This document shows, piece by piece, positions 1-64,000 of a stretch of DNA of 64,000 nt. Source of the DNA: Octopus sinensis. Lineage: Eukaryota. The notes below the pieces were generated by a model, which was not told the DNA's origin, ran no database searches, and saw only the letters and a program-made list of their open reading frames with translations. Numbering within the stretch: the first letter of the stretch is position 1; each line of letters starts with the position of its first letter. Both the position numbers and the translations under genes were made by a program. Where the stretch lies: positions 151,652,001 to 151,716,000 of the forward strand of contig NC_042997.1 in assembly GCF_006345805.1 (NCBI RefSeq), given 5' to 3'.

Positions 1-203
1 AACGTTAGTACAGCGGCTGAAATGCTTAGCAGTACTTCGTCTGTCTTTACGTTCTGAATTCACTTTCCGCCGAGGTCGACTTTAACTTTCATCCTTTCGG
101 GGTCAATTAAATTAAGTACCAGTTGCACACTGGACTCGACCTAATCGACTGCCGCCCCTCCACAAAAATTTTTCGATCCTTGTGTCTAGAGTAGGAAAGA
201 ATA
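1..203 (+). mobile_element. tRNA-derived SINE with Meta-domain-like core, 5'-truncated at window edge
   Basis: Contains ccgccgaggtcgacttt..ctttcatcctttcggggtc..aaattaagtaccag; the same family recurs at 10343-10520 and 30005-30231. Confidence 0.75.
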
Positions 204-2719
204 CTAAATATTTGTCAGGTACATTATTTTAGCGTCTCTTGAGGGATCAGTGTTCAGGTTGACGTCGGTCCAAATTGAATTCAGAATGTAAAGACACGTA
301 GTTAAAACTTGCATTGCATTTTGTTCATCATATACTTCTGTCAGTCAATCACAATATTTGTTTCTAATTTAGGCACAATTCCAGATGCTTTTGAGAAGAA
401 AAAGTTAGTTGATGCCCTCGAGCCGTACTTGTGAACTACTTTATTTTATGGACTCCGGTGGGTTAAAGAAAATGAGATTGACCCGAGCGCGATTATAGCT
501 CAGAACGTATACGTTTGGAAAAAATACACCGTAGCTCATTTTTTCCACATTAAGGATTCGAGCAATCCACTGCCCTGGCTAACTGTGTAATAATGCCATC
601 CATGCCAAAGGTTACCTTGTGATCAAATTTCCTTGTGATCAAATTTCCTAAGATTGCTGTAGAATTTAATAAATTTCAGTTACCTTCATTTTCTACAGAA
701 ATTTATTACTATCTGAACACTTAAGTGCTTTGTTAATCTCATACTTTACCTTCACATTTATACGAGCATCCATAAATTAATATATTATTACGGACAGTTC
801 AAAGAGATGCTTGTCTATTTGCAGCCACACGCCACTTCCTGTAGTGTTGCGTGCTTACTAATATTTGTTCTTGTGCATCTATGTAGATTTTCATTCCTCC
901 ATTTTATTATCTGTCTATCCGTTAACCGTATCTTCATAAGTGTATATCTCACCGTCCCCGTTATTGTTTTGCCACAACGCACGCAACAAGATAACTGAAC
1001 CACAGTAGTAAATCTCCTCTTGACCCATATACGGAAAAATCTTTATTCGTCCTTCACTTGTAAAGATCAAATTTTTGATTGCTGGATTAATAACCTTTTC
1101 GTAGAGTTATCTCTTCTGCTTTTTTCTTTTCATTCACATATCAATGTTTCATGAAAATTAGACTTCCCAGTTACACATATTCATTCGAAAAATATATGTA
1201 TATTTTTTTCTTTCTTCAAATTTATATTACAACTTAATTATTTACAGAGAAAAATATCTTAAAAAATCTATTTCAATTATGTGAAATCTTTAGAAGAATA
1301 TATGACATGTAATTAGATTCAGCTATTCCTATAAAGACGAATATTCATAATTGGATTAAATTATGTTTCAATCTGCAATAATGCATAATATTTATTAAAT
1401 ACGTTGTTTATTTATTTTACCAAATTTTTGATAAATCTTTGCATTGCGGCTATAATCTTTGGAGGCGAGAAGATGGATGTTCTTAGAATTACGATATTAT
1501 GAGCTGAAGAATTCTGAAAGACGTAATTTTCTTTTACGTGTGGTGGTGTTGTGAGTAAATTAAAATGAATTGCATATTGAACATTATTGAGCATGCGTAT
1601 ATTTATATATGTGTACGAGGGGAAAACAGCATCTGGGAGTACAATAAGCTGTACAAAGCAGGCTTTTATTAGAAAATATTAATACATAACACCAAAGATA
1701 GCTGGAAATGTTCTTCATGGAGTTTATTTCCAGGTCATCCCATACTTCCAGCATGTTTTATTTAACATGTTGTAGAGAAATTTATGGAAATGTGCCTGCT
1801 ATTTCATGCAGTCTGAAAGATATATAGAGGCTAATTGCATGAATTAAGCGGTAAAAATAAGTCAATTACTCTATGAGTCACACTATTCATATTTACAAGA
1901 TTAAAATATAATGTGAATTTGAACAGCTAAGAAGGCATGAATCATGAGATAAAGACAGAACGAAAGAAAAAAAGAAAGAAGGAAAAAGAAAGAAAGAAAG
2001 CGATTAATGAGTTAATAAGTTCATAGGAAATCATTAAATCTAACACAGCAAATATCTAGACATGTAGCTTGATGCAAAATAAAACCAATCATCAGTCAAA
2101 AATATCTCATTTAGATATAAATCAATATTTAGTGTCAGTAGATGGTAAATATTTAAATCTTGCATATATGAATTAGAAAGACAATCACAGAAAAAAGCAT
2201 AAATATATATATATACAAATACATGCATTCAAAAATATACACCAATATATCTTAGCATTATATTCGATGTTTTTCGACAAGTTACAAACATTCAAAATAA
2301 AATTATGACTATTTATAAACACTTTCGAAAAATTATCTATATCTACATGAAAAAAATCTATTAGAATGTTAATAAGCCAAACTTCAGGCGAGTACAAAGA
2401 TAAACACTCATATATACTAATATTTTAAAGTATTGTATGTATATGTGACTGAGTATCAGTAAGTGCATTTCTATGTGTGCTTGTGCGCCTATAGTTATGT
2501 ATATGGAATATTTTAATGCGTGTACACACTCACGCACACACGCACAATCACACACATGCACACACACGTACACAGACACGTGTAAGTGTTAATGTGCGTA
2601 CACATAGTGGGGAGCTATGTCGGTCGAATGAGAGAAATGTGCTAAATACATGTTACAGAAGAACTGCCTTTATTGTAACTGAAAATCTTTTTCGCATCTC
2701 GAGATTTTTGTCACTGCGA

Positions 2720-4450
2720 TTTCCTTGATGATCACACCGGAATGCAACTCGACGAGTTGCGAGACAAAGTTGATAAAACTACTGAAGCCATGGAAAATAT
2801 GGCTGGATAATTATACAAGTGAACACACCTCAACGCATAAAAACACACCTCAACGCATATTAGATGAATTAAAATATGTTCTAGAAATTTATTACTTTAG
2901 GCTCAGAGTTAGCCTTTTTCGATAGAAATCTAGGACTGCAATAGAGACGAAAACAGTCTCCACCTTTGTAAATCTAGTTATAGACTACTGAGAGATCACA
3001 TTAAACTAAAAAGAAACGCTAGAAATATTAATAATTATCGCCAAGGTAATATGGCTGTCCAGAAATATAGGACGAATGCTACTGTTGATTAGCTCCAAGA
3101 GGCCATCGCCTCTAGCTAACTACGTAACACACGAACCTGCTCTGCATTGATAAAGGGCAAATACCATGAAACTAGCCTGCAGATGCCTGATCAGCAAGGG
3201 GAAGCGGTTGACCTCCCCTGTTCGAAGGTTATAATGGACACAGGTTCGTGTGTCACATAGACAGCTAGAGGCAATGGCTTTCTGGAGCTAATCAATGGCA
3301 GCATTCGTCCTATATTTCTGGACTGCCATATTAGCTTGGCGATAACTATTAATATCAAGTACCGCTGCTGGAATCTCCTTTAGAGGGACTTAGAAATATT
3401 AATATTTCTATTTGTAAACACTAGAAAAATATGGAAACTCTTTCTCCATATGCATACAAGAAAACTGTGCTTCATTTTTTGGATTAAAGTCGCAGAGAAA
3501 CTAGAAGAACTTGAAGGAATCTTCGACTGAATTAATGAAAATATTCAATTCCCCAATGAATATAGCAATAAGCAACTCTCAGTGTTTGATATCCTTATCA
3601 ACAAAGAAGTCATCGAATAGAAACTGCTATTTACTTTAAACATGGGAATCCAAACAATTTATGCCCATCAAACACATCTGAATGCATGTCCTTTATAACC
3701 TAGTCAAAAGGATTAGAACAATAGTATCTAATGCAAACACCGGTGATATAAGGCACCAAGAACTGGAGAATGCACTCAAAGGAATTACCCACCAAAATTC
3801 AGTACCCAGGAGATTAAAAAAATACAAAAAAGCAACAAATACTGACGATCCTACCATACATCACCCACTACAACCTTCAAAATAACGGTCTTCAACATCA
3901 TAATCTATAGCATACCATTAATGTAAAAGGATACTATTATGGACCAAATCCTCCAAAGACATAACTTCATAAAGAGTAAAAGATGCCCAAATAAAAGAAA
4001 AAACTTCTAACAAAGGCCAGACTTTAAAAACCAGCAGTAAATAAATGCAGAAGACACAACTATGGTTTGCTATTAATCTAATAGAAGGATCAGAAATCCG
4101 TTTCAAAAAGGAACAATTCTTTACAATAAAACATAGTTTTACTTGCACATCTGAAAACCTAATCTATGCAATAACATCCTTAGGTTTATGAGAGTATTAC
4201 ATGGGCAATGGAAAATACCTTATGTCAACTCATAACACTACATAGAGCACAAATTAAGATACGCGAATAGAGACAAATATGATTCAGCGAACATATAAAC
4301 ACAAGTGCAGGCGAGAAATAAACCAACTTTGCGATTTTCCTTTCTATGAATTTTAATGATAATTACACTCAACGCCATCGCATCCACAAACAAATATCCT
4401 TCGTATCAAACTACCAACCACGTCTGAATTCTTGTTGTAACCAACATCAA
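2720..4450 (+). mobile_element. Decayed Penelope-like retroelement (RT + GIY-YIG endonuclease), interrupted by a foldback insert
   Basis: Manual translation gives ILDELKYVLEIYYF..TAIETKTVSTFVNLV (RT GTAMG region), ETAIYFK and LYNLVKRIRTIVS (thumb), and FTCTSENLIYAIT..EYYMG (GIY-YIG); many stops and frameshifts. Confidence 0.75.
3034..3390. mobile_element. Foldback/MITE-like insert with ~105-bp imperfect inverted arms
   Basis: Arm attatcgccaaggtaatatggctgtccagaaatataggacgaatgc.. is mirrored at ~3240-3346; flanked by the direct repeat tagaaatattaata (3020-3033, 3391-3404). Confidence 0.65.
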
Positions 4451-4653
4451 GGATACTGTGAACTTATAGGAGCCACGGTGGCGACGAGTTACAATTTTTT
4501 TCTTCTGTTTTCCATGATAAAGTTGTCTAAGCAATTTCTTTCTTGTATTTTTTTGCAATACACACATACACTTACATATAAAAATATATATTTAAATTGA
4601 TATAGATACATACATATATTAATATGAATACACACATATATATACATATATAT

Positions 4654-4715
<62 letters not shown>

Positions 4716-7101
4716 TGTATTTTTGAATAAATTTCTATAAATACGTGTATTTATTTAAAATTATGGAGATGTATACGATACTTAACAACACAAGCTTACA
4801 CACATTCACACGCACGTGTGTCTGTGCACACACGCAAACACAGACACACACACATTTATACACAGACACCTGCACACATACACACTCGTGCGAATATATG
4901 CATATATAATATTCACATTGTAATTATCTGCATTCAAACCTATGTATACAACACACCCGCATGAATACCCGCATAGAAGCTCAAATAAAAACACAAACAC
5001 ACACACACACACACACACAAACACACACACGCACGCATGCACACACACACACACACACACACCAAATATATACATCTAAATATATAACACTCAGAAACTC
5101 ACACTGTATCCGGCGCTACATAGCTACACTTGGAAACTGACAAAAACTGCATTTTTTTACCTAACCATAGTTAACTTGCTGACAACACACGTAGGAGATA
5201 CTATAAATTGAAGTAAATAACATTTTCGAATTCTCTAAGAATAGATTTATCCACTCAAAACAAGTATTGTCCATCTTCAGACACACACACAGAAACACAC
5301 CACGCAAACACACATAGACTTGCTAAATCATTAGAACTAGTCGAAGTATACAAAAGAACTCTCTCGTTACGTGGGTGGTAATTATGGCATTAGTAGATGT
5401 GCGTTATGTGTCTTCGAAATATTCAATTCTCAAAAATTCTATAACAATAAATTTATGTGATTGTACCTCCTGCTGGAAGTAGAATCCAAATCTCCTTCAA
5501 ATCACAGTCTGTTTTCGTTTAAAATGAAGAATATTCTATGTAGTGAATCTAAGTCTAGATGATAGAATCACAGTTGGACTGCTCAGTCAGGGTTGGTACG
5601 AGTTTAAATAACTACAAAAAGTTATATCTCGCTCTCTGGGCTAACAAAATCATTGTTGCTTTTTTTTCTCAGGTTAGTCCTGACAGTGCAGAATTTAATT
5701 CCAGGCAGGTCCTTCCTGTTTATTTTACTTTATTGAATGATCAGTATGTGATGCATTCAAATAGCATCGTTCATTTTTTAATTTTGCTCATTGCAACATT
5801 GCCACGATCTTGTTGAACCTTTACGTGGTTTGAGCTTGAATATCAACAAGTTTTAGGCAAAACTTGATGCGCACTGCACGTCTGTACTCTGGACAAAACG
5901 GCCGAGAACTGAAGGTGCCTACCGACGCGAAAACTGTCATGCAAGCGCAGCAGGGCTGGTGTCATCTACCACTCAAAGCAGTTTGCCTAGCCGCATTAGT
6001 TTGGGCGAGAAAATATAAGTTGTATAGATCGTGAACGCATCTCGGGTCTATTCCATCTCAATCACAGATTTTTTTAAATTAATTTTTTTAACTAAACAGT
6101 TTAAAACTTCGAATATCGTTGAGTGACTAATATGCTGCAGTATCCATCCACAGATAACATCTCTTATAGATTTGCGGTGTTTAAAAACACAATATATATA
6201 TAATTTGTATCGGGGGGAGAAGAAATTTGTTCTGGCAGCGTCTAGCGGGAACCGCAGATACATTTAGACCTCGTTGGGTCTTATCACTGGCTTGTAACCC
6301 ACAGCAAGTTGCATGCTTAGACGCGATTTCTGGTCTTCTTGTAAGTACACTTCATTGCTAAAGCCCAAGAAGGGAGAACTGCATCTGGCGTTCTCACAAG
6401 AGGCTGCTGGAAGAATTTTCAAACCCCTCTACCCGGTACTTATTGTTTTTTTTTCAATACAGCACATCCATAAGAGATGTTACCTCTGAACGAATACCGC
6501 AGTAAATTTGCTATTCAAAGACCTATTTACATTAAATATGATATATAATTGCCTACACAATCAATAGTTCATTAGATTCATTCAAACATGTCACCACATG
6601 TTAAGACAAATTCCATCCAGCATAATTTCACCAGACGCCGCTTTCGAAACGATATTACTAAGATAAGCTCACTTAATGTGTTATATTCATAAAGAAGAAA
6701 AGAGTTATTTGACGGAGGTTTAGCGTCTTTTTCTAACTGATCAAGCAACTAGGTACAAGTTGGAAACATACTTGCTTGCATTAATTCTGTTTCTTAACAT
6801 ACTTCAATCATTGAGCTGTGGCCATACTGGGGCACCACCTTGAAGTGTTTAGTCGATTACATCACCACACTGCTTGTTTTAAGTCCGGTACTTATTTTAT
6901 CGTTTTTCATTTTTGCTGAACCGCTAAGTTAATGGAACGCAAACTGACCTATAGAGACAATGATGAGCGAACCCATATTTCACATACACACACACACATA
7001 GACACACGACCACACACAGACAGTCAGACACACACGCACACACACATATATACACATACGTTGAGCATCTGTGCTGTTTCCTCACGAAGAACTGGACTGA
7101 C

Positions 7102-7346
7102 CTGAGAAGCATAGAAAACGCTCGACTCAGCTGTCGTCCTGTGTGTATGCGAAAATGCAAGATCAGGTGATTGTTCAAAGTCTTCTAAAACACACTTTAT
7201 CTGCGCATCTGTAAAAAACAAATTATTGTCAATACCAGTTGATTCATCATTGGCGATCTTTTCCTTGCAGCAACTATTTCCTATGCAGAGAAGGGCCGAT
7301 AATCTAATACAGGACCTAATCTGCTTCAAAGCGAACATTGCATTCA
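7102..7346 (-). CDS. Candidate isolated coding exon, product unknown
   Basis: Stop-free, non-repetitive frame (NAMFALKQIRSCIRL...SSVFYASQ) between acceptor tttactgcag and donor CAG|gtcagt; no homology recognised. Confidence 0.2.
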
Positions 7347-7751
7347 CTGCAGTAAACCTAATAATTTACTACCTTGTAATAAGGGAATAAAAATAAAATC
7401 ACTGGCAACCAAGCAGAAAATAATCCATTATTATATCGAATCACTATTGTAGCATTTGCGAACATTATAATAGTTGCTTCTGTATTTTCATAATACAAAA
7501 TTGCACAGACGTGCACGCCTATAAATATAGATACATCTACGATCAAATACACATGTGTATTCGGTTATAATATGCATGTGTGTGCATGTAAATATACATG
7601 TGTAGATGCAAGCATACACATATACATATATAGATATATGTTGATGTGTGTGTATGCGTGTGTGTATATATGTATATGGAAGTGCGTGTATATCTATTTA
7701 TCTATCTATCGATATAATCGTATATTTATATATGATTAGGTTGGCAGATAA

Positions 7752-7834
<83 letters not shown>

Positions 7835-8463
7835 TACACACACATACATTCACACACACATACCTCGAAATGTCGTTAGATACTAAGTAGATGAGAAGGG
7901 CTTAGAATAAAGACTTTTTGCTATTGGCATTGGCAATTCTCTGTAGGAACTTATTTATTTTCCCCTCGATTTCCTAACATTTATAAATATCCCCGACTGA
8001 ACACAAATAAGTATATTAAGGTTTTATGGACCAAATATACGGTACCACTATAGATTGCTGGCAGAAGAGAATGGGGAAGAAATTTTTACTTGTAATCACG
8101 AATATTGTCATTGGTACAGTAATACATGTGTGTGTGTGGGGGGTGTATTGATAGAGAGATAAAAAGATAAATATGCGCACAAACACATGCACTTACACTC
8201 ACACACACAAACACTCACACACACACACACACTCACACACACACACACACACTCACACACATACACGTTTCCTTCCTAATCACGTGGTTCAGGATTTAGT
8301 CGAACATCCTGGCACTCTGGGCAGGTGTCTTCTAAAATAGTCCCAGGGGAACCAAAGCCTTATCAGTGGATTTGTTAGAGAGAAACTAAGTAGAAGCCTG
8401 ACGTATATATGTGTATAGATATGCGCGCGTGTGTTTGTGTGAATAATGTATGGTTGACGAGCT

Positions 8464-8536
8464 GAGCAGAGACATGACAAGCAGAGCAGAGACATGACGA
8501 GCAGAATAGAGACGTGACGAGCAGAGTGGAGATATG
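8464..8536 (+). repeat. 20-bp minisatellite, ~3.5 copies
   Basis: gagcagagacatgacaagca / gagcagagacatgacgagca / gaatagagacgtgacgagca, no spacers. Confidence 0.75.
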
Positions 8537-10285
8537 TTTTGCTGCTTTTCGTCTTCAACTCATTTGCACATCCCTCGAGGTTTCACTGGGATTCAATTAA
8601 TTCTCTTTTATTCTCATGGAAACTCTAATATTTTAGCTGCAAAATTTTCCTTTTTAGAACGCAGTCAAGTACACATGTTCCTTTGACACACACTCTATAT
8701 ACCTAGGGTCAAAGAGTTTCGCCAACTTTTCTTGCGAAGGACTAGTGGCGTAGCAAGAGTATATGTTGTCCGGGGCAGCACTTTAATTTGCGAACCCCTT
8801 TACGAGCTTATATAGTAGACCCAAAAATGCTATTGTAATGAATGTGCCACCCCACGCTACTAGCTCATATCACCACTCAACCTTTACACGCACACACATA
8901 CACCACACTCATACAGGCGCACACATACACACGCACACACACACACACACACTCAGCCGGGATAGGATAGCTCTTGTGTTTACCGGCACCTTACACAGGC
9001 TTATAGAGCAGGCCCAAAAGTGCTATCCCCATATAAGTGTTACACGGGGCGGGCTTCTTTTTATATGAGCCCGCCCCGCTCTCGCTGTCTTACGCACACA
9101 CAAGCTATGCTAATTTTCTTATACATTCTCAAACAAACAATAAATCGAAAATAAATTGAAAATTATTTGTTGGCTTACAAACAATTACGCTCGTTTTTAC
9201 CTTTTACAACTAAGTTCTTCAACAACAAAATTCTCAACATCGCATCGCATTCACATAATTTGACACGTAAAGATCTAAACACTTCATCAAAATTTCTTTT
9301 TAAAAAGGCATGGTTGTGTAGGTAAGAAGCTTGATTTGCAACCACGTGGTTTCGGGTTCATTCCCACTGTGTGACACTCCGGTGTTTTCTTCAATAAGCC
9401 CACCTTCTGAGTGAATATGTTAGACGAAAACTGAAAACTGTGTGGTAGCTTTTCCTATATGCCTGTGTTTCACCTGTTTGCCTGTCAATCGGTCTCCCCC
9501 TCCACAGCTTAACAACCAGTGTTGGTTATATTTTCGTTCCCGTAGCGTAGTGGTTCAGCAAAAGAAGCGAATACAATAAGCATATTTCTTAAAAATAGGT
9601 GCTGATGTAGATCTATTCTATTAAAGTGATTCAAGGATGTTGCTCCATCCTGGCCGCAGTCCAAAGACTGAAGTTGGTAAAAGATAAACGATAAAAGAAA
9701 TCAGTCAATAAATATGACACTTCACAAATATTCTTCTCTCACATGATGTTGAAAGAGTCATATATTTCATGTAAATTTAACTGGTCAGTGAGTGATATTC
9801 ATACATTAGTCGATGACTGGTTCGGTGTCTCCGAAGTAGTTAAGAGACGCGTATAACTCATTTCAATGACATTGCAGACAAAATTCACCCACTTTTCAAT
9901 AATCGATCAACAAGACGATGTGAAAACAATCTATAGCAAATTTCAAAAGATTTCTCTCATTAAAAGAAAAAAAAACAACAGAAAAACAAATGTAAACTCC
10001 TTTCAGTAATTTATTTGCCTAGTCAACAACAAAATGAAGAGTATCAACAACAATGAACAACAGAACCATCTTCTACTCAGCTCTGACATTCGTGACCCCG
10101 TGGCTGCCTATCTCATCATTACTATAATAACTCACTCTGTTGACTCCGGTAACCGAACGTTGACATCGTTTCTGTTGTTGTCTCTGCCACCCTCATTATA
10201 GTCTAATTAGGCTACCGTCGCTAATAATACATCTTCTTTGCAATCTCAATCCAATATTGCCACAGCTTCATTAAACTATCTAGTG

Positions 10286-10611
10286 CAGTGGTTCCCTTCT
10301 GGGGTCCATATAAGATTTTTGGGGATCCATGCAGCAAAATATATTTCTTTATTACCCACAAGGGGCTAAACATGGAAGGGACAAACAAGGACAAAGTATT
10401 AAGTCGATTATATCAATTCCAGCGCGTAACTGGTACTTAATTTATCGACCCCGAAAGAATGAAAGGCAAAGTCGACCTCGGTGGAATTTGAACTCAGAAC
10501 ATAACGGCAGACGAAATACGGGGATCGACAATAGTATTTTAAGTACCCCTGAAAATATTTTGCTTTGCATGTATGTATTGGTGTGTATTGCATGAAACAG
10601 CTTGGTTTTTC

Positions 10612-10662
<51 letters not shown>

Positions 10663-10848
10663 CTCTCTCTCTCTCTCTAATATTTTACATAGTTCCACCT
10701 ACAGAAGTTAATGTGTGAAAAACAAAATAGGATTTTTTAAGAAGTTTCAATAAAACTAGATTTTAAACATTGAATGACTATAGGGTTCCTCCAGAAAAAA
10801 ATAGTAATCAAAGAGTTCCATAGATAAAAAATGGTTGAGAACCCCCTG
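10286..10848. mobile_element. hAT (Charlie-like) MITE with a nested SINE
   Basis: Ends cagtggttc.. / ..ggttgagaaccccctg; 8-bp TSD atctagtg/atctaatg; homologous to 42469-42817. Confidence 0.75.
10343..10520 (-). mobile_element. Meta-domain-type SINE nested in the hAT MITE
   Basis: Reverse complement of the family at 1-203 and 30005-30231; absent from the MITE copy at 42469. Confidence 0.75.
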
Positions 10849-11319
10849 ATCTAATGCAAGAGTTATAATATTATCTCCAAACCACAATCCAACCTTCAGC
10901 GTTACCGGGCAACAACCATTCCAAAGTCAAGCGTCTCAGGAACATCCTGAGACACACAATTACTTAACACTAAAACCCTTCAAGGCGGTTCCCCAGCAAA
11001 AACTGAAACAAATAAAATCATAAAAGAATGAATGAATAAACTAAGGACATGAAGCCCTACAACTACGGTGGCACCATCCCTTGCTACAGCAATGATGGTC
11101 CAATTCATTTCCACAAGTCTGAAGCAAGAGATACTCTGGGGAATAATCATAACAAAATCAGACGGTGCAACTGCAGCTACAGCTCCTCCGGACACCAGCT
11201 GTAAATTATCCACGAATAAGCATTTATTTAGTGTAGAGGGGCATGATGAATCTAGAATGCGTATAGTGTGATGTGTAAGTGTACATACGCAACATACATT
11301 CTTGCATACAGCGTGGAAG

Positions 11320-11625
11320 GTGCGGGGCTAAGTGGCTGGAGTATTCGGATCACAATAGTGAGGTCGTGAGTTTGATACTCGACATAGCTTGTGTCTTTGA
11401 GCAGGACACTTTATTTCACGTTGCTTCAGATCACTCAGCTAGCAAAAATGAGTAATACATATATTTCGAGGGGTTCTGTGAAAAGCTTCTCTTTCTGAGA
11501 ACTACGTTAAGATTACACATGTATGTGGGATACTCAGACACTTGCACTTTTATTTTTTTAACAGGCTGCTCTGTTGATCGGATCAACTGGAAACCTCGTC
11601 GTCACAACAGCCGAAGTGCCAGTTA
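11320..11625 (+). mobile_element. tRNA-derived SINE (third family)
   Basis: tRNA-like head with B-box-like gagtttgatactc, then gtgtctttgagcaggacactttatttcacgttgc; related to 52085-52275 (minus). Confidence 0.55.
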
Positions 11626-13399
11626 CTTGCATACACAATACATAAATAGTAAGGAAACGTATACACTGTGTATTAAAGTGGAATGCACACACATTGCATG
11701 AGTACAAGGTTATTCCTCACATACACATACCAATAATCACATTCATATACATTCACAATTCTCGAGATCTCTTTTGGTTCAAACGAAAGAGCCTTTCCTC
11801 GTTTTCTGTGGTCGGCTTTAATTCTGTGAATGAGAAAAGAAAAATCATACGTACGTGCGTGAGCGACTGTGTACGCGTGCCTGTGTTACTGTTGCTTACA
11901 TATAAATGTGTGATGGGATGCAAGCATCGCAATTTTTGTATATTTCTAATTTAGTTTAGAAGAACGAGCCACTCCCTTGGGTACATCAATCATTCCTTGA
12001 TTAAGCGCATCATCACGCATGCACATTTTCGAGCATGAATTCGTACTCGTAGACATGTGGAGGAGTGCTTTCTGGTTACCTGAAGCAGGTAAAATATAGA
12101 GACATCAAAGAACCCTCTTCCAAGAATTGCACTTCCTCTTTTTCCGAAACAGAATTAATTCTTACTCTGCACACATGTATATGCGTGCCAATAAAACATA
12201 TGCCTCAAACCATCTCAACAGATGTTATGGAAGCGTGCATCCTAAGAAAAAATAAATTTCGTTTTTACATTTTTATTTTTAGCTTTTTATGAACCAGACG
12301 GAAATTTCATTTCTGGTGAATAAAAGAATCCTCAAGGAAATTCTGGCTAATAAAAATTTGCCAGAATGCAATGCAATTAATTAATAGTTGTTCAAAAGAC
12401 CTCCCTTAGCTGAATCGTTAAATACCTTTTATCACTGATATGCACAAACGCATACTCGCTTACACGCGTTTTACACATACAATCGCACATGCACGCACAT
12501 ATACAGCGCGTACAGCGGCACAAAAGATATAAAGGTGCAAAAACAAATCACGCTTAAAGTCATTAAGATACATGCACAGTCATATAAACAGCACACACCT
12601 ACTCACAAACAGTGATTCACAGATTCAATTCTGAGTGTGTGTGTGTGTGTGTGTGTTTGTGTGTGGAGAGAGATTCGTGGATAGACAGGTAATTTGCTTG
12701 CTAGCTAACTAGCTAGCTATATATATATATATATATATAATATATATATATATATAATTTATATCAATATCTATATACATATTTACACCTACATGTGTGT
12801 ATGAATGTGCCTTACTAGTGGTTATGATTTAGAGCACATTATCGGGAAGAGCGGGTTCGATTCGTAGATCTGAAGAGGCTTTCTGTTCTTGAGAATTTCA
12901 TGTACGTCGAGCGTACTCAACTGAAAATAACCAATAGCCTTCTCTTTCATGCCACTGCCACATCTTCGACGTTTCTGTGGGTAACTAGTGAGAGGACAGA
13001 AAGTGAGTCCATGTCACTCCTTCGCTATATAGACGCATAAAAAGAATTAGAGTGTGAGGTAGAAGCTCCGAGGCTATTGTTGCTCGTGATTGACGGTTGA
13101 GCGTGCTTATGATAAATATGCATATACATGTATGTACGTTTGTATGTGCTTATGTAAACTAACACATATGCGTGTCTCTCTGTTTATGTGTGTGCGTGTG
13201 TATATATATATATGCGCGTGTGTGTGCATATATTCTTTTATTCTTTTATTTGTTTGTCATTTGACTACAGCCATGCTGGAGCACCGCCTTTAGTCGAACA
13301 AATTGAACCCGGACTTACTTTTTGTAAGCCTAGTGATAATTCTATCGGTTCTCTGGTCGCACCGCTAAGTTACGGGGACGTAAACACAATAATACTGGT

Positions 13400-13456
<57 letters not shown>

Positions 13457-14029
13457 CAAAATGGGACAAGAACGCAAAGCATCCTGATATCCTGACACCT
13501 AGGTGATACAAAAAGGGACAACTAAACATACAGATAGACGATACACAGAAAACAAGGACGGATCAGTCGGAGTTTTCTTTCCTCAATCAAGTTCCAGATT
13601 GTCTTTGCAATTTTGGCTGGTTATACTCGAGAATGCTCCAATCTAGTCAGCCCCAAAGAAAAACTAACCTAAGAGTATTAGATTCACTGGAAGAAAGCAA
13701 CTGATCTATACAAAAACAAGGACGGAAAAAACTGAGAATGTTACACAAATACAAATAACAGGACATAACAACAGCTGTCTTTCGACTAAGGACAAAGACG
13801 ATTCTTTCAAATCCACTCACAAGGCTTTGGTGCCAGGCAGTGGAACTGAACCATGTGGCTTGTATTTGTTTCAGTCATTTGACTGCGGCCATGCAGGAGC
13901 ACGGCTTTCAATCGAGCAAATCGACTCCAGGACTTATTGTTTGTAAGCCTAGTACTTATCCTATCGGTCCCTTTTGCTGAACCGCTAAGTTACGGGGGCG
14001 TAAACACGCACACACATATATAGAGATAC

Positions 14030-14074
<45 letters not shown>

Positions 14075-14095
14075 CATACTTAGACACACTCACAT

Positions 14096-14128
<33 letters not shown>

Positions 14129-14269
14129 CATATATATATATACATATACTTATACACACTCACACCTACATATACCTTCCTACACACACAGGCACACACG
14201 GGCACACACAAACACTCACACGTACATTTGCACCCACACACCGGCACACTCATACATACGTGTATCTGT

Positions 14270-14307
<38 letters not shown>

Positions 14308-15504
14308 GTGTGTACTTACACGTAAACACAAACCAGCGTTAAGATTTATGAATCTCCACTTTCCCCACCGGCCAATCAAGCCTGTTAGTATTTGTTTGTA
14401 CATTTTACTTATACCCAACTTCATTGTAAGGTTACATGACTAAAAGCATGTAGCATTCGCATGCAGTCCTTCCTTAGTGTAGGTTCCATGGTTGCAGTTC
14501 ATGAGGTTTTAACTCAAGTGGGAGGAATTAATCCGAGTTGTCGGTGCTAGGTTTGTATCAGTTATATGTAGTTTACGCTGTAGCATTTGAACGTGTGTTT
14601 AGCTATATGTATGCATCTGGGTAGACGTTACGTAAATTTGTTTATAATCCGCTCCATTGTTAATAATACTGAGAATGAATACTACGCAATTGTAATGGAA
14701 TTATAAGTGTACATACATTTCTAGGTGAATCTGACTACTACACAAAGGATTGCCGTCTTGAGAAAATATGGGAAATATATTTGTATATATTGCTTTTCTT
14801 TTTCAGTATGAAATATCATTTTGTTTCTCAAGTGTCTTCTCGTACTTCTGTATTTTAGCTCTAAATATGATTGTGTTACATTTATTTCATACTTTGGTAA
14901 TCAGTTCTCGCATAAAAATATTTTCATTCTAAATGCAAGATATTTATACATTTAATTACTGTAATGGCCCTTTTTCCGCTCGTTGATTTTATGTTTTAAT
15001 CACATGATGCGACATGGTTGCCTGTTAATTTGAAAGTAGATAATCAATACTGGAGTGATTTTGCATTTTATATTTTCACTACAAATTTCAGTACGCCAAG
15101 AAATGCTGTAAAATGTTTGACAATGGGAATCGGACTCATTTGTGTTCTTGATATTTAGGCTGATCCTTAAATCATCGCCTCCTTCATAAGAGTCATGTAA
15201 GATTTTATAGTTAATATAAACTAAAACTCCTTGAGCAACGTCCTTTTACACTTCCGCTAATCATGGTAGCAGGTTACCCTACATTCTATGAATTTAATTT
15301 CTGACTGTTGGATACGCTATTATATCCGATAAAGGTATAAAATATATAATGTGTACATTTACAACGGTACTTTATGATGCGTAATTCCAGGGCCCCATCA
15401 CCTAGCAGTATCAGAAATAGACGAAGTTGGGTAGACTACTGCACTGAATCAAAAATCTTCTACTTAAAGGGATATGACACAAATGCTTGACTAAAATGTT
15501 AATA

Positions 15505-15674
15505 GGCGCAGGAGTGGCAGTGTTGTAAGTAGCTTGCTTACCAACACATGGTTCCAGGTTCAGTCCCACTGCGTGGCACTTTGGGCAAGTGTCTCCAAGT
15601 ATAGCCCCGAGTCGACCAAAGCTTTGTGAGTGGATTTGGTAGACGGAAACTGATAGAAGCCCGTCGTATATATG

Positions 15675-15744
<70 letters not shown>

Positions 15745-15942
15745 CGTGTGTGTGTGTGTGTTTGTGCGTCTGTGTTTGTCCCAATCCCCCAACATCGCTT
15801 GACAACCTATGCTGGTGTGTTTACGTCCCCGTAACTTAGCTGTTCGGCAAAAGTGACCGACAGAATAAGTACTATGCTTCCAAAGAATAAGACAACAGGC
15901 AGTGCTCCACTGAAACAAGTAAAAGAGTAAAAGAGTAAAAGA
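15505..15942 (+). mobile_element. Near full-length CORE-type SINE (octopus OR-like) with internal (TG)n
   Basis: Head ggcgcaggagtggc..ggttcagtccc (A/B-box-like), CORE-like ggcactttgggcaagtgtct, internal (TG)n, tail ending in (gtaaaaga)n; many copies in the window. Confidence 0.85.
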
Positions 15943-16672
15943 GACACGACATATGTAGAAAATATTATTCAAGTATGAGTTAAAAGCAGCTCGAGGGATA
16001 TGAACTATAAACAATAAACAATATCAAACACACATACACAAGGTATGTGTTTTGTTAGTTCGAGTGTAGGCTTAGAGGCGTAAAAACATATTCTAATGGT
16101 TACGTCTACACCGGTTTTTATACCGGTGTACTTTATACTGTGTCCCTTTCCTGCCTCATAACCTAAGGGTTTCACAAGTAGAAGCGCTAAAACAAATGCC
16201 AGAATCAAATATTATGAGGGATAATATGATAGACTAAACCAATGAAGCCGGTGCCATTGCAGAGTTGCAGTTCAACGATTGAAAGCGAGTATAAAAAAAA
16301 TATACGTTCTAACACCATTAAATTATTACTTCCTTCTTCAAGCTCCGCGTTTATCGGTAAACGATTTTCACTTTGTAGTGTTCTTTCAAACTTCGTTGTT
16401 ATTTGCGCTATCGTTTAATACTATGAAAATATCTTTGGATTTTTCATGTTCGTTTGATGTCAGACGAGTGTACATTGGTATAATTTTGTACACCACGATA
16501 GCGTATGAAATTTCCTTGGTGAGCAAACATTACGGAAAAATCGAAGAGATAATCGTATTAAGTAAAATTATATTTAGGTATATCTGCAATATATTTCAAT
16601 GTTAGCATCATTATAAAGACGCAGTATACACACATACATATGCACATATATTTTTGTATAAGTACGTGTGCG

Positions 16673-16772
<100 letters not shown>

Positions 16773-16810
16773 CAGAGACAGATAGATAGATAGATAGATA
16801 AATAGATAGC

Positions 16811-16856
<46 letters not shown>

Positions 16857-17675
16857 TAGATATAGATATAGATATAGAGATATAAATATATATATAGATA
16901 TGGATATATGTATATATGTATATATAAATCAATGTTTGTGCGCATATATATATATATATATATATATAATGACTACACGCACACACACAGAGAAACACAC
17001 ACACGCATACACGCACGCGCGCACACACGCACACATACACACACTAGTGAGAATGTTGGAAATGATAGAATCGATAGAGCAACGGTTAAAACGTCTTACA
17101 TATTTGATCTGCTGGTTCTGCGTTCAAACCCCGTCGAATTCAAGTTCGCATTTCATCATTCCGTAATCGAAAAATTAAAGTGTTAGTTTTGAAGCGGGAT
17201 GGAAGTAATCAAATAACCTCTAACACCTAAATTAACGGTCTTGTGTCTACTATAAATTAGGTGTGTATGTATGTACGTGTTCATACGTGCGTGTGTGTGA
17301 GCGCCTGTGTGTGTGTGGGTGTTGTATTTATATCTACGTTTTCCAAATTTTTCCCTCATATAACCATTCTGTATTTAAAGTGTCTCACGATCCTGCAGGC
17401 TTTTGGAATATCTGTCAACCACACAATCAGATTTTATTACCTGGCAGCAAATTCATTTTCCCATTTTCATCTATTAAAGGAAATGTATATCTAATTAAAT
17501 ATGTAATTAAATAAATTGCAACGTTGTCTTTTATTCATTGAATGGAATAATTTATGCCGCTTTACTGATTACATATCCTGGATTTCAGGTTCAACGGTTA
17601 TCGGTTTGAAGCGGAGATCAAGTTCCGCATTTATCCCATTTATATATTTGCATTTTATATGATATAAAACATTTG

Positions 17676-18560
17676 GGAGAATGCCTGCTGACAAAAATCT
17701 GTAGTTAGGAATGGCTTTAAATTTTCAGGTTTCTGGATGCCCATTCTTGGTACACATTTTTCACATTTAACCAAAAATTTCCTAAATCATACTGCATGAA
17801 ACTAGACTTTCGTGGTGTGACACACAAAAGTTCAACAATATTATCTACATTTGAAGTTAAATGTTTAACAGATTTTATATTTATATTAAATGGTTCCCTA
17901 ATCTAATTTCTATCGGTATCTGGAAAACAAAATTGAAGCAATAACAGTTCTTCAAATCCTTGGAAGAGTTGAATGAAAATATTTCATATTTCTAGAGGAA
18001 GGTTAGCATCAGCCATTGAGGAAAGTCCCAGAGTGTCGGAAAGAATTCAAACACAGCCCAGCAGATGACGGACCATATTAATCTTCAAAGACGAAACGCC
18101 ATTAAGGCTGTAATGTAGGTCATTCAAATGAGGAAAAATATTAGATAGGCACGAAAAGCTAAACCATGAGAACAATGTTTTATACCTTTACGTATCCCTA
18201 ATATGCGGGTAACTGCTCTACCTTGACACAGACTTTAGAGTACAATAATACTTCATTCTAGATACTGCCTGTATCCTCACGCAAAATAAAAACAACTAAA
18301 AGCACGAGAATTTAAAGGATGAGCTATCATAAAATTAGCGCTTTCCACTATTTCTAAAGCCATCTTCAATTTTCTTGGCGTGCTTCTTGCTACCAATGCT
18401 TTTTAACGTAATGCAGCAACGAATCTATTTGGCATTTGGTATTATACCTCGAATATTTGCCTTGGGTTCTCGTGTATTTTCTTAACATTACAGGAGCCCC
18501 AACAATACTGACTTCTATGTATCCCACTATTTCGTTTTCGAGAATGAATATTCTCCATTT
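17676..18560 (-). pseudogene. hAT (Buster/Charlie-type) transposase relic
   Basis: Minus-strand translation across frameshifts: ALVARSTPRKLKMALEIVESANFMIAHPLNSRAF and FWLNVKKCVPRM..LKPFLTTDFCQQAFS (hAT dimerisation motif PFxTTYxCExxFS). Confidence 0.7.
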
Positions 18561-19020
18561 TCAAAACTAAGTCTTAATAGAAGCGTTGTTATTTCTGTGT
18601 TCATTTAGTAAGCAGCAAGGGATTATGAAAATAACATTATATCTATGGAAATCATTGTGGTTCAATTTAAAATTGTTTAACTCTGAATCCCACGATACTT
18701 TCTTGGTTTATTCCCATATGCTGAATCAGTGTGTTCATTTTAGGTTTGCATTGTGCTATTATATAATATTCCCTAGATAAACAGATATTTGTTTTCTGTG
18801 TTTTTGTCGGGCGACGAGGAATTATGTATATAATAGAATAATTAGCAACCAATGATTTTTGTATCTCGGTTTAGTCTAGGCTGTCTATTGTAATGTACAA
18901 TAATAGAATCTTGTTGAAAAGGCATAGTTCTCTGACGAGAAATTATCTGATAATGATGATGATGATGATGATGGGGGTGATGATAATGATTTTGTTTCAT
19001 ATAAATATACTCAATCCCAC

Positions 19021-19070
<50 letters not shown>

Positions 19071-19615
19071 ATGTATACACACACTTATACAAACCAATGT
19101 ACACACACACACAGACTCACGTACACACTCACACACAGACACACACGCGCGTAGATAACGTATCAGTGTTCAGCCTTTTTTACCGAACGAACTGCGGCAA
19201 ATGATTTGTTTATAATGATCCAATGTATGTTCTGTACATTAGTTCCCTCTCCCCATAAAATCGATGTTGCCTGAACAGGGGCTTGGTGTACCACCCGTCA
19301 GATTTAGAACGTGGTCGCAGAGAAACGTGAGATGAAGTCTTGTTCAAAAACACAAAGCACCACTCGGTCTAGGAACCGAAGCTACAATGTGGTGATCGTG
19401 GGTGCAACACCCTAACTCATATATATTATATCTCTAACAACCTCATACTTCTCTCAGTTCCAAAATGGACCATTCGCTAGATGCCCTATTATGGGCTCTT
19501 ATTTACAACCCACATATCCCTTTTTGGAAATACGTGAAAGGAGCTTTCAATGATATTGCGGTCTCCTTTGCGTCTCTACTGCCCCGTTTCAGTTTTCCTA
19601 TTTTATAATAAACAT

Positions 19616-19792
19616 TTCTTCTTCTTCTTCTTCTTCTTCTTCTTCTTCTTCTTCTTCTTCTTCTTCTTCTTCTTCTTCTTCTTCTTCTTCTTCTTCTTCT
19701 TCTTCTTCTTCTTCTTCTTCTTCTCTTCTTCTTCTTCTTCTTCTTCTTCTTCTTCTTCTTCTTCTTCTTCTTCTTCTTCTTCTTCTTCTTCT
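19616..19792 (+). repeat. (TTC)n microsatellite, ~59 units
   Basis: Seen directly; one single-base slip near 19724. Confidence 0.95.
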
Positions 19793-20474
19793 CACTTGTC
19801 TTATTTCATTTTTGTGTTTTGTTATCCACCACCCTTGGTTATGTCTAGAAATTCCATCTCCGGTTTCGCTTGAGCTGAGATAACTTTACTCCAACGCTAT
19901 TACTGTCTTTTCTATGATTATACGCAGGTGAAATGCAATGGCCTTTTGATAATTATACCACGGTTTGTCAAGATTTTAGGTCAAATTTAATCATAATAAA
20001 TGTTCATGTCATGATGACACTTAGTACAGAAGCAGTGATTCTAACTAATTTAAAGAAATGCCTAACCCAAGCCATATATATACCCTCTAGAATTAAATTA
20101 ATTTGGCTTCATTATTTTCTCACACATTCACATCTCACCGGAGACTTCAAAGCCTAACAATCCTGAATATTACATTTAATATTGGCAAATTCCCGTTCAA
20201 TGCACAATTGTTCTACATACTCTCCTAAGGTTACATTTTTAAAAATAAAACCATGGATACTTTGCCTGTATTTATATGCACACTTATATGCATAAATACA
20301 CGCATGTGTTTTTAAATGAAGACTACATATATACACACACACACACACATATATATATATACTTTATATACATACAAGCATTCATTCATACATACATATA
20401 TAACATAACATACACACAAATATAGATATATATATTCATGCATACGTACATACATATATGAATCTATAGATGAA

Positions 20475-20640
20475 GGCGCAAATATGGCTGCGTGGTAAGA
20501 AGGTTATTTTCCAATCACATATTACTGGGTTCAATCCCACCACATGGCGTATTGGCTAAGTGTCTTCTATTATAGCCTCGGTGTGGCCAAATATTTATGA
20601 GTGAATTGGTCAACGGAGATTAAAAGAGGGCCGTCGTTTA
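20475..20640 (+). mobile_element. CORE-type SINE head, diverged
   Basis: Homologous to 15505-15670. Confidence 0.65.
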
Positions 20641-20654
20641 TGTGAGCATATATA

Positions 20655-20725
<71 letters not shown>

Positions 20726-20738
20726 ATGTATGTATATA

Positions 20739-20780
<42 letters not shown>

Positions 20781-20784
<4 letters not shown>

Positions 20785-20947
20785 ATCCAAACATGAATAC
20801 ACAACAACGTGAGGGCGTGGAACAAATGTAGTGTTATTGAACGTTCAGGAAAAGAAAATAAAGGAGGAGTTAACGTTTCGAGCGGAGCTCTTCGTCAGAA
20901 AAGGAAGGATCCAAGGAAGGGAAGACGGAGGAAAAAATCGCCAACGT

Positions 20948-20948
<1 letters not shown>
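20781..20948 (-). mobile_element. Penelope pLTR-like short repeat in (TA)n, with a minimal hammerhead motif at 20868-20902
   Basis: Minus strand reads CTGACGA-a-gagc-tcc-gctc-GAAACGTT; homologues at 49325-49537 and 59776-59978. Confidence 0.6.
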
Positions 20949-21031
<83 letters not shown>

Positions 21032-21034
21032 AGC

Positions 21035-21311
21035 AATACATTAGATCAAATAGTATTCTGCTATAGGCCCTATTAGATTCCCCCACTAGCCTCCTGAAGT
21101 AACGTAGACACCAAAATGCAGTCCCTCTAATCAACCTCTTGAGAAAGTATTTAGACGCAGGTTATATACCGACAGCTCACATCCCAGTCTGTCATCCCGG
21201 TTTTCAAACAGGCCAACGGATCCCTCGCTGACAACTATCGCCCAATCTCACTCACCTCCCATATCATCTAAGTATTTGAAAAGGAGGTTAAATGAAGGAT
21301 AGTTGGCTTTC
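21035..21311 (+). mobile_element. CR1/L2-type LINE RT relic, left part
   Basis: Translates to VIPVFKQANGSLADNYRPISLTSH..IVGF; continues after the insertion at 25995. Confidence 0.75.
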
Positions 21312-21482
21312 GGTAAAATTACAGATTAACACCCGCACGATTTTCACTAAGAAAAAAAAAAACTCGGATTTTTTGCGTGGGATCAAGTACCCTGACCTCC
21401 TAATATGCTGCAAATCCCATATTTTGGTCCGGAATTGCTCCGGAAGGGGGGGGGTAACACGCCCCCCTCGGAATTTTCACAA
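21312..21482 (+). repeat. Left TIR (~170 bp)
   Basis: Reverse complement of 25820-25994 apart from homopolymer length differences and a few substitutions. Confidence 0.9.
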
Positions 21483-21742
21483 GGAAGAAGAAAAAAACCT
21501 CAGATTTCTTGCGTGGAATCAAGTACCCTGACCTCCTAATATGCTGCAAATCCCATATTTTGGTCCGGAAAGGGGGGGTAACCCCCCCCCCGGAATTTTC
21601 ACAAGGAAAAAAACAATCAGATTTTTGCGTGGAATCAAGTAACTTGACCTCCTAATATGCTGCAAATCCCATATTTTGGACCGGAATTGCTCCGGAAAGG
21701 TGGGGTAACCCCCTCCCCCGGAATTTTCACAAGGAAAAAAAA
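21365..21742 (+). repeat. Three tandem ~120-130-bp subterminal repeats
   Basis: gatttttgcgtggaatcaagta..ctcctaatatgctgcaaatcccatattttgg..ggaattttcacaagg x3 on the left, x1 in the right TIR. Confidence 0.85.
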
Positions 21743-22079
21743 ATAACATATCAATAATTTAGAAAAGAAACATTTCTAGAAAATAGTAAATTGAAGTGTG
21801 AACAAATCATTGGGCAAAAGAAGATTTGGCATACTGTCATGCCAAATCGTCAGAAGTGAAAGTCGTCAACTTCGTGTATTTGCGTCAGGTTCGCTGTTAC
21901 GCTTATAAAACAATTGAAGTTCAGTTTAAAGTTTATAAATAAATACATTTCATTCCATGTTCTGTTTAAACTTTATAAATAAATATATTCTTGCAGTGTG
22001 TGTATATGTGGCTATATGTCTGACTAATGTGTGTGTCTGTATTTATCGTATGTGTGTATAAGTAGTTATATGCTTATAT

Positions 22080-22151
22080 TATCCATTATAGTAATATTTG
22101 TCTGTTGAAACCTGTTTTAAGGCGGTCAATAGTTTAATTAAAGATGTATCT

Positions 22152-22203
<52 letters not shown>

Positions 22204-23470
22204 GTGTATATATACATGTGTATACATATATATATATATATATATATAAATATATATATACACATGTCTATATATATACACATGTATATATATATATAAA
22301 TATATATATATAAATATATATATATATACACATGTATATATATATACATGTATAGACACATCTTTAATTAAACTATTGACCGCCTTAAAACGGGTTTCAA
22401 CAGACAAATATTACTATAATGGATAATGTAATGGATAAAATTCAGACAAACTTACCTCTTGCTGTCAAAAAAAGTGGATTAATTCTCAGCAAAACATACT
22501 GTTATGCTAGACCAGTGGTTTTCAACCAGGGTTCCGCAAGAAGTTGCAAAACTGCTAAAATCGGCAGTAATTTTTAATTCTCCTGTGCAGATATGCGTGC
22601 ATAAGACTATTAAATTATTGCACAGGGGTTCCTCGAGCCAGTGGAATGTTTGAATTACGCTGTGTGGTTTCAGTTTCTAATTTTTGCTTCTGATCTCTCT
22701 TGCCCCCCCCCTCTCTATCTCAGTTGTTCATTCTGCTGATATTTAGAAAAGTTTTCGCGCCAAGTTTTGTTGTGGGCGGGAAAAGATGAACGATTTAAAA
22801 TAAATATACCTTAATTGTAGTGTGAGAAAGTATATATATTCTGATGATAAAATATATTATCTTTCAAAAACATCCCAAATTTATAGACTATATCGTGTAT
22901 GTTTAAGAAATGGTTTATGAGACATTGTTCATCTGTCTCCCCACCACACCTCCACCTACACAAAAATTAGTTTGAGATAGAGAGGGCGGCACAGAGAGAG
23001 ATCAGAAGCAAAAATTAGAACCTGACACTATCACAGAGCGTAATTCAAACATTCCACTGGCTCGAGGAACCCCTGTACAATAATTTAATAGTCTTATGCA
23101 CACATATCTGCACAGGAGAATTAAAAATTACTGCCGATTTTAGCAGTTTTGCAACTTCTTGCGGAACCCTGGTTGAAAACCACTGGTCTAGCATAACAGT
23201 ATGTTTTGCTGAGAATTAATCCACTTTTTTTGACAGCAAGAGGTAAGTTTGTCTGAATTTTATCCATTACTTTATCCATTATAGTAATATTTGTCTGTTG
23301 AAACCCGTTTTAAGGCGGTCAATAGTTTAATTAAAGATGTGTCTATACATGTATATATATATATACATGTGTATATATATATATTTATATATATATATTT
23401 ATATTTACATGTGTATATATATAGACATGTGTATATATATATATATATTTATTATATATATATATATATA
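22080..23470. repeat. Nested long inverted repeat flanked by (TA)n-rich tracts, containing a mirrored hAT-like end
   Basis: 22344-22660 mirrors 23039-23355 with ~3 mismatches; an 80-bp terminal block is also present at 22080-22160. Confidence 0.8.
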
Positions 23471-23695
23471 TATCAATTAATCATTTAGGGTAGCAAAAAA
23501 TTCAGTAAAAATTTATCGCTACCAGCGGCCTAATGGAAAAGAGAAAATAGTCAAAGACTAAATATGTATAAATATAACAATTTAGGAATGGCCTGAACAG
23601 GCCATTCGTCCACCAGAAAGAGCAGCCATAACTCCAACCGCCAAGTAGTGTAATTCGGAAATAAGGTGAAAATTTAAAAACATTACCCTAATTCA

Positions 23696-23796
23696 TCTTT
23701 TATACGATGCATCGTTTCGGTGTCTTTAATGATAGACCAGCTTAATTAAATTAAATTAAGCTGGTCTACCATAGGTCACACTTCATCAGTAAAAGA
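23696..23796 (-). ncRNA. Type I hammerhead ribozyme motif, copy 1
   Basis: Minus strand: UCUUUUA-CUGAUGA-[stem II]-GAAA-CGAUGCAUCG-UA-UAAAAGA; 7-bp stem I, GUA cleavage triplet (A17 at 23703). Confidence 0.8.
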
Positions 23797-24170
23797 AACC
23801 TGGGAGAGACGGATATACACGAGGCTACTGTATCAATGCCTCGGGAATATCTGTCTTAAAATTTTCAAGACCAACGCATTCGCGCCAAACTTATCGGCAG
23901 CAAATATAAACTGCCGATTCAATCTCAGAATTAGTCAGAAAATTATCAATTAATCAATTTAGGGTAGCAAAAAATTCAGTAAAAATTTATCGCTACCAGC
24001 GGCCTAATGGAAAAGAGAAAATAGTCAAAGACTAAATATGTATAAATATAACAATTTAGGAATGGCCTGAACAGGCCATTCGTCCACCAGAAAGAGCAGC
24101 CATAACTCCAACCGCCAAGTAGTGTAATTCGGAAATAAGGTGAAAATTTAAAAACATTTACCCTAATTCA

Positions 24171-24271
24171 TCTTTTATACGATGCATCGTTTCGGTGTCT
24201 TTAATGATAGACCAGCTTAATTAAATTAAATTAAGCTGGTCTACCATAGGTCACACTTCATCAGTAAAAGA
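24171..24271 (-). ncRNA. Type I hammerhead ribozyme motif, copy 2
   Basis: Identical to copy 1, 475 nt away (A17 at 24178). Confidence 0.8.
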
Positions 24272-24714
24272 AACCTGGGAGAGACGGATATACACGAGGC
24301 TACTGTATCAATGCCTCGGGAATATCTGTCTTAAAATTTTCAAGACCAACGCATTCGCGCCAAACTTATCGGCAGCAAATATAAACTGCCGATTCAATCT
24401 CAGAATTAGTCAGAAAATTATCAATTAATCAATTTAGGGTAGCAAAAAATTCAGTAAAAATTTATCGCTACCAGCGGCCTAATGGAAAAGAGAAAATAGT
24501 CAAAGACTAAATATGTATAAATATAACAATTTAGGAATGGCCTGAACAGGCCATTCGTCCACCAGAAAGAGCAGCCATAACTCCAACCGCCAAGTAGTGT
24601 AATTCGGAAATAAGGTGAAAATTTAAAAACATTTACCCTAATTCATCTTTTATACGATGCATCGTTTCGGTGTCTTTAATGAGTAGCCTCGTGTATATCC
24701 GTCTCTCCCAGGTT

Positions 24715-24815
24715 TCTTTTACTGATGAAGTGTGACCTATGGTAGACCAGCTTAATTTAATTTAATTAAGCTGGTCTATCATTAAAGACACCGAAACGAT
24801 GCATCGTATAAAAGA
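24715..24815 (+). ncRNA. Type I hammerhead ribozyme motif, copy 3
   Basis: tctttta-ctgatga-agtgtgacc...gacacc-gaaa-cgatgcatcg-ta-taaaaga; predicted cut after 24808. Confidence 0.8.
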
Positions 24816-25187
24816 TGAATTAGGGTAAATGTTTTTAATTTTCACCTTATTTCCGAATTACACTACTTGGCGGTTGGAGTTATGGCTGCTCTTTCTGGTG
24901 GACGAATGGCCTGTTCAGGCCATTCCTAAATTGTTATATTTATACATATTTAGTCTTTGACTATTTTCTCTTTTCCATTAGGCCGCTGGTAGCGATAAAT
25001 TTTTACTGAATTTTTTGCTACCCTAAATTGATTAATTGATAATTTTCTGACTAATTCTGAGATTGAATCGGCAGTTTATATTTGCTGCCGATAAGTTTGG
25101 CGCGAATGCGTTGGTCTTGAAAATTTTAAGACAGATTTCCCGAGGCATTGATACAGTAGCCTCGTGTATATCCGTCTCTCCCAGGTT

Positions 25188-25288
25188 TCTTTTACTGATG
25201 AAGTGTGACCTATGGTAGACCAGCTTAATTTAATTTAATTAAGCTGGTCTATCATTAAAGACACCGAAACGATGCATCGTATAAAAGA
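25188..25288 (+). ncRNA. Type I hammerhead ribozyme motif, copy 4
   Basis: Identical motif; predicted cut after 25281. Confidence 0.8.
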
Positions 25289-25659
25289 TGAATTAGGGTA
25301 AATGTTTTTAAATTTTCACCTTATTCCGAATTACACTACTTGGCGGTTGGAGTTATGGCTGCTCTTCTGGTGGACGAATGGCCTGTTCAGGCCATTCCTA
25401 AATTGTTATATTTATACATATTTAGTCTTTGACTATTTTCTCTTTTCCATTAGGCCGCTGGTAGCGATAAATTTTTACTGAATTTTTTGCTACCCTAAAT
25501 TGATGAATTGATAATTTTCTGACTAATTCTGAGATTGAATCGGCAGTTTATATTTGCTGCCGATAAGTTTGGCGCGAATGCGTTGGTCTTGAAAATTTTA
25601 AGACAGATTTCCCGAGGCATTGATACAGTAGCCTCGTGTATATCCGTCTCTCCCAGGTT

Positions 25660-25760
25660 TCTTTTACTGATGAAGTGTGACCTATGGTAGACCAGCTTAA
25701 TTTAATTTAATTAAGCTGGTCTATCATTAAAGACACCGAAACGATGCATCGTATAAAAGA
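25660..25760 (+). ncRNA. Type I hammerhead ribozyme motif, copy 5
   Basis: Identical motif; predicted cut after 25753. Confidence 0.8.
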
Positions 25761-25819
25761 TGAATTAGGGTAAATGTTTTTAAATTTTCACCTTATTTCC
25801 GAATTACACTACTTGGCGG

Positions 25820-25994
25820 TTGTGAAAATTCCGGGGGGGGGGTGTTACCCCCCCCCTTTCCGGAGCAATTCCGGACCAAAATATGGGATTTGCAGCATAT
25901 TAGGAGGTCAGGGTACTTGATCCCACGCAAAAAATCCGAGTTTTTTTTTTTTTTCTTAGTGAAAATCGTGCGGGTGTTAATCTGTAATTTTACC
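25820..25994 (-). repeat. Right TIR (~175 bp)
   Basis: Ends ...cgtgcgggtgttaatctgtaattttacc, followed by TSD tggctttc. Confidence 0.9.
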
Positions 25995-26530
25995 TGGCTT
26001 TCTGGAGAGCCACAATCTCCTCAATTCAAACCAGCATGTGACAGGGACTGTCTAACACAATTCTTACATTGGTATCAGGTTCGATATCTGATGTCAGATT
26101 TCTTGAATTCAGTAAAGAGCTCGAGAGAGTCGACCACAATATCCCACTGTCAAAACTGTCAAATGTTTGAATCCGTGAAAAACTACTGCACTGTATTGAG
26201 TATCTCCTGGAGTGCAGAACACAATATGTTGTGATCGGTGGAATCCACTCAAGCCCAGCAAATCACCAGTGCCTGCTTCTGTTTATAGCCTATATGAACG
26301 ACATTTCAAGCATCATAAAACACAAAGAAGTAAAAATATTTGCCGACGACTCTATGCCCCAGAAAATTATCAACGGAGAAGACCGAACTGAGCTCCAGTC
26401 TGATCTACAAGCTGTAAGTCAATGGTCAGACAAAAACAAAATGCAGCTAAACGAGGAAAAATTGTAACTGATGCTAAAACAACCATGTTCACTTCTTTCA
26501 GGGGAATCACTCGCAGTATCTAATAGTATC
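25995..26530 (+). mobile_element. CR1/L2-type LINE RT relic, right part
   Basis: GFLESHNLLNSNQH, DVRFLEFSKELERVDH (DFSKAFD-like) and LFIAYMNDISSIIKHKEVKIFADD. Confidence 0.8.
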
Positions 26531-27282
26531 AGACACCTCAGACTATAAACTCCTTTATTCTTATGCGTGGGGGTTTTCGTATGTTTAGTGAGAGACCAAC
26601 AGAATTATTTAACAGCAAAGATGAACTGTATGAAAGGATTATGGCAGCATTCACCAACTTAAGCAAGGAGACCGTCCAGAAATAGGTGTTTGTTTCTGTA
26701 TCTCCCCGTAACTTAGCGGTTCGGCAAAAAGTTCCAGTTGTTTAAGCCCAGGCTTTATAAATATAAGTACTGTGACCGATTTATTCGACTAAAACACTTA
26801 AAATCGGTGTCCCTGTATGGTCGAAGTTCAGTGACTGATGCAAGTAAGAAAGAAAGAAAGAAAAGTTATGTGCACATCACGCACGTAGATACTTAAGCAT
26901 ATGTGTGTGTGTGTATGTGTGTGTGTGTGTCTGTCTGTCTATGTGTGTTTGTGCATGTGTATGAGTGTGTGCTTTTGTGTTTACATTTTCTCTCGCACAC
27001 ATAGATACATACACACAAACACGCACGTATAATTCGATGCGTTTGAAATTACATGAATTCTTGGTTTTCTTGATCAGCGTTCGACTGGGTACGGATAACA
27101 CCTCAGACTAGACCTCAAAATGATAATTCTCTGTGACGCAGTCCCTATATCTGGTTTCATTTCTTCTCTCTTCACCATTCTCTTTTCGCCTTGACATGTA
27201 TATATAATACGTATACATATGTGCGTTTGAGTGAAGTGAGTGCGGTTATGTCTATGTTTGTGTGTTAGTTTGGTCGTGTGTA

Positions 27283-28299
<1,017 letters not shown>

Positions 28300-28744
28300 T
28301 GTAAACTTTTAATTCACATATCTGTTTATTTTCAGTGATAGGTGTTGTTTCACTGCAGATTCTCATCCTTCAATATTAGAAACTATTGTTCTGTATAGTT
28401 CTAAGTCGTAACTTCATTTTCGGACGGGTATGTATATCACACTCAGCTTTTACCATTGTATTGCTTACAAATATTAATACATATGCATGAGATCATTCAT
28501 GGCATTATATTGGTTGACCTTTAAGTTGGTTCTTCAATATCAAGAGCTATCAAACACAGATTAAACAAATTTCACTCTAAATTAACATTAAGTAATAAAT
28601 TCTTCGCTCCATTAAGAGAAAGCCATGGTTTCCTGTGTTTTTAGAAATCCGTTTTTATTTCCTCTTCGTAAATGAGTGATCAGAAATGGTATGATAACTG
28701 TCTGTTGTACACATGTGTATATGTAAGTATGTTCATAAAAGATA

Positions 28745-29035
28745 GTGAAGGGGAAGTTGGAGAGGAAGAGAGGAATAAGGAGACAAAACAAGGAGGAGAA
28801 GAAAAAGAAGAAGAAGAAAGATGAGGAGGAGGGGCGGAGGGGAAGAAGAAGTAGGAGGGAGACGGGCGGAGAAGGAGAAGAAGAAAGAGGAGGAGGGGGA
28901 GGAAAACAAAGAAGTAGGAAAATAAAGAGGAGGAGGAAGACGAAGAAGAAGGAGAAGAAGAAGGAGGAGGAGAAGAAGAAGAAAAAGAAGAAGAAGAAGA
29001 AGAAGAAGAAGAAGAAGAAGGAGAAGAAGAAGACA
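28745..29035 (+). repeat. Purine-rich (GAA/GGA)n low-complexity tract
   Basis: Seen directly. Confidence 0.9.
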
Positions 29036-30004
29036 TTTAAGGTCTCTCACTTTAAATTACATGAATGACATTGAGAGGACATGAAGACATTACTTCTTCA
29101 TGTCAGTTTTACACCGACTAAGCGAATATCTTTCAGATTTTACTCATCTGACACAGTTATGACATGTTCCTTCTCATCTTTCACTCTCTCAAATCCCATT
29201 CGCCACTACATCGCATGCATAGTTACCATTAGTAAATCAAAATGCGAGTTCTTACGTTGCACAGTCAACCAAATTGCAGCAAAGTTTTCGGGTTTCTTGT
29301 CTAGAATATCGGCATCGAATTTACAAGTTCTTCCCGGTAACTTCTTGTTAGTCAGCAACACAGACACTGAAAATCTTTCACATTTGATATTTCTTCATCT
29401 TCAATTCTACATTATATTCCCTAAAGAAAATTACCCTCAAATTCTCTCCTTCCATAGGCTTCACTGACAACACATGAAAAAGGCACTTCGAAACATGGCA
29501 AATTGTACATGGTCATTTGATCTACTCGAAATAGCAATCAAAATCTATTCAAATCGCGTAACTTTAGAAAACATTTTAAAAGGGAATGATACTTACATAA
29601 TGTATTCCTAGTTAGGCAGAGAAAGAAGGTGTTAGACTGGAGTTAAAGTGCAATATTTCCATCACAAACCAACATATGACCCGTCTCTACGCCGCCTCTA
29701 CTGTTTCTGGCTCTGTCTCCCTCAATCTATCTCTCTATCTCTCTAATTCTCCGTATATATTCCAGTCTGTTTATGACACTTCAAAATTGACCAGATCCCC
29801 AAGACATGATTTTATTTCTAGGAACTCCTGATCTATAACTCTCATTTTTAATATCTCAAAAATATTGAGGAAAGAGGAATGCTTCTCCTTTGACGTTGAT
29901 CCTTATTTCAGAATTTGAAGAGCCTTATCTACCAAAAATATGTTCTTATATGTCAGTCATCAATTGTGCCCTCATCTCTGAGAACATCGGTAGAATAATA
30001 TATA

Positions 30005-30231
30005 ATTCTTTATTGTCCACAAGGGGCTAAACATAGAGGGGATAAACAATGACAGACGAAGGAACTAAGTCGATTATACCGACCCAGTGCGTAACTGATA
30101 CTTATTTAATCGGCCCCGAAAGGATGAAAGGCAAAGTCGACCTCGGCGGAATTTGAACTCAGAACGTAACGGCAGACGAAATACGGCTACGCATTTTGCC
30201 CGGCGTGCTAACGATTCTACCAGCTCCCCGC
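30005..30231 (-). mobile_element. Near full-length Meta-domain-type tRNA SINE
   Basis: Minus strand has a tRNA-like head (gctggtagaatcgttagcacgccggg..gagttcaaattcc) plus the gcctttcatcctttcgggg core. Confidence 0.85.
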
Positions 30232-31929
30232 TCATCGGCAAAATAATATACTTAACTCTGTCTGGTTTAGAAATATCCTAGCTAGGTTTCCAGGCAATAG
30301 CCTCCATCTGTTTTTAAAATTCTTTCGGTTATAGGATCCGAATGTTCCCGTCAAGGAGACTCCACAATTACAGCGTGTGCAACTGTCTCCATGTCTAACA
30401 TGTTCTATACTCATCTATTCTATATTTTTTTTCCTCGTGACTTCACACGAATAACTTTACTTATTCGTCCGAAACAGCTACTTTCGAACAACATTGAGTC
30501 TACTTCCCGATTCGACTCAGATCACCCAACTCACTCCAGCGGTGCACTCACCGATATATTGTGTTCTTCCATTGACCTACAGATGCTCTGGCTGAAAAAC
30601 AAACACATCAATCTCAAGATTCTGGTGAGATCTCGGTTCATGTAAAGGCCATGCACTTTTTCTTTTTCTTCTTTCTCCTCCTCCGCTAAAATAAGAAGAA
30701 AAAAAAGAAAAGAGTAGTATTAGCAGTGGAAGTGATGGTAGGGGTGGTGTTGGTGGCTATGGTGTTGATGTTGATGTTAGTGGTGGGGGTGGAGGTGCAC
30801 TTTCAGGTTGAACTGCTCAAATTTCAGTTGCGTTCGGAGAACTATGAATGTATAACCTCTTGTCATGAGAAGATAGATTTATTTACTTCTACTAGTTGGA
30901 ACGTATCCAGTCTTTGCAGTATTCAACATATATTTTGACCTGGTAATCATTCAAACCTTCATAATCAGCAAATTTATCATTCTATCTTTTCCACTTCTGT
31001 AATACAATGCAAATGCATTTCGTTTTCTTTTTCTTTTCATGTTTCAAATTGAAATATTATTGATGACTCTAAAGTAGTTGTAAATTATGCTAATTAATTA
31101 ACAGTGATATTATGTTACATTATATTTAACACACACTTTTTTGTTGTGTTAGCTTGCATTTAGGTTCCATGAAAGCCGGCCAGTTGGCAAAACAGTTACA
31201 TTGTCGGAGAGATTACACTACAGAAATCGTTCAGGGTTTCTGTGCTCTAAACTTCAAATACCATCTTTCGTTCTTCCAGGTTTAATAAATTAAGTACCAG
31301 TTCTATATAGAGGACATATCTATTTTCTTCTCTCTCACCTCCCCTCGCTTTCTCTCTCTTTACTTCTCTCTCACATTGATTGAAGAAATCACTTGGGTTC
31401 AGACATGGATAGGGATGGGCTTCACCAAATTTAAAAGTGTCCAAAACACATCCTACGTCACGGTGGAACCCCTAGAGTTACCTCCATCAACAGTTTGAGA
31501 GCGCAAGTCAACGCTACGCTTCTTATTCTGCTATATTAACTATGTGGCAACAAATTTGTCAGCTGAAATATATTAGCGCATGCACCTTCTTCTTTGTCTT
31601 GCTGTAAAATTCCGAGGATCGAGTAGAAGGTAATACGTAACAGAACCGACAGGCTCATGTAATAATGACAATCCACTTTCTGAAACATGTGTATACAATA
31701 TAAGCATACAATGCCAATTACGTTTTCTGGGTCTATTATTTTTATAAGATGGCTCTGATTACGAATCCTAGCCTATCCTTAGATTTGAGGATTACTGTTA
31801 AACAGCGTCGAGTATAAGAATGAAGTACGGACCTACCTAGTGATCCCAAAATATTTCATACATAGATGGGCATACGCACAATCACTATGCACGCACACAT
31901 AACAGAAATACATCTTACCGTTAACATGT

Positions 31930-32231
31930 CACAAGAAGGAAAAGAAAGAACTCGTGGAATTGCTACAGACATCTGAGAAGATGTCACGCCTGTATTCCTG
32001 CTGTCACAATCAAATTCAGTTTGTAACACTCACATAGCACACATTGAACATTTCAAAATATTGGATTCAAAGGCCCACAGCTACTTAATATCTTCCCAAA
32101 ACACCTGACAGATCTACATGGAGAAGCGGTTGATGTTTTCAAAAAACAACTTGATTTCCTGTTGTCCAAGGATTCACGTGAGCCTACATCATGTCAAGAA
32201 ACTCAAGAGAGGGCAACAGTATCAAATTCCT
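31930..32231 (+). mobile_element. CR1/L2-type LINE 3' relic
   Basis: GFKGPQLLNIFPKHL..VDVFKKQLDFLL..RATVSNS resembles CR1-clade ORF2 C-termini. Confidence 0.55.
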
Positions 32232-33371
32232 GGATCTTTTCACTTCCAAGGCCTGTTTGTCAGATTTTTCTAGTTAACTAAATAATTTGAAACTTCGTAT
32301 ACTGGTAGAGTGTCTCCAAAGAAAATACTAGTTTCAACTTGTTTATTTGAGAAAAATGTATTTTATAACTTTAAGGGTAGATTAAATCTGCGAATTTTAA
32401 CCAATCATATTGTTTGTTTTCATTTGAAATAATTAACTGCATTATCATAGTGTGACGTAGAAAGCTATTTTGTGACGTAGACAGCTGAGCGTAGGTCTGT
32501 GTTTTGTGTGCGTGTGTGTGTATGTCTGATGGGGTGTGGGCGACAGAAAGTATGTTGTGTAAGTGAAGTACTTCTGTTAGTGTGTGTGAAGAGATAGAGA
32601 GAGTAATGTGTGAAAGAGAGAGATAACTGAAATTTTTTACTCGGTGTATGTGTATATGTATGTATGCATGTATGTGTGTGTGTGTGTATGTATCTATGTA
32701 TGTGTGTGTGTGTGTATGTATGTATGGCCGATTCAGTGTTTACATTATTTCGAGTTGAAACGAAAGATTACCAAAAAAAATTTTCTCTATATCTTCGATC
32801 ACTGTCATTATTCCATTGAGTCAACCTCATTATTTTCTACATAGCAAAGGTAATCTTTCGTTTTAACTCGAAATAATGTAAACACTGAATCGGCCATACA
32901 TACATACACACACACACATACATACACACACATACGAAAGATTTACCAAAGATAACCAGTTACAGAAGTAAAAGTTACACGAATAAAGTAAGGAATAAAA
33001 ATCACAAAAAATATATGAAAATTTACAAAAACTAAGTTAGTTATATAATATATAAGTTTAATATATAAGTTAGTTAATAATATATTAAAAAAATGTGAAT
33101 AGAAACTGAAGGAATACATTTCACGTATGTTAAATACGTCAGCAAAATAGCCGTTTACGTCTATTGAGACGGAGTAAATAATATGAAGCCGAAAGACCGT
33201 AATTCTAATTCTAATTATTAAACAATGTTAAACTTGGAAATTACAATTCCGTTTTCATTCTGGTTTACAATTATGTTTTCTTTTGACACATTCTACCAGT
33301 ATACGAAGTTTCAAATTGTTTGGTTAAGTAGGAAAAATCTGAAAAAACAGGCTTTGAAAGTGAAAAGATCC
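32232..33371. mobile_element. Non-autonomous DNA transposon with GG termini, ~95-bp imperfect TIRs and 8-bp TSD
   Basis: TSD aaattcct at 32224-32231 and 33372-33379; TIR ggatcttttcact..cagattttt..tttgaaacttcgtatactggtaga. Confidence 0.75.
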
Positions 33372-33482
33372 AAATTCCTTCCTTCACTAAATGCCAATCA
33401 AAAAGAAATGCCATTCAAAGAGTTCATACTAGCAGCGGTGCCCCAGTATGGCTGCGATTTGGGGGTTGAAACGCATAGAAGA

Positions 33483-33513
<31 letters not shown>

Positions 33514-33954
33514 TGTATGTATGTATGTAGGTATGTATGTAGGTATGTATGCATGCATTCCTGCATGTATATATGCATGCATGTATATATGAATGCATGT
33601 ATGTATGTATGTATGTATGTATGTATGTATGTATGTATGAATGTATGTATGTATGTATGTATAAAGTGACAGTTTGTCAGTTACGACAATGAGTCTTCCA
33701 GTTGGTCCAATGAACGGAAAACCCTGCTCGTGAAATTAACTTGTAAGTAGCTGAGCGCTCCACAGACATGCATAACCTTACAATAGTTCTCACAGAGACA
33801 TGCATAACCTTACAATAGTTCTCACAGTGTGTCACAGAGTGTGACTAGGCTGGCACTTTGACTTACAGATACAACACATTTTTGTCAGTAGAGTGCACTG
33901 TAGCTACGTGAATTAAAGTGTCTTGCTCAAGGACACATACGTAAATACATACAT

Positions 33955-34260
33955 ACGCGTGGCTGTGTGGTAAGATACTTGCTTCCCAACCACATGATTC
34001 CGGGTTCAGTCCTACTGCGTAGCACATTGGGAAGTGTTTCCTCCTATAGCCTCAGACCAACCAAAGCTTTATGACAGGATTTGGTAGACGGAAACTGAAA
34101 AGAAGCCTCCCGTCCCCGTAACTTAAAGGTACGACCAAAAGACCGATAGAATAAGTACGGGGCTTACAAAGAATAAGTCCTGGGGTCGATTTCTTCGATA
34201 TAAAGAGGATTCTCCAGCATCGCCGCAGTCAAAAGTCTGAAACAAGTAAAAGAATGAAAG
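33955..34260 (+). mobile_element. CORE-type SINE (head + tail, middle deleted)
   Basis: Homologous to 15505-15942. Confidence 0.7.
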
Positions 34261-34279
34261 AATATATATATACACATAT

Positions 34280-34337
<58 letters not shown>

Positions 34338-34497
34338 TACACACGCACACACATACTCACCTATATATTGTGAAGTGGCATGGCGTAGTTATTAGGATAT
34401 TGTGAGCCGAATATCCTAATCACAAAGCCGCCATGCGCCTTCACTATATATGTGTATCTATGTGTGTATGTATTTGTATAGATTTACCTATGTATTT

Positions 34498-34575
<78 letters not shown>

Positions 34576-34585
34576 TCAAATATAT

Positions 34586-34628
<43 letters not shown>

Positions 34629-35524
34629 GCATACGTACTTATATACTTGTAAGTATTTATGTATGTCATTATTCAGTTTACTTCAAAATTTCTTGCCAAG
34701 CTAGATCCAATGCTCTTTCATTGGAATCTCTGCATCAACCACAGGGTATGTATGTCTGTATGTATGAATGTATGTATGTGTGTGTTGATGGAGGGATGAT
34801 TGTATGCGTGCCTTCTTGGACAGGAGATTCAAAGAACGCCATGGCCTACCTGGATGGTGCCACCTGAGAGCCTGGTTCTTTTCTATAAAGTCTACTCTTT
34901 CTGTAGCAACCTTCCCTATCTCTTCACTAGTTTCAGGGCATTTTCCCTTTTGTCCTACCAGTCGAGAAATCCCTGAAAATATTCATAGCTGTTGTACATC
35001 CTCGTAAGAGATAACACAATCTGTGTGTGTGTGTGCGTGCGTGTGTGTGTGTGTGTGTGGTGTGTGTGTGTGTGTGTGTCTGTGTCTGTGTGTGTGTGCG
35101 TGCTCGAGTGCGTTTGCATTTAAGCTTTGAATGGTTTTTGAAAAAAGGAAGTAACATGTTACAGACATTAAGTAAATTTCTGTTAAGTGTTGCTTCAGTA
35201 TGGAGCGTATTCTATATAAATCTTGACATGCTGCTTAAATTCGTATATTAGAGTTGGAGAAACCAGCGAGGCAGATATCTATAAGGTTACTCGAATTGCT
35301 AAGTATACTATTCAAATCCATCGATGGATCTCCTCGACGTTGTCGCTCGACCTCGTTTAAACAGTAACTAATATTTCTATTCTAATGTTGTTGGAAAGGA
35401 AACAGCAGCATTTTCTAAGTCTTATATACTTTTGATCATCGGACTGATCATTTAATTTTGACCTGGGGCTGTATATAAATACCAACCACTTAACTCTTTC
35501 CATATCACAATGCACCGTCTTAGT

Positions 35525-35573
<49 letters not shown>

Positions 35574-35590
35574 GTATATATATATGTATG

Positions 35591-35624
<34 letters not shown>

Positions 35625-35957
35625 TGTATGTATGTATATATATATAACCTGTTTGTCAGGGCCAAAATGCTTTTGATCATAGATATAGATATGTTCCTTT
35701 ATGCCTACGTAATAGCAACATCCGGTCTTATAGAACAGAGCTAATCATTAAAGCACAGCTAACTAAATAATGACTGACTGACTGTGCTTTACAAATGAAG
35801 CACCTTTCCTTTATTAGTCTTGTCATTCGTTAATCCTACAGTCAACTCTGCAAATATTACTTTCATTGATACTCTATTTGTCAAACTACATCATTATATT
35901 TTGAGATAAAAAAAAATTCTCTCTCACTCATTCTCTCTTCCCCTTTCTATCTATTAC

Positions 35958-36003
<46 letters not shown>

Positions 36004-38050
36004 GTACACCATGCACACTCAACTATACATACTAACATACACAAACACATAGATCGATGCTGCTGTTTATCGTCATCTTAAAGATAATGAATAAGCGTTA
36101 GTTCTCATTGATCTCTCATATTTTCACAAAGCCACATACTTTGGAAATGGAAGATTAAATACAACAGCTCATATTTCTTTATTTTATTATTTTTGAAAAG
36201 TTTTCGTTTGTACTTTCAGAGTTCAAATCTGGACAATATTTAAACTTAGAACGGAATAAATCACCGCTAAAACGTTTAAACTGACTTCGCTTTTTAACTC
36301 TCCAGAGACTGTCATGTATGTAACAGTAATATACTGCAGTCAATTCAACTAAATCTCTACTCCTGTAGACTGTGATTATATAAGAAATCAATATTTAATC
36401 AATTAATTGAGTTTCTTTATTAATAACATTATTGGCAAAGACACAATGAAATATTGAAATATTTGTCTCAAAATTCTTATATTTGTGTATTCCATTTCAA
36501 ATAAAACTAAAAATTCATTGTTCTGATAATGATTTCATGTCTCCAAAGCACTTTATTCATTATACAATATTTCCAGCAGAGTTTACATTCCACTCCTATC
36601 TTGGTTAAATACAAAACTATAGTGACATTAAATTAGCTTTTTAACTTCTTAAATTCTTCTATTATAGTTGATAAAGTAAATTACTTTGCCAAGCACAGAC
36701 GTCATAGAAACAGCATCTAATTTTGGTGTCGGGCAATTCTACGTAAAGTGCACAAACTTATTAGCTTATGCAATTGAAAGCTCTAATCCTCAATAGGGTA
36801 TATATAATACAGTTATGAGTAGACCGCATGCTCATACGAAGCGATAATATAAAGACGTAGTGCAATTGCTGTTTGAAATTCATGCAGTTGTCAATATGGA
36901 AACCTTTGATGTCGCCAAATAATATCAAGATGGGTTTAAAGAATTAATTTTCCTATTTTAATATCTTTAACTTAAAAACGTGAACCATGGATGTCAATCT
37001 AAGTAAATATGGATATCAATCACCTCTTTTGTGCTGTGGCTCTTGTTCTTCTTGTAATTTGGATTTTTATGTTGAAGTGGAGAGAGAACTTGTTTTGTGA
37101 TATAATTTCGGCTGAAATTAAATATGAATTCTGAGATAAAATTGATAAAAATATATATACGAACAAAATCATGGGGTTTAAGTTTTATTTTTACATGATA
37201 TTACCACCGACTATCGATTGTGGACTTATCTCACTATAAAATCTTTTCTTTATAATTAACTTTTCTATCTGCTTATGGCTTTTGCTGAGTGCCTATAAAC
37301 TTACGTCTATTTATGAGATTTTTTTACGAATGAATGTGCGTTAAAAGGAAAAATGAATAAAGAGATTAAATAAATGAGAGAACCGCTGAGAGTGACAGAG
37401 AGGGAGAGAGGAAACAGAAAGCAAGAATTGTGAGGTACGTTGGGTAAGTGAAGTATCAAGAAATTGTTGAAATATTCCATTAAGCGTGCAATGCATGAAA
37501 CCAACACATTGGGGTAACATGCGCATTTCCGTTTCGTTTAAATATATTCTAAAGCATTATTATAAAACCTCATTCAACGTACTTTTGCCTACTTAATTTT
37601 TCTTTTTATTTCTTATCCAATATCTTGTCATGAATGATAAATTCTAATGAATATTTGCAGCATATATTCAGGTTAGACTGGTTAATATTGGTTTAGCTTT
37701 ATGCATGAGTTATACCAATAAGATAGGGAATTTAAACTTTTCGTAATCGTGAGTGACAAAACTTGATTACAAGTCTATACAAAAATGATAAACTGATAAA
37801 GGAAAAGCTATATGTCAATGTCTTGTTTGTTTGCTGGGTTGCAACTCTTAAAGTAAACTCCCAGTACTCCACTTAAAATGATGTATACATGCGACTGTCT
37901 GATTGTGTGAGCACTCGCGTGTATATGTGTCTGTATAACTGTCAACACATCCTGCTTTATATTCAAGAAGAATATATTGACAGAATAATTGACATTGCTC
38001 GATAAACTTTATAGTGAAGCATTATATATATATATATACATACACACATA

Positions 38051-38262
38051 CCATATTAAAAAGCAACAAAAATATTATAAAAACTGTTACTCAGAGTTTC
38101 ACGTTCCCGTTCTTCAGACAGTTTTGTTTAGAACGAGTACGTGAAACTCTGAGTATCAGTTTTTGTGATATTTTTGCTGCTTTTTAATAAAGCAAATTAT
38201 TCTACCTCTCGTATTCGAGTACTGCTTTTCTAACTTGTTTCGCATTTATGTGCTTAGTCTGG
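38051..38262. mobile_element. Short Penelope-type head-to-head element between (TA)n tracts
   Basis: The segment cgtgaaactctgagta..agttttt..atatttttg..gctttttaata occurs on both strands; it contains a hammerhead motif. Confidence 0.6.
38080..38125 (-). ncRNA. Canonical minimal type I hammerhead ribozyme motif
   Basis: AAAACUGU-CUGAAGA-ACG(GGAA)CGU-GAAA-CUCUGAG-UA-ACAGUUUU: 8-bp stem I, GNRA-capped stem II, GUA site. Confidence 0.8.
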
Positions 38263-38323
<61 letters not shown>

Positions 38324-41300
38324 TTCTAAAACATATTTACTATTCATATAAGTATTGTCTGCACGTTACTTTTATAGGCTAGAGTACGATTCACGTACTC
38401 TCATGTAAGTTGCGTAGCGTTATCTATGTATCATACAGTCATTCGAAATTTTAATGGATAAAGCAAATAAAAAAATGCAGCGTCCATGGAACTTTGCAAA
38501 ACTTCCTCTGAGTTTGCACGGAAGAACTTATTATCACGCCGGATAACTGGCCTGAAAACAACAGGGAGGACTCCGCTAAGGACGACCTAGGTAGAAAGAG
38601 GTGGTGGTGTTAAACGGCCAGCATATTAAATCTACTACCCACAACGACGAAAAGCCCCTCCATTTTTACTGCCTACCAGATTTCCTGTAACTACGAGTCA
38701 AATCAATCACAAGGATTAGGTTGACTGGAGTATAGAACAGAGGACACTTATTTGTTACCAAGCAGCAACATCGAAGCTGAAACCGGGTGGTTGCAAAGAG
38801 AACTTCTTAACTACAGGTGATATGAGCTTGCGCTCTTATTATTCAGAAGATTCAATAAATGGCAACAAAATAGTGAGTATCTCAGCAATTTATATAAATC
38901 GATAATACGAATTATATTGCCTAACATTTCGCACAATGGAGTAGTGTGTTCACATAATGGACAGACCTGCTGTACGCTCAGTGATATCCTGGACCTCGTT
39001 CAGAAAAGAGTCCCTCAGTAGACTGACATCCTATCATTAACAAATTCAATATGGTCTCATCAATATGCTGTCTCACCAATCTGTCTTTTTTGTTGCTATA
39101 TAATGGTTTTTGCTACATGAAGTTGACTTGTCTATCTTCATAACTTTGGTGTTCCTGTATCATTCGACATTCTACTTCTCATCACATTTCGTGCGACTTT
39201 CCTTCTATTAACCACTATAGCGGAACCTTCATTCCTAGAATATCTGTTCCCTGATATCTCCTTATACAAATCTTGTCAGCAGGAGGTGAGCTAGAATTTA
39301 AACAGAACGTTAACGGAAACTATTTCGTCTTCAATGTCTCGAAGGGTCTGCAAGGTTATGGGCGCTGCTTCTTTCTGCAGACTAATCAAAGGAAGAAAAG
39401 GAATAAAAAAAAAAGAAGATATAAGTGTCTGTACGTATTTTTCTTTTTAAATCCCATGAATATGCGTAAAGGTGCCTCTATGTTATTGATCGACCTGCCA
39501 AATATAACATCTGAATTTCTCTCAAATGAAACCTCAGTGATTTAATATAAAAAGGATGACTTATTGAACAATGCAGTTCGAGATAGTTATATCTAGAAAA
39601 TAAAAGACATGTTCATGACTTGAATGGCTTCCTTCATAGGTATGCTTGAATATGGTAGCTGGCGTGAAATGAGCAAAAACAACGATGATTCAATGTTGTT
39701 GCTATTGACACTTGTCAACAGGGGTAACCCCAAAATCTCTGGATTGATTATTGATTTTTCATTGGATTTAGTTATTGCCTTGAGAGTAGTTTTAAATATC
39801 AAATATTGCAGAAATAAATTTTTAAATAAAATCAGACAATGTCCTTAAGTTGTCGGTAGACGTTCTTTCAATGAAAGGAGATGCAGTCTGTCGTTTTAAT
39901 ATTACGTTTAAATTAGAACCATCTCGATAGCTGACATAGGAAACAGGTCACCTAGACGTTTTCTTTTAACAACTTCTTGCCTTAGAAATACTATCAATTT
40001 TCTCAGCAAAGAGAAAAGTATACTTTATTGAAACAGAAAGCTAATAAAAGTTACCATTTCATAAATCAAATGAAACCTCTTTCTTCGTAAAGCCCACAAA
40101 AGTGCTAAATTTAGTATCTCCGGTTAAAGAACTTCTGAGAAAAATCAAAATTCAATAGTTACTGTAATGTGTATAATAATTTCTTTTTAATGTCTGTATA
40201 AGAAATATGAACGAATATAATATATTTAATATGTTAGCCATAACTGTTACTTTAGTCAATTAATATTCAGCACTTTTTCTTTATTTCTTGGATATCGAAA
40301 TCGAGTTGTCAACGCATTTAAGTTTCTGAAAGGCTTCTTTCAAACTTGAGAAAATTTTAGAAATTCTAAAGAATTATTTCTCCGAGTTAGAAAACGAAAT
40401 TATGACAATAAAACCTAGTTGGTGTATTATTTTTCATTATATTACTTTCCTGTAAGTTAATATTTTCTTTACTTTCAACATTAATATTTTAGTTCTTGCT
40501 TTCATCATCTTACACTTATTCAGTTGAAATGTAACCTAATCAGTGGCTCCCGACTCAGTGGTCCTGTGAATATCATCGGCGCAGCTAACCATCTCTCGAA
40601 TAAATATAATTGAAAAAAGAAAAAATAGGCTTTGGAGTTTATCACTACTTGTGTGTGCCTGTGTTGCGGGGAACTGCATTCAATTTTAAATATTTCTACA
40701 CCACAATGTATAGGAAACATATGTATCATATTTTGAGAACATGAATGTCTACTTGAATTAAGCAGTTGTCTTCTCATGAGCTTAACAATACAATTTGATG
40801 CTGTATTCAGCCTCAGTATCTAACAAGCATTTCTCGGTAAAGTGCCGATAAATATAAGCTATTGATTTTAGTAGAATAAACCTCAGATGTTATCATGTTC
40901 TGCGACACTAACAACCTTTTAGATACAGACACAAAATCAGTTTCTGGCATTCAAGAGATATCTATAGACTGTATTTACAATACTCATCAGCTTAAAGAAA
41001 ACGGGTATAAGTTAATTGTCATAAAAATAAACATCTAAGCTTTGATGTAAGCCCTAGGTCAGACCAAATAAAGAAAACCTATAACGAAATGCCTTTTAGC
41101 TGATGTCTACGCATGGTTCGTATATCTAAAATAAAATTATTAATAAGATATATATATTATGATATTACTCGCACACACACACACGCACAGAATCTGTGTC
41201 TCTCACACATATATTCGCTTACGTACGAACTAATAAATTCTCTACATTTGTACGAAAGGCTATTTTCACGTAAGACTTTTCAAACTGCTCGTTCAAATTA

Positions 41301-41818
41301 AAATATTGTTTAGCAGCACAAAATACAGAGACCAATATAATAAAGAATATTAAATAACGCAGACGAAAGGAAAACTGAACATAGAACAGGTGCATGTGTT
41401 AAATAAATATTGATCGATGATTTGGGCAGCCACATGCGTATAAACAGATAAAATAGCCTTCATTAGTAAGTTACGAAGGGAATATTTGTTTTAAAATGAC
41501 ATTTTATATAAAAATGAAAAGTGCTGATGCTTACAGTATGGTGATTCGTAAATAGTGTTCCACTGGTTGCATACAGAAAATTATATTCAACCAACGACGT
41601 GCGTATTCAGTTAAATGTCACCATTTTCATTTGGTCGCCAACTGGCTGTATGCAGAAATTTATATTCAGCATACGCGTCTGATTGAATTTAACAACGCAC
41701 GCAAATGCTATTTACATTATTCGCAACACAATTCGTGGGTAAACTTGAACAGGAAGCCGAAAACATAGTATCTTCGTAAGTTCGTAAGATAGTTCAGGCA
41801 TAATCAAATATTTAAAGT

Positions 41819-41819
<1 letters not shown>

Positions 41820-41866
<47 letters not shown>

Positions 41867-41873
41867 CATACTC

Positions 41874-41923
<50 letters not shown>

Positions 41924-42001
41924 ACACATGAGTATGTATATATATATATACATATACATACTCATGTGTATATATACATATATATATACACATATTCATA
42001 T

Positions 42002-42038
<37 letters not shown>

Positions 42039-42080
42039 TTATTTATATGCATATATACACATATTCATATATATATATAT
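41820..42080. repeat. Compound (TA)n/(CATA) microsatellite
   Basis: Seen directly. Confidence 0.9.
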
Positions 42081-42468
42081 ACGTCTACTATTCTTTTTTT
42101 AATACAATTAACTACTGTTCATAAATATTAACATTGACACATTTCTGTCATTTGATCGTAGCCATGTCTTTAATGATTATAGCTGAAGAAATCAACCCCA
42201 TGACTTATTCTTTGTAAGACTAGTACTTATTCTGTCGGCCTCGTTGCTGGGCCTCTAAGTTTTGGGGACATAAACACACCAACATCGGTTGTCAAGTGAT
42301 GGTGGAGAAACAAATGCTGACACAAAGACACACAAACACACGCACAAATATACACATACGGGTATATATATACGGTCACTTCTCAAGCAGTATTACTGAA
42401 TCTTTAGATTGCGGAAGCAATTCTTAAGCTCATGTTATTTCAAAATTCTGAAAATATATGCATTAGAG

Positions 42469-42817
42469 CAGTGGTTCTCAACCGGGGTCCATAAGGCCCT
42501 GAGGGTCCATATAAGATTTGTGGGGTGCATGCAATAAAATAATAAATTGGGGATCCACAATAGTATTTTAAGAATCCCTAAAGAAATTTTGCTTTAGATG
42601 TATGTTTTCGTATGTATTCCAAGAAGCAGATGCGTTTCTTTCTGTAACAGTTTTCATAAATGCAGCCTACACAAGTTAATGTGGGAAAAATAAAATAGAA
42701 ATTTTGAAAGAAGTTTCTATAAAACTAGTTTTTAAACATCGCATGGCTATGGAGATCCAACAGAATAAAATAGTAATCAAAGGTGCCTATAGGTAAAAAA
42801 ATGGTTGAGGGCCTCTG
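42469..42817. mobile_element. hAT (Charlie-like) MITE
   Basis: cagtggttctcaacc..ggttgagggcctctg; 8-bp TSD cattagag/cagtagag. Confidence 0.8.
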
Positions 42818-44218
42818 CAGTAGAGTACGTCTTCGAGATCTCTCTGTATAATGATTTTTCTGTATTATAATTTCTGTATGAGTTTTCTTGCTTCCTAATA
42901 TAATAAAATACATTATTTTGTTCAATTGATTTAGTAGTAAGCTTAGGTAGATTACTACTTTTTATTTTCAAATATGATAGCAATGTTATGCGCACTTTTA
43001 ATGTGATATAATTAATTATACTGGCTCTACTACTCAACTGGTCTTTATTTTTACAGCCAAGAACGAATGAAGAGTACACTTGACTTTAGTGAAATTTGAA
43101 TTGTAAATGTAAAATTTTAACTGCAAGCTTTTCGTCAAACACTCTACTACATCTACCTGCAACTTCCATAACAAAAATTATACTATATCACGATATTATA
43201 TTCCAAATGTGTTTCTAGTGTAATATAATATTCCTGCATGTTTCTCTGAATCATTAAAATAAAGGCTACATCCATTGAATCATCCTTATGCTCTTTTCAT
43301 CTGTAGTGAGTTCGATTTAGTGAACATTATTATTATTATTATCAAAATGATTACGATGATCATCATCATCATTTTCAATACCATTATAGTCATTTGTCTT
43401 CTTTTTAACTTGTGTTTTGTATAAATATCATATCCTGCAGCGAAAGGCAACAGCAACAAGAACTAGAATAAAACTATAATAAAACAATGCAAGTATGTCC
43501 TCTTCGTCATACTCATTATCACCAACATCATCATCATCATCATCATCAACATTCTCATCATCATCATCGTTGTCGTAATCAACGTCATCATCAAATTCAA
43601 TAATGCAACAAGAGAGAACGACCGTTATAAAAACATTGATATATATATATATATATATAAAAAAAAAGGCAAAACAATATGGAAACAAAAGAAAAACGAT
43701 AAATACAGCAATAACAAGAAATACATCAACGACAGTTTCAACATCACCCAGTGGTGGTTTTGTAAGTCACCAGCAGTGTTTTAAAGTAATAAAATAAATA
43801 TTTAAACAGGTTAATAAAAAAAAAAAATAGACACACTGACAAATTGCATAAACAAAAATGAACCATAGAAATGCCGAATACATTGCCAATACTTTGAAAT
43901 AGCAGCTCAGGATTGGATTACCCATTCATTTTTAAGCGGTTATCCTTCGATAATATGACGGAATCCTCGGGGGTTCAACCACGTTTATCTTCTAGCAAAT
44001 ATTTGCCATGGATGTTTATAAATGTTTTATTTAGCTATCGGGGTTTGAATTTTACAGTTTTTTGACAAAGAAAAAAAACAAAACAAAAAAGATTTAAAGC
44101 GAGTCGTATCTATCCTCTTTGTTGTTTTGTTTTTATTATATAGTCAGATGACTGTCATCGTAGTCAGCTTCATCTTCCTTATCGGTTGTATCACCATCAT
44201 CATCAGCAGCAGCAGCAG

Positions 44219-44393
44219 CTTCTTCTTCTTCTTCTTCTTCTTCTTCTTCTTCTTCTTCTTCTTCTTCTTCTTCTTCTTCTTCTTCTTCTTCTTCTTCTTC
44301 TTCTTCTTCTTCTTCTTCTTCTTCTTCTTCTTCTTCTTCTTCTTCTTCTTCTTCTTCTTCTTCTTCTTCTTCTTCTTCTTCTTCTTCTTCTTC
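44219..44393 (+). repeat. (TTC)n microsatellite within a (CAT/CAG)-rich tract
   Basis: Seen directly; explains the poly-E/K/F/L ORFs. Confidence 0.95.
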
Positions 44394-45989
44394 GACAGCA
44401 TCATCATCATCATCATCATTGTTACCGTCACCATCATCGCCGTCGTCATCATCATCATCACCATCATCACCATTATCATCAATATCACAATGATCGCTAT
44501 TCGTACACAGCCTCACTTTCATCGTCTTCATCGTGTTCTGCGGTTGTGGCACCAGTGACAGAATGCTCGGAATCGATAAAGCCGTCATCATCAATGTCGT
44601 AATCATATCTAGATGCACACCAATACTGATGCATCTACCTAGTTACATCAAGTACACAAATGCAGATATACTAAAACCTAGACTGGATCTCACACAATCT
44701 TAAACACTATAGGAAACGATGAAGCAATATATCAGACGCTATCACTGCACCAGATTCAGTAATTTATGCGTTTTACTTTATGCAACACGTGCATTACAAA
44801 CAGTATTAAAGTACTGACCATCTAGAATGACCTAAACAGATGAAATATTATATTGTATATCCATCGTTTCAGTATGAGCTGAGGGCAAAGTATAGAAAGC
44901 TAGATTTTCTCTCTAATCGATAAAAACTTTCCTAAAAGATCTGTTATTCAACACAAGCAAGGTTTGGTATATTCAGTTATTTATCTACCATTTCCAGGAT
45001 GTAAGGAAACGTACTATTAAAGTATTATCAGATGCAGATTAAAAGCGCCCAAAACAAAATTACCATAATATAGAAGCTGCTCAGCTACAATGTATATCAG
45101 CCCTCTCTTACTCTTTCTGCTACGTTCTCGATGCACTGCTGGATCAAGTGTTAGGAATCTGAGAGACTATCTATGTTAGCTCTCAAGGATGTAAACATCT
45201 ATAACATTTAGCGATAGCCTGGTACATGTTACCGAACCATACACATTCGGGATAAAGTATAAGGTAATGTCATAAGAGATATTGGCATCTGTATTAATAT
45301 AAAGTCCGACAACATTTTTACCAGCTTTATTGGATTAACAGCTATATATTTAAACCTTGAATTACGATTCTTTATTAAAACACGACAATGTTCTTCCAAA
45401 ATAAATCTCGGCAACGCTAGATAAGGCTAATAAAATCCATATTTATTACTTCGTCTAAAATCGTGCTTGTGTATCCTCAATGAAACAATGTAATCTTTGC
45501 ATGCAAGACTTAATTTACATAATCCCAGACCCAAACGTTGAACCTGAAGGTCAAATACGTTTATGGAGTCCGGCATGAGCGCGTAGTCATCGCTAGTTGT
45601 TTACTTTCGTAGTGAAATATTTAACACAACAGGAATTATTATACTACAGTTGCAGGGATATCGTCGAATAACTGCATCATTAGAATCTAGGTGTAGTGTT
45701 TATGGAATCATGGGCAATACATTAAATTTACATAGGAACACACTCACGCACGCACACACACGTACGCACATACTCACTCACATCCATATATACATATATC
45801 CATACTTATAAAAGACTGATGGAGAAAAAGCGATATGGGAAAAAGGGTACGCTTGATTCATAATACTATATAATAAATATATATTCTATTGGATATATTG
45901 ATCTCTACTTTAGATATAACGTTACTGTGCACTAAATATTTTCAATAATACTGCAATATCTACATACCAAAAGGGAACATGTATATATG

Positions 45990-46275
<286 letters not shown>

Positions 46276-48349
46276 TATGTATGTGTAATGGTGTTCTGAT
46301 TCCATACAATATTTACGAATTAAACATGACCATATATTCTGTCCATGGAAATTTACAATTTACAATATTCATCACATTTTGCATTGCACATTATACTGAT
46401 GTTTGCAGATTTTTTTTTTATTTCCCGAATTCAGTGTGTTTATTTATTTATGTATTTATTTCTTTAATGTGTTTTGGGCAAATCAATCTTTAAGCATATT
46501 GTATCTTTCCTAACATTCTGTGAATAGTGTTACATAGATTAGAGTGAAATGTAAATAAATGCGTAGATTTCGATAACATATCCGAAAATGTCAATATACC
46601 CTCTTAACTATACGAAACTCAGAGCTGCTGTATAGAAACTGAATACGGATTTATACAATTCAACAATTATTATAAGTTCTATTTCAAGAGGAAAGGAATA
46701 ACAATGAGACCAATAGGAAATGTTAAAGTTCAGTATCCTTTAGAAATATGTATCATAACAAAGGCGAATTATTTCTTTTATATATGCTGACTTCAACATT
46801 TTGAAAATAGATAAATAATATCACACACATACATATGTATGTATGTGTGTTGGTGTGTGTGTGTGTGTGTGTGTGTGTGTATTTAAAATCGGACATACAC
46901 AAATGTATATATACATATATTGTGTCATTCTGTTACTGCTTTCTGTTATTGCATTGCGTTCATGCCAGGCAATGCCCAAAGGAGATATAGTGAATTATAT
47001 GGACCTAGTAAACTCACTGTTACTTTTAACAAGTACATAAGTAGGAAAGGCAAAATCAACCAGTTGTAAAGAGTTGCGACCTGTCCAGCTTACATATGAT
47101 AGTCCAAAGAATTAGACAAAGAAGCGCACATGCACCCCGCTTGCCTTTAGGCAAATATATAAGCGAAATGGTTAGAGAAATAGGTTGAAAGCTGAATTTT
47201 TTTTTTACCGTAATCTTTGAAAATACAGTCGAATACTGCATGTCTCAACAGTAGAATGGACTTTATCTTCAATTCTTCTTTTCTCCTTCCTCTTTAGTTT
47301 TCATCAAAACTGACAACAATAATAATTTTTATCAGAAATTTTCTGCGAAGTTAAAATATAATGCAAATGTAGGACTGTTGCACATGTACAGGCAGTGATG
47401 CACGTAATATTGAAACACATATTGTGTCTACATATAGAGAGATTTATTGAATATAAAACCTACATAGAGATATAAAAACACACATAAATACATACACACA
47501 CAAAAACACTCACTCATACACACACACTCACAATCACTTATATATGCACGTATACATACGTGTATATAAACACAGATGAGAAAGAAGCATCGGTATATGA
47601 CAAATGTTTATGTGCGTTTTTACATAATTTATTTTCATGAAAAATTAATATATATATATGCCATAGATCTGGGATTTTTTGCTTATATCTACTGATACTC
47701 TAGCTTCTAGTCAACTCACTTGCTTCCGAAATACCTTAATCTCATCAACAAGTCGGATTTTAAGAATTTAAAACATACAAGCTTTAAACTAGTGCCCACC
47801 TATTGTTGTGCAAGTATCCTCGTACTGAATATAAATGCACACACAAACATATAAAATTGAATGTGCGTATGTACTTTTATGTGTGTGTGGGTATGTATAA
47901 AAGTGAAAGGAGAAACAAAAGTGACACAACATATTTGGTAGGAATTACTTTTACAAATTAATAACAATTTGACTCAGCGCTGTTAGACTAATTTCCGTAG
48001 GCTCGTAAGATGAACGTATTTTGTTAAGTATCTAGACAAACTGACTGACGAGAGAGGTACGAGCCGACTGACGAAAGAGGTACGAGCCGACGAAACTGTA
48101 AGTTGCATGGAGTTCAGCTGTTATTAAATCATGTGTGTGTTATTTTTGTCGAGTACACTTCCTACTCTGAGTTTCATTGCGAACGGAACCTTCAGACAAG
48201 TTACAATTTCAGGCAACTTGCTTGATGATCCTGGGCTGCCAAAGGAGAAAGAGAGAGTAACAAAAGACTGACTCGATCCAAATAAAAATACCTTTTTAGT
48301 CTCTACTATCATCACTAAGCACACGCACGCACACACACACGTGTATATC

Positions 48350-48436
48350 TACGTATATATATATATATATATATGTATATGTAATATATATATATATATA
48401 TTATATATATATATATAATATATATTATATATATAT

Positions 48437-48471
<35 letters not shown>

Positions 48472-48492
48472 ATATATATATATATGTATATG

Positions 48493-48534
<42 letters not shown>

Positions 48535-48668
48535 GTATATATATATATATGTATATGTATATGTATTATATATATATATATATATATGTATATGTATTTA
48601 TATATATATATATGTATATGTATATATATATATGTATATGTATATATATATATATGTATATGTATATG

Positions 48669-48712
<44 letters not shown>

Positions 48713-48735
48713 TATGTATATGTATGTATGTATGC
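48350..48735. repeat. Compound (TA)n/(TATATG)n microsatellite
   Basis: Seen directly. Confidence 0.9.
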
Positions 48736-49324
48736 ATATGTGTGCGCGCGTGCGCTTGTGCTTACACTACAAAGCAAAGTTTGACAGCTATCTCTAATTT
48801 TCAGCTTAGTAAATGGTATCAGAATGTAGATTAATATGGTTGTTTAACCTTTAAGTATCATCTATTTTCGTTTCACTGTGGCGGGTCATGCAATGGGTGG
48901 ATCAAAAGTTTTCAAGTGTCGTCTGATGAACTTTCAAGTGTCACCTACAAAGTTTGAATTACTATCTGCAATGTATTGGTTAATATTAGCTATATTAGCT
49001 ATTGTAAAATAAAATTATAGAAAATAAATGTTTACTGTTTGCTTCTGATCCAAATGAGGATTCTAGATGTGTGTTATTATATCTAGGCAACATATTGTAT
49101 GATTGATTAAGCATATGCAGCAGGTGGAATTAGCAGTCTGCTTTGAATATATTAAACATCGATTTCAATAACAATGTCTGTAAACATCATTACTTCAATG
49201 TGCCGTGGTCAAATCCTTATAAGTTCAAAATTAATTATTGCGAAGGTAGACGTAACTTGGAACAGCATCCAAAATAAGTGATGTTACAGATGTTAGAGAT
49301 TCAATGATAAAACCGTCAAAGCAT

Positions 49325-49534
49325 GTGTTTTCCGACCTCGTGTGTACCGTTGGCGATTTTTTTTCCTCTGTATTCCCTCCTCGGATCTTTCCTTCTCCTA
49401 TGTTTTCGACGAAGAGCTCCGCTCGAAACGTTAAACCCTCCTTCTTTCCTTCTTTCCAGAGCGTCCAATAATACTATATTTGTTCCACGTCCTCGCGTTG
49501 TTGTGTTTTTTTGTGCTTTCTTGTTTGGATTAAC

Positions 49535-49537
<3 letters not shown>
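49325..49537 (+). mobile_element. Penelope pLTR-like short repeat, degenerate hammerhead at 49402-49436
   Basis: gttt-tcgacga-a-gagc-tcc-gctc-gaaacgtt-aaac; 3' end abuts (TA)n. Confidence 0.6.
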
Positions 49538-49591
<54 letters not shown>

Positions 49592-50339
49592 GAAATATGT
49601 TACGAAAAGAAAATATAAAATACACGTGGAAATGTAAGGGTAAAATATGAAAAATCAACGAAAATGCACATTGCAAATAAAAAAGGCTATTTATGACAGG
49701 TAACGACAAATATATACATTTAGACTGACTGAGGTAGTAATACGAGTCATAAAAGTCATTATTATGAGATGATTATAAGATGATAATAAAATAAGAGAAC
49801 GGGTTTAGATCACAGGTGATCTAAATGATTAGGTACACTAGGTAAGTGCTGTAATGGATTACCAGTGCTCCTAGGTTATAGCCGAGATGGTAGTTATAGA
49901 GCCTTGCAGATTTCCGATGCAGCGTATATGTATTGTTTATTGTCCTCTTTAACAATTATATATATATATAATCATATCGAAGGGGAAATGGAAATTAATA
50001 GAAATTTTCACTTCCAATGGCCTAGCATGTAAAAACTTAGTCCAAAAACTATGTATTACTCCTAAAATAGAGTACATTTAAACACATAAGAAATCCACTC
50101 GTGGGATTGAACACGCTAGAAAGAACAGCTAGGTTCTATAACCACAAAATTAGCGAGAAAATGCCGACAGGAACGAAATGCAAAAATAAAAACTTTTACC
50201 ATCTAGTTTCCTGGACCAATTGGTTTCTGATTTTAGTTTAGCAAATATATAATATTGGCTAGGTGAAATCGTCAACAGTGCTCTGAGAACATTGTTTTAA
50301 TGTGCTCTGAGAACACTGCAAAGGTTTTAAGATCTGCAA

Positions 50340-50700
50340 CGGACAACACGAAGCCGTAGTCAGTAGAAAGAGATACAGCAGGCGTTCTGAATTTGTCCGT
50401 ACACTGGAAATTATCCAACTAAAGAACAGGGCCTTGGGTAAAATTCAGTGAAGTAGCTACTGCAGACTAATCAAACCCTAACTGGAGAGGATCGCTGCTA
50501 GAAAACCCGGCTCTTTACTATGTTCCGAAAAAGTCAGAAGTGGTTGACGGAGAATTTATATGATTTAACCCAGTCCCTATCTCTGGCTTCCTAATCCCAT
50601 CGATTGTGATCCCATGGATCTACTCTGCCTGTGACTATTATTCGGGAGCTGTTTTGAGGCCCTAGTGGAAGCTGAGGCCGGCTACTTAGAATAAACCGTT
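50340..50700 (+). pseudogene. Tc1/mariner-superfamily (maT/DD37D-like) transposase relic with internal deletion
   Basis: SEKSQKWLTENLYD and WLPNPIDCDPMD (WPPNSPDxNPxDY-like). Confidence 0.5.
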
Positions 50701-50905
50701 ATCTCCTAGCCATAACGTCGTTGATAGATTTTGATTTAAAAAAAAAATACTTTTTATATAGCCTGTCAAATTTAACCCAAACATCCTTTGTCTTCTACCG
50801 AGTGGAATGTTTTATCTTCAGTAAAAGCTTTGTAGTCAAAGGTAGATATTATTTTATCTTAACATAAATTTTTATTATAAATTTGTAATCGGTAGTCGGT
50901 TGTTT

Positions 50906-51000
<95 letters not shown>

Positions 51001-51327
51001 TTTCTTTGCGAGTTGGTATATACACATCTGACGTACCTCTATTTAGTTATTTGCTTGAATGAAACCAAATAATACCATAAAAGCGACCACTAATTTCATA
51101 CACAAAATATTATTAAACTGAAAGCAACCACCGGTCTCAAGCCACGAAATGTGACCTGTCAGTGACCTTCCATACAATTTTAACTTTCAGCATTTGTATT
51201 CATGGGTAATGAACATAAGTAATGACATTATAAACAAGCAATAATCAAGTATAACCAACAGCGCAGTTTCCAACCGACTACTTCCAACATAAGGAATAGT
51301 AGCATATTTTTTTCTTAACACGTTTAG

Positions 51328-51620
51328 GAAGTTCAGATGCAAATTATGTTGGTCATTGCAGCGTACGTCATAGAATAACTCCTTCCTTTAAAGGCGACTG
51401 TTTAACAAACTTGACTGAGTGGCGGGCGGCATTCTGGGACATCGGTGTTTCAGCATTCTGTGTCTTGTCAGCCTGAATTAAACGGAACTCTGAGCCTAAA
51501 TTTCCTGAATGCCGTTCGCCAGTGAACGAGTTTGTTGAACAGACTGTCGTTGTAAAAGCAAGATGTTGTTTTCCTATGACGTACCCTACAGCTACCAGCA
51601 TATTTTGTGTCTAAACCTTC
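51328..51620. repeat. Old degenerate inverted repeat (~125-bp arms, ~37-bp spacer)
   Basis: Mirrored blocks gtacgtcatag, aacaaact, tggcg and cggcattc. Confidence 0.6.
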
Positions 51621-52084
51621 ATACACATGTTAAAAATAAATATGCTAATATTCGTTATTGGTCTCGTTTTACGCTTGTGAATAATGACACTTTACCTTCA
51701 GCATAATTTTACTGAAAAATCAAGTAAAATGTCTCTACCATCCTTTCCTATGTAAATTCATTGTTTACAATTTTACTTTCCTCCCACCTTACCCAATGCT
51801 CTCTATTTTACCACTACTTACAAATTTTCTCTGCCCACTAAATTAAAATATCTACAAAGACATTTGTTTCCTATCATGGCGTACACAAATACACGACACC
51901 TACTGTGCCGTATTTGTCGTACTAAGATAATGCAGCAGCATTGATGCAATGTAAATTCACATCAAGTTGCAGCCAATTGTATTTTACAATGAAACCGAGA
52001 AAGGGCAACGTAGATCCAACGCTCTCATATCCTAATGTAGCAAATGAGTTATAGATTTTATTGTTTTACATATATAATATGTAT

Positions 52085-52275
52085 AGTGTGAAGGCTGCAG
52101 CTTAGGAGTTAGGGTAATGGACTTGTGATCGCAAGATTGTGGTTTCGATTCCTGAACCGGGCGATGAGTTGTGTTCCTGAGCAAAACACTTTCTTTCACG
52201 TTACTCCATTTCACTCAAATGGGACAAATGAGTAACCATGTGACGGCTCGGCGTCCTGTCCCGTGGTGGAGAGTA
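52085..52275 (-). mobile_element. tRNA-derived SINE (family of 11320)
   Basis: Shares gtgttcctgagcaaaacactttctttcacgttactcc with 11390-11430; strand assignment uncertain. Confidence 0.45.
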
Positions 52276-52405
52276 TATGAAACAGAATCCGAGAAAGCGG
52301 CTTTATGAAAGATCTTCGATCTATTTGATATGTATAGTAATATTTATTGCAAATCACTCTTTTATATGTATATTTTTTATGGCTTAACCTGGAAAGTAGA
52401 GTGAT

Positions 52406-52605
52406 TACTCTTTTACACGTTTCAGTCAATTGACTGCGTCCATGCTGGAGCACCACCTTTAGTCGAACAAATCTACCCCAGGACTTATTCTTTGTAAGCC
52501 TAGTACTTATTCTATCGGTCTATTTTGCCGAAGTTTCGGGAACATAACCACACCAACATCAGCCGTCAAGTGATGATGGGGGGGGGGACAGACACAAACA
52601 CAAAG

Positions 52606-52685
<80 letters not shown>

Positions 52686-52833
52686 ATACGACGGGTTTCT
52701 TTCAGTTTCCGTCAACTAAATCCACTCGCAGGGCTTTTGTCGGCCCTAGGCTATAGTAGAAGACTCTTGCCCAAGGTACCATAGGACTGAACCACGTGGT
52801 TGGGAAGCAAGCTTCTTACTACACATCCACGCC
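52406..52833 (-). mobile_element. Near full-length CORE-type SINE
   Basis: Reverse complement of the 15505 family, with head, microsatellite and tail. Confidence 0.85.
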
Positions 52834-53099
52834 TGAACTTAAGAACTTTTAGGGCCTCAGAGATAGGTGGAAGGAAAGATGTGGTGATCTTCAATCGAAA
52901 GAATACAACGAGGAATAAATCTAAAAGTTGCCTATGAACTATATCATGTCGTATCAGAGATTGGATCGGCCACCAAATAACAGTTTCCAATATTCCAATA
53001 TTCCTGTGGACCTGAGGCACTGGGATTAGTGGGTCGGAATCTGAAACTACTGTGTTTCGAACAAAACTATATCTACACACCAACAACTGCGCCAAAACG

Positions 53100-53800
53100 T
53101 TTATAAAATGGAGCCATGTTTATAGTGGGCAGCATATCTTCGTCAAACATGATATATTTTGTCTTCTTACCATTTATCATTTATCAAGTTTCAGTTTTCA
53201 TATACACTTCGCACCCCATTGATAATCTTCTCGGGAAACTGTTGGATCATAGTATAAGAAATATCGCTCTGTGGTTAATACACTCCAATGCATTCATGAA
53301 ATCAATAAATACCATCACAATAGATTTGCACCATTTTATACTGTTCTCTTAGTGAGCTTAAACAAATGTATTCGGGATGGTTGGAAAGCATTTCCTATTG
53401 TGAGTAAATAGCTGTCAATCACTGATACATATTACAGCTAATAAAATGCTGTTTAAGAATTTGGCAGCATGTTTCATGAATAGGTTGTTCATGTTTTGGC
53501 AGTTTTCTTTGTTTGATAGTAATGACAATAATCGAATACTATTCATCTGGTGCGATACAGCTTTCAGTATTTAATTACAAGCTTTCAGGATGGTTCTTGT
53601 CAGATTTCTTCACCATAATTGACTGCTTCACTGAGCATTGTTATATTTCCATTATAAGTTGCATTTTTTTTTGTTCGGGTGAGCAAGGGTTTTGTTACAT
53701 TTTGCAATTCATAAACCATAGCAGATTCAATGCATATCTTTCGTACTGCCCGAGTAAAGTGTGTATAGTGCACTGTATGAAATGTAGTGGTTACGGATGA
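53100..53800 (-). mobile_element. RTE-like LINE RT relic
   Basis: MVFIDFMNALECINHRAIFLIL (FIDFxKAFDS-like) and NSIRLLSLLS (NYRxISLLS-like); heavily decayed. Confidence 0.45.
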
Positions 53801-56593
53801 ACACTGCGATAGGAACGTTCGGCAGTATACTTTCTATACCCTTAACCATTCCTTATCACAAAGATCTTTACTCTGCATGTCACTCGAAATTTGTTCCTAC
53901 TCGCTTCACCTGATAAGGAAATTAAGTGTCCCTAAATTTCTATATCCACATTAAATGAAAGATGAGAATAGTTGGGTAAATTGATACAGTTAATGTTTAT
54001 GTTCAGCTTTCCAATGTCAATTATTTGAAAGGAAATAGAAAGAGGCATTTTTGGTGGAAGAGGAATGAGTGTGTGTGCTTTGTATGGATCTGTGTTATGA
54101 AGCAGAGAAATGTTGGGAATTTAAAGAAAGCTGAGATGTGTACACTTAGTTGGAATTACTATTTAATTATGCATTTTTAAGGGAAAATACTGTTGTATCA
54201 GCGAATAAAGTATAGATATAAGTATGTATTATCATATGGTATCTAAATAACCAGCAGTTCTATGACACTTTCCTTTCTATATTTTTTAAATATCTCTCAG
54301 TGAAGTTTTCTCACTTGCTAACCCCCTCTCCATCTCTCTCTTACTTTAATTTTGATGTTTTATTTTTTTCTTTATAAATTTGTCAGAGGATGTAGCCAGT
54401 GCCTATTCTATAAACAGATAATCCCAGACTAATATTATTGATGCGGTTGATGTTCAGTTTGCAAATATATAGAAGCAGAAAAAATAGAAGCAAATGACAC
54501 TGTCGACATTCCATTTTTGGGGGGAATGAAGTTGAAAAACATATGTTTTAATCTAATCGAAGACACACTTCGAAGGATAGCACAAAAAAGACTGGTTAGA
54601 CTGGTAGAGGAGGAGGTCACGGAGCTCGATTTTTCAAATCACAGACTGTAGTAGTAACACTACAAGGGACAGAGATAAGAACAGTGCGCCAGTGATCCAA
54701 TCAGTCAGTGAACATGTTGCTAAGTGAGTATTTTGTTATCTGTCGAATGGCAGACACGGTCGGATGCGTTCTTGGATATAGTCAGAGATATTCGGTAAGC
54801 GTATACAAACAACAGCAGATTAAATACAAAAGTAGTAATCCAATGACGATCATATTTCAAATTTCTACAGAGTAATCAGTTGATTAAAGCTAAAACATTT
54901 TCTGGTCCTAGAAACTGGGATTAAGTTTCGGTGTTGTTTTAGACACACACACACACAGAGACACAGGTTGACAAGCAAAAGCGTCACAGGTTGTTAAATT
55001 TAACATGTGAAGGGAATATGGGGCATTTTAATGCCTTATTCGTTTGTGTGGGAAGTTAGATTACATTAATGAGTATAGTGATTATATGTTCATGTTGACG
55101 CCGGAGTTAAGGTGCGTGGCTCTGTAATTAAAATGTTGTGTTCACTATAATTATGCCGTAGGTTCAGTTCTTCATTGAGGACCAGAATTGTATCTATGAT
55201 CTTGGGGCATTTCATTTCGCGTTTCACTCAACTTGAAAGGAGTACCAGCTGAATGTCACCGCGGCTCCCCTCTCTCCATCTCTCTCTATCATCCACCCCT
55301 TTCTCTTTCTCTCTCTATCACCTACCTACCCCTTTCTCTTTCCTTCCCTCTCTCTCTCTCCCACCCTCTATCTCTCTATATTACCCACCCACCTCTTTCG
55401 CTTTCTCTTTCTCTCCCTATTACCCATCCATCCCTTTGTCTTTCTCTCCCTCAATCACCACCCATCCTTTCGCATCCTTTCGCTTTCTCTCCATTTCTCC
55501 CATCTCTCTCACACACATCTCTCACTCACTCCTGAATGTGCGGCAGAGTCAGAGGAGAGGAAGAGTAGAGAGAGGGTATTCATCTATGCTACACACTACC
55601 TAAGCCACCAAAGCAACAAGCGAAAGTTTGTTTCATGTTGCCAAGCGCCTATACACAAGTGGATGACGCCTGACTCTTTAGTGCTGAAGGAGACTATGTT
55701 CTCATTACAGGATGGAAGGATGAGAAATGGACATTAGATTTTGGAAATAGTACATGTCTGTCTAAATTCAGCTGGCGTGTTCATAACGCTTGTGTACGGA
55801 AGAAATTGTCCTGGTTTAACTTACATAGATCTATTCTCTAGCTATTTACTTCTATGTTGGCAGTAAAATTGAGAGACAGTTATTATATACAATTGAAGTA
55901 GTAATTATTTCATTCACATGTTGATATTGTTGTAAATATATACATATCACGACATTCTATTTAAATGCTTGAACACGAAAACATACACTCACATGTGCAG
56001 AGAAATATATATGTGCATATATACGCATATACAGGTATGCACGGACACACACACATTACACACACAGAAAACATGTATGCATGTATGTTTGGATGGATGG
56101 ATGGATGGATGGATGGATGGATGGATGGATGGATGGACGGATGCATGTATGCATGCATGCATGTATACAGAGCGTGATGGGTAAATAGTCGCCATTTTAT
56201 ATTTTTAATTTCATGCTTGCTCATTGTTTGTTTTTGATTTTGTCGACGGCACAATATAGTAGGATCAGTTAGGCACCGACTGTGAGAAAAACAGCACCAT
56301 GACGCAATTCACTCTGCCAGAAATTTGGAAAACACACGCTGTACTGCTTAGCATTATTGTTATTTTCACTTTTGCGGAAATTAGACGACAGTTTATTCAC
56401 TGCACACTGTATATGTGTGACTATCAGTCCGTCTGCATGTGTGCGTGCATGTGTGTATGTTTGTGTGTGTGTATGCGTGTGTGTGTGTTTATGTGTGTGT
56501 ATACACATATATATATATATATATATACGCATGTGTACATATGTATATAAATACACATACACATTTATATGTATGCATACATACACATGTGTG

Positions 56594-57847
56594 CATAAAT
56601 AATGCGTTTTTTTTATACTTCTCTTATTTTCCAAAATTAAGATAAAGTTCTTTTTTAATCTAAAATATACTCTCCTTCATTTTCTACAATGCCCTTCCAT
56701 CTATCTGTTAGACTTGCAAGGCCCCTCTTCCAAAATTCACTTGTCCGTGACGAAAAATATTATTCCAGTACTGTTCTGACCTCATCTATAAAATTCATAT
56801 TTTTTCCATTCAAATGTTTTTGAAGAATGCGAAATAGATAGTAATCAGATGGAGCAATGTCTGGCGAATATTGTGGGTGGGGCATGGTTTTCCATTCAAA
56901 CTGCTCCAAACGTTCGAATGTCATGCTCGCTGTATGTGGCGGAACATTATCCTGATGGAAGAACACCTTTCGTCTTGAAACCAAAGATGGTTGATTCTCT
57001 TCTAGGGCTGTCTTAAGCCGCTCAAGCTGCTCGCAATAAATCTCTTTTGTTATCATTTTGTTTGAGTTTAAAAGTTTAAAGTGAATTAAACCTTTCATAT
57101 CCTACCAAACAGATAACAACATGTTATGTAGGTGAAGACCTTCTTTAGCCAAGGGTACCGGTGTTTCTCCTTTCCCTACCCACTGACTGCGGCGCTTGAC
57201 ATCTTTATAGAGTACCCATTTCTCATTGCCAGTCACTATTCAGTTCAAAAGTAGTTTATTCTTGAGACTTGACAGCAAAGAAGAGCACACATTCACACTC
57301 AAATTTGTGAGGAACTCATTGATCTAAATTGCTGACTTTGCTGATGGCACGCAGGTGTCGATGAATGGTTGAATGACCAAATCCGAGCTTCTCTGTTAGT
57401 AGCTCAACAGCTATAATACGACTTTGCTCCACCAGGGTTTGCAGGACGTCCTTGTCGAGCTTCACTGATCTTCAAGGATGAGGCTCGTCTTCTAGGTTGT
57501 AGTTTCTGGCTCGAAATTTCTTGAACCACCATTGACACTGGCTTACGCTTATTGTCCGATCTTCATATACTGCATTGATATTCCTGGCACCTTGCGTTGC
57601 GTCGTTGCCTTTATTGAATTCATGAAGCAAAATATGGCGAATATGCTCCTTTGTCACTTCCATTATAGCTTTGAAACAGTAACTTAAAATCGAACTGCAC
57701 TCTTCAAAACATGTACTAAGAATAAGTTCAAGGTAAAATCACCACCTTCTTTTATAGCAAATTGGTGCAGGTAGTTTATCCTACCCACCCTCCGGCTTTT
57801 AGTTCATGCAACTGAAAAGACTGCACTATTTGTGGGAAGACCCAATA
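56594..57847 (-). mobile_element. Mariner (DD34D) element, near full length, defective transposase
   Basis: HTH MEVTKEHIRHILLHEF..QWWFKKF; VTGNEKWVLY; HQDNVPPH-34aa-SPDIAPSDYYLF; TIR tattgggtcttcccacaaatagtgc with TA at 57846-57847; other TIR eroded. Confidence 0.9.
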
Positions 57848-57932
57848 TACAAATATATACTTATACGTGATCAGTTATATAAACACACACACACATATAT
57901 ATGTTTGTAAATATATATAAGTATATATATAT

Positions 57933-57978
<46 letters not shown>

Positions 57979-57994
57979 GCACTCTCCCATATAC

Positions 57995-58080
<86 letters not shown>

Positions 58081-58399
58081 ATTAGTAATGTCAGGAAAAC
58101 AAATGGGAAGGAACGGCAAATATCACCCTTATATATTTCAACTGAGAAATATTGCTTTCATATAGTCTGAGTGTTAGTATGTCACCATAAATTACTGACT
58201 AGGGAAAAGAATGCATTTCAGAGGGAATAATTCATACCCTAATGCATTGAATGTCGATCAATATAGACAAGAAGAAAATATCATCACTGATCACATTTAT
58301 TCATATGGCATATGTGCGAACACATTTATACATGTGCATAGATATCAAATATATATATATATACAAACATCTACATTCAAACATATGCATATGTATGTG

Positions 58400-58461
<62 letters not shown>

Positions 58462-58926
58462 TGTGTGTGTGTGTGTGTAAATATTAATATATGTATAGCT
58501 GGGCCACCAAAATTCCAGTTAGAACAGCGGTGGTTGTGTGATTGTCTTGTTCAAAAACGGCTATGAGTGGCATCCCTTTGAGTTAATATATATAGATAAA
58601 AGTAGCGTGGAAAGACAAACAATTAGGCAACGCAGGGCAAGGACATTTAATTTGATTTAATTCAATCTAAATGTAGCAAAATAATGTATGTTAAAAATAG
58701 TACAAAATTTTTACCATTTTCTACAATTTTTACTATTCTTTATGTAGCTAAACTTTAGATTGAATTACAAATGCACACAAACACACACACGGACGCACAC
58801 ATACAAAAACACACACAAACATACACACACAATCACACACATATTCTTTTATTCTTTTACTTGTTTCAGTCATTTGACTGCGGCCATGCTGGAGCTCCAT
58901 CATTAGTCGAACGAATGGACTCTAGG

Positions 58927-59385
58927 ACATAAATACATATGCACGTATGCACGCGGCCAGTTAAATCACCCGCCGAATCATCCCATAAGTACGATACGGT
59001 TAAAATAAACACCGCAGTGAATATAATACCGAATTATATAAATTTATATATGAGGATAATATCGATATTTAAGTATCCATATTATCAAGTGGCCAGCATG
59101 GGAAAAATACCGTACAAAGGTAATAATTTTAGACACCCTCATTTTAGACACCCTCTTAGACACCCTCATTTTTAATTGTTAAAAATTATTACCTTTGTAC
59201 GGTATTTTTCCCATGCTGGCCACTTGATAATATGGATACTTAAATATCGATATTATCCTCATATATAAATTTATATAATTCGTTATTATATTCACTGCGG
59301 TGTTTATTTTAACCGTATCGTACTTATGGGATGATTCGGCGGGTGATTTAACTGGCCGCGTGCATACGTGCATATGTATTTATGT
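58927..59385. repeat. Near-perfect palindrome, 204-bp arms, 51-bp spacer
   Basis: 58927-59130 vs 59182-59385 with one mismatch; partial third copy at ~59633-59745. Confidence 0.95.
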
Positions 59386-59736
59386 ATGGACGTTCGTATA
59401 TGTAAGTATATCGTTTGTTCTGCATATATATATCTGTATTTATGTACTCTGATATATTCAACCGATGACGGTAAAGCTTATTTAAATCAAAACCAGAAAT
59501 CCTGGATCTTGAATTATTCAATAATTTTTGCTTATATATTTTGTCCCTCTGTCTTATCTCATGGTGCGATACGAACACTTAACGTGTTTTTTATAGTCAG
59601 AGTTTCGACTGCTATTTCGGCATGTTGGTGTCTCTTAGACACCCTCATTTTTAATTGTTAAAAATTATTACCTTTGTACGGTATTTTTCCCATGCTGGCC
59701 ACTTGATAATATGGATACTTAAATATCGATATTATC

Positions 59737-59775
<39 letters not shown>

Positions 59776-59782
<7 letters not shown>

Positions 59783-59978
59783 GTTAATCCAAACATGAAA
59801 ACACGACAACGCGAGGACGTGGAACAAATATAGTATTATTGGACGCTCAGGAAGGAAGGGAAGAAGGAGGGTTTTACGTTTCGAGCGGAGTTCTTCGGCA
59901 GTAACATAGGAAAAGGAAAGATCCAGAGAAGGGAAGACGGGGGAAAAATCGCCAACGGTACACACGCGGTCACATTTT
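59776..59978 (-). mobile_element. Penelope pLTR-like short repeat, degenerate hammerhead at 59871-59905
   Basis: Minus: gtta-ctgccga-agaactccgctc-gaaacgta-aaac; abuts (TA)n. Confidence 0.6.
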
Positions 59979-59981
59979 ATG

Positions 59982-60140
59982 CGACGGGCTTCTTTCAGTT
60001 TCCGCCAACCAAATCCACTCACAAGGATTTGGTCGTCCCGCGGTTATAGTAGAAAACACTTGCCCAAGGTGCCATGCAGTGGAACTGAACCAGGAACCAT
60101 GTGGCTGGTAAGCAAGCTACGTACCACACAGCTCCTCCTA
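59982..60140 (-). mobile_element. CORE-type SINE head
   Basis: Homologous to 28137-28299. Confidence 0.7.
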
Positions 60141-60937
60141 TGTATATATATATATATGTGTGTGTATATGTAGGTACTGTTATACATGAATATACATATG
60201 GTACTCTGTCTGTAACGACGACGAATGTTTCCAGTTGATCCGATCAACGGACAGCTTGCTCGTGAAATTAATGTGGATGTGGCTGAGCACTCCACAAACA
60301 CGTGAACCTTTAACGTAGTCTTCAAGGAGATTCAGGCTGACACAGTGTGTGACAAGGCTGGTCCTTTGAAATGCAGGTACTACTAATTTTTGTCAGCTGA
60401 GTATAATATATGTATGTAATATTTTTGTTAGTTATTAAAGTGTGTAAATTATGAAAAGATTAGTGCTAAAGTGAAATTTCAGCTGTTTTAAACATATGTC
60501 CACATAAATATATCAAAATGTTCATATCAGTTAATCAAATTTATGAAAAAAATGTTTGATACAAAACAAAAGAAAAATCTATGGACTAAATATCACTAAA
60601 TTGCTGACTGATACAGTCAGTACAACATTAAGTTCACTTTATTTCTCAGCATTTGCTTTTGATATTTTCTTTTTCTTTTCAATTCTTAACTGGTATCTTG
60701 TTCGTTGAAGTATAACCTTACTTCCATTCGTCTCTCTCATTCTTATCGTTCGCATTCAGTCAAAACCACTTGTCAGACACTAACCAAATAACCAAGATCT
60801 TTTACACAAGGACTTTGCCTTGAACTATTTAGTATTATACGGCACACACATGCGCTCACGCTCACACACGTAAACTATACATATATTCTTTATGCGTCTA
60901 TATATGTATAGCTTTATATACACGTATGATTGAATAT

Positions 60938-60983
<46 letters not shown>

Positions 60984-61789
60984 GTATGTATACATGTGTC
61001 CTATTTTGGTGTGTTTACGTTCCCGTAGCCTAGCGGTTCAGCAAAACAGACCGATAGAATAAGTTCTGGGGTCGATTTGTTCGACTAAAGGCAGTGCTGC
61101 TGCATGGCTGCAGTCAAATTACTGAAACAAAAGAATAAATATATATATATATATATATATATAACCATGTGTGTATGCATATGTGTGCATATGTATATGT
61201 ATATATACATGTGTGTGTGAGTGTGTCTATGTGTATAAATCTTTGGATATATCGGATATCACAATCAATTCAATATTTGTATATTGTACCATTGAATTAT
61301 TATTACTTATGTATTAGAAACCTGTGTTGGATTTTTATCTGGTGCAATTCAGAATAAATTTAGCTTTGATTGAATAGACACCAGTTGATCGATTAAGTTA
61401 GCCAAGTTTGGATAGCTGCAGAGTAATTACAAAGTGCCTGCCTTATGATTTTATATTGTATTATATTATACACACACGCGCGCGCATACAATGAAGGAAT
61501 TCCAACCGCGTTTCTGGTTTGTTACCTCAACAGTATCTTTATAGGACCCAATGGCTAAAGACATCATCAGGAGGAACCACGTCCGGTTTCGGCCCCTATA
61601 TCTCTACCGTTTCGACGTGGCGGGGCCCTCCACCTTTCGGAGGTGTCTTCAGCTCTGGTGTTGAGTGCATTTCTTCTTTGTCCTTCTTTCTTCCTTCTTT
61701 CTGCGGGTGACTGACCATCCTGTCAAATTTCCCTTTAAATACTCGCTACTCCAACAGCCAGCACCAGCTAGCTGTCACGTGACGCTGTC

Positions 61790-62760
61790 TAAACATCAAC
61801 TGAAGGTTTAGAGATTATTTTTTCGTACCTCTTCTCCTTCCGTTGTTCTGCATTGCCGATGTTCTCTTCCCATGGCACTGTCAGCTCTAGCAAAATTTCA
61901 ATTCTCTGTTCTATGTTCCATAGGATTAAGTCTGGTCTTTTTGTCGTTTTTATGAATGGAAATACTGTCTTTCCAAATCCGTGGCCAGCTCCCAATATCC
62001 CTTCTCTAAAACTGCCTTCCAATAGTGTCGTGTTAGTTTCAGTTCCAGCAGTCAGAGCCGACCAGCTTTTTGGTGGTACAAGCTTTTGAACCAGGAGGAG
62101 GGCGCGCTATGACCGAGACCGCTACCTGCCAATCAGCGATGCTGCTTAAGTGTCAGCAAGTCTCACCTAGTGATGCTATTTCCCAGCCAGTATGTAATGG
62201 CTTTCAAGCCACTTTCGGTCTTCTCGCGTCAGCCACATATAGAAGCTCGCTTTTTCGACTGCCTCCTGTATCCTCCCTATTACTTTCTCAGCTCTGAGCT
62301 CGAAACTGCCAACCTTCTTTTGAATACGTTATCATTTTCTTTTCAATGAAGCCACTAGCGCCCACTGCCAGGTGTTAATACTCGACAGTCCATCCCTATT
62401 CTCTGCACTCTTCGATTATTTTTTCGTACCTCTTCTCCTTCCGTTGCTCTGCATTGCCGATGTTTTCTTCCCATGGCACTGTCAGCTCTAGCAAAATTTC
62501 AATTCTCTGTTCTATGTTCCATAGGATTAAGTCCAGTCTTTTCGTCGTTTTTATAAATGGAAATACTGTCAGTCTTTCCAAATCCGTGGCCAGCTCCCAA
62601 TATCCCTTCAATCTTTCGTCTGTCTCGTATATTTTATTTGAAGGCCTGGCCTTGTGTCCTTTTCCCTCCTATTGCGCTTTTCCACTTGTTCATTGTTCTC
62701 GGTTTTGTTTATTTTTTGGGCTATTAGTCAAGTATATAGGCATTGATGTAGCGGATATCT
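61790..62760 (-). mobile_element. R2-superfamily (HERO-like) non-LTR retrotransposon 3' fragments with restriction-like endonuclease, two tandem pieces
   Basis: RPDLILW..ILLELTVPWEENI..RKEKRY..ECRE*GW..VGASGF..EAVEKASFYMWL (PD..D/ExK RLE); 61813-62004 is ~95% identical to 62414-62609 by eye. Confidence 0.75.
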
Positions 62761-63042
62761 TATATTTTGTCTTTCGGAGAACCTAGTTCACAAAGACTAA
62801 CCAGATTTATGATAACAAACATATTGTGGAAAGTCCGAAACGTGAGTCCTAGGTTATCCATTTTCTCTGGCGTTCTTCTGGAGGCAAGACAAAATTTTTG
62901 TAAATTCGCCGCCCGCACACGTCTTTGCCTTTGACATTCAATGAAGATTTATAATAGCATCGTCCGATTATCTACTATTATTTCCAGCATTGTTGGGGCA
63001 CTATTATTGTGCCACTATTTCCTATATATACATATATATATA

Positions 63043-64000
63043 CAGTTGCGGCCAAAATGTTCAGAACGGCATTGTTTTCGTCAGAAAAGTAGGTATAAGT
63101 TTTTATTAAAGTTGTTTTATATTCTATAATTTTCACACACAATAAATACAATATTAATTATTATTGTCTGAGAGGATAATACAAAAGTTATGGATGATTT
63201 AGTGATTTACTTTAAAACCCATGGCAGCCAAAAGTATCAGAACGGTTGAAAAAAATAACAAAATAATCAAAAATGACAGAGAATACTCGAATTGTTTAAT
63301 ATCTAGTGTGAAGCCCTTTAGCTTCAATCACACTTTGACATCTTCGACTGCATGAGGAAATTAAATTTTCAATTTCTTGCTGGGTGATCTTATTCCATTT
63401 TTCCCGCAGGGCATTCCATAATTGCTCGGTTGTTTTAGGATTTCTGGCTTTCGAACGTTCTCCTAGAATATTCCACACATTTTCAATAGGATTGAGATTT
63501 GGGTTTTGAGCAGGCCAATCCATAACAATAATCTTTTCAGCCTTGAGAAAGTTCATGACCACCTTAGCCTTGTGACATGGGGCATTGTCGTGCACGAATA
63601 TGGGCGGTCACTTAGTTGAATTTCTCAGCACAGGCAAGACATGATCTTTTACAAGTTGTTTATAAACACCTGCATTTACCTTTCCATGTAATCGCACCAA
63701 AGGGCCCACACCATCTCCAGATATCATCCCCCAAACCATGACACTTCCTCCACCAAATTTAACACTAGTCTTAAGGCATTTAGGCGACAATTTTTCACCT
63801 ACTTTTCGACGAACGAACCTTTTCCCATCTGTGAGCCAAATAACAAACTTAGATTCATCACGAAAATGCACCTTTTGCCATTTTTCTTGAGACCACAACA
63901 CATGTTCGGTTGCAAAGGTAAGACGACACTTTTTATTCTTGGAGCTGATCAGTTGCTTCACTGCAGGTGCTCTTGCTTGTAGGTCATATTCAACTAAACA
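63043..64000 (-). mobile_element. Tc1 (DD34E) element of IR/DR type, 5' part beyond window
   Basis: FRDESKF, HDNAPCH-34aa-NPIENVW; single in-frame TGA at 63608-63610; TIR cagttgcggccaaaatgttcagaacgg after TA, inner DR ggcagccaaaagtatcagaacgg at 63223-63245. Confidence 0.9.

What the first reader, a model, noticed from the sequence alone, without database searches (positions are those of the whole stretch)
23473..25821. Retrozyme-like tandem array: ~475-bp units carrying five identical type I hammerhead ribozyme motifs
Seen: the unit contains UCUUUUA-CUGAUGA-[long stem II]-GAAA-CGAUGCAUCG-UA-UAAAAGA, i.e. the full catalytic core, a perfect 7-bp stem I, a stem III and a GUA site. Five 101-nt copies are identical (23696, 24171 minus; 24715, 25188, 25660 plus), while the rest of the unit shows small indels. 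Cut-to-cut spacing is 475, 473 and 472 nt. Established: tandem non-coding repeats with type I hammerheads define metazoan non-LTR retrozymes (corals, bivalves, insects, salamanders), whose multimeric transcripts self-cleave to monomers that circularise; known monomers are mostly <=400 nt. Inference: this is a cephalopod retrozyme family with a large monomer that could yield ~475-nt circRNAs from transcription in either direction. I cannot check whether it is already catalogued.
Basis: partly seen in the sequence, partly recalled or inferred. Interest (0 to 1): 0.9.

Follow-up and report, generated by a model that had tools for sequence, protein, structure and literature searches.

The report
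Hammerhead-ribozyme tandem repeat, head-to-head
A 475-base non-coding repeat that carries a self-cleaving hammerhead RNA motif sits as two back-to-back arrays in junk DNA; it looks like a new family of the known "retrozyme" parasitic elements of animals, not a new kind of thing.

Summary
Window 23471-25822 holds about 5 copies of a 472-475-nt unit. There are five identical 101-nt type I hammerhead motifs, plus a sixth copy truncated at its 5' end.

- The array is two head-to-head arrays that meet at 24682.
- The base of helix II is an A.C mismatch, not G-C.
- No Rfam hammerhead model detects the motif.
- The hammerhead being identical while the rest of the unit varies is not statistically informative (about 7 differences, P about 0.19).

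Evidence in favour:
- The motif matches a strict descriptor about once in 3300 shuffled windows.
- The hammerhead fold lies 1.9 kcal/mol above the MFE.
- A natural two-copy transcript folds, unconstrained, into a double hammerhead through a perfectly palindromic 12-nt helix III.
- The unit is non-coding, 36% GC and strongly structured.

New finding: the arrays lie inside one 4,683-bp palindromic insertion (21312-25994). It has an 8-bp target-site duplication, splits a LINE reverse transcriptase, and has an empty site in a paralogous copy.

This layout matches insertions of Penelope-like elements. A related genome sampled here is full of similar hammerheads.

[quoted passage not shown] Cleavage, circular RNA and the cephalopod origin are untested.

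The parts
23471..24682 (-). Left arm: 2.55 units of the 475-nt repeat, hammerhead-sense on the minus strand. Its 5' end (24682) is truncated inside helix II. Its 3' end (23471) abuts (TA)n.
   Evidence: TRF; blastn; unit alignment
24682..25822 (+). Right arm: 2.41 units of the 472-473-nt repeat, hammerhead-sense on the plus strand. Its 5' end is at 24682. Its 3' end joins the terminal repeat at a TTG microhomology (25820-25822).
   Evidence: TRF
24715..24815 (+). Hammerhead motif, predicted cleavage after A24808. Identical copies lie at 25188-25288 (cut after 25281) and 25660-25760 (cut after 25753).
24171..24271 (-). Hammerhead motif on the minus strand, predicted cleavage between 24178 and 24177. 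An identical copy lies at 23696-23796 (cut between 23703 and 23702).
24653..24682 (-). 5'-truncated hammerhead: only the 3' side of helix II, GAAA, helix III and the cleavage site. It lacks CUGAUGA, so it cannot cleave in cis.
24796..24807 (+). Perfect 12-nt palindrome ACGAUGCAUCGU (A15.1 to U16.1). It forms a 4-bp hairpin in a monomer and a 12-bp inter-copy helix III in a multimer (pairs with 25269-25280).
23344..23473 (.). (TA)n microsatellite abutting the 3' end of the left arm.
   Evidence: TRF; sequence
21312..25994 (.). The whole 4,683-bp imperfectly palindromic insertion that contains both arrays. Each arm reads, from the centre outwards: hammerhead units, then 136-nt repeats, then a 28-nt terminus.
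21304..21311 (.). Target-site duplication TGGCTTTC, left copy. The right copy is at 25995-26002.
   Evidence: empty site in L001
21312..21482 (+). Left terminus: GGTAAAATTACAG... plus the first 136-nt repeat. It is the inverted copy of 25820-25994 (2 substitutions and 2 homopolymer indels in 171 nt).
25820..25994 (-). Right terminus, the inverted copy of 21312-21482.
21076..21311 (+). Left half of the decayed LINE reverse transcriptase that the insertion splits. The right half is at 25995-26474.
   Evidence: Pfam RVT_1

Best explanation
The 472-475-nt unit is a non-autonomous, non-coding retroelement of the metazoan non-LTR retrozyme kind. It is a hammerhead-bearing repeat that depends on the machinery of Penelope-like elements (PLEs).

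Inferred life cycle: a multimeric transcript running from the centre outwards folds so that the palindromic helix III of two neighbouring copies pairs, forming a double hammerhead. Each core then cuts after GUA and releases monomers of about 473 nt. In the monomer, helix III is weak and an alternative pairing (UGAUG with CAUCG) hides the core, so the monomer is spared. A host RNA ligase can then circularise it. Monomeric or multimeric RNA is reverse-transcribed and integrated by a PLE-type enzyme that primes on both target strands. That would explain two 5'-truncated arrays lying head to head with their 3' ends pointing outwards.

Shown here: the motif, the repeat, the predicted folds, the head-to-head layout, and the 8-bp target-site duplication with its empty site.

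Inferred, not shown: transcription, cleavage, circularisation and the identity of the mobilising enzyme.
For: Motif and folding:
- All invariant core positions are present, the site is GUA and the topology is type I.
- The motif is rare by chance, about 1 in 3300 shuffled windows.
- The hammerhead-constrained fold is only 1.9 kcal/mol above the MFE.
- Two copies cofold into the double hammerhead at -89.5 kcal/mol, against 2 x -38.3 for separate monomers.
- The unconstrained MFE of the natural 588-nt two-copy transcript contains the 12-bp inter-copy helix III, a trans helix I and an unpaired core.

Unit properties:
- GC is 36.4%.
- The circular-monomer MFE has z = -6.1, with 63% of bases paired.
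- No ORF exceeds 68 aa and no protein homologue was found.

PLE-hammerhead hallmarks listed in PMC4209133 are present: a nucleotide after A9, a large helix II, and a palindromic 15.2-16.2 plus loop 3.

Insertion architecture:
- The layout matches PLE insertions, which are partial tandems with an inverted 5'-truncated copy (PMC8557442).
- PLE protein cleaves and extends both target strands (PMC11167929).
- An 8-bp target-site duplication and an empty site show that the surrounding insertion was mobile.

Precedent and comparison:
- A mismatch at the base of helix II is tolerated in the axolotl retrozyme HHR_Amex2, which has U.U and still cleaves (PMC7229834).
- 104 kb of a related genome holds at least 9 hammerheads of 4 families, all with a palindromic helix III. 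One is a 324-nt unit bounded by two hammerheads inside (TA)n.
Against: - No Rfam hammerhead model hits the motif, even at E<=10.
- The 10.1-11.1 pair is A.C. That pair is described as highly conserved G-C (PMC4209133).
- Helix II is about 65 nt, far longer than usual, and no loop-loop tertiary contacts could be assessed.
- All five copies are identical, so there is no covariation evidence.
- Only one locus is available. No other copy was found in any accessible collection.
- No PLE reverse transcriptase / GIY-YIG gene was identified, and the window was not fully screened for one.
- The target-site duplication flanks a composite that also holds unrelated repeats. The target TGGCTTTC is not AT-rich.
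- PLE-type hammerheads often cleave poorly in vitro (PMC4209133).
Confidence: 0.6

Rival explanations
1. A foldback-type or long-TIR DNA transposon. The 4.7-kb palindrome would be a class II element whose long inverted arms are built of tandem repeats (the 136-nt and 475-nt units). It would move by cut-and-paste, and the hammerhead would be a passenger or a relic.
For: - Inverted termini of 171-175 nt at 96.6% identity, made of tandem sub-repeats.
- A clean 8-bp target-site duplication with an empty site.
- The whole insertion is palindromic about 24682.
- The target is not AT-rich.
Against: - No transposase is present, and no other copy is available to show that both ends are conserved.
- The termini do not start with the hAT or P consensus (my own knowledge of these families).
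- The arms are 5'-truncated at different unit positions and joined by microhomology. That is what reverse-transcription products look like.
- Hammerhead-sense orientation is consistently centre-to-outside on both arms, which a DNA transposon does not require.
Confidence: 0.15
2. An ordinary young tandem repeat (satellite) whose hammerhead-like motif is decayed or fortuitous and does not cleave. The head-to-head structure would come from a replication or repair rearrangement.
For: - A.C at 10.1-11.1.
- No Rfam hit.
- No covariation; the identity of the hammerhead copies is uninformative.
- The descriptor would still give some chance matches in a genome of gigabase size (extrapolated).
- Microhomology at the junctions also fits replication-based template switching.
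Against: - The same motif also has a perfect 12-nt palindromic helix III, a 19-bp distal helix II and a double-hammerhead ground state. None of these was required by the descriptor.
- It sits exactly once per unit of a repeat with the size, GC content and structure of retrozymes.
- The lineage is demonstrably rich in hammerhead elements.
Confidence: 0.15
3. The inverted duplication at 24682 is an assembly artefact (a fold-back chimeric long read), and the real locus is a single one-orientation array.
For: Palindromic joins are a known failure mode of long-read data (my own knowledge). Most differences between copies are homopolymer indels typical of read errors.
Against: - The join is not a perfect palindrome.
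- The arms differ by 1.7 kb of extra sequence and by an arm-specific indel.
- Both outer ends are anchored in the two halves of one LINE, in the correct orientation, with a target-site duplication and an empty site in a paralogue.
Confidence: 0.05
4. An endogenised copy of a viroid-like or delta-like circular RNA replicon rather than a genomic retroelement.
For: The monomer is about 473 nt, structured, and carries a hammerhead able to act as a double hammerhead, as in avsunviroids.
Against: - A ribozyme is present in one polarity only, and no other ribozyme family was found on either strand.
- There is no ORF.
- It is DNA-encoded in tandem within a transposon-like insertion.
- GC content and architecture match the host's other hammerhead repeats.
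Confidence: 0.03

Closest known systems
Metazoan non-LTR retrozymes (Cervera & de la Pena 2020, PMC7229834; Li et al. 2026 preprint 10.64898/2026.07.22.740005)
   Same: - Tandem non-coding repeats of a few hundred bp.
- One type I hammerhead per unit.
- GC below 45%.
- Structured monomer RNA.
- A target-site duplication longer than 4 bp.
- Proposed dependence on PLEs.
   Different: - Helix II is about 65 nt, against about 4 bp in canonical type I motifs.
- The base of helix II is an A.C mismatch.
- No recognisable loop 1 / loop 2 contacts.
- Helix III is a 12-nt perfect palindrome.
- The arrays are head to head and embedded in a larger palindromic insertion.
- Expression and circles are not shown.
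Hammerheads in the pseudo-LTRs of Penelope-like elements, and PLE insertion architecture (PMC4209133, PMC8557442, PMC11167929)
   Same: - An extra or unpaired nucleotide after A9.
- An enlarged helix II.
- A palindromic helix III, implying action as a dimer.
- Partial tandems plus an inverted 5'-truncated copy.
- Proximity to (TA)n.
   Different: - No RT / GIY-YIG ORF lies between the repeats.
- Helix I is a full 7 bp and helix III is not minimal.
- The pair after the extra A is followed by an unpaired C on the 3' side.
- The target of the outer insertion is not AT-rich.
Double hammerheads of newt satellite 2 and ASBVd (Forster et al. 1988, as cited in PMC4209133)
   Same: The monomeric helix III is weak (-2 kcal/mol) and palindromic. 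Two tandem copies form an extended helix III, so multimers cleave and monomers are protected.
   Different: Here the monomeric helix III still has 4 bp, so some single-motif activity is possible. The sequences are unrelated.
Hammerhead satellites such as Dolichopoda pDo500 and Schistosoma Sm-alpha (my own knowledge; cited generically in PMC7229834)
   Same: Tandem repeats of about 330-500 bp encoding an active type I hammerhead. This shows that a unit of about 475 nt has precedent.
   Different: Those are large genomic arrays. Here only about 5 units are seen, inside a mobile insertion.
Foldback transposons (my own knowledge)
   Same: A long, nearly loop-less palindrome whose arms are made of tandem sub-repeats, flanked by a short target-site duplication.
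   Different: - The arms are truncated at different points.
- The ribozyme orientation is consistent on both arms.
- The junctions show microhomology.
- No transposase or sibling copies were seen.

Membership tests
Hammerhead ribozyme, type I | Invariant core C3 U4 G5 A6 N7 G8 A9 ... G12 A13 A14 | tested here: met
   CUGAUGA and GAAA are in the right order and spacing in all five copies.
Hammerhead ribozyme, type I | A15.1-U16.1 pair followed by H17 (not G) at the cleavage site | tested here: met
   A15.1...U16.1 then A17, giving a GUA site.
Hammerhead ribozyme, type I | Three helices around the core, with helix I open (5' and 3' ends in helix I) | tested here: met
   Helix I is 7 bp. Helix II is 4 bp, an internal loop, then 19 bp. 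Helix III is 4 bp, or 12 bp between copies. The constrained fold is +1.9 kcal/mol over the MFE.
Hammerhead ribozyme, type I | G10.1-C11.1 pair closing helix II | tested here: not met
   The position is A.C, or equivalently an unpaired A after A9 and an unpaired C before G12. Precedents: a U.U mismatch in the active axolotl HHR_Amex2 (PMC7229834), and G-C / G.U / A.C variation among sibling copies in L002.
Hammerhead ribozyme, type I | Match to the curated covariance models (Rfam clan CL00010) | tested here: not met
   No hammerhead family was hit at gathering score or at E<=10. Control: a textbook-like hammerhead in L007 reaches only 25.8 bits against a gathering score of 48.5. The negative result therefore carries little weight.
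Hammerhead ribozyme, type I | Compensatory changes in the helices across family members | tested here: inconclusive
   All five copies are identical, and no diverged copy could be retrieved.
Hammerhead ribozyme, type I | Site-specific self-cleavage | not testable with these tools
   This needs in vitro transcription of monomer and dimer constructs.
Metazoan non-LTR retrozyme | Tandem repeats (dimers to multimers) of roughly 150-1000 bp, each with a type I hammerhead | tested here: met
   Units of 472-475 nt, 2.4 plus 2.6 copies, one motif per unit.
Metazoan non-LTR retrozyme | Low GC (<45-50%) and no coding capacity, LTR, PBS or PPT | tested here: met
   GC is 36.4%. The longest stop-free stretch is 68 aa. 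There were no homologues among 5.8 billion proteins.
Metazoan non-LTR retrozyme | Monomer RNA predicted to be stable and highly self-paired | tested here: met
   The circular MFE is -140.7 kcal/mol, z = -6.1 against shuffles, with 63% of bases paired. The antisense strand gives z = -7.4.
Metazoan non-LTR retrozyme | Expressed as linear and circular monomer RNA | not testable with these tools
   No transcriptome of the source organism is accessible.
Metazoan non-LTR retrozyme | Many dispersed genomic copies, some with target-site duplications | tested here: inconclusive
   Only one locus was seen. An 8-bp duplication exists, but it flanks the larger composite insertion.
Autonomous Penelope-like element | ORF with a reverse transcriptase and a GIY-YIG endonuclease between pseudo-LTRs | tested here: not met
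   No ORF lies in or between the units. The neighbouring RT is a LINE-type RVT_1 that the insertion interrupts.
PLE-type insertion (autonomous or dependent) | Partial tandem plus an adjacent inverted 5'-truncated copy, with 3' ends outwards | tested here: met
   Two arrays meet 5'-to-5' at 24682 and are truncated at different unit positions. This layout is described in PMC8557442.
PLE-type insertion (autonomous or dependent) | Preference for (TA)n or AT-rich targets | tested here: inconclusive
   The left arm ends in (TA)n at 23344-23473. The outer duplication TGGCTTTC is not AT-rich.
Foldback / long-TIR DNA transposon | Long terminal inverted repeats and a target-site duplication of fixed length | tested here: met
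   Inverted termini of 171-175 nt and an 8-bp duplication. A PLE-type head-to-head insertion would show the same features.
Foldback / long-TIR DNA transposon | Sibling copies with both termini conserved, or an associated transposase | not testable with these tools

The most novel reading that the evidence does not exclude
The locus may be a frozen product of one PLE-type integration. In this reading, reverse transcription was primed on both target strands and, on each strand, ran about 2.5 turns around a circular (or multimeric) hammerhead RNA before the two cDNAs were joined by microhomology. That would be a direct genomic record linking retrozyme circular RNAs, rolling-circle reverse transcription and the PLE both-strand mechanism. 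The ribozyme would be an obligate double hammerhead with an unusually long (about 65-nt) helix II and an A.C pair at its base.
Probability: 0.25. Interest if true: 0.7.

Novelty: new member of a known kind. Interest (0 to 1): 0.45.

Why it matters
If the ribozyme is active, this adds a new hammerhead and retrozyme family, possibly in a clade where none has been catalogued. Its ribozyme tests the limits of the motif: a very long helix II, an A.C pair at position 10.1-11.1, and a helix III built for dimer-only action.

The more useful point is the locus itself. It has a clean target-site duplication, an empty site in a paralogue, and two 5'-truncated arrays lying head to head with microhomology at the joins. 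That is a well-preserved example of how such repeats are inserted. It fits the recent proposal that animal retrozymes ride on Penelope-like elements, whose protein primes on both DNA strands.

A transcript reading through the locus would also form a long double-stranded RNA, which is a plausible source of silencing small RNAs against the family. None of this changes the picture of what retrozymes are.

Tried and rejected
- **Rfam.** I searched at gathering score over the whole window and at E<=10 over 2.7 kb and over 131 nt. There was no hammerhead hit, only spurious miRNA-like hairpin matches. I kept this as a weak negative after the L007 control.
- **Exact-pattern scans.** I scanned metagenome, viral and GTDB genome contigs with two patterns. 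The result was 0 hits, plus one chance hit in a coding sequence (L004).
- **Protein route to other copies.** An exact look-up of the unit's ORFs and a homology search with concatenated stop-free translations both found nothing.
- **Sequence strings in the paper library.** No hits.
- **Organism identification.** The related contigs come from SRR11869385, DRR671604 and ERZ21867824. None of these accessions appears in the paper library, so 'cephalopod' stays unverified.
- **Pfam scan of raw six-frame DNA around 38 kb.** The tool refuses translations that contain stop codons. The window was therefore not fully screened for a PLE reverse transcriptase.
- **ARAGORN and the bacterial promoter/terminator scan.** Nothing relevant to a eukaryotic repeat.
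- **'Hammerhead conserved while the rest of the unit drifts'.** Rejected as evidence, because P is about 0.19.
- **Hammerhead in the 136-nt terminal repeats.** Considered and rejected; they contain no CUGANGA core.
- **Dating the arms.** The termini differ by 2 substitutions in 171 nt and the hammerhead arms by 1 in 945 (Fisher p = 0.063). This is only a hint that the hammerhead double array inserted later, at the (TA)n edge.
Full report
**1. The observation**

Tandem Repeats Finder reports two abutting arrays. One spans 23471-24682 (period 475, 2.6 copies) and the other 24682-25822 (period 472, 2.4 copies). Both show 99% matches.

Each reads UCUUUUA-CUGAUGA-[helix II]-GAAA-CGAUGCAUCG-UA|UAAAAGA. 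Predicted cleavage falls after 24808, 25281 and 25753 on the plus strand. On the minus strand it falls between 24178/24177 and between 23703/23702. The spacings are therefore 473, 472 and 475 nt. The unit occurs nowhere else in the 64-kb window.

My own descriptor required CUGANGA, GAAA, an A15.1-U16.1 pair, H17, helix I >=7 bp, helix II >=4 bp with one mismatch allowed at its base, and helix III >=4 bp. It matched once in 3300 dinucleotide-preserving shuffles of the window. The motif is therefore not a chance feature of this window. The five copies are one independent occurrence.

**2. Corrections**

- The pair that closes helix II (10.1-11.1) is A.C rather than G-C. An equivalent description is an unpaired A after A9 and an unpaired C before G12.
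- A sixth copy (24653-24682, minus strand) is truncated at its 5' end and lacks CUGAUGA.
- The copies differ by about 7 events, mostly 1-nt indels in homopolymers. None falls in the hammerhead, which is 21% of the unit, so P is about 0.19. This says nothing about selection.
- Rfam finds no hammerhead at gathering score, at E<=10 over 2.7 kb, or in a 131-nt search.
- As a control, a textbook-like hammerhead pair that I found in a related genome (L007) is also missed at gathering score. In the permissive mode it reaches only 25.8 and 20.3 bits, against a threshold of 48.5. The Rfam negative is real but weak.

**3. Folding**

- Constraining the 101-nt motif into the hammerhead costs only 1.9 kcal/mol relative to the MFE. 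The MFE differs by pairing UGAUG of the core with CAUCG of helix III.
- A15.1 to U16.1 is a perfect 12-nt palindrome, ACGAUGCAUCGU. As a hairpin it is worth -2 kcal/mol. Between two copies it is worth -20.7 kcal/mol.
- Two motifs cofold into exactly the double hammerhead at -89.5 kcal/mol, against 2 x -38.3 for separate monomers.
- The unconstrained MFE of the natural 588-nt transcript 24708-25295 contains three features of that fold: the inter-copy helix III (24796-24807 with 25269-25280), the trans helix I (24715-24721 with 25282-25288), and an unpaired first core.
- This is the classical arrangement in which multimers cleave and monomers are protected. It is described for newt, avsunviroid and PLE hammerheads (PMC4209133).
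- The 473-nt monomer is 36.4% GC. As a circle it folds to -140.7 kcal/mol (z = -6.1, 63% paired). The antisense strand is also structured (z = -7.4).
- No ribozyme is present in the antisense polarity.

**4. The locus**

The two arrays are head to head. Hammerhead-sense transcription runs from 24682 outwards on both strands.

- The minus arm starts inside helix II (UCAUUAAAGACACC...).
- The plus arm starts at GUAGCCUCG...
- The arms end at different unit positions, 233 and 68.
- The left 3' end abuts (TA)n at 23344-23473.
- The right 3' end joins the next repeat at a TTG microhomology.

Looking further out, 21312-21482 and 25820-25994 are inverted copies of each other (96.6% identity; 2 substitutions and 2 homopolymer indels). 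Immediately outside them lies the 8-bp direct repeat TGGCTTTC.

Removing 21312-26002 restores an in-frame LINE reverse transcriptase reading ...RIVGFLESHNLLNSNQH... (Pfam RVT_1). Homologous proteins run straight through that point. A paralogous LINE contig (L001) shows the uninterrupted site: window 21076-21311 matches L001 1-237, and window 25995-26474 matches L001 230-750, an 8-bp overlap.

The arrays therefore lie inside one 4,683-bp, imperfectly palindromic, mobile insertion. From the centre outwards, each arm reads hammerhead units, then 136-nt repeats, then a 28-nt terminus. The left arm has an extra 1.7 kb, consisting of a unique segment and a (TA)n-tailed palindrome at 22074-23472.

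The termini differ slightly more than the hammerhead arms do: 2 substitutions in 171 nt against 1 in 945 (Fisher p = 0.063). This leaves two possibilities that I cannot separate:

- The hammerhead double array inserted later, at the edge of (TA)n inside an older element.
- The whole insertion is one chimeric event.

**5. Comparison with the literature**

- Metazoan non-LTR retrozymes are tandem, AT-rich, non-coding repeats of 150-450 bp, each with a type I hammerhead. They are expressed as circular RNAs, and PLEs are suspected to mobilise them (PMC7229834).
- A 2026 preprint gives consensus lengths of 51-972 bp and derives them from PLE pseudo-LTRs (10.64898/2026.07.22.740005). A unit of 475 nt is therefore not unusually large.
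- PLE hammerheads have four hallmarks: a nucleotide between A9 and 10.1, a large helix II, a palindromic 15.2-16.2 plus loop 3, and dimeric action (PMC4209133). Three are seen here. The fourth is predicted.
- PLE insertions are partial tandems with an adjacent inverted 5'-truncated copy, and some clades favour (TA)n (PMC8557442).
- A purified PLE protein cleaves and extends both target strands (PMC11167929). That would produce exactly this head-to-head layout.
- A mismatch at the base of helix II has precedent. The axolotl HHR_Amex2 has U.U there and still cleaves, at 22% per hour as a monomer and efficiently as a dimer (PMC7229834).

**6. Comparative evidence obtained here**

A Tc1 transposase at the window's end led to long contigs of a related genome (ENA ERZ21867824; 80% amino-acid and 85% nucleotide identity). 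In 104 kb of that genome I found at least 9 credible hammerheads of 4 families, all with a palindromic helix III.

- One family (L002 16384 and 17538, spaced 1,153 nt apart) has the same architecture as the window motif. It has an unpaired nucleotide on each side of the helix II base and a long two-part helix II. The core is conserved while the helix II loop has diverged.
- Another family shows G-C, G.U and A.C at 10.1-11.1 among sibling copies. Its copies lie head to head next to (TA)n.
- A third is a 324-nt unit bounded by two canonical hammerheads inside (TA)n.

The window itself holds a second hammerhead-like motif at 38088-38125 (minus strand), inside a hairpin of about 140 nt flanked by (TA)n. 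The lineage is clearly rich in hammerhead elements, and the array is one more family of them.

**7. Verdict**

The feature is real. It is best read as a new family of the non-LTR retrozyme / PLE-dependent kind (confidence about 0.6). The rivals are:

- a foldback-type DNA transposon carrying a hammerhead satellite (0.15);
- an inert satellite with a decayed motif (0.15);
- an assembly artefact (0.05);
- an endogenised RNA replicon (0.03).

Cleavage, circular RNA, the mobilising enzyme, the copy number and the cephalopod origin were not testable here. No other copy of the unit was found in any accessible collection.

The finding is solid but incremental. The most interesting part is the well-preserved insertion architecture.

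Noticed in passing
window 38052-38192 (motif 38088-38125, minus strand): A second, compact hammerhead-like motif: AAAACUGU/CUGAAGA/ACG-GGAA-CGU/GAAA/CUCUGAG/U-A|ACAGUUUU. It sits inside a near-perfect hairpin of about 140 nt (-76.9 kcal/mol, z = -14.9). The left arm of the hairpin is an inverted copy truncated 4 nt upstream of GAAAC, and (TA)n flanks the whole. It looks like a tiny head-to-head, 5'-truncated PLE-type insertion. Chance expectation is about 1.5e-3 per window, and there is no Rfam hammerhead hit.
   Followed up: partly
L002 16353-16491 and 17507-17644; L002 19647-20194; L005 7273-7306; L006 16408-16441; L007 11432-11789: A related genome (ENA ERZ21867824) carries at least four hammerhead families in 104 kb, all with a palindromic helix III. 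One is a 324-nt unit bounded by two canonical hammerheads inside (TA)n. Another consists of head-to-head short copies in which 10.1-11.1 varies between G-C, G.U and A.C.
   Followed up: partly
window 21340-21747 and 25826-25966: A 116-136-nt tandem repeat forms the outer part of both arms of the insertion (3.2 copies on the left, 1 on the right). Each unit contains a G9-10/C9-10 hairpin (GGGGGGGGGUAACACCCCCCCCC). I found no hammerhead core in it, and its identity is unknown.
   Followed up: partly
window 22074-23472: A nested palindrome: arms 22221-22722 and 22973-23472 (94% identity), separated by a 250-nt spacer, each ending in (TA)n. There is also a smaller (TA)n-centred palindrome at 22074-22431. 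It may be another head-to-head insertion of an element with a (TA)n tail.
   Followed up: no
window 21076-21311 and 25995-26474 (+): A decayed LINE-type reverse transcriptase (RVT_1) with frameshifts and stop codons, split by the 4.7-kb insertion. A paralogous uninterrupted copy is in Logan contig SRR11869385_3540908.
   Followed up: yes
window 63299-64000 (-) and 56763-57738 (-): A nearly intact C-terminal part of a Tc1-like transposase (one stop codon; 80% identical to P0010 and P0011), and fragments of a mariner-like transposase.
   Followed up: partly
window 61792-62106 (-) and 62399-62668 (-): Two copies of an ORF fragment ending ...RPDLILWNIEQRIEILLELTVPWEENIGNAEQRKEKRYEKII. It looks like a duplicated piece of another retroelement. 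I did not identify it.
   Followed up: no
window 19616-19792 and 44219-44393: Two long, almost perfect trinucleotide arrays, (TTC)59 and (CTT)58. The window as a whole is unusually dense in microsatellites, with 119 TRF rows.
   Followed up: no
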